Shown one piece after another: positions 1 to 64,000 of a DNA stretch of 64,000 bases; position 1 is the first letter of the stretch; the number at the start of each line of letters is the position of its first letter. The DNA comes from Selaginella moellendorffii (Eukaryota; Plantae; Lycopodiophyta). The stretch is from contig NW_003314309.1 of the NCBI RefSeq assembly GCF_000143415.4, positions 322,300 to 386,299 on the forward strand, written 5' to 3'. The translations under genes were made by a program, and so were the position numbers. The notes under the pieces are model-generated. The model did no database searches. It saw only the letters and a program-made list of their open reading frames with translations, and was not told the origin of the DNA.

Positions 1-438
1 ATCCACGGATCGCTCGAAAACAATGCACCTGTGTTGTGATCCCTCTCGATCCAGTTCTAGGGTTCTTTATGGAAATAATGGTTCTTCTCTCGTGAACACG
101 CTTTGTTTCCACTGATTAGCGACAAGGTTGAGAAAAAAAAAACGAGCGATAAAACTACGAGGAAAAAAATCAAACACCGTACCATGAAAATCAATCCCAT
201 CGGTGGGCATCCATTTGCCAGTGTAGCAGTGACTGATGCCCAGCCCACTCACAAAGATATATATTCTTCTCTCCAGAAGCATAATGGAGGAATCAGCCTT
301 AGCCTGCAAGACAGAATAACCAAAAGCTGTGATAGATCCCAAGAAAACCAACCATGAACAACAACAAAGAGAAAACAAAAGGAACGCGAGAGAGCTGACA
401 ATCTTACCTGGTGCCTCGAAGATCACAGCCTCCTCGTT

Positions 439-1073
439 TCACTTCTTGGCGAGATTTGCCTCGAGCTTGCTGGAGTCGACGAGATAGGCGAATCCATAGG
501 ACAAGTTCTTGATGGTCGAGTCGTGGAGGTCTTGCTCCTCGGTGGCGGTGGCGTCGGTGGAGAAGAAAACCCGGAATCCACGAACGAAAGCGTCACGGGC
601 GGTGGTCTCGCAGCACAGATTCGTCATCACTCCCGTGACGATCACCTCCTTTCGACCGGACTTCCTGAGAAAATCTTCCAGATCGGTGTTGTAGAAGCCG
701 CTATAGGTGCGCTTGTGGACAATCTTATCGCCATCCAGTCGATCCACCTAAAGATCCACACCAATTGTGACTATTAGCTCCTCCCCCAGAATATTTCCTA
801 CTAGCGATCGATCCAGACCTCGGGAAGAAGCTCCGCCCCGGCAGTGCCATCTAGAATGTTGCGATCCCACCACTCCCCCAGCATTCCATAATCCGAGGGA
901 TCCTTGTGCGAGTGGCGAGTGTGGACAACCGGGATCCCTGCCGCCCTAGCCGCGGCGATTGATCGATTCAGCGCCGGAAGGATCGGTTCCGCCATGCCGC
1001 GAAAGTACTCCTGGACATCGATCACAAGCAGCGCCGCTTGGGCTGGATCCGGCATTCTCGATCGCAAGCCCAT
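439..1073 (-). CDS. NIC2: Nicotinamidase 2-like / isochorismatase-family hydrolase (2 coding exons, intron ~748-817)
   Basis: ORFs 801-1073 and 439-747 join through a GT-AG intron. Motifs [23 protein letters not shown] and [18 protein letters not shown] include the D/K/C catalytic triad. Confidence 0.85.
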
Positions 1074-1111
1074 CTCCGATAAACCCTAAAATTTGACAAA
1101 CCAAATCTTCT

Positions 1112-1145
1112 GGTAGGTCCCAGGTTCGATTCCCGAGAGAAACGC
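1112..1145 (+). promoter_or_regulatory. Isolated Pol III B-box / tRNA 3'-half-like sequence upstream of NIC2
   Basis: GGTAGGTCCCAGGTTCGATTCCCGAGAG matches the B-box GGTTCGANTCC. No A-box or D-arm upstream, and the T-stem is imperfect. Confidence 0.4.
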
Positions 1146-1598
1146 CCTCTGTGGGGACTTTGTTTTAGCGCGCTGTCTGTCACGTCTCGCGTAAGCCCGA
1201 GAGAGAAAAGAGAGGAGCGAAGAAACAATAAAAAAACTTCACGGGAAGATCGATCCACGGATCCAAACAAGCGAACGAGGAGGCGATCACAAAAAAACAG
1301 CTACCTTGACGACGCCAAAAAGGAAGGAAAGATGCCACATTTGTCTCCCTCACTCTCCGTGTTGTCCATGATCTCATGCTTTTCAAGGTTCCACTCGGAG
1401 AAACTTTGGGACAAAGTGGCGCGTAAGTACTCCCGGAATCCTTGACACGCACGGCTCTGTTTTCACTTCTCCTTTTTCTTCGCTTTCGTTTTTTTTTTCT
1501 TCGTCCCGCCTTTGGCAACTTGCTAGCTGGAAACCACTGCTTAGGCGGCTTAGAAACTAGAAAACAATGCAAAAACAAAACGCTTACCAGCTGCAACG

Positions 1599-4082
1599 TC
1601 ACTTGAGAAGATTCACCAGCCGGCTTAGAGCGAACAAAGTCGTGCAGAGGCTGAGAAGGAACCCGGCGATGAGAATCCAATCCAGGGAGTAAAGTCTGGT
1701 GGCACGACTCGATGACTTTCCGGCCGCCGTGACAACCAAGGTCGATCTTTTGTCCTCAAATCTGTGTCTTAGTCCTCCGTTTTCTTGCGTGCTCCTGTAC
1801 TCTTCCTCCTCTCGGTCATCTCCGGCGTGAGATTTGCACGAACAGTCATCGCAGCACGGAGCTGTTCGTGTCGTTGTTACAGCATCGCAATCACTTTGAC
1901 AAGCGCTCGCACAAACTTGCTCGCCACGGCCAGCTCGGATATCGCGATCGAAGGACGAGCCTTCTTCAGGAGCACGGCTGTGGTGATCACCATCGCACAG
2001 TGAGGATGGATACGGCTCAGCTTTCACGGACCACCTCCCGACACTTGTGATCTTGCAGTTAACGTTGGAGCCCAGAAGGCCAGGGAGAGACGGAAGGAGC
2101 ACTTGCACGTAGCTTTTAGTATGACCAACCTGCAAATCAAGGCTCACTTCAGTGCTAAGCGAATCAACAAAGGAAACAAAACTATATTAAAAAAAAAGCC
2201 GAGCTTTGAAAGCTTACGAGGTGGATTCCGTCTGCTGCAGTATCGGTCACCCATACTCTGTACACTTTGCCCTCCATGTCCGAATACGGCGTGAAGGATT
2301 CAAACAAGTTCGTCAGCAGCCGGCTTCTTTTCTTAACTTCGGCTGTTGGAACACGCTTCATTCGTGCCGCTGGAGTCCCTGCCATCAGTCGATACATTAT
2401 TGCGGGAATTATTGAAGCGCTAGAACGTCACACCTGGCCGAGGATAAAACTGAGATATGTGAACTTGCGGGAACTTGTAGTGTTCTATCAACTCCATAGT
2501 CTTGTCAAACTCGTCGGACGTCTCTCCTAGCAGTAGCGCGTCAAGTATTTTGAGTCGTGACGAGAAGAGGATCATTATTTCTTACCTGGAAACCCGCATA
2601 TTATATCCGTCGCAATATGAATGTCAGGAACGAGCTCGATGAGAGTATCAGCAACTTGTTTGAATTCGGCAACAGTGTACTCCCGCTTCATTGCCTGCAA
2701 TCATCATGAATTCATGCTTGCTTGCCAAACTTTGTGACGCAGAAGAAGAATAATTGCTTCTCACCGCCAAGACGGAGTCGCTTCCGGACTGCACGGGAAC
2801 ATGAAGGAACGAATAAACGCAAGGGTGACGAAGAATTTCAGCAATCTCCTTGAGATGCTGCAGTATATATGGTGGATTTGTCATGCCAATCCGCAGCATC
2901 ACGCTTCTATCTCGAGGAAGCTCTGCCACTAGCGCATGAAGAAGTGTTGGAATATCAGTCCCTATATCACGCCCTGCACCAACGCAAAGTTAGATTCGTC
3001 CTTAGAAACCAATAGAGAAAGTACCATAAGCTCCAGTATCCTCGCTACTTAGCCAAATCTCTGTTACACCCTCGGACACAACCCCTTGCAGCCTCTTCAC
3101 CTTTTCTTCGCAAAAAGAAAAGTTATAGAAAGCTTAAAACACAAGAATGAAAGAAAAGAAAAGCTAGCATTTACCAGAGCCTCGATCTTATAGCTGCCAA
3201 GATGACCCCGTGCGTGTTTCGTCTTGCAATACGTACACGAGCCCAGGCAGCCCACGTTGATTGGAATAATCTCCACAAACTTGTTCTTACGGACCTGGAT
3301 GGGCAGGAAAATCCACCTCTTTACGGGTTATCCTGAAACCTCATGGCAAACCTTGGGTAAATCAAGAGATGGAAGCGTACTCCGCCTGAGCAGCTTGACT
3401 TCGTGACCTTTGAGAGTCTCTTCCACCACCTCCACAACACGCTGTATTTGCTGCACTCCTACAACGCTCACGCCTTCCAAGTCTTTCAGATCCTTGCTTC
3501 CCTGAGGAACGCACCCGGCAATCACCAAGGGAATCGTTTGAGCCTTTCCTTTGCGTATCAGTGTTTCCATTGCAGACTGACTGGGTGCCTTCACTGTGCA
3601 TCTGTACAAAAAGCGTCCTTTACAATCGTCTCCGCAAGTAAAAGAGGAAGAAGAAGACGAAGAAAAGAGAGATTCACGGACTTACGTATTGATCAGCCAA
3701 AGGTCGGCCTCGTCAGGATCTTCGGATATCTTATAGCCGTAAGCGAGAAGTTGCCCGGCCATGTACTCACTGTCACTCTGAAAAGAAATCCATTTCAAGG
3801 GCGAAAAGAAAAGAGTTTTTGAGCAGCCCAGTACCTGGTTGTGTGCGCAGCCAAATGTTTTCACGAAAATTGTCTACACGCAAACACACATTTTCAAACA
3901 CGAGCTAAAATTCGAGGACACCATACCTGCGTTCCGGGAATTTGTTTCGCTTGCTTTGATTCATCCGAGGAAGGATTTCGCCGCTTAGCTCGCAACTTCA
4001 CCTCGATCACTGGACGATGATCGTGATGAGTCGAGCGATTGCCCAGCACTAGATCCTCCATGTCCCCCACATCGCCTTCCAT
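1599..4082 (-). CDS. CDKAL1: Threonylcarbamoyladenosine tRNA methylthiotransferase (CDKAL1/e-MtaB type radical SAM), multi-exon
   Basis: [36 protein letters not shown] (CxxxCxxC), [22 protein letters not shown] domain [10 protein letters not shown] and a C-terminal TM helix. GT-AG introns lie between the ORF pieces. Confidence 0.93.
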
Positions 4083-4125
4083 CGCGCCCAAATTCGCCCT
4101 AACCCTAAAACCCCCTTAAACCCTA
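4083..4125. promoter_or_regulatory. 43-bp bidirectional spacer with telo-box motifs
   Basis: CCCTAACCCTAAAA...AAACCCTAA lies between the divergent ATGs at 4082(-) and 4126(+). Confidence 0.65.
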
Positions 4126-6296
4126 ATGGAGGAGGACAAGAATTTGCGAGCGCGCCTCGGGGACGATGGACTCACCGTGATCAATGCGGCCGAGAAAGGG
4201 CGATGCCTCGTCGCGGATCGCGATTTCTATGCGGGTAATCGCTAGGATTTTGCGGCATTTGTGATGTGAAAGCGTGGATCTCTTTCTATCCAGGCCAGAC
4301 AGTGCTGGAGCAAGATCCTTACGTCGCTGTGCTCGACGGCGATTCCAGAGGCAACAGATGCGATGCGTGTTTCAAGCAATCTCCAGCGCTGAAGCGCTGC
4401 TCGGCTTGCAAATTCGTGTTTTATTGCTCTCCTACTTGCCAGGTACTCTGTGTGATGTGATAGAATAGTTTTTACGTTCTATTCCTTAGAGATCGCAATG
4501 GAAGATCCATCAGGAAGAATGTAAGGTTTTGGTTCGGTTGAGCACGGAACAAAAGCGGCCTACCTTGCTGCTAATGCTTCGTCTTCTCGTCAAACGAGAA
4601 CTCCAAGCTACTGGTGTACGTATTGTTCTCGTTTCTTTTTTATCACAGTGGCAGTCACAAGTTCGCTTCGTTTTGTTCCAGGTTCTTCCAGTTACTGCTC
4701 TGGATAACTATGAGATTGTCCGGGCTTTGCCAACTCGTATCCAGATTTTCTTCTTCGTTATGTTCACTGCCTTCTTTTTGCTCGTCCTTGACTAACTTCA
4801 GATTTTTCCGAGACTGGAGATGAGAGGCTCGTTATGTACGCTCAAATGGCTGTCCTGATAAAGACTATCTTGAATGCCAGATATGCTGAGGATGTGAAGG
4901 AGATCACGAAGGATATTTGCAGAGTTCGTCGCTTTCAAGTGTTTTGCTACTAAGATGCGGTTTTGTCTGCAGATTTCATGCAATGGTCATACGATTTGCG
5001 ACGACGAGCTGCGTCCTGTTGGTATTGGACTTTTTCCTGTGGTGTCTGTAATCAATCACAGGTGCGTTTGACACATTTTAGTTGACTTGAATGCTCACAT
5101 TTGTGCTCTTTTTAGCTGCTCTTCAAATTCTTTGCTCTTGTTTGATGGCAAACACGCGGTCGTCAGAGCTCTCGGAACCATCAGCAGAGGTTGTGAGGTT
5201 TGGTCTTCTGAATGCTCTGCTCAATTCATACTAACATTAGAGTTGGACAGGTGACTGTGAGCTACATTGAACTGGGAGCGAGTACAAATTCCCGTCGAGA
5301 AGCTCTTTCTGACCAATACTATTTTCATTGCAAGTGTCCGAGATGCACCGATGTAAGTCCGCAAGCTCGTGCATCTTTTATGCTCGCTTTTTCTTAATAG
5401 ACGTATCCAGGACTCCGAAGATGGCCTTTACAAAGACGACGTGCTCGAAGCCGTGGCTTGTCTGGATCCAGCCTGCGAAAGCTTTATGCGTCTGTCCAAT
5501 GGTATGTGCTTCGAGATTTCCAGGATTAACTTTCTAAAGTACTGTAGGTTCGTGGAGATGCATGTCGTGTGGTTCTAGTCGAGAGCCAAATGAAGTGAAC
5601 AAACTTTCAACCGAAGCAGAGGGTATGATTGAGAAGGCTAACCGTCTCCAAGCCGCTGGCGGTATGCTTGTATCGTTTTCAAGTTGGTTTTATAATTTCT
5701 GTTTCTCGCATTTAGATCTTCATGGCGCGAGGATGGCCTTTCAACAGGCAGAGAAGTTACAGACAGAGTTGTGGAATCCTCGATCAGTGAAACTGATGAG
5801 AACACGCGACCTGCTGCTTAGAGTATGATCGAAACATATTTTGTTCTTGACCTGCCTAATCTTTTCATTGTTTGTGTATTGGATGAAGGTATATCTCTCT
5901 CTGGAAGATTGGGACTTGGCACTACATGTTTGCCGGCTTACTCTTCCTGCTTATGAGAGTAAGCTAGTCTCATATCCTTCATAAGCGTTAAAATTCTTTT
6001 CCAGCGGCATATCCTGGAAGCAAACATCCATTGCTTGGGCTGCAATACTACACACTTGGGAAGCTTGAAATGTAGATCTCGAGCCGACGTATGATTTCTA
6101 AACATCGGTGATGTGTGTTTCCAGGCACGCTGGCAGTGTCACAGAAGCCGTGAGAGCTTACGCAAAAGCGTTCGATATCCTCAGCGTCACTCATGGCTCC
6201 AGAGGCGAGTTTGTAAGAAAGCTGCGCAATGAATTAGACCAAGCGAAGATGGTGGCCTCGTCATTGCATGCTACTTCACCTCGGGAACGATCCTGA
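4126..6296 (+). CDS. ASHR1: SET/MYND histone-lysine methyltransferase (ASHR1/SDG37/SMYD-like), many short introns
   Basis: EKGRCLVADRDF, MYND finger CDACF...RCSACKFVFYCSPTCQ, INHSC, YIELG...QYYFHCKCPRC (post-SET), and a TPR-like C-terminus HPLLGLQYYTLGKLE...LSVTHG. Confidence 0.88.
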
Positions 6297-6699
6297 CGAT
6301 GATTTCCTCAACACGTCGGTATAAGTGCGTTATGCCCGAAGGCTTTTGGAAGTGATCCCAACGATGGAGTCACTGGACTGGAAACGTCCATCAGGAGAAT
6401 GTAAGTAGCTGAGCTCTAGTGATTCCGTTTTGATGCCACTTCGGATAAAAAGGAGTTTGATATATCTTTTAGTTGCTGATGTTATGATATTAGAAGTCAT
6501 TTTTGTATAATGAAATAATCATTGCTTGAGAAGTTAAAGGTGATGTTTAGTATTGTAAGGGCTTTAGATTAGGCCCACAGATAATAAGTGCTAAGTAAGA
6601 TTTAAAGTGGCAAGTGCTATTGTGATTGGAGAGAGGATTACTTGTAAACTTAATCAATTATTTAGCTTAATTATAATTTAATAGTGATGGCTTGTGTAA

Positions 6700-7850
6700 G
6701 CAACTAAAGAAAATGATTTAAAAGATAATACATAGGTTTAAATATAAAAAGGAAAGGGTTATGAATAAAAATCACCCATTTTTCCAATTGATTAAAGGTT
6801 TTAAAATATTTAGAGTTAAGCATTCTTGAGTTTAAATAGTGTGGAATCACACTACATGTTAATTGATGTTTAACAATTCTAGCTTGCTCCAACTAGGGGT
6901 AAGGGTCAAGAGAATAAAACTTTTAGGAGAGTTATAGCTTTCAACTCTCTTTTATGAGGGCATGAACTTGTAAGGAAATGTAATAAATTATAAATAATCA
7001 AAAAAATAAATTTAAAAGATAAATTAAAAATAAATATAAAAGGAAAGATAAATAGTGCACCATTTTTTTAATTGATTAAGGGTTTTGGGATACTTGGGAT
7101 TAAACATCTAATTTGCTTTGGTTGAGATTAACCCGTATCAAAAGAGCAAGGCTCCCGAGAGAGCTATGGGTTTTAACTCCTTTTCATGAGGGCATGAACT
7201 TGCAAAGAAATATAATAGATTATAAACAACTAAAAAAAACAACTTAAAAAAATAAATTTAAAATAAATATAAAAGAGTGCACCCTCTTTTTGGTTTGCTT
7301 AAGCAAACCTATAGGGGGACTGGGATGGTAATGGATATACCTAGAATATGCTTGGATATTCTAGGATATTCTACCATCTAACAGTTGTTATTCATTTAGA
7401 TTAATTTTGTATTTATAATTTATAAACATGTTTATAATCTATAAACTTTCTTAAACCACTTCTAGTATATTCTTTTTGATTCTATCATCTAATGGTTGAT
7501 ATGAAATAAGATTAATCTTGTGTTTATAAATTACAAACATACTTATAATTTAAACTTTATTTGATCAATTGGATTAATAAATAATAATAAAACTACTATT
7601 AAGCAAACCACATGCAAGGCGTAGCAATTTATTTTAATTGATTAAGAGTATTGGGATATTTAGGGTTAAATATTCAATTTACTCTAGTTGGGGTTGACTT
7701 AAAGAGCTAAGCTCTCGAAAAAGTTATAGCTCTCAATTTCCTTTCACAAGAGCATGGATTTGCAAGGAAACATAAATAAATTAAAAAACAATTTTAGAGG
7801 GTAAAGTGTCATGAATACTTTTTTTCAATTGATTAAAGGTTAAGGTTAAA
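6700..7850. repeat. Degenerate AT-rich tandem repeat (~230-bp unit, 3-4 copies)
   Basis: The blocks AATTGATTAAG(G) (~6787, 7070, 7636, 7827) and TTTTxATGAGGGCATGAACTTG (~6950, 7180, 7742) recur. One unit is interrupted by the 7290-7627 element. Confidence 0.75.
7290..7627 (+). mobile_element. Non-autonomous element with 5' palindrome and subterminal inverted repeat (Helentron/HINE- or MITE-like), copy 1
   Basis: Starts TGGTTTGCTTAAGCAAACC and has TTAAGCAAACCA at ~7599-7610. It is inserted in a T-run and is homologous to 33547-33960 (inverted) and 54290-54760. Confidence 0.7.
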
Positions 7851-8286
7851 TGTTTTGAATAGTATTAGGTTGGATAACCTCCCAAAAAGTTTAAATTCAA
7901 AATTTACAACTTACTCATTAGTAAGTATTTTAAAGGATTGTGTTTTTGGGTTTATATGGATTTTAATGTTGGCATATTAGTTATTATTTAGTTGTATATA
8001 TTGCATTACATGATAATTAACTCCTTAATGATGTGTTATTTGTGGTTGGGTACTATTGAAATATTAGTCTTAATATATAATTTAGAGTGGTCTTGTTTAA
8101 CTTTGTTATAATGTTGATATCATTAAAATACTTGAATAGTAACTCAAATAAAATGTTTTCTCAATAATAATAATAAATAAATAGATAAATAAATAAATAA
8201 ATTATAACACTTTGGCAGTTACCCCAGCATTGGCTGGATCTGACAGCCTAAAAAGTCCAGCAATTATTATCACAAGCACAAAATAG

Positions 8287-10296
8287 TCACATCGTTTTGT
8301 ATATACTTTCAAGTTCTAGGCGAGCATCATCTAAAGTGCCTCTAGCTGCTGGGTCTGTCTGCATCAACATTCACGACAAGGTGTCCAAATCAGATCGAAT
8401 GAAATGTTCACTCTGCCACGACCTGATCAAATATCCCAGTGACCATATATCCACTTCTTTACCATGTTCCCCGCTTCCTAAAGAAAGCTCAGGCGCATGA
8501 CTAGCCGCAGCCAGGTGCTTTGGAGCTGACAATTGAGGAGACATAGCTGCATCATCAAGATCAATAAGCCACCATGTCCCTGCATGGAACAAACAAAATA
8601 AGGCAATTAGACCGTCAGTAGACAACAGCCACCACCTGTATCAAAGCTCCGACGAATGTTTGGCCACCTCACATCCCTGTGCATCCATCCAAGCTTATGT
8701 AGGTGTTCCAAGGCTTTAATTGTGTCCAGCAGGGCCTCAATGAGCTCAGGCCCGTTTCTCGGCTTAGCTGCATAGCTCAACCGAGGATAAAAGAGGTGAG
8801 AGCCTTTCTTTTTCCCAGGAACGGGCTCTTGATGTCCAATGAGTCTTTCTATATTCGCACCACGTAGCAGATATTCATGTTGAGAATCCAGCAAGATTCC
8901 AGCCTCTGGAATTACTATCTCATTCACCAAGCCAATTGCCTCGTAGATTTCTTGGACGTTCCTCCAAGCCTACAAAAACAATATAACTTTAGTAAGCCAT
9001 TCGAGCTTGAGCGCACATACCTCCTCAGAATCGTACGTCTTTTTTACTGGCTTGAAGCCATTGAGTCGAACCGTCTTGCGTGGGCTTTCGAAGACAACGA
9101 TGTCTCGCTCAACACCAAGTTCCCTGCAAATCCGGCCCAACACTGGTATGATGCGAACAATGTTGAACAGACATATCAGTATCTCTGGAAGGCTGCCCTT
9201 AGTGTCTCTTTTGAAGTGTAGAAGTTGTTGGGCGCGTGACTTCCCGATTTTATAGAGTCCAGTCGAGTCCTCGTGTAGAGCCACAACAAATACTTCTGGA
9301 CCTACTGCAGCGTACCCCAGTATATATTCCAGCCCATAAAACATCCACACCAGCTTCGTTTCTAGCTCGACCAGAGGAGACTTTGCCTTTTCACTTCCGC
9401 TGCCAGAAAGAATGCCCGCCAGAAGTGTTCCAGCCCATCTCTTCTCTTCTCCCCTGAACACCCCGATCAATTCTGGCAGCACGTACAAAACGCTATGTGG
9501 CCTCTTGGTCCCTGTAGATGTATAGTAGGACGTGTCCCTGCCTGTAACTACCGGACAGTCGTCAGGCAGGCAAAAGGAGATGGTCTCCATAAACCAGGAG
9601 TCCCAATGCGATATCCACGCATTTTCCGTCCAGTCTATCTTCCCCGGCTTATCATAGAGGTCCAAAAGCAAGTCGATTTGCCTGGAGATCATCTGGCAGT
9701 GATAACCGGGTTCTCCACAAGTAAAAGCTCTCCGATGCTCGGACTCGGTGGCTTCCAGCCTAGTAAAAGTCCACGGCGCCAGCGGTATGCTTAAACCGTC
9801 AGGAACGATCTGCAAGAACCTGGCAAGTGACTGACGAGAAGGCAGTGTTTCCAGTCTGTACGAATGTAAGATTCGTTTCCATGGGTCCTCGGGATTAAAA
9901 GCTGCCAAATAAACGACTTAGTAAGCCTGACGTTGAATAAAATCAGACTTACACTTCCGCAATTTCTCAAACAACAGGTCCGTCTTTGCTCTGAGATCGC
10001 TTTCCCTTTCCAACAACAGGTCCTTCTCTGCTTTGAGCTCGCTTTCTCTACGCTTCCAATCCTCCTCCTTCTTCTTCCAGTCTTCCTTTTCTGCACTGAG
10101 CAGTGCGACCTTCACTTTCAACTCGATACACTCTGCAACATCACAAACTATGACTCCAAAGAAAAATGAAAAGGAAAGAAGCTTACCTTCCTCGATCGCT
10201 TTTTCATCCTCGCCATGCTCTGTGAAAAACATAAGCTACTAAGCTACTACATCTGAAACGAATAATAAGCTTGCCTTCCTGGCGCACCCGCTTCAT
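8287..10296 (-). pseudogene. Crinkler (CRN)-like protein: coiled coil + REase-like domain + kinase-like domain, with in-frame premature stop at 8371-8373
   Basis: GRDTS..TSTGTKRPHS..VFRGEEK..PLVELETKLVW.Y..EYILGYAAVG is a CRN-type nuclease region. Kinase motifs are LHKLGWMHRDVRWPN, LIDLDDA, HAPE and DIWSLGYL. Introns include 10220-10274 (GC-AG) and 8970-9020. After the TGA the frame continues MLMQTDPAARGTLDDAR to a stop at 8287. Confidence 0.7.
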
Positions 10297-10399
10297 CGTC
10301 CGCAAACCCTAATTAGCACAATTGAACTGAACAATTGACTTATTTTTTCACCACAGTCGTGAGTGAGAACAGTGCGCCCAGCTGCATGCTCCCATGTCT

Positions 10400-11420
10400 T
10401 CTGTGAGCTTTTCCTTCAATCGCCCAATTCTTCACTTTCGTCCTCCTGGACAAAAAGAATTTCGTAAAGATGAGGTGGCACGAGGAAGAACCTATATCCA
10501 GTTTGAGGCCACACAGGGACTTGCAATCTTCTTTGAGCCCCAGGCAAATTTAGTGCCTCTGCGCTGCTCGTCCAGGTAAAAATACAAACATATGCGATAA
10601 ACCTCTTGATTACTTTTGTGATCAAATGGTTCAGTAGATGCCCCTAGACATCTGCTTTTCCCAACGTTGTGGTAGAAGGCCATCTTTTTCATCGCAGATC
10701 CTTGTAAAAAACAGTCGATTATGCACACAGCTAAAAGTTATTTCCATATGCTTCCTGTTTGTATTGAGCAAGTTAATCTCGCCAAAATAGCCGCTAGAAA
10801 AAACTACGACTTCGTATCTAGGTCCAATGTGAAGAATATCAGCACCAACCTAAATGTGCTGCATCAATAAATCCTCGAAGCCTGGAGCAACTCACATCTA
10901 ACATCAATCGCATCTGGTGACCAGCTGTTTCTCCGTCCATCCGTAATCGTATAATAATCTGGATATCTCAGCTGGTAGCTTGCACAGCTTTGAGTGTAAC
11001 TGTTCCTTGTCACCTTCCGAGCAAACACATATGTGCTATACCACTGTGCAAAGTGTTGGTACTCCTGTGCTTTCCACCATCCCGATTGACGTAATGGCTT
11101 GTCTGGTAGTTGACCTTGTTGCATTGTGCTACATTTATGTTGGAGCGCTACTGTAAGCCTTTTGTTTGCAATGCTGTCATTTTTCAAGTCTTTTACCTGC
11201 TGCCAAAGAAGTGCGTTTTGTCTTCTTAAGCAGCTTTACAGCAATTGTTTGTAGAGTATCGTATGCTGAGCATGGAGAATATCAAATCCCTGTTGCTCAA
11301 AAAGCTTCATCACCAGTGATTTCCCTCGAACACTAAATTTATTGGCTCCAGCAATGTTGGCCTCTCTTAAATAGTGAAGCCCTTTCAAAGGAATTAGCAT
11401 GGTCTGTTCTTTATCAAGAT
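10400..11420 (-). pseudogene. Decayed coding-like sequence of unknown family
   Basis: Minus-strand ORF fragments (10864-11187, 10492-10728) are broken by stops and frameshifts, with higher GC than the flanks and no recognisable motif. Confidence 0.3.
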
Positions 11421-11872
11421 CTCATGTCTTTTTTCATACACTTTCATATGTGTTGCTTTTGTTTTTATTGGAAACCAAACATCATTGCACCATCTTAGAT
11501 TAAAAAATATTACTATAGGGAATGTGATTATAGGTAAAAAAACTTTTACTACCATGATGGTAGAAAATTAGTGTTGCTAGTTCCCTTTATCAATCTTTGC
11601 CCAAATTAATTGAAAAATTGGTTTTCACTTGTGTGAGTATATAAGGATGGAATTTTTAAGTGTTATTAATGAAACATAAGAGAAATTCATTCATTAACTT
11701 GTAATCATCAGTGTTGGGAACACTTACAATAGTTTCTTAATATTTATTAAGTGATCGCTTATTGTATCTGTCAAAACACTATTACTATCATTTGTTTTAT
11801 GTATTGGCATAATATTAGGATGCCCTAAAATATGTCTTTCAATATCCTTTCTTTAATTTCTATTAAATCCTT

Positions 11873-12244
11873 ATAAAAATATAAATTTTTAAGTCCCAAA
11901 ATAAAGTTGAAGGTGCATTATATGGCAATAGTTGAAGTGAAAGTCAAACAAGTATAATATGTTTAAACTAAAATGAATTTTAAATAATTAAATTTTTATT
12001 ATATTTTAGTCACATAAATATATTTCAAAGAGTTTTACTCACAACCTCCATAGTTCCTATATAAATAATTTATTAATCTTTTCATAGTTATTCATTATTA
12101 CTTCTTTAAGAGTTTATTCTCATTCTCAATTTTTTTAGTTTAAATTTTTAGTTTAAACATATTATGTTTATTAAACTTTTATTTTACCCACTACCACATA
12201 GCACCCCTTCAGCTTTATATAGGACTTAGGGAATTATGTTTTAC
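11873..12244. mobile_element. Long-TIR foldback / Mutator-like MITE remnant
   Basis: ~11873-11992 (TAAGTCCCAAAATAAAGTTGAAGGTGC...ATAATATGTTTAAACTAAAA) is an imperfect reverse complement of ~12130-12244. Confidence 0.65.
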
Positions 12245-12694
12245 ATATATTAAGTTATTTGAACAGATAAGTTTTATTGTCAATATTATATTATTATTTT
12301 AAATGCTACATAAATTATGGTTTATAATCAAAATTAATAAGAAAATAAATAGCAGTTTTAATATAATTATTTAGCTTCACATTAATGCAATTTAATTGTT
12401 TTGCCCATAGTGTTACATTGGAAATATCCATCAAAAGAACATAAGTAATTGAGCTCCATTCTAATGGCTTTTCATCTTGTGCAAGCATCTTTTTAAATAG
12501 CAATTGCTCAACCTTCCTTTGTTTCTACTTTTACTTCCATTATTTTTGTTTCCTCATTACTTCCTCTTATGTTTATTTCACTCTTCCCTTTCACTCAAAT
12601 GTGTCTCCAAGTCCTAGCAACAAGTTTGTGAATTGTCTTTGATGATCATTTATTGTCTGCTGTTCACAAAAGCACCTAAAGGGTCGTTTTAAAC

Positions 12695-12733
12695 TGCCCA
12701 CAGTGAGGATCGAACTCACGACCTCTCGCTTAA
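12695..12733 (-). tRNA. 3' half of a tRNA gene (probably tRNA-Thr), truncated in the anticodon loop; pseudogene
   Basis: Minus strand reads TAAGCGAG-AGGTC-GTGAG-TTCGATC-CTCAC-TGTGGGC-A: 3' anticodon stem, variable loop, perfect T-arm and acceptor strand. The 5' half is absent. Confidence 0.7.
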
Positions 12734-12818
12734 GCAAAACCAAACCCTTTTTAATCAAAAGGGAAACAAATCTATTTATAAAGGGTGTTCCCTAAAAGTT
12801 ACTGCAAAGTAGTACCAC

Positions 12819-14655
12819 ATGGGTAGCGTTCCGGGAGTGGCGATCCTCGGCGCTGGGATCTTCACGACCAGTCAGTACCTCCCTATCCTCTCCAACCAAA
12901 GCTCCACTGCGCCCATCCTCAAAGCCATTTGGAGCCGATCCAAGGTAGAGCTCCTCCACTTTTCTTCGATCCTTAGGGAAAGTCTCTGGTTTGATCGATC
13001 CACAGGACGCTGCCGAGAACGCTGCCTCTTCCGTCGCGAAGTTCTTCCCAGATGTGGTAGCAAAGTGGGGAGAAGACGGCTTGATCCAAATTCTAGAGGA
13101 CAGTAGCATCCATGCAGTTGCGATTGTTCTCCCAGCGCAAGTCCAGGTTTTTAAACGCTACTCGATCTCTTTGGTCCTCATTCTTCTCTTTTGTTCTTCT
13201 TGCCTTTTCCACAGCTGGAGTATGTCCAGAGAGCTCTCAAGTCGGGTAAACATGTTCTTCAAGGTACTAGCGTTTTTTTTTTCTCTCTTGCTGCTCTTTC
13301 TAGCTCTGATCGTGATTGAAATATGCGAAATCGACATCAAAGAGAAGCCCATTGGACCCAGTACGTGATTATAATGTTGTTTGTGAGAAACACTCGTAAC
13401 TCCATTATTCTTTCTACATGCAGCTCTCTCGGATGTGCGTGACGTTTTATCGTATCACAGTGGCATGGGCTCGCAAGCTCCGGTTTGGGCTGTTGCTGAA
13501 AACTATCGCTTTGAACCCGGTTTGATCGAGGTATAAGTTTTTTCCTCCTTGTTTTCTCGTATTACTCTCTTCTTTCTTTCCTTTAATTTTTCCTATTTTT
13601 TCCTTTTTGTTTTTTCTCTTTTTTCAGGCCGCGAGGCTAGTCAAGAGCATTGGCGACATGATGTCTTTCGAAGTCATAGTAGAGCTGCCGATGAACAGCT
13701 CCAACCCATACTATTCGAGTGCCTGGCGACGAGATGTTGGTTTCAAGGCATGGAGTTTTTCCTCTTTCATTTCTTTAGAAGAAGCTCAAGCTTTCACTTG
13801 GCAGGGTGGCTTTGTTCTCGACGGTGGCGTTCATTTTGTTGCGGGGCTGCGCCTGGTAACATCTTTCTATTTCCTTTTGAACTTTGGCTGCTAAAACTCT
13901 CCCATATAGATCACAGGTTGTGAAGTGACTCAAGTATCAGCGATTGCTCGCCACGTTGATCCACTGCTGCCTTCCCCGGACAACGTATCTGCTCTACTGT
14001 ACGCCTGTTTTTCTTGAAGTTTGCTTATCTTGAATCACTCTCTCTCTGTTTTTCTTCTTCTTCTTCTCTTGCAGGCAGCTCGAGAATGAGTGTGCTGGTG
14101 TTCTTGTTATGTCATACTCTTGCACAGCGAGAAAGGTAAATATTCTTTTAGAGCAATGCTGAGATTCTTGATTTTTTTTTACTTCCCAAAGGTAAGCTGG
14201 CGAGTTTTGGGATCCAAAGGAACTGTAGAAGCTGTTCGTGATCAGAAAGATGGCAGTCATGGTTACCTGGTTGGTTTTCATTTCCTTCTTCCAAGGGTCT
14301 TGCGTGTTTCTAAATTCACGAGCAAAATCTCTTGTTTCCGCAGGTAACATTCTATCCTCTGGGAGGAACCGTGCTTAGCAAGTTCTTTCCGTTCTCTGGA
14401 GTGGAGAACGAACTTAAGGCGTTCGTAGGAGACGTGTCCCAGATTGTTTATGAGGTAAATGGTTAAGTTTCTCAAGCTTTCTAAGTTTGCAGCTTGTGTT
14501 TTTTGTTTTTTTACCAGGGAAAAACTGCAGAGAGTGCTGATAAACGCAGCAATTTTATTGAAGCTTATCACGACGTTGCTGTGATAGAGGCCATGCTCAA
14601 ATCGAGCAACAACAAAGGATTTCCAGTCCACGTTGATAGATACGAGGAGATATGA
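12819..14655 (+). CDS. Gfo/Idh/MocA-family NAD(P)-dependent oxidoreductase, multi-exon
   Basis: Rossmann VAILGAGIF, GKHVLQEKP, WAVAENYRFEPG, SSAWRR..GGFVLDGGVHFVAGLR and WRVLGSKGTVE. Confidence 0.88.
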
Positions 14656-14732
14656 TGAAATGCTCTTCATTTTTCTTTCCAAAGGGTACACAGATCGAGT
14701 GAAAAAATCACACTAGAAAATAAAATCATCAC

Positions 14733-17176
14733 TCACGCTTGTGCTTGAGGCCGCCACCATTGCTTTTGAAGAACTAGTAGCTCCTCCAGGCCTTTGGTAT
14801 GCGTGGTGTGAACTTTCCAATGTAAGGATTCCATCACTGGCTTGAGCTTCTCCAGGTTTTCCACCTTGTCGCGAAATATGACGTAGCTTTCTGGTCTTAA
14901 AATCCTGTCCATCTCCACAAGCGTATTTGTGGTATTGCACCTGGAAAATAAAACAATCAAAGCTTGTTAACTGCAGGAAAAGGAGAACAAACCTTTTCGT
15001 AAGTCGCGTTAGCAAGTGATCAGCATGGATCAAATCGTACGTTCGTGGATATGTGCTGAAGGATTCACACCAGTCGTGGTAGATTCCAAACAAGCCCCGA
15101 TCGAAAATCGCAGGCAGAGTGTCCGGTTCGTATATAGGCACGACGTTCATCACCCAAACTGGCTGCGACGCCAAGGCTGCAGCAAAACTGGAAGAAACAG
15201 TGACACACAAAAGCCAGAGTAAGAATGAGAGCGCAAAAAGCGAAAAAAAAAGAAAGAAACTTACCCTCCATATGCGGCTTTCATATCCAGAACGTTGCGT
15301 ATGTTCTTCCAGTCGAAATTCATCTTGAGGTACGAATTTTGCATCACGTTCTTCCAATGCTGAGTGTCGGACTTAAACTCCTCGTCACCAGCCTTGCCAT
15401 AAAGGCCTTTGGAGACACGAGTGAGCCAAGTTGGAGGCGTGAGCAAACGCTGTGGCCAATCCTCAGGCCAGCTCGTTCCATGCTCCTGTTCCGTGACAGG
15501 CACCTTGTGAATGCAGCTTTTCATAGGAATGTACCTGTCATGCTGCTGTTAGCACACGAAACTCTTCTATAGTATTCTGGAACTTTTACCATGCGGCATC
15601 ACGCTTATCTTCTTCCTCACAAAGTGGGGGAAGTTTCGCTCTTCTTCTCTCGTAGCACAAGTTGTTGGTGGGCTTTTGAAATATTGCAACGCCAACAGCA
15701 CTGGCAGCGTCTGTAGTTTTTGCTAGATTGTTCCAGCACATTGATGCCGCTAGGGACGATGTATCTGAAAAAAAAAAATAGTACTTTGCTCAGTGACAAA
15801 CAGAACAGCAAGGCAAACATTAAATGGCATACTCTTCCAGATCTGAACTTGATCCGGCTGTGTACGGTAAACCGGAGGGGCAGACCACACAAAGTAACCG
15901 CCAGGCCTGAGCACCCGATTTACTTCGAGAAGCAGCTTTCCTCCTGACAAGTACTAGTTAGAAGCCATTGAAAGTACAAGGCGAACTTACCATCTTCATG
16001 CCATGGCACTCTACACCGAGCACAATGAACCATGTCAAAGACATTGGCTGGAAAAACCAGCCGCTGCGTTCCCATCACAGCCGAGATGGCAGGAATTCCT
16101 CGTTCCAGAGCTAGCTGAACCTGTGCTTCGTGCTCGTCTTTCGGTGCAAAAGACACCGTCAACACGTCCTTGCGAAACAAGTAGCCACCAAAACTCGCAA
16201 CGCCGCAGCCAACATCTAGAACCACACGCGTGTGCTTTCCCCACTCAATATCCGGCAACGTCTGCGATATCAGTTAGCGAAAGAAAAAAAGATCACATTT
16301 TTAACCAGACATCTAAAAGACCAACTTACATTCTGAATGTAGTCGATGTAGTGATCGGCTCCAAGAATAAACTGAGTGCCAGTCCCAGGAAATGTGAGCC
16401 GGTTTCCAGTTTTCTTGACCCAGCTCTGGTCTTTCTTGTACGTGACGAGTCCCGGATGGGGGACGTTGTCGAACCATATCTGGAAGCTACACGGACTGAA
16501 AACTTCAATGGCAACAAGAACAGAAAAGACGAAAGAATGAACCAACCTCTTCCCGGCTTTGAGGCCAAGGCAGCGGCCGTTTGTAGTTCTTTGGAAGCGG
16601 TACGAGACAACTGACGAGATCTTCATGCACAGGGCAGTGCCTCTCCCGGTGCTCGTAATGGTGTCTACTTGGTAGCATCTTGATAGCCTCTTCGTTGTCT
16701 AGGCAGGGAATGTAGTCTTGCGCAGCGTTTCCAGCGCAAAGTTTCCATACACTATCACTATCACCCGGGCTGGAGGAAGTTTTCTCCTCTTGCAAACTCT
16801 GAGAGTCGCCATCGATCTCCTTTCCATCATCCAGTGCCTTGTTATCTTCACTTTCCTTGGAAGATCTTTCCTCTTCCTTTGCCACACCACTGGAAGATTT
16901 TTCGCCATCCTCATTTTCATCTTCATCGTTTTGTGCCAGCTGATTTTCCTGCTCCTTCCTCTCCACTTTCTCATCCATTCCTCCAATCTTGTCATTCTCG
17001 TCTCCAATCTCTTCTCTGGCATCGCTCTGCCGCAATGCAGCTCCAGATCCTACCACATCCTGCTCGACCAGACCAGATCTTCCCCGGAAAATCCACACGG
17101 CCACCACGAAAAAGGCCACGAGAATGCCGATCACAAACCTGGGAGAATGCGCGGGGAATCGTTTCGACCTGGCCAT
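14733..17176 (-). CDS. Probable pectin methyltransferase (PMT/QUA2-like, Methyltransf_29; PMT26-28 subgroup)
   Basis: N-terminal TM and acidic stem, [71 protein letters not shown] and EMDRILRP. Confidence 0.92.
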
Positions 17177-17476
17177 CCCAGAACTATCCCGGATCTAGCA
17201 GCTAGGCGGCAAGAACCCTAATCACTACCTGGAACAGTCGCCGATCATCGAGCGCGGCACGACGGATGGATCGCGTTGATCCGAGCTAAGATCGCTCAGA
17301 TTCCTGGAATGGATCGATTGCTGGAAGACAGAAGAACGAATCCAGCGCAAAATCTACCCGAAATCTCAGCTAAAGTGAGAAAAGGGGGAAAAGTTGAAAA
17401 AGTAAAAAACGTTAAGTACACTTAATGATTAATGTAGGTACACTAAACCTTAATAGAGAGGAATATGCTCCTGCCT

Positions 17477-18218
17477 CTACGAGCATATTCCCTGGCGCGG
17501 CCTATTTCGGCAAAGAGGACAGGACGCATTCAAGGAGAGCCACATTCGAATGCAGCGCGAGTGAAAGCAGTGCGAACATCCGCGAAACATTCTCCTCGAC
17601 GATTCCTTCCCGCCGCCGCCAGGATTCTCCTCGAATCCTCCCAGGCAGATCGTGCAAGCCTCGTTGATCGAAGACGGAGGAAACGTTCGCCCACCAATCC
17701 TCTCCATCTTGTGAACAAAGCTACTCATCTGGTGATCCGCTCGATCTTCTCCTTGTTCTCCTTGCTCTCCTTCCCCATCTTCCTCTTCTTCTTGGAGGAA
17801 GACCTTGAGCGCTTCCTCTCCAGGAGAATGATCGTGATCTTGGTGATCAAGCGATCCTGCTACATCATCAAAACCACCCTCGACGTGGGCGTCGTGATCA
17901 TCATCGTGGAGAATGCGATCCAGCGCGGCGAAGCTGAGTAGCGTGTACACCAGCAGCAGCAATCCCAGCACCGCCACCGCGATCTGGAGCGCAATGTAGC
18001 CTTCCAGAAACGCGAGCGACCCCATCGCCAGGGAGAAACACACGGCGCTCGCGATCAAATCCCGAATCACCCCCACTACAAGCATGATCTCTCTCGGCTC
18101 TTCTATAGAGGCCCACAGAAACGAGAAAAAAAAGCAAACCACACTCAGTGAGACAGAAAGCAAAGCAAATGGTGTTCCTGGTGGCTATGGAGTCACTGTC
18201 TCGAGCATAGAAAACCAT
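17477..18218 (-). CDS. Membrane-anchored RING-H2 E3 ligase (ATL-like); start uncertain
   Basis: Hydrophobic segments are followed by CTICLGGF...CSHCFHSRCIRMWL..NASCPLCR (C3H2C3). Confidence 0.75.
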
Positions 18219-18676
18219 GGAGAAATCAAAGAGAAGGAAGAGGCAGTCACCAACCAGAGGGGAGATGGGCTTGACCTATTCATTGCGAAATCGGCGACTC
18301 TGGATAGAGATTATCCCTCTTTTCTTCGCCAGGAAGTGAAATATCGCTGCGCAGGGCAATGAGCAAATCTCAAATAGCTACGATTCGCACTGACCATGAG
18401 ACACACAATACACTGTACCTTACAGGTGTACTGTACGCTTTTTCTTTTTCTTTTTCTTTTTTCAGCACGAAAACTCTAGAGGCATCTAGAGAATATACTT
18501 GTCAATGAGCCGTTGACTATAATGACATGACTGACCGTTTACTATAATGTCAACGGACAAGATATTTCTATTCGAGATTTGCGAGCGCGAAAGCAACATT
18601 GACAAGACCGGCATTGACCGATATTCAAAACTAAGCTATTCACAGCGAGGGAGATAAGTCAAGGGTGGCGGCGCGG

Positions 18677-20530
18677 CTAGTCCATGGCGGGGCCATTCTT
18701 CTCGGCCATTTGGAGGTGTTGGCGGCTCTCGGGCGCCTCCGGGTCGGCGCCGCCGCCGCCGGGCTTGACGAACTCGGTGTCATCGGCGGGGACGATCCTC
18801 TTCCAGAACCAGTGGCTCCTCCACACCAGCATCATCTCCTCGATCGGGACGTTCTTGGTCTCGGGCACGAAGAAGTAGACGAAGATGGTCATGATGAGCA
18901 CCCATCCCGCGAAGAAGAGGAACACGCCGAACTTGAAGGTACACAGCATCTTTAGGAAGGCCTGCGCGATGACGAAGGTGAAGAGCATGTTTACCGAGAC
19001 CGTGATGCTCTGCCCGGCCGATCGCGTCTCCAGGGGATAGATCTCGCTGGGGATGAGCCAGCCGAGAGGACCCCACGACCACGCGAAGGCCGAGACGTAG
19101 AGGCAGATGAGCACCACCACGAACGCCGCCCAGCCCTTCGGGATGTTGCTGCTCGACGAGAACTTCACTCCCAAGACGATCCCAATCACGATCTGGAAGC
19201 CAAGCGATCGATCAAACACAGGACACACGCGAGGATAAAAAATAACCAACCTGCGAGAAGAACATCTGGACGCCACCCTCGAGCAGCAGCAGCCTCCGCC
19301 CGTACTTATCCACAGTGATGATCGAGAGGAAAGTGGAGACGAGGTTGACAGCGCCGGTGATCACGGCCGAGTAGAGCGACGCGTCGTGTCCAAACCCGAT
19401 GGTCTCGAACAGCACCGGCGCGTAGAACATGATCACGTTGATCCCGGTCAGCTGCTGGAAGAAGGGGATCAGGATCGACATGACGAGCTGCGGCCGGTTC
19501 TTGCTCATCAAGAGATTCTTGTATGGATGCTTCACCATGTTGGCTTTCTGGCTTGCCTCCACGATATCTTCATACTCGACATCCACCTTCTCGGTTCCAC
19601 GGACTTTCCGCAGGACTTTTCTTCCTCGGTCGTGGCGCCCGCGCTCAATCAGGCTGTTCGGAGTGTCCGGGAGGAAGAATCCTCCCAGAGTCATAAAAAC
19701 TGCTGGGACTCCGGCGAGAGCGAGCGAGAGCCTCCATCCCCAGGGATGGATCTTGGCGGTTCCATAGTTGATGAGATTGGCGCAGAGGATTCCTATTGTT
19801 ATAGCGAGCTGGAACATGATGTTCATGGCTCCCCGGATCTTGGCAGGCGCGAGCTCGGAGAGATAGAGAGGAACAGCCTGCACGAAAAAAAAAATTCAAG
19901 TTTTTGCAACATAAAAAAGAGATCTCTGGCGAGATCTTAAGCTGACAAGATGGAGCTTACCTGGTTTCCAAATCCAACTCCAATACCCAGCATGATTCGC
20001 CCGAGGATGAGCATCTCGATGTTCTCGGCGGCTCCAGTGAGCACGGCCCCGACTAGAAAGCTGAGACCACCGAGCAAGATGGAGGGTCTTCGTCCATAGC
20101 GCTTGGTCACCCACGCCGCCACGAACGAGGCGATGAGCGCCGCCAGGTAGAGCGAGGACGTGAAAGTGGTGAGCCCCTGGTTGTCATACTTGCAGTAGTG
20201 AGCATTGCCGCTCACCGGCTTTTGCTTGTTGCGATAGACCACGGGGAAGAATTTCTCCAGGAAATCGTCCATGGATGTAACACCCCCTGTAGATAGACAT
20301 CTCCATTTCAGCCAAGCGATCAAAGTTTCCAGACATTTTCTCCCCAAGATCTAAAGAAAGAGAAGAAGAGCTCTGGAGGAGTCGAGCTTACCGGAGATTC
20401 CGATGTCATAGCCGAAGATGAGACCACCGCTAGCGGCGACGACGCAGGCGAGCACCACATAGATCGTTGTTCGTCCTTGGTACTGATCAGATCTACCGCC
20501 TTGCGAAGAGAGCAACGCTCCTCCCGCCAT
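18677..20530 (-). CDS. Sugar transport protein (STP/MST, MFS hexose:H+ symporter), 4 exons
   Basis: [68 protein letters not shown] and [11 protein letters not shown]. Confidence 0.95.
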
Positions 20531-21450
20531 AGCTGCGCTCAAGGAACCACCAAAAAAACAGGAAGAGCGTCCTCGCTGAAAAGAAAGGCGTTCCCAAAGA
20601 CTTTCAAGACATTAAATTCCTCTCTTATCAAGCTTTGACGAGACTAATCTTTTTTCTTTTTTTTAGCCGCTATAATTTTTTGGAGCTGAGTGTGGACTTT
20701 TAGACGAAAACACCAGCTGGTGGAGCCAAATTACTTTGTACGTTTGCATTTTGTATGGTTGCCAACAGCCAGCCACCTTCTAACCACATTTTTTTGGGCT
20801 TGTTTAAGGTTCTTAGCGTATGGGAATGGAGCGTTTGGCGAAGTTTCGCAATCGATCGCAAGCTGGTCGGAGGAGGAAAAGGAGGAGAACGAGGCGGCGA
20901 TGGAAAGCTAGATCTCTCTTTTTTGCAAGCTTTGCATCCATCGCCCATGACCTGCCTGGCTGGATTTCAAAACACGAACGCGGCTAGTCGCCAGCCTTAT
21001 CCATCGAAAGATTTAAGATTTCACGCAAGTTTCACGAGTCTGCGCACGAGCACTGAAAATTTTGCAGGATGGTAACGAGCTCCAGGTGTCGAACCAGGTG
21101 TCGATCGAGTTGGCGTATACGCGAGAATTTACTACGCAGCTGTTACGATGAGATAAGATTTGTCACACAAAATAAGATACCCTGTCGTCCAAATTAAAAT
21201 TAGTATGATTTTTGAAGAAATTCTACAGATTATATGGCAACATCATTGACTTGGATATAAAGAAAGAGTTTTGGAAAGACCGGACCGCCCAAGTCAAGCA
21301 AGCCTGCGTTTGAAAGCATAATATACATAAACCAGTGTTAGTTCTAAACCTTATAAATTAAAGGCAGGAAATACTATTCTGGTTTCAGATTTGCGAACTT
21401 TACCGCAGGCATTGTGCAAGCCGCCAAAAGCATTTAACATTCTTTCCCCC

Positions 21451-21476
21451 GAGAGAGAGAGAGAGAGAGAAAGAGA
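21451..21476 (+). repeat. (GA)n microsatellite upstream of the P450
   Basis: About 10 perfect GA units. Confidence 0.8.
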
Positions 21477-21554
21477 GGTATAGACAATGTTTCAAAAGTG
21501 TTGACACTGCGATATTATATATATTTCCTTGACACGAAAGGCGAACCGCACATA

Positions 21555-23130
21555 ATGGAGCTGCTGGCTATGGTAGCATTGCTCTTCTTTCTCGTAGCTC
21601 CACTCCTTTGGATCTTCAATCTCGTCGTCGCCTCCCGCAAAGAAACTCCTGCTCAAGCTCTTCAAATTCCTCCGGGAAACTTGGGATGGCCGCTCATCGG
21701 AGAAACTTTCAGGTACGCTGTCCAATCCGGCTCTACTTTCTACGACGAGAGAGTTGCAAAGTATGGCGCCGTGTTTAAGACGTCGCTCTTTGGCTCCAAG
21801 ACTGTGGTTCTTCCAGCTCCGGAGGGCAACAGGCTCATCCTCATGAACGAGAACAAGCTCGTCAGTGTCTCGTATCCAAAGTCCGTGAGCGTTCTTCTGG
21901 GAGAGAATTCCCTCATTGCGCTGCGAGGTGACGAGCACCGGCGATCGAAAGCTCTGCTCATGACGTTTCTCCGGCCAGAGATGCTCCAAAAGTTCGTGGG
22001 TCGGGTGTGCAAGGTCGTCCACGACCATCTCCAGAAGTTCTGGAGCGGTGGCGACGAGGTGATCCGGGTGTACAATCTCATGAAGATGTTTACATTCGCT
22101 CTGGCTTGCGACTTGCTCATGGGCCTCGACATTGGCGACGAGGAGATGGAGTTTCTGGCCAGAGATTTCGATACGCTGGTGCGAGGGCTCTTCCAGCTCC
22201 CCATCGACTTGCCTGGGACACAGTTTTGCAGAGCCAAAGCTGCGAGGAAGAAGCTCGATCAGTGCTTTGATCGCCACATACGAGAAAAGAGACGAGAGAT
22301 TGCGGGAAGTTTTCGTGCTAGATCTCATGAGCAGGATATGTTGGAGGTATTGCTCACGACCAGGGATGAGAATGGAGAGTTCAGTACGGACCTGGCAATC
22401 AAGGACAACATTGTTTCGTTGCTCTTTGCGGGGCACGATACTTCGAGCGTCGCTCTTACCTGGACATTGAAGTTCTTGGCGGATTCTCCCTCTTGCATGG
22501 ACAAAATTGTGCAAGGTTTTCGTATCAATCCTTGCTCCTCTCGATCCGATCAGTTTGGCTGACATGAATTGGTTGTTGTTGTTCTTGGCAGAAAACTTGG
22601 CGATTCGAAACTCGCGAAGTTCTTCCGAGCTTTCGTGGGAGGATTTGAGAAAGCTAAAGTATACATGGCAAGTGGTCCAGGAATCCATGAGGATGAGGCC
22701 TCCTGTTGGCGGTGGCTTCCGCGAGGCTCTCGTCGATTTGGAGTTTGATGGATATGTCGTTCCCAAGGGATGGAAGGCAAGTTTCTTGGTAAAGTTTTTG
22801 GAGATCTTACACTGAAATTATCTTGCACAGCTCAATTGGACCACTGCTACCTCATACAGGAAACCAGAGTTTTTCGTGGAGCCAAACAAGTTTGATCCAT
22901 CTCGCTTTGATGGAGGGAATGCAATTGCTCCATACACTTTCCTCCCGTTTGGGGCAGGCGCAAGGATGTGCCCGGGCTCTGAGTTTGCAAAGATGGAAAT
23001 CCTCGTCTTCCTGCACTATTGTGTTCTCCAGTTCGATTGGAAGCTCCTGGAACCCAACGAACAGGTGATCATCGATCCAATGCCTCGCCCTGTTCATGGA
23101 ATGCCTGTAAGAATCTCTAAAAGAAATTAA
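21555..23130 (+). CDS. Cytochrome P450, CYP85 clan (CYP716/CYP718-like), 3 exons; second intron is GC-AG
   Basis: TM anchor, PPGNLGWPLIGET, LFAGHDT (I-helix), ESMR (ExxR), FDPSRF and PFGAGARMCPG (heme). Confidence 0.9.
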
Positions 23131-23290
23131 AACTTTAAATTGTGTTTTCTGTAATTATAAAGATAACATAAGAAAAAAGATAAAGATGATGAACACAATA
23201 GTAATAATGAAACCAGATTTCATACGTTATGTACACTGTGTTATTTGACATCAGACTGGAAATAACTATTTGTTGACCCTGAGCTACACT

Positions 23291-24925
23291 TCATTCGTTC
23301 ATCCAGTCCCAGTTGGCTGGGCGATAATTCAACGGCGTGGAGCCCTCGGCGTCTCTAGCTTGAAGGTCTGCCCCTTTGCTTATCAAAAACTTGGCAACCA
23401 TCTCCTGCTCGCAAACACAGGCATAGTGTAGCGCGGTCTGGCCTTCCTTGTCCTGAAAAAGAGAAAGGAAAGGCCAAAAAAAAAAAAAAAACACCATTTT
23501 TTCCACGTAAGAGACAGATTCTATACAAATATCTGTACCTTAGCTTGAAGTTTTGCTCCTCTGGAAAGCAGCAATTCCACAAGTCCCAAGTGTCCACGGT
23601 CAGATGCCCAGTGAAGGGCCGTGCGGCCATCGCTGTCTGGAAAATTCTTCTGAAGTTAAAAGAGGCGCCGTGTAGGAAAAATTCCATCCTACCTTGGACG
23701 TCCACCGGGACGCCTTGACTTAAAAGTTCCAAGAGACCAGGCTCGTTGCCTTCCCGAGCAGCAATGTGGAGGGCATCCAGCGATCTACAAAGACAAACGA
23801 ACTTAAAACGAGCCATCGCCTTTCTTAATCGACGGGGGGAAGCGATATGCAAAGTGGACTTACCCGTCGTCACTCCTTTCATCGTACGCTAGTGTGCTAA
23901 AGACAGGCCCAACAGGACCTTTCTTTTGTTTGCTTCCGGACGTTCCTTCTTTGCCCTTGCTCTGAGAAAAAGTATAATGCTCATTTGAAGTTCTTAAAAG
24001 CCAAAGACTTACTTTCTGATTGCTCGCCCAATCCGGACTTAGTTCTGAAACAAGCTCCACGTATCGTTCCATAGCCTCCTCTTGGCTAATGTTCCCCAAT
24101 TTCTGCCAGGCATTCCTTCAAAACAATCTCCCATCAGCGCTAAAAAAAAGAGAGACATTTTTGCGAAGATCCATACCATTTTGCGCGAGCAGTCATCTTC
24201 AGTGCCGATGGCTGCACAGTATGACACGGACCCTCCGTCGCCACCTTGTAGAGTCCATACAGTTGGAGTTGAGTTTCACTGGAAACCTTCAAACCGCCAG
24301 CTTGAGTTGCTATGAAGCTCGACGCAGCTCCAAAAGCTTCATCCAACTCCGTGCTCTCCACGCCCTCCCAATCGGAGGAACCGTCATCATCTTCGTCCAT
24401 CGCCATGGCCGAGATCGATCTGTTGGAGCCAGCTTCCGCCTCCACGGAAGAGCTCGTAGATGGTTCGTAGCCAGCTTCCATTGTCGCCAAGCTCTGATGT
24501 CCTGTGATCGCCTCCTGTTCTACGACCTCGTCCTTTTTGATAATCGGCGCTGGCGATCCAACTCCAGCGCCGGAAGCCTCATCGAGCCCACCACCCTCGC
24601 TCACTTCTGAGAAATCCGCCCTGCCTTCGCTCAATCCAGATATGTCTGCCCTGTCACCCTCGGAATCCACAGAATGTATGCTCTCTTCCTTCTCATCGGA
24701 AGAGCTGGAAGCACCTCTTTCATCCTTTCCCTCTTGAGCTTCTTCGCTTGGAGACAAACGCTCCACCCTCATATTCCCGGCCCTCATCGAGCTCCTGATA
24801 GCCATAAACATCGATAGAAGCTTGGAGAGCATAAACGCGAAGACGATAGCTACAAACACTGTCTGCGCGAGCTCCTGCAAATCGGCCTGGCGCGCCATTT
24901 CCCTGATGCCTCCCCAGCTCCACAT
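23291..24925 (-). CDS. Membrane-anchored acyl-CoA-binding protein with ankyrin repeats (class II, ACBP1/2-like)
   Basis: N-terminal TM, acidic linker, ACB domain QLQLYGLYKVATEGPC..ARAKW.AWQKLG..SQEEAMERY, and ankyrin repeats LHIAAREG, GRTALHWASDRGH and GQTALHYA. Confidence 0.9.
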
Positions 24926-25310
24926 ACCTCCAAAACCCTAATCCTAGAACCTGTGAATCACGGAGAGCTGTGGAAGACGCGAAGAGGCGCGCTCCGCCAA
25001 TGGATCCTTTTCACTCGCTCGCTCGCAAACCCAAACCCTAGGCCGCGTTTGAATCGAATTCCTCCTTTTGCGCTTTAACCCCTGCCCTTTTAGGTGAAGT
25101 TTGTTCGAGGGAAGGTATATGCTTTCCACAGCTGCGGAAAGATCCTTGCCATGATTTGAAGGGTCCAATCAACTGATTCACGCAGATGCTCGGTAAAAGT
25201 AGGGAGTTAACAAGCTTATTTATCACAGGGAAGAGCCCAGCGCCGATCGAATCCTCTCAGCTACTGTACCGTGGGTGTGACCTAAATTTTGTAATCCCTA
25301 GCTCCAAGGT

Positions 25311-27049
25311 ATGGCGAGTGCGGCAGTGGACAAGACGGTGGACGAGCTGCGGCACGAAATTGCGGAGCTCTACCGGCAGAATCGAGAGGTAATTCCGGTG
25401 TCGCGGCGCTGGCGCCAGGATTGAGCGCCTGGATTTTGATTTCTCAGATAAATGAGAGGCTAAACAATCCAAGAGGAAGGCGGCTTGGAAGGGGTGGATT
25501 TTCGAGAGCTGTAGGCGGGCGAGGGGGCGGTCGAGGAGGAAGAACCAGAAAGGTAGGAGAAATTCCTGTTAGGTCACTTGCGTTCTCAGCCTGTCTTTCT
25601 GTTCAGGCTGATGGTGATTTGGAAGGTCCTCCAACGAAGAGACTACATTCTGTTGTTAAGGTACGGTGGTGCTACAAGAGAAAAAAAATTCTCATGGTTT
25701 TCTTTCAAAAGGTTAATGGTGATTCGGTCGAAGCTCATACAAAAGAAACTGGCACGTCTTCCCCCCGTGGACGAAGAAGAGAGCCCTTTCTTACAGTAAG
25801 AACCGGCATAGTTTCTCTAATCCTCTCATACTATCTTTCTTTTTCTTCAGGGGCAGGCGCAAGAATTTAGAACCGAGCCAGTTCCCAAAACTGTTTCCAA
25901 AGTGGACGACCCCAAACTTGCAAAGCGAAACAGGAGAATGTTTGGCGCTCTTCTGGGAACTTTAGAGGTATACTTTTGCATGGATGGCTATCTTTCTTGA
26001 ATGCTTACTAGGTCCTTTGTTGTGTTTCTGGTCCAGGTTGGGGTTTCATTGCAGTTCGGAGAACGTTGTCGTTATGTTTCCTGTCTCATGCTTGCCTGTT
26101 ATTTAAGCTTTCTCTTAGGAATGTGTTCTTTCATCTTTTTTCACTCAGAGAGCGACTCTCAACTAGTTGCTGCGTTCTTCTGTGTAGAAATTCAGAAAGG
26201 AAGAGATGTCAAACTCGGAATCAGTGATGCGGAGGTCGGACTCTCTCAAAAGAGTAAGCGTCTTTGTTTTTACTTCGGTGCCGATTGACAAAAGTACGTA
26301 TGGAATGCAGGCTGTACAAAAGGCTCAAGAAGAAAGCGATAAGTTGCGACAAGAGGAGCGGGAGCACCTAACGGAAAGGCGAAAACGTGATTTGGTAAGA
26401 GCCGTTGTTTTTTGCATCTCTGATGCGAGGCCTTTTTCCATGCAGATGCTTCGAGCAAAAATCTCTGCCAAGGCGGAAGAAAAGCAAATCGAGCTGCTGT
26501 ACATGCAATGGACAGCACACCAGAGCAAAGTTAGTTCGTTCCTAAAGTGAGTTCGTTCGTTTCTGCCGGTGAAAGAGCGATTGACTGTTCATTTCATCTC
26601 AGGACAAAAGCAGAACCAGGAATACATTATCTTCCAGTAAAGCAAACAGAGCGTGACAAACACCAACTGGAAGAGCAACGAAAGGTATATCATCTAAAGT
26701 TTCGGGTAGACGTGACGTTTCCTCTCAGGCTTTCGAAGAATGGAAGGTAAAGTGCCGGGAAGAGCTGGACGAGTACCAGAAGCAAATAACCGAGACGTTT
26801 CTGGCCAAAGCTCAGGCAGACATTGATAGAGTCGTGGCTGCTCGAAACAGGAAGAGGATCCAATTCGAGGGCGGTGACAAAGAGATGGAAGAAGAAGCCG
26901 CCGGTGGCAATCTAGGCGAGCAAATCGATAACGAGAACGAAGAGCTCCAGGACGAACAGGGCCAAGAGGAAGAAGTGGCGGACGTGATGGAAGAAGAGGA
27001 TTATAGGCCGGAAGATGATACAACGCTCCCGGAAGGAAAATCTAGCTGA
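25311..27049 (+). CDS. Pinin/SDK/memA-family splicing factor, multi-exon
   Basis: KRNRRMFGALLGTLE, coiled-coil EREHLTERRKRDL, FLKTKAEPGIHYLP and an acidic tail. Confidence 0.82.
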
Positions 27050-27330
27050 AAAGATTTAAACAGAGTATATCCCACTTGTGAGAATAGAAAGATGCGGATT
27101 CTTGAGTATATTCGTATGTGTACGGGTTTGAGTAGAGGGAGTACGGCACTTTGGACTGATTTTAAATCTTTAGCGCTCCCGCGCCTCTATGCTAGGGTTC
27201 TAATGTGTGACGATGGGATTGTGAGCGCTCCGGCCGCGAGGTATAAAGAATTCCGGAAAGATCTTTGATAATCCCATCCACGCAAAGGTCGTGTGTGTGC
27301 TTGCTCGATCAGGTTAGCGACCGGAAAAGG

Positions 27331-28884
27331 ATGATATCAGAGGCTGCGATCGTGTTTGGGAGCTGGATTGGGGGCCAGGCATGGCGCCGCCACTTCATCT
27401 GGGCCTTGCTGGTGTTCTGTATCACTTGCATTTTCACGATTATCGCCTTCGTCGGCGCCAGGCCGTGCTACACCGATTGCCGCAAGGGGGGAATGCTGCC
27501 AGATAATCGATCGATCGCGGCGAGCGCTGGCCACGGGCGGCTGCTCACAGTCAAGGGATCGGAGATTTTCGAGGTAATCGTGCAAGTCTCTTTCTCCCCA
27601 TTGTCGATCGATCTTGAAATATTTCGGCCGCCAGAGCGGGTTTTGGTCGCTGGGGAGGCAAGAGCGGCTCAAACGCGCCAAGATTGCGATCGAGAATCTT
27701 CATCTCCAGGATGAGCTCGACGATCTTCACGACGATGGGGTCTTGTATCGTAACATCTCGCGATTCAAGAGGTATGATTTACCGATCAAACGTGATTTTT
27801 TTATATCTTTTTTACTCCAGGAGTTACGAAGCAATGCAACGGGTATTCAGGATCTTTGTCTACAAGGACGGTTACAAGCCATTGATGCACGAAGGCCCCA
27901 AGACTGGAATTTACGCGTCCGAAGGGCTCTTCATCGCTACCATGGAACGAGGGAATCCCTTCGCCGTGACCGAACCAAAGATCGCAACGATGTTCTTTAT
28001 CCCTTTCAGCCTCAAGCAAATGGTGGACTACATGTATGACACGAACAGTCACAGCATGAAGAACATCCAGAGCTACATCGCCGGCTACTTGAGGAGGCTG
28101 GCATCGAAGTATCCTTACATGAACGCCACAAACGGGATCGATCACTTTTTTGTCTCTTGCCACGACTGGGTAAGTTTGTTTCTTTGCTTTTCATCTTGTA
28201 TACTTATGGTTTCTACTCTAGGCTCTTATGGCACTGGAAAAGCAGGACTGCCAGAGAAACATCGTCAAGGTTGTCTGCAATGCCGATTCATCTCGAGGCT
28301 TCAACACATCCAGAGACGTTTCGTTGCCGGAGACACGAGTTCGACAGGGAAAACACTCGCCGATCATCAGAGACACTTCGGGAATGGACAGGCCTTACTT
28401 GGCGTTCTTCGCGGGCCAAATGCACGGCAAGCTGCGGCCAGTTCTCCTTGCCCACTGGAAAGACAAGGATCCGGAGATGAAAATCTACGAGGTTCTTCCA
28501 CCGTCTGTGGCGGAGCGAATCTCTTACAGCGAACACATGAGGCTGAGCAAGTACTGCATCTGCGCCGCCGGATTCGAAGTCAACAGCCCGAGGCTGGTGG
28601 AAGCGATCGTGAACGAGTGCGTGCCGGTGATCTTGGCGGACAACTTCGTGCTACCTTTCAGCGAAGTCATCAACTGGGACAGCATCTCGGTGACGGTGGC
28701 GGAGAAGGATGTGGCAAACTTGAAAGCCATCCTGGCGGGGATCCCTCTGCGGACGTACAAGGAAATGCAGGCACGGCTCAAGCACGTCAAGCGCCACTTC
28801 GAGTGGAAGAACAGCCCCGAGAAGTATGACATCTTCAACATGATCGTCCATTCGCTGTGGACGCAGCAACTCAACAACGTTTAG
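27331..28884 (+). CDS. Exostosin-family glycosyltransferase (GT47)
   Basis: TM anchor, YRNISRFKRSYEAM, GIYASEGLF, DHFFVSCHDW, LAFFAGQMHG and SKYCICAAGFEVNSPRLVEAI..CVPVILAD. Confidence 0.92.
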
Positions 28885-29096
28885 AAGATCTTCGATCCAA
28901 TGCGTGGGCTGACAAGGCAAGTTCTTGAAATCTCTTTAATCTCTCTCATTCTCTCCTTTTCTTACAAAACTCTAGGATTGGGATAAAAAATTTGTACTGT
29001 GACTACTTACAAGTGGAGTTTATAAGCTACAAGAGTATGAAACGTGTAATTCTTCTTAAAGGTCAGTCCAGAAAGAGAAGATTAGGGTTTATAGCG

Positions 29097-30734
29097 ATGG
29101 CCTTCTTCGATCGTGATGCGCACGTCCAGTTCTTTGCAGGATTTCTCGTCCGCGGCCTGTCGGCGGACTACCTTGGGCAGGAATGCAACACGCTCTCGTT
29201 AGCCTACTTCGCGATCTCGGCTCTCGACATCCTCAATGCCCTGAATCAGGTATTTGTCTCGGATCGCGAATGCGAGCGCTTAGCATTGCTCTTTCCCTGC
29301 CGTAATATCAGATTCCGACTGGCGAGATCGTGGATTGGGTGTATAGTTTGCAAGTTTTGCCGCTCAAGGAGCTCGATGAGTACGCGGAGAAAGGTCTGGA
29401 ACAGTAGTTGTGAGCGCTGGAATTTTGATCGCCGTGTGGATCCAGATTTGAGGTTTGGATTTCTTGGATCACGCTCGACTTATGTGTCTCGTGATGTGCG
29501 TTTGCTCTTCCTCTTTTTGATTTCTCTTTCCTTACCTCGGTTTTCTATTCTTTCATTCAGGGCGTGGAGTCCTCATACGATGGTGGTCACCTGGCCATGA
29601 CTTACTCGGCTTTGGCGATTTTGAAGATACTTGGAGACGACTACTCTCGAGTCTCTAGAAATGCCATTGTTCGTTCCATGCGATCGCTACAGCAACCGGA
29701 TGGACGGTAGTACCGAATTCTCTTGAAGAACTAATTGTTTCTTCCTTTTTCTTGGCAGCTTCACTCCTGTTCATCTGGGTGCTGAAAGGGATTCGCGTTT
29801 CCTCTTCTGCGCAGGTGAGCAAAGCAATGCTATGCTTGTGAGTATAAGCTTTGCGCTGATGTCGTTCCTTTCTAGCTGCCATTTGCACTTTCCTTCAAGA
29901 TTGGAGTGGCATGGACGTACCGCTGGCCTGTGACTACATAGCCAAATGTCAGGTTGTTTTGCGATGGATGCTGACGACTTAGCTAACTTGTTTCTTTGTT
30001 TTCAGTCATATGATGGTGGTTTTGGATTGTGCCCGGGTTTAGAGGCTCATGGTGAGGATTTCTTGAACATTTACGCGTGATATTTTCTTTTTCTTTCTGT
30101 GGCTGAAGGAGGTGCTACCTACTGTGCGCTTGCAGCTCTCAAGCTTATTGGACAGTCTGCTGAAAAGGGAATAACAGGCATAGACTTCCCGCTTCTGACC
30201 AGTTGGTTATTACAGGTAAAGTAGCCACTGCTTGATTGTTGAGTAGATTTTCTGAATCCTTTCCATCTTCAACTAGCGACAAGCAGTTACCGGAGGCTTT
30301 CAAGGAAGAATCAACAAAGCACCAGACACATGCTACGCTTTCTGGTAGGAATTTCCGCCACTTCGAAGCACGTTTTGATGACTTTTTCTTACAGGGTCGG
30401 GGCCAGCCTTGTTTTTCTTGGAGCCTACGAACTTTGTGACCGAGAAGCTCTACGATTGTCTTTGCTTAGTTGCCAAAGCGAGGTGAAGAACGAATAGCTT
30501 GCTTTTATCTCAGTCTGACACTTCTGGCAGAAAGGTGGATTCAGCAAGTATCCCCATGACGATGCGGATATGCTACATTCCTACTACGGTGTCTGTGGCT
30601 TCAGCCTTCTCAACGAGCCTGGGCTTGAGAGTCTATGCTGTGAGCTAGGCATTTCCGCTCGTGCTGCCGGTGATTTCGGCATGGGTTCTGACACGGTGAA
30701 GTTTTCATATCTTGAAGAAGAAACTCCCGACTAA
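29097..30734 (+). CDS. GGB: Protein geranylgeranyltransferase type I beta subunit, many short exons
   Basis: FDRDAHVQFF, LAYFAISALDIL, GHLAMTYSALAIL, SYDGGFGLCPGLEAHGGATYCALAAL, GFQGRINKAPDTCYAFW and GGFSKYP..DMLHSYYG. Confidence 0.9.
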
Positions 30735-30745
30735 CACCATTCAAA

Positions 30746-32559
30746 CTATGGTAAGTTTGAAGTAATATGCTTTCCCCTGGTGACTGATCCTGAAAATTGT
30801 GTGTGTGACGCAGAGGTGGTCAATATGCTTGGAACCAGTTGATCGCAAAATGCGGCTGGAAAATTATGCCGGCTATTTGGCCTGGGGTTTGTCTCATCTT
30901 GTCCTTCCTCTGTTCTTGCGGCTTGTTCTACCGCGTTCTTCTCCCGCATACTCTTAACAGCTTGTGACAGTCGGTATTTGGCTACCTCCATGTCCACAAT
31001 TGGTTTCGGGTAATTGGTTCCTAGCTCGACACCAGCTGCTTGTAATCTACTTACAGGTGCACTATATGGATGGTGAATCCACTGGTTTGGGAGCCTGCTG
31101 AGTTCTGGAAGCCATCTCCGAACATACTCCCCTTTGGAGTCAAGCTTACATCCTTCCTCCTGCAGCCGTAGAGATATAAATTTCAGCGCTACATTTCCGT
31201 GCTACTTACGTGAGGATCGAGTACACGGTCTAGTTCGTGGCCATCGGTCAAGCAACCGGAAACGTACTTCCAGCCGAGTATATCGCTCTCTAAATCGGCA
31301 TCGAGCAAAGTGTCCCAGAAGTATTTTATCCCCCAGGTCCAAGGGAGCTGCAAAAACTTTATCAGGAAGCTGGATGTTACCACTCGAAGTTTGCAGTGCA
31401 GCCATCCTGTCGACCATAGCTCGCGCATAGCTGCATCCACCAACGGGTAACCAGTTTTTCCGAGCTTCCAAGCCTTGAAATGGATCTCATCGTTACTCCA
31501 GGGGAAGTTTTTCAGCAGGGATTGCTCCTGAGTGAACGGGAAATGGAAGCTGATATATCTGGAGTACTCCCTCAGGCCTATAGCTCGAAGAAAGAGATGT
31601 GCGTTCCGACGGGGACAGAACAGCTGCTCTTCGTCTCTCTGTTTGGACCGTATGCAATTGTAGAGTTTCCGGATGCTGAGCTCTCCAAAGTGCAAGTATG
31701 GAGAAAGGTGTGAGGTGGAGTTGTCTGTCGTCTCTCTACTGGTGGTATAATCGTTAAGAGGGGCGACTAGGAAGGCTTGAAGAGCATCGTTTGCGTGTTT
31801 ACATCCAGGGGACCATGTCCGCGCCAGCAACTCGTTACTACTTTTCTCGGACTCATCTTCAAGGCATAGCTCCTCTATACTACATGGAGTGGGGAGATTT
31901 CCTGCAAAACTTATCACATCCAGGTATTCTGCTTTTTTCTTTTTTTGTTGTGCTTACCCCGGTAAGGAAATATTCGTGCTTGTGATGAATCAGGCATGTC
32001 TGGCTCAAAACGCGTTCGCAAGAAGCGGTTCCAAAATCCTGCGAAAGTGGTAAAGGCGTGGCCCTGTTCGTCGTATATCTCCCACGGTTCGTGCAAGGTG
32101 TCGCAGTTGAAGTTGTGTACAAAAATTCCATACTCCAGGAGTCTCTGCTTTACACGACGATCACGGGCCACAGTGATGGGATCTGCTTGCAATGCATCGA
32201 GTAAGTTCTACCACGCCGTAAGTTTTCCTAACTCTCTTACCGTACAGATGGTTGCAGAAGATCTGAGTTGATCCTGTAGCTCGAGCTATGTTTACCAGCA
32301 CAGAGAGCGTGTCGTTCCCCTTTTGGAGGAGGAGCGAACAGCCGTAGCTTGCAAGCGATGCATCGAGGTGAATGAGGCTCTGCTTGAGCCACCATCTTGA
32401 GTGTCGGCCCGGTTGGAATTCACCCTCTTCTGCTGGACACCAGATGAAGATTGGAAGGACGACTCCCGGCGCGTTCGCCGCGGCGAGCAGCGCGGGATTA
32501 TCTTCTACACGAAGATCTCTTCGGAACCATACCAGGTTACATGCCTTAGAGTTTTCCAT
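30746..32559 (-). CDS. Plant-type cryptochrome (CRY1/CRY2-like PHR domain) with very short C-terminal extension
   Basis: VWFRRDLRVEDNPAL, PGRHSRWWLKQSL, TSHLSPYLHFGE, WKLGKTGYPLVDAAMRELWSTGW, YFWDTLLDADLESDILGW and a tail containing DQLVP. Confidence 0.88.
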
Positions 32560-33546
32560 TCAGTCACTGAGTCTTCAATGCAGGACAAGCTCGAGCTTTC
32601 AATGGAAACATTTTGGAGCCGGGCGCCACACTAAACAGCGTAAGCATATACTTTCCATTCAAGTGCTTGCTTGTTGTCAATTGCAAGCTGGTCCTGGAGC
32701 TTAGTACCTTCGTGGCTTCTTTCTCAACAGCTATGTGCTTGATGGCCCTGCTCAACATTCTTATGTGGTGTCTCTTAGTTGCTGGCTTTGAATTGAGGAG
32801 AATGGCCCATGCTGTCTGGATTCCAGAAGTTAATGACAGCGCTTGGAGAGATCTTTCTGGTTGGCATTGTCAATCTTTGCTGTATGTGGATAAGCTAAAT
32901 CTCTGTCGCTGAAATCCAGGAAAGTGAGCGCGTTGTCAAACTCAGCTTCCACCAACCAGTGTGGACAAGACGTTATGGTATCAGCTTATCCGAGTCCCAT
33001 GTGAAATCTACCGCAGCTGATTCAATGCTGGGATCTTACAGCTGGCCATACTCCATGCTCTGGTACGACAGCTCTCAAAGGTCTTCGGAGTTATCTATCA
33101 AAACTCTTTACTTGTTGGTGCAGGTCTCTTGTCAATTTTACAAGTAGCAGCCAAACAAGTGTACCGGGAGAAGATCCAGTCAATTTTTGGATTCGGCCGC
33201 AGCGACTCGTGTCTTGCTTGTTTCAGAGGTTTTGTCCAGTATTGACGGTGGCATATAGAGGACAAGGGCAAAACATGTTAAGTTTTTGCTCATGGTTATC
33301 ATGTAAGGCACTCTCGATAACTTTAGCTAACGAACTTTTGAGATAGCTATTTTGGGCAATCCTAGTTGCTCAAATGGATAAAGCTTTAACCATGTTCCAG
33401 CTGACATTGATCAATGTTGATCATTATAAGAAAAACTGAACTCTAAATCTCTTTCCTCTATATTCAAGCGTATAGTACTGTTTCCAAGAATAAATGGTTC
33501 AATTGCTTTATGCATTTTCTTAAGTTTAGGAGAAAGTTTAAATAAA

Positions 33547-33960
33547 TTGTTATGTATTGCATGTAAGAACATTTGGTTTGCTTATTACTTATTCATCCAA
33601 TTGATCAGATAAAGTTTATAATCATCAATGGCTTGGTAGAAGAAGCAGTCTAAAGATGTATTAAGCTGGATCCTACAATGCATGAGTTCTTGGCCATGGT
33701 TGGTGGTAGTCACTTTTCTTAATAAGCATGTTTGTAATTTATAAACACAAGATTAATCTTATTGCATATCAACCATTAGATGATAGAATAAAAAAGAATA
33801 TATTAGAAAGGGTTTAAGAAAGTTTATAAATTATAAATACAAGATTAATCTAAATGAATAACAATCATTAGATAGTAGAATATTTTAAAATATTCAAGTA
33901 TATTTTAGGTATATCCACTACCATCTTAGTCCCCCTTACAAGTTTGCTTAAGCAAACCAA
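33547..33960 (-). mobile_element. Helentron/HINE- or MITE-like element, copy 2 (inverted, with ~100-bp internal insertion)
   Basis: 33720-33960 is the reverse complement of 7290-7545, and 33574-33620 matches 7550-7610. It has TGGTTTGCTTA at 33574 and GTTTGCTTAAGCAAACCA at ~33942-33959. Confidence 0.75.
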
Positions 33961-35579
33961 AAATTCTCTCTTAAGACTTTTTTTCTGCAGTTTTATTTAT
34001 TATTTATTTATTTTAAAACCTAACTTATGTATTTTAGTATTTACAATAACTCTTAGCTTATTTTATAATAAGTTTAAAAAATATGTAAATGTTTCTATAT
34101 ACAAAAAGGTCATACTAATATAGCACTTAGTTTCTTTAATTTTCAGCTATTACAGCTCATTATTTACTTTAGCTATCAGTCATGTATATATAACTAACAT
34201 ATATATATATATCATCCTTATTCTAATAAATTGAATTAATATTTAATAAAATAAAATTTATTACCATTAGTATATAGAAAGAAATTTGTGATGGCAATTA
34301 TGGGGGAGGTATACCAAAAAAACACACATGTACTTAAATTATTGAAAGACATATATATGAATACAAATGTATAGACATGCATTAGTGCCTGCCACATATG
34401 CATAGCAAAGTCGAGGTTAATGCCACATATGCAATTTTTTACGAAATTTTGACTTTGTATTTAGTTGAGGAACTCTCCTTGTTGAAGGTAATGGAAAGTG
34501 CTTTTCGAAGTTTTTGTAACTCAAGCTTTTGCACAATAAAACCAAACATAACAAAACAAATGCAACAAACCACTTGAATGCCAAAAACTTGTGTGTGTGA
34601 TTAAAAACATGGGAAATCAATTCAGCTAATGTTTTACTAAAGTTATAGTATGATCTATTTGCTCATGGAAAAGCCACCATGTTCAATGGCTAAAAAAGAC
34701 TTTGCAATCTCCTCCACACTACTCAAACGAATGAGAGGCACTTGCAAGACCAATCAAAACTATGTTCAAAATATATCTAAGATCTGCAAGAAAACACAAA
34801 ATGAAAGGCAAATGAAATAAACACAAAGGATGGTCACAATGAAGAAATCACAAATTTGAGCTCAATAACACAAGAATGAAACAAAAAACGTAAAACGTAA
34901 TATCAGTCTTGAGTGGCAATTAAGGTGTTATGCCAATGCATACATTGATGACAAAAATATTATACACACTGCTTATATAACAATTTAAAAGTGATTGTTT
35001 GCATAATATTTTTGCATGTAAGTCAAAATCTGCATATGTGTAAATATAATAATGAATGCATGTGTAATCATATATTCATTAAACCAAAATTTGAAAAACC
35101 AATATCAATTTTTTATCATAGTTTTTTCTTACGAATAAAAGTATAGAGATACACTAAACTTTTTCATAATGACTATCAAGCCACATCTCATATAATAATG
35201 CTAAATCCAATTGAAGAATATAAAATAATATTTATATATTTGATAAATAGTATATTAGCATAGTGGGAAGGAAATTTCAGAAATAGGAGATTCTCAATTC
35301 GGAAAAAAATTAGTAACAAATATACATCCAGCTTTTTCCGCATCATCAACCTGTCAACGAGCTGTCTGTGGTTGTTGCCCTGCGTGTCCACCAGGAAGGA
35401 CTCTTGTGGTAAGATCCTCCTTTTTTTTTAAGTCAAACCAATGGGAGGAGATGCTTGGTGAGTGGAAATATGCCCATGCTTTTCCATGATCCCATGGAAT
35501 CATTATACTATGTGCTTTTCTTTAACAAGAAAACTAGTGGGGCTGTGACGTCGTTCTTGAGGAATGAGGATTGCGTTTG

Positions 35580-36240
35580 GAATTCTTAATGTTTTTGATC
35601 GGTTACAGCTTGACCCTCTTGTAGCCCATTAAGGATGACAATGTGAAGGACGGCTATGGCCTTTCGGGTGTTCTAGAAACAGCAATCCTCTCTGGAGTCA
35701 GGGTTTGGGATCAGGGTCTAGAACTTTTCATGAACCTCTTTAGTTTGGTGTTATGGGTAGAAGAAACCATTACAACTTGTGATTTATATCATAGTGGTGC
35801 TACTTTTTTAGCGCTGCAAAGTTTGACCAAGAGATCCATAGAAAAGTTTAATGTGGTAGTTCTGGATTCTGGCTGGCATGGTACTCCCACTTACTAGTTA
35901 ACATTTTGGCATTCTATGTGTATTGATCATTGCATTGATTGAATCGAGCCCCACAAATACAGGTGATGTGTGTTGTCTATAATGTGCTTCACCTTTCAAG
36001 TAACTCAAGTTTTCCTATGCTCTATTACAGATACGTCTTATAGTGACTCTCATCCAGGTGTTACAGCTTATATGTATATGCTCAATCATTCACCTCAAGA
36101 ACATTTCATTATCAGTGTTATATCATAATGCTTCCTCACGCTTGACAACATTGGGCTCGGCTTGTTTTGTTCCGAATTAACCTTTTCTTTGTAGGGACAC
36201 AGGACACCATATATTCGCACGAGGATCTATCAGCCAGGTC
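35580..36240 (+). other. Possible spliced non-coding transcript or decayed gene
   Basis: Short exon-like blocks are flanked by Y-rich AG acceptors and GT donors (e.g. ~35961 CAGGTGATG, 36030 TACAG, 36194 TTGTAG), with no long ORF. Confidence 0.25.
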
Positions 36241-36726
36241 TGTTTTTGACTATTAAAATGAATAATGGCCAGCATTATCAGCCAAATTTTTACTAGAGGA
36301 TCACATACTTTGGCATAGAAACGTACGGGGAGGAGACGCTTTGGATCGGAATCTCACTCGAGATAAAATCATGAAGAATTTCATTCGCTCTCTCTTCGCC
36401 CTCGCCCTGACAGCCAGGAATGAGTGTAAGAAAGATACCCCAATGAATTGTGTAGTAACAAGTGTACCACAAACTGGCGTGGCGGTGTATATGTCAAATC
36501 CAAAGTAGATTCGTTGGCATCCTTTTTCTTTATAGAGCTACAGCATGCCCAACTGTTTAATTGGAACTGCTAGCACACACCTTCTTGACCTCTTCCCAAA
36601 GGCGGTAGCAGAGAGCCTTCCAAGTTCCGAGTATAAATATCAAGTGGCAGACTCTCCACAAATAAGTTTGTGAGGAGCAGAAGCTCACAAAGATCGTTGA
36701 GCTTCTACTCTTTTCTCACAAACAAA

Positions 36727-37870
36727 ATGGAGTTGATGGCTGCTTTCAGACTAGCACTCGGCATCATAGGTTTGCCCTGCATAATCACCAGCCTCTAATG
36801 TCTGATTAAAATGCTGTTTTCTTTTTCCAGGAAACATTACAGAAATTTCCATTTGCCTGGCTCCAATGTAAGCAACATATAAACTCAAGTTTTTTTGTTT
36901 GTTGTTTTGGTGAAACGTTTCAAATTTTAGGCCAACGTTCTGGAGGATCTACAAGAACAAATCAGTAGAAAAATTCTCCTGGTTACCATATGCAACAGGT
37001 CTCTTGTATGCAGCATACTGGGGATGCTATGCATTGCCATTCATCACAGAGCACAACATGCTCCTCTTCACAGTCTCAGTTGCACAAGCGGTTCTGGAGC
37101 TCATTTACCTCATCATCTTCCTAGTTTACTCCTCACCAAAACAAAGGGTGCATATCTGAAAGAGTTTCATACCAGAAGGCACTTATATAATATTTCGGTT
37201 TCTATGCAGGCAAGTGTTGCAGGAACAATTTTCGGTGTAGCAGCATCAGTTGCTGCAACAATTGCAGTAGCCAAGTCAGCAATGCACAAGCGACCAGAGA
37301 GGTGCATGTTTGCAGGGCTTCCAGCTGCCATTGTCACAGTTGCTATGTATGCATCTCCTCTCACTGTCATGGTAAGAAGATTTCTTTATTTCTTTCCTCA
37401 CTGATCAAGAATTCTTTGTAACAGAGGCTGGTAATCAAGACCAAGAGTGTGGAGTACATGCCATTCTTGCTCTCCTTCTCAATCTTTGTCAATTCGGTTG
37501 CCTGGACAATCTATGGTGTTTTACAGCTTGACTACTTCATACTGGTAAACTTTCCTCTCCTCATTCTATGTGTTTTCTGTTTTTCCTGATAATATTTTTC
37601 TTCTTCTTCTCCATCCAGATTTCAGAAGGACTGGGTGCCATCCTTGGTACTAGTCAGCTTGTTCTATATGCTCTGTATAGACCAAGAAAGGACACCAGCA
37701 AAGAAGAGATTAAACTTCGGGAATTACGAGATGATCCCAAGAAAGCAGCACATATTACATTTCAGGAATTACAAGACGATGCCAAGAAAGTAGCACATAT
37801 TACACTGGATGTTGACAAACTGCAAGGCCTGAACAAGAACACAGAAGAGGTCTCTCAATGCAAAAATTGA
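36727..37870 (+). CDS. SWEET/MtN3 transporter A (non-canonical pocket), 6 exons
   Basis: LGIIGNITEISICLAPMPTFWRIYKNKSVEKFSWLPY, MYASPLTVMRLVIKTKSVEYMPF and LGTSQLVLY, with the canonical SWEET exon layout and a TATA box at ~36633. Confidence 0.92.
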
Positions 37871-37920
37871 GGCTCCAAATTATATCTCCCAGCAAAAGAA
37901 TATGGTCCTTTTATACTTTC

Positions 37921-40001
37921 TCACTTCTTTGCCTTGCCACAAAGCAAGACGTTTTGAGGAATTGGCTCGTTGATTCCATTGGGATCTTCCGGATTGACCA
38001 CCCGCATGTAAAACTCTTGTCCAAGGTACTGCCTTATAACATTTTGAGACCGCACATTCCACATCCCAACGTTGTCCAGCTCCAGCATAATGGCAGTCCA
38101 CGACTTGGCATACACCTTCAAATCATAGATTAAAACATCTTAGCTTGCGAATTAATAGACTAACAGCTTACTTGAACTGTGGATCTGGCAACCGCATCCA
38201 CAAGATTGTAAGTTAGCCTGCTTGAAGTTGTCCAGTCCCCTGGTCCCATACTGAGAAAACATAGTCCAGCAATTAATACAAATACCGAAGTAACAAAAAG
38301 ATAAAAACGATGAAAACACTTACCCAACCACAAAAAAAGCATAGCCATCGATATGCCAGGACTGTACTGGATTCTCGTTGTTCTGGAATATGATCTCCAT
38401 GAACGACCTGTACGTGCCAGATAGCACCGACGCACCATTATAGGGACTCCGCCCGTCGGGATACTCGGGGATCGAGTTGGGAGAAAAGACTCCTCCGATC
38501 TTATAGAAATCTGCCAGCTTCAATGGTGTTCCTGGATGCATGTAGGAGATGCCATTCACAGCAAAGCGCTGTTTTCCATTGATGGCCGGGGCCGAGTTTG
38601 CGAGCTTTACTGTTTTGGAGATGTTGATAAGTCCATAGTGGAAAGACCCCTGTGGATTTGGCCTCGCGGCGCCAGCGGTCAGATTCCACCTGCAAAATGG
38701 AAGTGAGGCATGGGAAATGCAGCTTCATTTTTTATACCAGGATTACTTACTTGATGGTACGTGCTTGATTAAACGAGAAGTTTATATCACCCACAGCAGG
38801 CCCCGCTGGAAAGGGACCAGAGACACGCGAGAAAGAGTTTGTGTAGTGAAGAACTGCAACACCCGTGATCTCTGGGAGACTGAACCTGGAAGTTGCCATA
38901 ATATAAAAGTCTTTGGGACTCTGATCAGTGGTGATGAGAACCGAGTAGGACTGGCCAACGTGAACGTCAAGTGAGTCGTAGAGTGCTTGAGCCGTGTAGG
39001 ATCCCTCCGTCTCCACCAGCTTCATTTTGTGGCCTTGAATTCTAAAGTTGAGCGAGGAAACGCTCCCCACGTTGGAGATTCTAAGCCTGTAAGTTTTGCC
39101 TGCACCATTCTAGCAGTGTTAGTCTATCTGTTAGCTTATAAACGATAAAGCTTTGTGTACCTGGTTGTACTGTCAAGGTTGTTCCATAAGGACCACGTCC
39201 ATTGATAAGCACGCCATCCCCCTTCCCAATCATCTCCCCTCGATCCAACGCAGCTCTTAATTGCTGGAAGAACGAAACATGTTTAACATAAAGGAGAAAC
39301 ACAAAAAAGCTACGAACTTACTGTGTGATTAAACTTGTACCAGTCGCCGATAAGAACTGTTAGCTCCGCAAAAGGAGGAGCAAATGGAACAGGAATCACT
39401 GCTCGGTTGTGGATGCGAATCCCTCCGTAGCCACCAGCCGCTCGTTGAAGAAGCAAGGATGGAAAGTAGGAAAACGTTCCAATCTGGTCCTTGGCTTGGA
39501 ACTGGTAAGTCCAATTCTGTCCGGGCATTATTGGGCAGTTCGTTCCAAGCGTTCCATCTTGCCATGAATCTCGCCGCAGTTGCAATCCATTCCTAGAAGA
39601 AGAAAGCAAAAGAAATTCATCAACAAAGTGCCACAACAGGGCATTTGCTGCAAAGATGCGTTTGAGATGTTCCTACCAGGTAAGAAGCAGAGGCTCGTCC
39701 AAACTGTTGCGCAGATTGATAACGACGTTGTTGTTCGTTGTGGTCTCAAGCTCGGGACCCGGAAACTGCCCGTTTATCGCGATTACCTGGACGATCCCCA
39801 AGAACATCACAAAAAAGAAGACGATAATCTCATTGCCTGCAAAGATCTCGAAACACTTACCCGCTGGTTCACTCCCAGAGGCGATGTGCTGACGAAAGAA
39901 ACATTCCAGTCGTGGAACTGGTACGGATCTCCCGCTCTGGCGACTAGTACCAAGGCGCATGCGACCAATGCAGCATTGAGGAGCAATGCCGGTCGCGCCA
40001 T
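37921..40001 (-). CDS. SKU5-similar (SKS) multicopper-oxidase-like protein, no GPI tail
   Basis: Signal peptide, AGDPY, INGQFPGP, SWQDGTLGTNCPI, KDQIGTFSYFPS, RPNPQGSFHYG, SWHIDGYAFFVVG and LDNVGMWNVRS. Confidence 0.92.
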
Positions 40002-40725
40002 AGCTGGAAATCGCCCCCACAAGCCGCGATCGATCGAAATATCAGCAAAGAATCGAAGAATCGATGGATTTCGGCGCAAGAAGGACGAATCTAGCTAGAG
40101 CCGGGGTGGAGAGGCCATGGCCGCGAGCAAGAGGCGTCGTCGAGAGGGAGGAGGCTGGAGCAATGGAGAGAACCCTGAGAGCGACGGCGTTAACGAGAAA
40201 TGAATATGCCACCGATTTGAGGCATGGATACCTTTTTCCTCGCGGTGGGCACGAGGAAAAAGCTCTGGATGCCCAGCCGCGATTAATCATTACTAATGGG
40301 GATTATCGGACTAAGAGGAAAGAGACCAGCCTCCATTCATGTGAATGGCGGGACAAAAAAGCTGACCTGGCGTGCTAGCTGTCCTAGTCAGCTTTAGTAG
40401 TCAACGGCCCCGATCTCCCCTGATCGCACGGCGCGCCGCAAATGCCAAAGCATATTCGTTTTCCCGCCGTTTGGAGGCCAGCACAGCTGGAAAAGGACCC
40501 CCGCCCCCGAAAAGAATGTTTCTTGGTTCTTTCCTTCACCGCGTCACGATAATGAGATCGGCGATCATGCTTTTTAACTCAAACTAATCCTGGCTTCCAA
40601 CTGTTAGAGAATCTACAAAACAATAAGCAAAAACATACCTCGCGTCGTAAGTTGCCGAGAGAACATCGTGTGATCTCGCAAGTTTGTCAGTTGAGTTGCT
40701 TGAGATCTCGCAACCCAAGGTTAAG

Positions 40726-45040
<4,315 letters not shown>

Positions 45041-45559
45041 GAGTTCGTAGCATGTTGAAGCTCAAGCCGAGGAAAATCACTGCCCTGAAAACCCTAGCTG
45101 ATCTCAGCCCAAATCTTACTCCATAGAAGCTGCACTGCTCACCCCTTGATTTCGAGCGGCTGCTACATTCGATCCGCGCAGTCTCTCAGCCCAGCGCCTT
45201 CCTCCCGACGAGCAATGCAGCTGAAACCCAGGGCTTCCCAAAAATGGAGGGAAAAAAGTGCGAAGAGCCCTAAATTTCAAAAGCCAGTAGTGGCGTACAA
45301 ATTCTTAGTAAATTCTCCACCGTCCAAAGACTGAGCACTACGGATTATATAAACCTGTAAAGGAATAGATTCGACGATCACGAGAGAGGGAGTTTATCTT
45401 GCTACCCAAGACAATATTCGTTTTGCTCGCAGGATTTCTTTCTTTAATTTTGGGCAAAGTGAGGGACTCCGCGCAAGAATAAATAAGTGGTGTTAAAGCC
45501 AAATGTTCTCGCGAAATTGAAAGAGCTAACGCTGCTCAGGAGGCTCGAAAATCATAGCA

Positions 45560-46829
45560 ATGGATCAAATATTACACGCGAAATTCATCATTGGAATCAT
45601 AGGTGAAGTTCTTGATCCAGAAATCCAGCCAGAGCTTTCTCTTTCTCCTCTCTGTCTCTCTCTCTGTTGCTCAAATTCTTTTGTGCAATCAACCCATGTT
45701 TGATCGTCACTGGTGCGTGGCATTCTTCCAAAGTGATTGAATCTTTCCTCGATCATTCTTCTCCGCGATTTCATCAGCAATCTCTTTGCTTGTAGTCGCA
45801 AAAAAGACGAGAAATCTCTCGCGGATTTCTTAACTAACGGAAGCTAACGCCTTCAAGTTGCCTTGTGGTGCCAGGAAATATTGCTACCATATCAACCAGC
45901 CTCGCTCCAATGTAAAAAACTCTAAAGAACTCTTCCTTTTTTCAAATCTCTGACAGATTCAAATATGTTTAGCCCAACTTTCTGGCGGATTTGCAAGCGA
46001 AGGTCCACGGACGATTTCTCGTTTCTTCCATACTTAATGTCATTTACATGCAATCTTTTGTGGGGATGGTACGCTCTCCCCTTCATCACCTCCAACAATT
46101 TCGAGCTTCTAACCATTTGCATCGCACAAGTCTCACTCCAAACAATCTATATCCTCCTCTACTTTACATTCACGGGCCGCTACCAAAAGGCAAGCCCTCT
46201 GGAAAGAGTTTTTCAATCTCAAACTTTTGGCAACTTTGTTTTCCAGATCAAGCTCTTTCTCTCGATGCTCTTCGTGGGCTTTATCTTCGCTGTTGATTCA
46301 GTGGCGTGCCTGAAAATACTTGGCAAGTCTAGAGGACAATTCTTTGCAGGAACAGCCGCCACGATCGCAGCGCTTCTCTGTTTTGCGTCACCACTTTCGA
46401 TAATGGTATGTGCGTGTTAGTATTCCCTCCTCCACTTTCTAATATTCTTTGGACTATATACACTCTTTAACGCTTCGGTTTCTTTTCCCAGGGACTGGTC
46501 ATCAAAACCAAGAGTGTAGAGTATATGCCACTTCTGGTCTCCCTTGCGCTCTTATTCAATTGCGTCACTTGGACGGTTTACGCCCTTTTGGGGAAAGACG
46601 TGTTTCTCACGGTAATCCACACTTGTTTGATGTTTATCTACTGAGTTTTGGTTGCCAGATTGCCGAAGCCATGGGAACTGCATTGGCTGTCGGACAGCTG
46701 ATTTTGTATGCTTGCTACTGCCGTGTCAAAAAGCCACCGGTCCATGTGGAAGAGTCACTTTTTGAGTCGTCTAAGGATCACTCCAAAGTGGAGATTGCTG
46801 TCATAGTTGCACAGCCATCCGAGGATTAG
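45560..46829 (+). CDS. SWEET/MtN3 transporter B (non-canonical pocket), 6 exons, one GC-AG intron
   Basis: MDQILHAKFIIGIIGNIATISTSLAP, PTFWRICKRRSTDDFSFLPY, CFASPLSIMGLVIKTKSVEYMPL and GQLILYACY. Confidence 0.92.
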
Positions 46830-47115
46830 GAAGAGATTAGAACCATTCAATTGATCCGGCTCCTAAACCAAGCTCACAACGCTTGAACAACCTCGAAGAC
46901 AAATAAAAAATTCTCAATGTGTTTATGGAATAAAGAATTTAAGCATTTTTGTTGCTAAACTTGAACGAAGAAAAAGTTAGGGCTATCTAAACAATTCGTT
47001 ATCCACGTGGACAACAGCGGTTTGTGAGTTTAAGGTTCTTGGCATCCACGAATCTTGGAAGTTTCAGTAAACCACACTTTCACTTGTGCTGTTTGCTCAT
47101 AGCTTGTTCGCAGCC

Positions 47116-48544
<1,429 letters not shown>

Positions 48545-48635
48545 TAGAAAACAAGTTTTTCCTATATAATGTATTTTACCTTTAAACTCCTCAGGCATTT
48601 CTAATAGTTAGTCCATTTTCGCTGCTACCAGGGGA

Positions 48636-49730
48636 ATGGGCGCACCAATCTTTGCCGCCGCGATTTCTATCGCCTTGTTCGCGGCTCCTGGCAGGATTGA
48701 AGAGCTACGATGTCACAAATGCAGAATGCCGCTGAAATCCACCTCCGCCTCAAGGTGTGGAGCTTCATTGTGGCGTGGGAGGCGAGTAGCGTTTGACAAT
48801 CAGATTCGTGCATTAGATCGCAAGCGATCACTCTTAAAGTTATTTCCTCGCAGGTAATATCTTTTTTTCTTTTCTTCCACGGGCGTACGTTTTTCTCTCT
48901 TTCCTTTTTTTGTGATAATCAGCGGCATTCACATGCACGCGGCTACTAACAGTACGTTCTCTCCGTAGGGATTTTCAAGCAATCGTTCAACGCTCTAGAT
49001 TTTTAACAGAGAATTTGAGGCGTTGGTCTTCCATCGTCAAGATACTAAATCTCTTGATTTTAAAGTTGGCTCCAGGTGAGCTTTTGAAACCAGCGCATAT
49101 CTCAACAATCCCTTGGAGAAAAGGAACGAGACAAGTACAATGTTGACAAGAACATACAGAAAACTAGCTCTGATCGGTGCTTTCAGCTGGTTTTACTTGG
49201 ATGAATCGGACCAACGAGCTCGTACGTAACCCGTGACAACTTGCTTCGCATTTCATGGAAGATTGTTGGTTTGACAAACAGCTAGAAGAAGAAGGTACTG
49301 AGGCTACCTTTGCTCGTTTCTATTTCTTTCCCTTTCCGTTCCTTAGAGCTAGGAAACTTGACTGATCAAACCATTTAAAACCAGGTGGGAGGAGGAGGCT
49401 TCTTGGTGATTCTAGCTCACCTTTCAACCATAGCACCTGTGATGGAGCAGTGCATTGGGTATGTAGTGGTTCCAAGTTTTTCTTATTTGCTTGTTTCAGT
49501 TTGGTAGAAACCCGGATTGCTTAGCGAGCACAAGATCATTGCTCAGAAACGGCTCCAGAAAGCAATAGAGCTAGGTCGAGTGAATTATAAGCAAACTTTC
49601 GTTGATTTCTCCCAACTTAAAGTAGCTCTCACCAATGGAAATGGAAGGAACACGTGGTTTTAGCTCCTCAACGGGCACGAAAGACGGTCCTGGAGCTTTT
49701 GATTTTATACAAGGGTATACCCAGGTAACA
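48636..49730 (+). pseudogene. Multi-exon gene or pseudogene of unknown function
   Basis: The ATG ORF 48636-48857 ends at the donor CAG|GTAAT, followed by several short GT-AG-bounded blocks. I could not assemble a stop-free frame. Confidence 0.35.
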
Positions 49731-50354
49731 CGTTAAAAGCTTTTCCATAGTTCTCAGTCTTTCACACTTGAGGCAAGGGAAATGCATTTTGGCGAATTAG
49801 AGCAGCCCTGAAAATACCAAAGAAAGCATAAGTTGACAAAGCCATTTGAAGCACAGGAGGCAATCTAACTTTAGTAACAATATTTAGAACATTATTTAGA
49901 AAAGGGATTTCATGTTCAATCACACTCAAGACCACAAAAGGAAGAGTCTCATAACAATTGTTATATAGAAGGGTAAAATGTTGGTAAGCATGGGAGCCAA
50001 GTGTGGGTAGTAATAACATTTTTCTAGCTATTCCCATACTCTAAGTTGAACTCTTATGTATTATTAGTGTTATAATAAAAACTCATTCCCTGATTCTTGA
50101 TAGTTTAGATTGTCAATCTAAAAAATGAGACTTTAGAATTACAATAGTGTTAGAACCACTTGTGTTATAATTATATAGAATAACTAGAATACTGTCATTC
50201 TTAAAAATGTAAGATTTTACACTTTACTCATAATGAACTAAACTTTCAAAGAAACTAAGACATTATATGTACAATAACTCTTATGGTGTCCTTAGAACAA
50301 AGTATGCTAACTATAATCAATATCATTTAACCATATATTCATTAATTTTGGTGA

Positions 50355-50461
50355 ATTCACAATCTCAAAATAAGATTCTATTTTAGAATATTCTTAAGAA
50401 TGAGATTAAATTTAATTCTTAAGAATATTATAAAATAAAATCTGATTTTGAGAATGTGGAT
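50355..50461. repeat. AT-rich hairpin (~47-bp arms)
   Basis: ATTCACAATCTCAAAATAAGATTCTATTTTAGAATATTCTTAAGAAT pairs with ATTCTTAAGAATATTATAAAATAAAATCTGATTTTGAGAATGTGGAT. Confidence 0.8.
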
Positions 50462-52349
50462 CTTATTTTGAGATAAGTTACATTTTTGTTTTTGGTTTTA
50501 AATTTTTAGCTGTATACCTTTCTTCACCAACTCAAAAAACCATTTTCTTATATTTTATGGTAATGAAAACTGTAACTATGAGTAGTGTTTTTTATAAATG
50601 TTTTTAAGTCTTGTAAAATCTTAATTTTTTTTATATGGTATTTTTGTGTAAAGATGTTTTATATCCTGAAAAATAGATGGATTTGCAGATATATATATGA
50701 TATACCATTTATCACTTTTTTCATATATACTCTTTTGAAAACTATATTTTAATTTTTCACATAAAAAATCTTTTGCATCTTTATCCACAATTAACATTCA
50801 CATCATGTAATTTTGAAGTTGTTTGAAGATTTTATCTTCTTTAGAAAGTTCAAATGGTGATAAACATAAAGAATGAATTATTTTGTTCGTACCTCCTTGA
50901 TATAAAGTATTATTTATTTATTATATCTCTATATTAGGCATTTTTATATTTTATCCTCCATTTGAATTAAATAAGTTTTATCTTCAATAAAAATCTCCTT
51001 TGTATTGTTCTACGTTTCAACCTTTTCTTTATTTTTCAACTTGAGGAACATCATGTCCTTCAACTTGGGATACAACACCTTCTTCATTTTAATATATCAT
51101 TGTGAATAAGTTTGAATATTTTTATGCATAAGTAAAATAATTTAGTAATGGTAATAACTATTGTTTAGAAGTGAAAGACCAAACTCTAAGTTGTAAAAAA
51201 TCTTTTTTAAATAATCCAAGATATTTTAGAAATAAGATAGTATATAGCCTTATAGCAAAATATTGATTATAATGTTTAATTATCATATTATTATTTTGCA
51301 CTCCAACTTCAACTTCATTGATCTTTGATACTAATAATCCATTAATTTCAAGTAATGTAAGCCATATTTTCTCTTTAGAATTAGCATTAAAAATTAATGG
51401 CTGTTGATATTAAAGTTTTCTAATATCCTTATCAGGAGTCTCCAAAATAATATCAATATTATTTGTACCTGTATTTGTAACTATAAATTAAAATATATAT
51501 AGAAAAAATATTATACTTACTTTGTAAAGGAGATTGTGGAGGTGTAATAAAATTATAATGTTTGATTCTGAAATATTCATGTTTTACAAGACCTTACATA
51601 AAAAATCTTAAAATATTTTTCATCTCATAATTTATATATCTTTCTTTAAATTTTGTGATTTATACTAATTTCATAAAACAAGAGAATAATGGTTAAAGAA
51701 TTCATTTGTAACTTAGACATAAACATAAAGAATGATTTACTAAAAAATAATTTTTACCCTCAAAAGTTGATTCTAATTAGTGAAACAGCTAACCAAAATT
51801 ATCTTCATTCTCTGTTTCTTTAAGAACTTCAAAATTTATATTGTTTATAATTAGAGAATCTGTTATAAAATATTTATAAATATATATGTAAATAATAATG
51901 TTTTAATTTTAATTACATATGTATGTTTATTTTTCTCCTTTCTTATTATCATCCTTTAAAGTATTATTTGTAACACCTAAAATATAGGTAAATAATAATA
52001 TTACATAAAACCTTATAAATAAATTACTTACTTTTTTCTTTGTTTTTATCATACAAGATTGTATTATTTGAAGTGGTATATTTATCACCTTAAAATTATA
52101 AGTAATAACAAAATTATAGTTATTTATTAAAAATTACTCACTTACATTTTCATCTTCATTATGAGAAGTATCATTTAAAGTATTATACTCATCATCTGGA
52201 AACTAATAAATGATGATGTTATAAATTTTTATATAAATATATTACTTACTTCTTTCTTAACCATCATTAAATATTTAATCTTTTGAAGTGTTATGCTTAT
52301 CACATAAAATTTATTAACAATAAACTTATTATATAGTTATTTATTTTAT

Positions 52350-52785
52350 AAATCTCTCATAATGATTATAACAAGCACTTACCTTTATCATGTACTCTCT
52401 TTTATCATTTTTCAGATACTTTATATATTGAAGAGGTAGGCTCATGATAATCTATACCTAAAGTCTTTCATAAAACTCCCATAATAATTATAAGAAGCAC
52501 ATACCTTGATCATGTACTCTCTTTTGTCATTTTTCAAATACCTTATTTGCTAAAGAGGTCATGATGATCTGTACTTAAAATATTTTATAAACCTCTCATA
52601 ATAATTATAAGAAGTGCTTATGTTTATCATATGCCCTCTTTTTTGTTTTTTAAATACCTCATTTGCTATATAGGTAAGCTTGTGATCTGTACTCAAAATA
52701 TATTATAACCTTTCATAATAATTATAAAAGATACTTACTTTTATCATGCACCCTTTTTTGTTACTTTTCAAATACCTCATCTATT
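52350..52785 (-). repeat. ~118-bp tandem repeat (4 units) resembling duplicated exon-intron modules
   Basis: CTCATAATAATTATAAGAAGCACTTACCTTTATCATGTACTCTCTTTT recurs at ~52356, 52477, 52595 and 52712. Confidence 0.75.
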
Positions 52786-52799
52786 ATATCTTGTGGCAT

Positions 52800-55540
52800 T
52801 TTATGCTTCAAGCTTCCACTAAAAAGTTTTTTAGATTTTTTACTTCCCTTTTTTCTTTTCTCTTAGCCTTTTGTTTTGGTTCTCTTTAGCCTTAAAATTG
52901 CCACTTCAGAGCTTAGAGATGTCAGTCTTTGCTTGCCTATTGCCTTAGATGAAGTTGCTCACCCTTCCTCTAATTTTTGCTTTTGTGGAACTATCTTTGA
53001 AAGGAGAGGACAAAGGTCAAATTTCTTAAGCATCTCAACCTTTTTTGCAAGTGTTCCTCCAGACTTTATATGACCCTAATGCTTTAATAACTCAAGAGCA
53101 TTCCAACTTGCAGAATTATATGGCACCCATACTCCAAGACACAAGCCTCTTTAGGAACTTTTTGAATTATATACTGAGCAACTCCTAATTGCAAGGTTCC
53201 ACTAAAATGCCATATTCCTTTCCAATAATTTAGAATGCTAAAATTCTTTTTTCCAAAAATAAGATCCTCATCTTCTGGTGTCAAGTTGTCATGGATGTCT
53301 TATTTGGTATGAAAACTAACCACCTGCATCTTCCTTATCAAAAAAACATTTGATGTTGAATTTATCTTTAACCCTAGCCTTTTGAAGGAAGTTGAATACC
53401 AACAATGTTTGTTTGTGTCCATAGAAAATCAAAATCTTGCAACTATAATTCTTGTTTCTGACAACTCCAAAAAGACATTTTAATTATTCTTTCACCTTTA
53501 AATCTGCCAATTCTTGATCTCCTCTTAAATCCATAACTAGTAATTTAATTATGTTATCTTTTTGTGCTAACCATATAGGCCAAGCATTCTGATCACTATC
53601 TATGTTGAAAACTCTATATGGATTAGCCTTACTTTGAAGTGCTAAAAAAACTCAAGCTAGAAAGGGTGGTTTTTTTCTAGCTTGATTCATAAGAGCTTTT
53701 ATATAAACCTTATCATCTAAAATCAAAGATCAAAATCCTCATTTGAAATATTCATATTCTACATAAAGGATTCTTTGCTAGTGTTTGTGGTTATACCCTT
53801 CAGCTACTTTATAACACAAAACTTGATCATCTCACTGGTCAAATTCATCCATTCCCAAAGTTTTGACCCCAACTTAAAACCTTTGTTTGATCTTTACTTA
53901 CCACTTTTTTGATTGAACATTTGTCCATGAGAATCTCTTGGCCTAAGAGATTACAAACATCTTTAAAAAGATTCATTGTCCAAGAAATAATTTGCTGCAT
54001 CTTCTTTGTTATCTTAAGAGAAAGTGTATCTTCTTCTCCCTTATGAACAACTTTGATCCAAGTATTGAAAATTTCTTTTGAGCTTCTCAAGAGGCAGTGG
54101 ATGTTTATAGAGTCAGTAACCCCAAATATCATGTTAACCACATTTTCAAAGTTCTATAATAAATTATAAAATTAGTATAATAATATGTTTATACCTTCTA
54201 TTCTCCACAATGAGCTTCTCTTATAGATTTTTCTTAGCATTCACCCATGCCTTTGTGGTAGGGTCTCTACTAGTTTTCTAGTATAACTGTATAGTAGTGG
54301 ACATACCTATTTGAATATTTTGGGATATTCTACCATCTAATGGTTTTTTTAGATTAATATTTTTGAAAGGTGGGATATTCAATATTTAGTGTTAATTATC
54401 AACAAGAAAACATTATTCATGCATTTATAATTTATAAATATGTTTATAATTCATAAAAGTTTCTAAAAACCTCCTAGTACATCTGAGTTATCCAGCTAAT
54501 GGTTGATATTCTATAAGATTAATCTTGTGTTCATAAATTATAATTAATTTTAGAAATATAAACTTCTAATTAATCAACTGAAATACTAAACACTACTAGT
54601 TCTTTTGGTTTGCATGAGCAAACCTAGTGGGACTGGGGTGGAAATAGATATATCTTAAATATACTAGAATATTCTTTCTTAGACTGTCAGCATTCATTTA
54701 TATTAATATTTTTTAAAAAACTTATAAACATATTTATAATTTATAAACATAAGATTAAGTTTAAAGTTTCCCAATTAAAGGAATTGCTGAAACTCTAAGA
54801 AAAATAAATTTAAACCAATGCTAGAAAATATATGATAAAGAATCATTATTGTATTTCATAATGATACAAGTTTAATAAAATTCATTATGGTCTTTTTTTA
54901 ATTACAGTTATTTTTACTGTATTAAATAAATTTATCTTGCCAATATCTTTAATTTTTATTACACTTTTTGTCACAATATTAATACCAGTATTTGAAGCCC
55001 AAATTTGATTATGCATGTTATTATAAATAACAAATTTTTTATTTGTTTCTAAAATACAAAAGCAATTAAAACATTTACCTTCTGTTTTACTTTCCCAAAT
55101 TTTGAACCTTAAAAAATTAAAATACCAAATTACAACTTCTTTTCATGGTTAATTTAAAATTTTCATTTGGAGAAACAATAGAATTTTCTGAAAGAAGATA
55201 AGATCCTATATCATTTAAACTTCCACTTACCAGAGATGGTCTATAAAATCCAACAGTCATTTTCATTTGTCTTTCTCTAGTATATTTAACAATATTTTAA
55301 AAGTTTCACCATAAATTATGATTTCAGGTCCTTTAAAACAACAAGTTTTACCTCTTGTATGAGCATAAATAGATACTGTCAATTGTATTTGAGGCACTGA
55401 AGCTCCTCCAAAGCATTCAATAGGGAAAGTTCTTGTACTTTAAAATGAACCATTTGTCTATAAAACAGTTAATTCTTTCACTAATAACACTTATATCACC
55501 ATCAATAAGACTATTATACAATGATTTTACTGTTATTAAA
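52800..55540 (-). pseudogene. Decayed, probably transposon-associated coding remnants
   Basis: Minus-strand ORF fragments 53084-53284, 53845-54141 and ~55100-55530 have many stops and sit in very AT-rich DNA. No diagnostic motif. Confidence 0.35.
54290..54760 (+). mobile_element. Two head-to-tail partial copies of the Helentron/HINE-like element
   Basis: 54290-54597 matches 7325-7600. At 54606 the element restarts with TGGTTTGCATGAGCAAACCTAGTGGGACTGGG. Confidence 0.65.
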
Positions 55541-57074
55541 AATAAGGTGAGAAAAATAGAAGATTAATAACTCTTATATTTAGTTTTGTAAATATAAAAT
55601 AAAGTAAAAAATTTATAGTAAAAATTAATTAAATTTTTTTTTATCTTTATTTTTATATTTTATAAAATTAGAATTTTTAGCTAATAGATATAAAATACAT
55701 ACATATACACACATGTATAGCCAAAACTATATTTGGGATATTAGTCAGTTGTCACTTAGCATTATATAGGCTCATGTGCCACTCCCTTATAGTTCATTAT
55801 ATCTAGAGCATGCTCTTGCTAAAGTTAAACACTAAGAGAACTTATTATGGATTGCATCTTTAGTTTGAGAAAACAAGGGGCTATTCTCTTCCTCATCTTA
55901 GAATTATTCCTCCTTGTCCTTTTTTGCCCTTTTTCATTTCTCCTCATCTTTGATTTGCAAATATTTTTTCCTTACAAGTTTTAGGCAACAGCAATATTGC
56001 TAATCCAAGCTTTATATTGCAAGAGCTTACAATTTTTCATGGTATTTTTTTCACTCATGCACATAAATTAGGAGTTGGACTCCAAATTGTTTCATAAAAT
56101 AAAGGGACTTGGAGTATAGTATTAATTAGGGCAAGGCCTTTGCTTATTTACAAAAATGGATAAACTAAATTGAGTCTTAATTACTATATAATTAGTGTAT
56201 ATAAGGTTATAACAGTAAGTTATATCATTTGAAACTTCTTGTATTACCATGAGAACTGATGGTGTTGTCAACACTAATCATTGGGAGTGGAATGGATCAA
56301 TTGGCAGCTAAGTTACTGGCACTTGTGGAGTCCCTTTGTCCCAGGAGTATGGGAATGTTTGGTCCCCCCAAGATCCTGATGGAGTCTCTTGCAGCCAAGG
56401 TTATGAAACTTAAAGCTCTTATAGAATTATTGAAACAACCATAGCAAAAACAAAACCCAAAGGCATGGCACAAACATTAACTTTAAAGCCATAACTTGGA
56501 ACTAAAGGAAAGTGACTTAAAAAACTATTGTAGTTTATAACACATTGGTGTAACAACTAATACCTATCTTTGCATCCTCTTTCCAATCAACCTCCAACTT
56601 GGGCTCATTACAACTACAAAATATGTCCATACATCTAACAAAAGTTGTGTCTTTTTTTCTTTGGTTATCTTACCATCTTCAATAATCTTTCAAAGCTGGT
56701 TTATATGTAGATTTATAAGGTTGATTAATTCAGCTGGTTCTAATTAAACTCATATACATTTTTATCACAAATTGAAACTCATATAAGTTCTATTCTCACT
56801 CAAGCAACTTTATCCCAAACTACAATTGTAGTGTGGACTTTGCAAAAAGCTAGGGGTAAAGTCGAAGAGATGTGATCTGGAAAGAATGGCATCACATCAA
56901 TCAGCTCCTTAGGCTCCTTAGCTTCAAGACCTCACAATCCACAACACTATTAATTGAGCAAGGGTTGTTGATGCATAAGAGTTCCAAGTCCCTTGCTTGT
57001 TACAGTTGGTTGTGGCATAAAAAAATCAAACATTCAACTAGAAATCACTTGATCTAATTTATATATATGCACGA

Positions 57075-57580
57075 GTGTGAGAAAGACCGGGGGAATTTCT
57101 AGGGATTGAGAGAGCACAATGAGGTACATTTCTTTCCACTTGCTATAAAGCTCTCCCCTCTCATAAATATGATTGCATGACCACTTCATACAGCAAATTG
57201 GTGATCATCTGCAAGATTGTGAATTTCCCTAGATCAACACACTTGTATTTGTCACTACCAAACATAGATCTATAGAGCGTGTTCTTGGAGATTTAGGAAT
57301 AAACTAGATGCATGGATTCGTAACATTTCTCTTCTATCTCAAACCTTAAAGTTATTCTTTCTAGGAATTTTTGAACTTTTTGTGCCATCTTCATGTTAGG
57401 ATGTATCACTAGAGTCAAGATCCTTAGAAACTCATTGCATGCAAGTTGTTTTTCTCCCTAGAGATGTGATAGAACAAGATCCAATATTTTACATCTATTT
57501 CTCTCTTAGTCTTGAGTCTTTTGTTGTGCCATTTGTTTTCTAGGCAAATATTTCATCCTATCTCTCCTTTGGTATCAGAA
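57075..57580 (+). mobile_element. Possible LTR remnant followed by a tRNA-iMet PBS
   Basis: TGGTATCAGA at ~57570 follows ~500 bp of non-coding DNA with TATA-like motifs. No partner LTR is visible. Confidence 0.3.
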
Positions 57581-60058
57581 AATCTCATTCCTACCTCATA
57601 TTAGTGTCACATACAATCATTTTCCCCTATCATATTTTTTTTCTTCTCTCTGTTTGGCTTTTTCATGCTTTATACATGACTCTACATTTCAAACACAACA
57701 ACCATATGCAAGTGACAGCCCAGCACTACATAATGCCTAGGCAACTTGCCATATCATCTAAAGTGCCTTCTCTAGCTGCCAAACTAGCACTACCAATTTC
57801 TTGCCCTCCATCTATGCCTCAATTTTAACGGCTTTTGATACCCTTCAAAAAGTGTTATTTTTCATAAAATGGAAAACTTTGATTAAGCCTTTTAAAAGAA
57901 ATGTTGTGATGAAAAAACAATTTCAAAAAGAAAGGTATTTAATGATATCAACCTTCAAAAGAAAGGCAATGTTGTAAAAAAAATTTAACTTTTGTATGGG
58001 TTTTGAACCTTAGACTTATACAAGTAGCACTAAACTCTCATTTTGGGGTTAAATTCTCATGATACCAATAATAACAGTAGATTGGGAAGGCCCAAAAAAG
58101 ACATCAAACAATCAATTTTGGGTAATGTTATTTCCATTTTAAAAATAATTTTTCTAGGGTATTAGATCAAGCCAAAAAAGGTGGTGGGAGGGGAATGCCA
58201 TAGTTCAAAAAGGATTGGCAATTAGTTTATCTTTGACTTCTTAGAATTAGTGTTTTGGGGGGTTGTGATAGTCCAACACTATAGAATGTGAATGAGGTTT
58301 TAAAAGGCAAAACAATATTAAAACTAAAAGCTTTCAACATGCTAATGTTCTTCTCACTTTTAGCTCTTGATACTATAGATGTAAATTACCAACTTATATT
58401 TAATTTTTGGCAAGAAAAACAAAATAGGTGCATCTTGAACTTTGATTGTACTTAAAGGTTATATCAAATAAAAGCTTGCTTTTGAAACACAAAATATTTT
58501 TTAAATTTTCAAGATGAAAGGTAGATCAAAACTAAAATTTTCAAAAGAAAATAAGGTGTGCCAGGCATGCCTCCATCAAATCGACCTTGCGATGCTCTAG
58601 GAGCATGATATCGACTACCTTCAGATCAAAACAACTCCCACACACAAGCATCTTTCCACCAAGAGCTCCACGAAAAGGGGAGAGGGTTGCCACTCATGAC
58701 TCAATTGCCACCAGTGCTCAACCAACACTCGCCAACACAAGCCTTCCTATGAAGCTACTCCCCACAACCCGACTTGTACTCAACCTTGGCAAATCTACTA
58801 GATGTAGACCACACCAATGGCAACATTGCCTTTCCCTCCAAAGATTCATGCCCACCTTCTTAACCCCTAGCTTAGTGATAGTGGCCAACCTTACTCAACA
58901 TGGATTGCCTACTTGTACAAAGGAGCCATTGGTTTGGTGATTGTGAGGACAAGTAGTAGTGCCCACTCCATGAGCAACATGCCCACCAAGCCAATCCTCC
59001 CCCAAGGCAAGCATATGAGAGAGTGCCATAGCAATCTCTGCCCACCTGATGCTCCTTCATGTAAGCGACTAAATTTTCCATTCTACTTTAGTCACTTAAC
59101 CACACCTCTGACCACTTGGAGGAGTCTCATTCACAACCTCCATAAGTCCAATCCAGGACTTGGGGCTTGCTAGCCCCGAGAATGGCATCCATGCCACTCA
59201 ACATTTGCACTTGGTCCAAGTGCTCCACGTGTCCGATCCCATGACCGACACTCAAAGGTACCACCGACATAGCAGCCCGTTACGCTAAGGCCATGCCCAA
59301 TCACCTTTGCCACACTGGTAGTCCAATACCACTTGCATCACCGTCTTGGCTCTCCAAGACTAGGCAAACCATCCGTGAGTGGTCATCTCAGATCCACTCC
59401 TTAGCATCCTTAGGATGCCCACCGACAAGGGGAATAGCCTTCCCCAATATCCCTCTGTCATTCCCCACTAAGTCCCTTTCTGCCCCTGGCTGTGTTTGCC
59501 AACACTGCCATTGGATCGAGACCCACAGGCTCGACCACTAAGTCCCACGGTCCTCTGGGACTTCCTCACCACACGACTGTGTCCTTGGTCACTACCCCAG
59601 AGGACTGCTCCTCTTCCTTTCCACAGTCTGGGCCTTTGGGACAACATTTCGGAACACCGTGGCCTTACGCAAGCCACCTGGGTACTCTCCTCGCCTTTCG
59701 CCTTTAGGTGCTCTAGCCATGGGCTTAGAGCGAGGTTCCGTTGAGCCACAACAGGTGTCCAAGTAGGTAGTGCCACCCACACTTGGACTGGGAGCATCGG
59801 CCAGTCGATCTCCCGGGGGAACTAGAGCCGGCTCTCGAACACTTCACCAAGCTACCCCACTTGTCGGTCCGTGTTCACTCTAGTCTTGGACTTCCCAATG
59901 GGCAGCTCATCACCCAACACTGGGTCCGGCCTTCCTGGGCCAAACTGGCCTTTCCTGGCCAAACTGGCTCCACTGCAGTCCTCCCCCTACTATACTTTTG
60001 GAGCTCACCAAACCCCCCAGGGTCTGGGAGACGAACGCTTTGGGCTTTCACCCTCTCA

Positions 60059-60690
60059 GGCTCCGGACTCGGACTCGGACTCGGACTCGGACTCGGACTC
60101 GGACTCGGACTCGGATTCGGACTCAGACTCGGGCTCGGGCTCGGTCTCAGCCTCGGCCTCGGTCTCGGTCTCGGTCCCGATCTCGGTCTCGGTCTCGGTC
60201 TCGGTCCCGGTCTCGGTCTTGGTCTCGACTTCGGACTCCATCTCGGACTCCATCTCGGACTCCGTCTCGGACTCCATCTCGGGTCCATCTCGGGTCCATC
60301 TCGGACTCCATCTCGGACTCCATCTCGGGTCCATCTCGGACTCCATCTCGGACTCCATCTCGGACTCCATCTCGGACTCCATTTCGGGTCCATCTCGGGT
60401 CCACCTTGGACTCCATCTCGGACTCCATCTCGGGTCCATCTCGGACTCCACTTCGGACTCCAACTCGGACTCCATCTCGGGTCCATCTCGGACTCCACTT
60501 CGGACTCCAACTCGGACTCCATCTCGGGTCCATCTCGGGTCCATCTCGGACTCCACTTCGGACTCCAACTCGGGTCCATCTCGGACTCCACTTCGGACTC
60601 CAACTCGGGTCCATCTCGGACTCCACTTCGGACTCCAACTCGGGTCCATCTCGGACTCCACTTCGGACTCCAACTCGAGTCCATCTCGGA
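60059..60690. repeat. Hierarchical micro/minisatellite: (GGACTC)n and (GGTCTC)n grading to 12/11-mers and a 35-bp higher-order unit
   Basis: Directly visible. It explains the long low-complexity ORFs in several frames. Confidence 0.95.
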
Positions 60691-62432
60691 CACTCCCACG
60701 TGTCATGTGTTGGTCCTTTTGGGTCCCTTTTTGGAGCCTTGCCTTTTGCTCGCTTCGTGCTCGTTCCTCGAGCACTTCATTGGGAGTTCCACTCCCGCTC
60801 TTGACTTTTCAAGTCGGAGCTTTTGGTCCAAACGTGTTACGCTCGTTTGGCTCTCGCTTCGGCCACTACCATGTGGCGCCCTTCCAGCTCCACTTTGGGG
60901 CCTAGGGATTTTGTGTCTCACAACTCCACCACCCATAGACGAAGTTCGATGTCCTCATCGAACGGTAAACCATTTTGTAAAGTAACACTCGCGTGTGTTA
61001 CCATTTCCATCCTTGGCACTTAGCCAATATTTGTCAATGGTTTGACATTGAAGGCTCACCATGCCTTTTGCATAGGCCTCCATGGTTTGACACCAAAGGC
61101 TCACCATGCCTTGCCTATCCTCTAAGGAGGGTAGTCTCTCCAACTTAGAGATTGATTGGACCACATGTAGTGGTTCTCTCCTTTTATTGGTTTAGTCCTC
61201 GCTAAACCTCTTAGAGACCCTTCTCTAAGTCAATCCCACTACTCCTTCTCGAGTAGCCTCGATTTCCATCGATATAACCTTTGCACTTTGGAACTTTGAA
61301 ATTTGACTTCTTGGAGTCAATTTCCTAGGTGTCTCCGACACCTTGCCTTGCACCTTTTTGTGCAACTCCACTTCCCATCCTAGGAAGTTCTCTACTCGAG
61401 GGCACCATCATCCTCTCTTCTATTTCGTGCCAAAGTTCCAGTTATCATACTTTGTGCTAGGGCTGTTCATGGCCCTATCATTTGGCTACCTTACCGCTCC
61501 CTCCTTTGGAGCTTCCACTTTCGCCAAATCGGAGCATTTCGGAATCCCTCCTTGGAAACACACTTCCTTTCCCGCAACTTGTTAGCGTCCAACACATTAG
61601 TGTTCCTCGCCTAACTTTGTCACTTGGATTCCTTCCAAGGGATTCCACGGCCTTATCTTGGCCACTCATCTTTTGCTCCTATCCGTTGATTGTTGCACCA
61701 AGCAACATCGAATCTCTACCTCCCTTCTTGAGGTATTGTTTCGGTTCCATAGCAAAGACTCTTCTTTGCCAAGTCCGGAGGATGTTCACCCCTAGTACGT
61801 CTCTTTAGCATCTTCTGCTATGGGCTCTATCCACGGCCCAACTTCGTGACCCTCCCATGGGTCTTTTATAGAGACTACTTTCCTCGGACTCACTATGCCA
61901 TCGCACGGACATAGTTTATTTCCCTTAGGTGCTCTTCCCACTTGGTCATCACGACCAAGTCACACCACCTTAAATAGTTCAATTTCAACATTTTGAACTA
62001 GGAACTTCATTCCTTAGCCAACCAAGGACCTTGTCCTTATCTGGCCATAAGATCACCTAGTGATCTCACCTTGGCACCTTAACAGAGCTGCCAAGAGGTA
62101 CTTGGTCTTCTAGACCTCCAAGTTGTTGACTATAACCCCGGGGGCATCCCCCACACTTGGCGGTGCACCCAAGCCAGCCCTTACGGCCAAGGGTTCATAG
62201 CAACTGAGATTAGGTGTCCCCATCTCACTCACCACGACCTTGGTGCCACTTGCACCAAAGCGTTCAAGTTAGATATGCTGAGCTTTCACACTAAGCAATC
62301 TAACCGTGCATCACGACTCCGAGGCATCCCTCGCTTGGCGGTGTGCCCAAACCAGTCTCCCCACTGAGAGTCCATGACCACCGAAATATGAGTGTCCTCA
62401 TATTCCAAACCATCACCACGCCCTAGTGATTT

Positions 62433-62473
62433 GGGACTCGAACCCAAGCACTAGAGGGTCGGGACTCGAACCC
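62433..62473 (-). promoter_or_regulatory. Two tandem B-box/T-arm motifs GGGTTCGAGTCCC
   Basis: GGGACTCGAACCC occurs at 62433-62445 and 62461-62473. Confidence 0.55.
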
Positions 62474-64000
62474 AACCTCCGTATATGCATCTACGGACGG
62501 CATCACACAAGATGCCTGGCGTGACTCCCCACGCCGGTGCACCAACTTATTTTTAAAGCGCGCTACAGATCACAGTTTAGGAACCTAGTTCCTCCACACT
62601 GCCAAGTCCTCTCACTTGACATGTCTGTGATCATGCATGGACTCCTCCATGCTCGGCCCCATGGCCCACCCTTTTTGAAGTTATCACCTTCAACTAGGGT
62701 ATTTGTTCCCCTGACGTGCCAATCTCGCTTGGCAAGTCCTCCGACCACTGTAACATGGTTCCTGCATAAGCGTGAAAGTCCTTGACCATCGACTTTCGTT
62801 CAAAGCCCTCTCTTTGAACACTCGGGAACTACTTCCCTAACCTTGATAGCCTTGCCTCATGGCAAGCTTCAAGACCACGCTTCTGCTGCGCCACTCTGAT
62901 TTCGCGCGTTCCATGAACCATTTACACTTGGCCTTTCTAGGTACTAAGCTACCTAGAATCGTCTTTGGGAACTTTGAAGGAACTCTGTCCCTCAGCTTGC
63001 TAAGGCCTCCCTTTTTGCAAGCCTTCCAAATGCCACATAGTCTAACATGGACAATTCCATATTTTAGACTCTCCATGGCATCACGGTTGCTAGCGGCAAC
63101 ACCCTCGAGCCCCCCACTTGATTCTCCACTCCCAGCTGGCATAACCAACCTTGGTTATCCCCTTTGATTCCTACGGTTCGGTTCTATCCCCTTACTTCTT
63201 GCTTTTTGGCTTTACACCTTTCCTTTGGTCATTCTCCTCCAGACCAGGAGGATAGCTTTGCACTTTCTATCATGCTTTAGCAAGTATTCTTAGGGATGAA
63301 CCTACCCAATAGCCTAGGGAGGGGTTCCTCAATCCGGGTATGCTCACCTTATAATGCCACACACTGGGATTACATTGTTGCTTATGGGCCTTTGCATGCC
63401 CATCACTAGCCTTGCCAAAATTCCATTTTTGGCTTTGTCCAACTCGGGTAGACAGTCCTCTTCTGTCTCCGTAACCTTGGACATTTGGATAGCACCTTCT
63501 ATCCATCATTCGCTAGGGACTTAGTCCCTTGGGCTTTATCCATTGCCCTCGCGACATCAAACACCACCTTCTGGTGTTTTAGAGTGTTTGGGTGTCCCAA
63601 TGATGGCTTTTTTGACAATGAGTATTTCCTTTTATGACATTGACTTACTATATCGCAACACAGGCAACTTATCCCCCGTAAGGGTGTATCCGACTTCCCT
63701 ATGCTATTAAGAAGTCTTGGGTAGCTACCTTCTACCCGTTCAACCAGCTATTTTGCACCTCTTGCTTAGTTGCCTCATAGTTGTCAAGTCCTACAACTCA
63801 TTGTTTGGTGCTTTCACACCTCCATCATTATCTGGGTCACCACACTCCAACTGCATGCTCTGCAGCTTAGGCTATGCCATTCCCATTTCCATTGGGATTC
63901 CTTTGGCAAGGGGTTCTCATGAACCCACCAACATAGCCTCAAGGTATCACACCTTGGCACATTTGGTGTCTCCACACCATCGGCTCCACGAGCCTACCTC

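Follow-up and report, generated by a model that had tools for sequence, protein, structure and literature searches.

Two Asn residues are regarded as the invariant sugar-recognition core of SWEETs and SemiSWEETs, from bacteria to humans. The locus studied here, a window of 64,000 nucleotides (64 kb) of Selaginella moellendorffii DNA, contains two SWEET genes, A and B, in which both of these residues are replaced, and this raises the question of whether such proteins are decaying sugar transporters or functional carriers with a changed ligand chemistry.

Structure and expression of the genes

The gene models that underlie the analysis are the following:

36727..37870, forward strand: SWEET gene A, 276 aa; ORF model identical to XP_002981282.2 (P0124); PF03083
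36727-36769, 36831-36867, 36931-37147, 37210-37371, 37425-37544 and 37619-37870, forward strand: exons of gene A
45560..46829, forward strand: SWEET gene B, 248 aa; six-exon ORF model; PF03083
45560-45602, 45875-45911, 45973-46189, 46247-46405, 46492-46611 and 46659-46829, forward strand: exons of gene B
46190..46246, forward strand: intron 3 of gene B, 57 nt; GC-AG boundaries; in frame and free of stop codons

The six-exon model of gene A was built by hand and has canonical splice sites and an intact ORF. All five introns are GT-AG and are skipped in spliced transcript contigs from independent runs (X2 and X10), with a word depth of 53-86. It is clear that gene A is transcribed and correctly spliced. 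For gene B, a hand-built six-exon model predicts an intact ORF with exon sizes parallel to those of A and of a third paralogue, gene C, and each of the deposited models P0001, P0002, P0127 and P0128 includes some portion of it. Intron 3 of B matches the third introns of A and C in position, and it is removed in P0001 and kept in P0002 (XP_024530680.1). Given that this intron is GC-AG and in frame, the splicing of B counts as predicted, and the intact splicing that the initial annotation had claimed for both genes is therefore observed for A and taken from the gene model for B. Gene C lies approximately 52 kb past B, outside the window, and has a spliced model of 296 aa and the deposited isoforms P0122, P0003 and P0123. 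The ORFs of A, B and C are intact on both haplotypes.

Fold, gates and substrate pocket

The full-length proteins carry PF03083 (MtN3_slv); in A as in B, exon pieces from either half score above the gathering threshold of this family, and all exon pieces over the conserved helices match it. Protein A matches OsSWEET2b (E = 4e-38) and AtSWEET13 over the full length, and its AF2 model (pLDDT 91.8) has seven TM helices and superposes on OsSWEET2b (5ctg_A) with an rmsd of 1.5 Å and a TM-score of 0.94, and on 5xpd with an rmsd of 1.6 Å. The proposal that the fold has been kept is thus well supported by the predicted model of A and by the presence of PF03083 in A and B. The machinery of the transporter is also retained. 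The proline tetrad of AtSWEET1 (P23, P43, P145 and P162) is present as P26, P46, P149 and P166 in A, B and C, together with the Tyr-Asp extrafacial gate (Y60/D189), the inner-gate residues and both pocket Trp. With clade-I SWEETs (AtSWEET1, OsSWEET2b and SmSWEET1a), the genes have in common a six-exon structure and the proteins a seven-helix 3+1+3 fold built from two MtN3_slv repeats, along with the TM6 Trp, Gly135, Gln206, the proline tetrad and the outer gate formed by Tyr60 and Asp189.

The pocket itself is different, as seen from the following codons:

36842..36844, forward strand: A Glu19 (GAA), TM1, aligned to the AtSWEET13 pocket residue Ser20 (5xpd)
37019..37021, forward strand: A Trp57, TM2, equivalent to AtSWEET13 Trp58; pocket aromatic kept
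37076..37078, forward strand: A Ser76 (TCA), in place of the TM3 Asn (AtSWEET1 N73, OsSWEET2b N77)
37085..37087, forward strand: A Gln79 (CAA), in place of a Gly at +3 that is 96-98% conserved
37503..37505, forward strand: A Trp180, TM6; pocket Trp kept (AtSWEET1 W176)
37622..37627, forward strand: A Ser195-Glu196 (TCA GAA), in place of the TM7 Pro-Asn (AtSWEET1 P191-N192)
46061..46063, forward strand: B Trp57, TM2
46118..46120, forward strand: B Cys76 (TGC), in place of the TM3 Asn
46127..46129, forward strand: B Gln79 (CAA), in place of the conserved Gly at +3
46570..46572, forward strand: B TM6 pocket Trp, residue 179 in B's own numbering
46662..46667, forward strand: B Ala-Glu (GCC GAA), in place of the TM7 Pro-Asn

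The four codons on which the initial annotation was built (37076-78 and 37625-27 in A, 46118-20 and 46665-67 in B) are confirmed in the ORF models. The loss of both Asn, the gain of Gln at +3 and the Glu in TM7 are borne out for A and B, and the alignment also confirms the TM6 Trp in both. Gene C has a Ser in TM3, the Gln at +3 and an Asp in TM7, so that residues 76, 79 and 196 read S/C/S, Q/Q/Q and E/E/D in A, B and C. Of the Trp-Asn signature of the sugar pocket (N73, N192 and W176 in AtSWEET1), the Trp is kept and both Asn are replaced, and a third pocket Asn, at position 53 of TM2, is also lost in the three proteins. The Glu noted earlier in TM1 of A is Glu19, which falls on a known pocket position that is Ala, Ser or Gly in canonical SWEETs. 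Compared with clade-I SWEETs, the trio has Ser/Cys in TM3, Gln at +3, Ser/Ala-Glu/Asp in TM7, no Asn53 and a more polar TM1. The three proteins are members of the SWEET family by descent and by fold that lack the functional sugar-pocket signature.

In the alignment, Ser76 and Glu196 of A fall on Asn77 and Asn197 of OsSWEET2b and on Asn76 and Asn196 of AtSWEET13, and Trp57 and Trp180 fall on Trp58 and Trp180 of AtSWEET13. From helix periodicity and the neighbouring N76/N196 positions, Gln79 and Glu196 are predicted to face the cavity, and alignment to the solved structures gives the probable side-chain directions of Gln79, Glu196 and Glu19. No new basic partner for the acidic residue was seen in the helices of the trio.

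Proteins that have lost residues essential for sugar transport could be non-transporting partners, either receptors or ligand-blind subunits that form hetero-oligomers with canonical SWEETs and so regulate them. The OsSWEET2b entry is deposited, by its title, as a homotrimeric complex, and the C-terminal tail of protein A is long and helical and contains an internal repeat, both of which would suit such a role. Nonetheless, the new pocket residues are conserved, with the Gln and both Trp invariant and the acid maintained, and the hinge prolines and both gates are kept, none of which a scaffold would need. This role is considered improbable.

Rarity, descent and maintenance of the altered pocket

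The substitutions are not common among SWEETs, as an alignment shows, and their pattern lies well beyond what chance would give. Among 343-369 other SWEET domains, Asn is found in approximately 93% at the TM3 position and 91% at the TM7 position (about 91-94% overall), and Gly in approximately 97% at +3, while Gln at +3 and a genuine Asp or Glu at the TM7 Asn position are both absent from these 343-369 domains. An apparent TM7 Asp in P0252 was traced to the read-through tail of a truncated gene model that has no TM7 helix. In an alignment of 92 diverse SWEETs, 27 columns are conserved at a threshold of at least 85%; 23 of these are kept by all of A, B and C, and the only ones altered in all three genes are N76, G79 and N196. 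The columns that are invariant within the trio coincide with those conserved in the family (Mann-Whitney p = 1e-13), and the shared changes are enriched at ten pocket positions of AtSWEET13 (Fisher p = 0.004), taken from the residue list in PMC9520054.

In a maximum-likelihood tree of 95 sequences (IQ-TREE), in which the bootstrap stopped short of full convergence, A, B and C are monophyletic with a support of 100/98. The canonical SWEET1a of S. moellendorffii (P0133; XP_002967398.1) is sister to them (97/72), and together they fall inside the SWEET1/2-type group, clade I (99/81). The lineage-specific clade that had been proposed for A and B is thus recovered, with a third paralogue added, and would be a lycophyte-specific offshoot of clade I that originated when a canonical SWEET1-type gene of Selaginella was duplicated. 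The canonical sister has the ancestral residue at 13 of the 14 positions of shared change, and differs from the trio at 7-10 of 12 pocket and pocket-adjacent positions. No orthologue with the signature was found in two word searches and a profile search of 1.84 billion representatives, collections outside which other Selaginella genomes perhaps lie. For this reason, conservation is judged within a single species, from three paralogues and two haplotypes, and the clade is so far known from this lycophyte only.

A natural lineage of clade I with an altered TM7 is found in the Solanaceae, where a SWEET1-like group (e.g., P0004-P0014) has Ser-Thr in place of the Pro-Asn. Unlike the trio, this group keeps the TM3 Asn and the Gly at +3, and its TM7 residue is a Thr and not an acid. 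The primer-derived N-terminus of SlSWEET1a (MGVVHT) had no match among the retrieved sequences.

The three genes are proximal duplicates, and redundant copies under relaxed selection may turn into pseudogenes. The non-canonical GC-AG intron of B with its inconsistent database models would fit such decay, as would the allelic difference in A, where a stop codon lies three residues short of the end in one of the two alleles. Against this stand the intact ORFs of all three genes on both haplotypes, the 23 conserved columns kept throughout, and the expression and correct splicing of A. The paralogues are 41-48% identical to one another, with a dN of 0.44-0.54 and a dS that is saturated or undefined, from which no more follows than that dN lies well below dS. 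Between alleles, 8 synonymous and 9 non-synonymous changes were counted, an excess of synonymous changes (binomial p = 0.03) in what is a weak test with 17 changes, and the codon for Gln79 differs only synonymously (CAA in A, CAG in the other haplotype). Decay is thus largely refuted and very improbable. The claim that the shared changes were selected is upheld by their specificity for the pocket columns, by the pocket enrichment, by the expression and splicing of A, and by a dN far below a saturated dS. Taken together, the sequences point to a remodelled clade of functional transporters. Purifying selection has preserved its new pocket set during the divergence of the three genes.

Possible ligands and mode of transport

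The residues that hold the sugar have been swapped and the transporter machinery has been kept, so that glucose or sucrose, the usual cargo, is probably not what these proteins carry, or they carry it in a different mode. The trio is best explained as SWEET-type carriers with a changed ligand chemistry, either in substrate class or in coupling, to which a probability of roughly 0.6 is given from the sequences. The central hydrogen-bonding set has been exchanged, with the TM3 Asn becoming Ser/Cys, a new Gln one helix turn further on, the TM7 Pro-Asn becoming Ser/Ala-Glu/Asp, and Asn53 of TM2 lost besides. The proteins would still run as alternating-access carriers of the SWEET type, and a carboxylate and the Gln amide, instead of the Asn pair, would hold the ligand between the rings of the two Trp. 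The codons of C for Asp (GAT) and Ser (AGT) are each one step from Asn, and the routes AAT to AGT to TGC and AAT to GAT to GAA fit a stepwise change that was later held.

These same codons are in line with a pocket that has been compensated for an unchanged job, where the proteins would be passive SWEETs for glucose and other hexoses (or sucrose), with Gln79 supplying the lost amide and a mostly protonated Glu/Asp196 replacing Asn196. Indeed, the change from Asn to Asp is isosteric and takes a single base, a Gln at i+3 would point to much the same side of the helix as residue 76, neither of the two Trp nor any gating residue has been lost, and the trio lies in clade I beside a canonical SWEET1. 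Nonetheless, an unchanged job hardly explains why the Asn pair, so widely kept among the SWEET domains analyzed here, was replaced in all three proteins together with the loss of Asn53, nor the differences from the canonical sister across most of the pocket. In addition, single changes of Asn to Ala abolish transport in AtSWEET1, where N73A, N192A, W176A and P191T were all found to abolish glucose transport, according to PMC5742349, which cites Tao et al. 2015. Compensation of this kind is considered unlikely.

For carriers with a changed ligand chemistry, a solute with an amine, a cationic or a strong hydrogen-bond-donor group, and/or transport that depends on protonation, would be a realistic option, although short of even odds, and a neutral sugar or polyol, handled with a changed selectivity, is rated only slightly lower. 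Carboxylates are also present in ordinary neutral-sugar sites and are compatible with neutral sugars or polyols; given that this is the case, the acid alone is no indicator of a cationic ligand. AtSWEET13, which transports sucrose and gibberellin, carries the latter, a non-sugar, with a standard pocket. This clade III protein (5xpd) matches the trio in its two pocket Trp and in an Ala at the position of AtSWEET1 Gly58, and unlike the trio it keeps Asn76 and Asn196; the trio does not descend from clade III. A rule for pocket size contrasts V23/S54/V145/S176 with L/N/M/N, as given in PMC9520054, citing Han 2017. At these four positions A has large residues (Ile, Tyr, Met and Asn), C has small ones (Ser, Cys, Ala and Ser) and B is in between, so that C, and partly B, resembles disaccharide-type SWEETs such as AtSWEET13. 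Since the size-setting positions differ among A, B and C, their ligands may differ in size and have one chemical handle in common.

The stronger form of this proposal, in which the substrate is an amine or a cation (amino sugar, polyamine, alkaloid, basic amino acid or metal) or transport is coupled to protons, is possible but doubtful. It is favored by the conserved acid (Glu/Glu/Asp) in the middle of the pathway, for which the helices show no new basic partner, by the second Glu of A at a pocket position, and by the two kept Trp, which could make a cation-pi box. SWEET transport of mono- or disaccharides is characteristically facilitated and independent of pH, neither ion coupling nor cation transport is known from any SWEET, and a carboxylate commonly forms hydrogen bonds with sugar hydroxyls. 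A comparison can be made with cystinosin and PQLC2, PQ-loop carriers which have the same seven-helix 3+1+3 fold as A (Foldseek E of approximately 1e-3, TM-score of approximately 0.5-0.6). In cystinosin, Asp305 is a binding-site carboxylate that binds the amine of the ligand and a proton (PMC9385667), and PQLC2 exports cationic amino acids. Nonetheless, identity is only about 13-14%, the Gln that follows the hinge prolines in the PQ motif is absent from the trio, as are the Lys/Asp network and the other charged coupling residues of cystinosin, and the only PQ-loop Pfam match is weak, at 19.3 bits, below the cutoff of 22 bits. The likeness serves as an analogy for the possible role of a carboxylate and is no evidence of membership.

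On a speculative view, the trio may be the first natural carriers of the SWEET fold with a charged binding site, where an amine, a cationic metabolite or a proton would bind to a conserved Glu/Asp between two Trp rings and the three paralogues would each be tuned to a ligand of a different size. If true, the scaffold of a sugar uniporter would have been turned into a cation- or proton-linked carrier. In substance, the database label of these genes, "bidirectional sugar transporter SWEET1", is probably mistaken. A natural clade has replaced the sugar-recognition core and the adjacent conserved Gly with its gates and hinges kept, through three defined swaps (N to S/C, G to Q and N to E/D) that can be tested in both directions, and the trio thus offers an experiment already set up by nature on the range of cargoes open to the SWEET scaffold and on whether ion coupling is possible in it.

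Gene structures of the SWEET paralogues

The two SWEET genes of the window, A and B, were modelled manually with six exons each, and a cluster look-up added one more paralogue from S. moellendorffii, C (XP_024530681.1, with shorter models also deposited). C also has six exons (37, 37, 217, 159, 120 and 321 nt), which give a protein of 296 aa with a long Pro-rich C-terminal tail; every deposited model of C is intron-retaining or truncated.

SWEET paralogues and neighbouring genes (window coordinates unless stated)
36727-36769, 36831-36867, 36931-37147, 37210-37371, 37425-37544, 37619-37870, + strand: exons of A, manual model, 276 aa
~37930-45060, - strand: three-domain multicopper oxidase, convergent with A, and RecQ-type helicase (homology to L002)
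45560-45602, 45875-45911, 45973-46189, 46247-46405, 46492-46611, 46659-46829, + strand: exons of B, manual model, 248 aa
46190-46246, + strand: intron 3 of B, 57 nt, GC-AG, in frame, no stop
~47130-48560, + strand: tubulin, directly after B (homology to L002)
GL377578.1 195905-197176 (L001:10001-11272), reverse strand: C, ~52 kb from B, opposite strand, outside the window

The protein of A is identical to XP_002981282.2 (P0124), on a 1.46-Mb scaffold, while an in-frame piece of B matches SELMODRAFT_146597; exon pieces from both halves of A and of B match Pfam MtN3_slv above the cutoff. The second haplotype, GL377578.1, carries A near 133.9 kb and B near 142.7 kb; the multicopper oxidase and the RecQ helicase separate the two genes and are on the other strand, and the tubulin gene comes after B. 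Identity between the haplotypes falls from 97.8% to 88-92% beyond about 48.9 kb, and the window is strongly AT-rich at 50001-58000 (GC 22-35% versus ~47% elsewhere).

The initial annotation had described the splicing of both genes as intact. This holds for A, where spliced contigs of independent public runs lack all five introns, with junctions at the predicted GT-AG borders, and therefore A is transcribed and spliced as modelled. For B the splicing is a prediction, and the deposited models conflict on its GC-AG intron 3 (removed in P0001, kept in P0002); none of the four deposited proteins of B (143, 224, 228 and 267 aa) corresponds to the six-exon model of 248 aa, whose structure parallels those of A and C. 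The A contigs of runs X2 and X10 extend more than 1 kb beyond 38000, which may reflect fusion with the transcript of the convergent oxidase where assembly was unstranded. The C-terminal tail of A contains a tandem 13-aa repeat (37721-37759 and 37766-37804, ELRDDPKKAAHIT / ELQDDAKKVAHIT), helical by prediction and of lower pLDDT, and at 37861 TGC is replaced by TGA on the other haplotype, where the protein stops three residues earlier.

The binding pocket in the SWEET fold

Using HMMER, A was aligned to OsSWEET2b (5ctg, E = 4e-38) and AtSWEET13 (5xpd). The AlphaFold2 model of A (95-sequence alignment, mean pLDDT 91.8) has seven TM helices and fits OsSWEET2b with an rmsd of 1.5 Å (TM-score 0.94) and AtSWEET13 with one of 1.6 Å. 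The predicted directions of the pocket side chains come from the alignment to these solved structures.

Residues aligned by HMMER (A; OsSWEET2b; AtSWEET13)
Glu19 (TM1); -; Ser20
Trp57; Cys58; Trp58
Ser76; Asn77; Asn76
Gln79; Gly80; Gly79
Trp180; Phe181; Trp180
Glu196; Asn197; Asn196

AtSWEET13 Ser20 is among the ten pocket residues of Han et al. 2017, as given in PMC9520054. These ten positions, together with 79 and 195, were compared across the three paralogues and P0133, the canonical S. moellendorffii SWEET1a.

Pocket residues at positions 19, 22, 53, 57, 76, 79, 142, 145, 176, 180, 195 and 196 (A numbering)
A: E I Y W S Q T M N W S E
B: T T C W C Q A C N W A E
C: T S C W S Q S A S W S D
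P0133 (canonical sister): S L N W N G T M N W P N

The codons originally claimed (TCA Ser and GAA Glu in A, TGC Cys and GAA Glu in B) are correct in the manual models. In C, TM3 reads I-I-S-A-I-Q (Ser AGT, Gln CAG) and TM7 reads I-S-D-G-L-G (Asp GAT), so that the pattern of the trio in the order A/B/C is Ser/Cys/Ser at position 76, Gln/Gln/Gln at 79 and Glu/Glu/Asp at 196. The pocket asparagines 53, 76 and 196 are each gone from all three genes, and both pocket tryptophans (57 and 180) are invariant. PMC9520054 names four AtSWEET13 positions that decide, by size, between mono- and disaccharides; all four carry small residues in C, and three of the four in B. Judged from these residues, the size of the pocket has diversified within the trio, with the Ser/Cys-Gln-acid set held constant.

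Rarity, descent and selection

The SWEETs nearest the trio were collected by two word searches of 5.8 billion proteins and by a full HMMER profile search against 1.84 billion cluster representatives, which listed the best 150 of its 5,148 matches. Of the 303 full-length domains nearest the trio, 94% carry the TM3 Asn, 93% the TM7 Asn and 98% the +3 Gly; only two are without both Asn, and none has Gln at +3 or Asp/Glu at the TM7 Asn position. It had been asked at the outset whether these substitutions are common in characterised sugar-transporting SWEETs; the 343-369 domains counted with partial ones have no +3 Gln and no genuine TM7 acid. The sole apparent TM7 Asp belongs to a tail that arises from read-through in a truncated gene model. 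Among the matches listed from both collections, none outside S. moellendorffii exceeds 50% identity to A, B or C. P0130 (Nothophytophthora, 825 aa, three full SWEET domains) and P0129 (Escallonia, 546 aa, two) ranked first in the profile search only through the summing of their domain scores; the oomycete P0130 fits the known 'superSWEET' type. A Solanaceae clade-I SWEET1-like group (P0004-P0014, P0028, P0054, P0107) has Ser-Thr for the TM7 Pro-Asn and keeps the TM3 Asn.

The proposal of a lineage-specific clade is upheld by the tree (IQ-TREE, LG+C20+F+G4, 95 rows), where the trio is monophyletic with ultrafast bootstrap 100 and SH-aLRT 98 and topology A,(B,C). P0133 (XP_002967398.1) is sister to the trio (97/72), and together they are nested in a clade-I group (99/81); the bootstrap stopped short of full convergence, and therefore the deeper support values are rough. 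Because P0133 retains Asn/Gly/Asn, with Trp already present at position 57, the swap of the pocket is placed on the branch leading to the trio (length 0.44), later than the lycophyte/seed-plant split. The codons fit stepwise paths, in TM3 from Asn AAT to Ser AGT (C) to Cys TGC (B), with TCA of A further on, and in TM7 from Asn AAT to Asp GAT (C) to Glu GAA (A and B).

The trio could be a set of decaying copies, and conservation was compared with 92 diverse SWEETs (<62% mutual identity), a set with 27 columns conserved at 85% or more. All three genes keep 23 of these intact, including the proline tetrad, Tyr60/Asp189, Gly135, Trp180, Gly199 and Gln206; one is a Leu-to-Val change in B only, and Asn76, Gly79 and Asn196 are the only ones altered in all three. 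The columns that do not vary within the trio fall preferentially among those conserved in the family, a strong enrichment (Mann-Whitney p = 1e-13). In the set of columns conserved at 50-60% or more, substitutions common to the three genes are over-represented at the ten pocket positions known from the literature (Fisher p = 0.004). The other shared changes mostly adjoin pocket positions (23, 54, 79, 195), and the canonical Selaginella sister has the ancestral residue at 13 of 14 shared-change positions. Pairwise dN within the trio is 0.44-0.54 with dS saturated or undefined, which indicates that the duplications are old and that protein change since then has been constrained. Between haplotypes, A and B pooled show 8 synonymous and 9 non-synonymous differences, where neutrality would predict about 4 and 13 (binomial p = 0.03). 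The non-synonymous ones fall in loops, TM4 and C-terminal tails, and the Gln79 codon of A varies only synonymously (CAA/CAG). The fold, gates and hinges are kept, A is expressed, selection has acted, and decay is highly improbable. Selection rather than decay, as initially proposed, is thus supported by the 23 of 27 kept columns, the pocket-specific changes, the dN against saturated dS and the expression of A, and the pattern is that of a functional protein with a rebuilt binding site.

Candidate substrates and related carriers

Surveys count 15 SWEETs in S. moellendorffii (PMC6128921). By descent and fold the trio belongs to the clade-I SWEETs, and databases label it 'bidirectional sugar transporter SWEET1/1a/1b'; it nonetheless lacks the functional pocket signature of Trp-Asn pairs. 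Full-text literature searches found no paper on 'SmSWEET' or on the pocket of the trio. In AtSWEET1, N73A, N192A, W176A and P191T each abolish glucose transport (PMC5742349), and the response of SweetTrac1, a sensor based on AtSWEET1, is lost on mutation of N73 and N192 (PMC10694572). Given these losses, unchanged glucose transport without compensation seems unlikely in the trio. In yeast, only three of ten tomato clade-I SWEETs complement glucose uptake (Ho et al. 2019, PMC6598072).

The trio proteins would retain alternating-access cycling, and the ligand would sit between the two Trp rings, gripped by the carboxylate and the Gln amide instead of the Asn pair. The Gln and the Glu/Asp may simply restore hydrogen bonds to a neutral sugar or polyol with another shape, which is a tenable though tentative reading. 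That the trio is a non-transporting partner is unlikely. The reading given slightly more weight, at a probability of roughly 0.4, is that the carboxylate pairs with an amine, a cation or a proton. It draws on an analogy with cystinosin, which has the same fold and whose Asp305 contacts the amino group of the ligand and is a proposed proton site (PMC9385667); by sequence the trio are not members of the PQ-loop carriers. The observation that opened this work is confirmed, and is strengthened by gene C, by the specificity of the changes, by expression and by selection; its suggestion that these SWEETs move a cationic or amine substrate is plausible.
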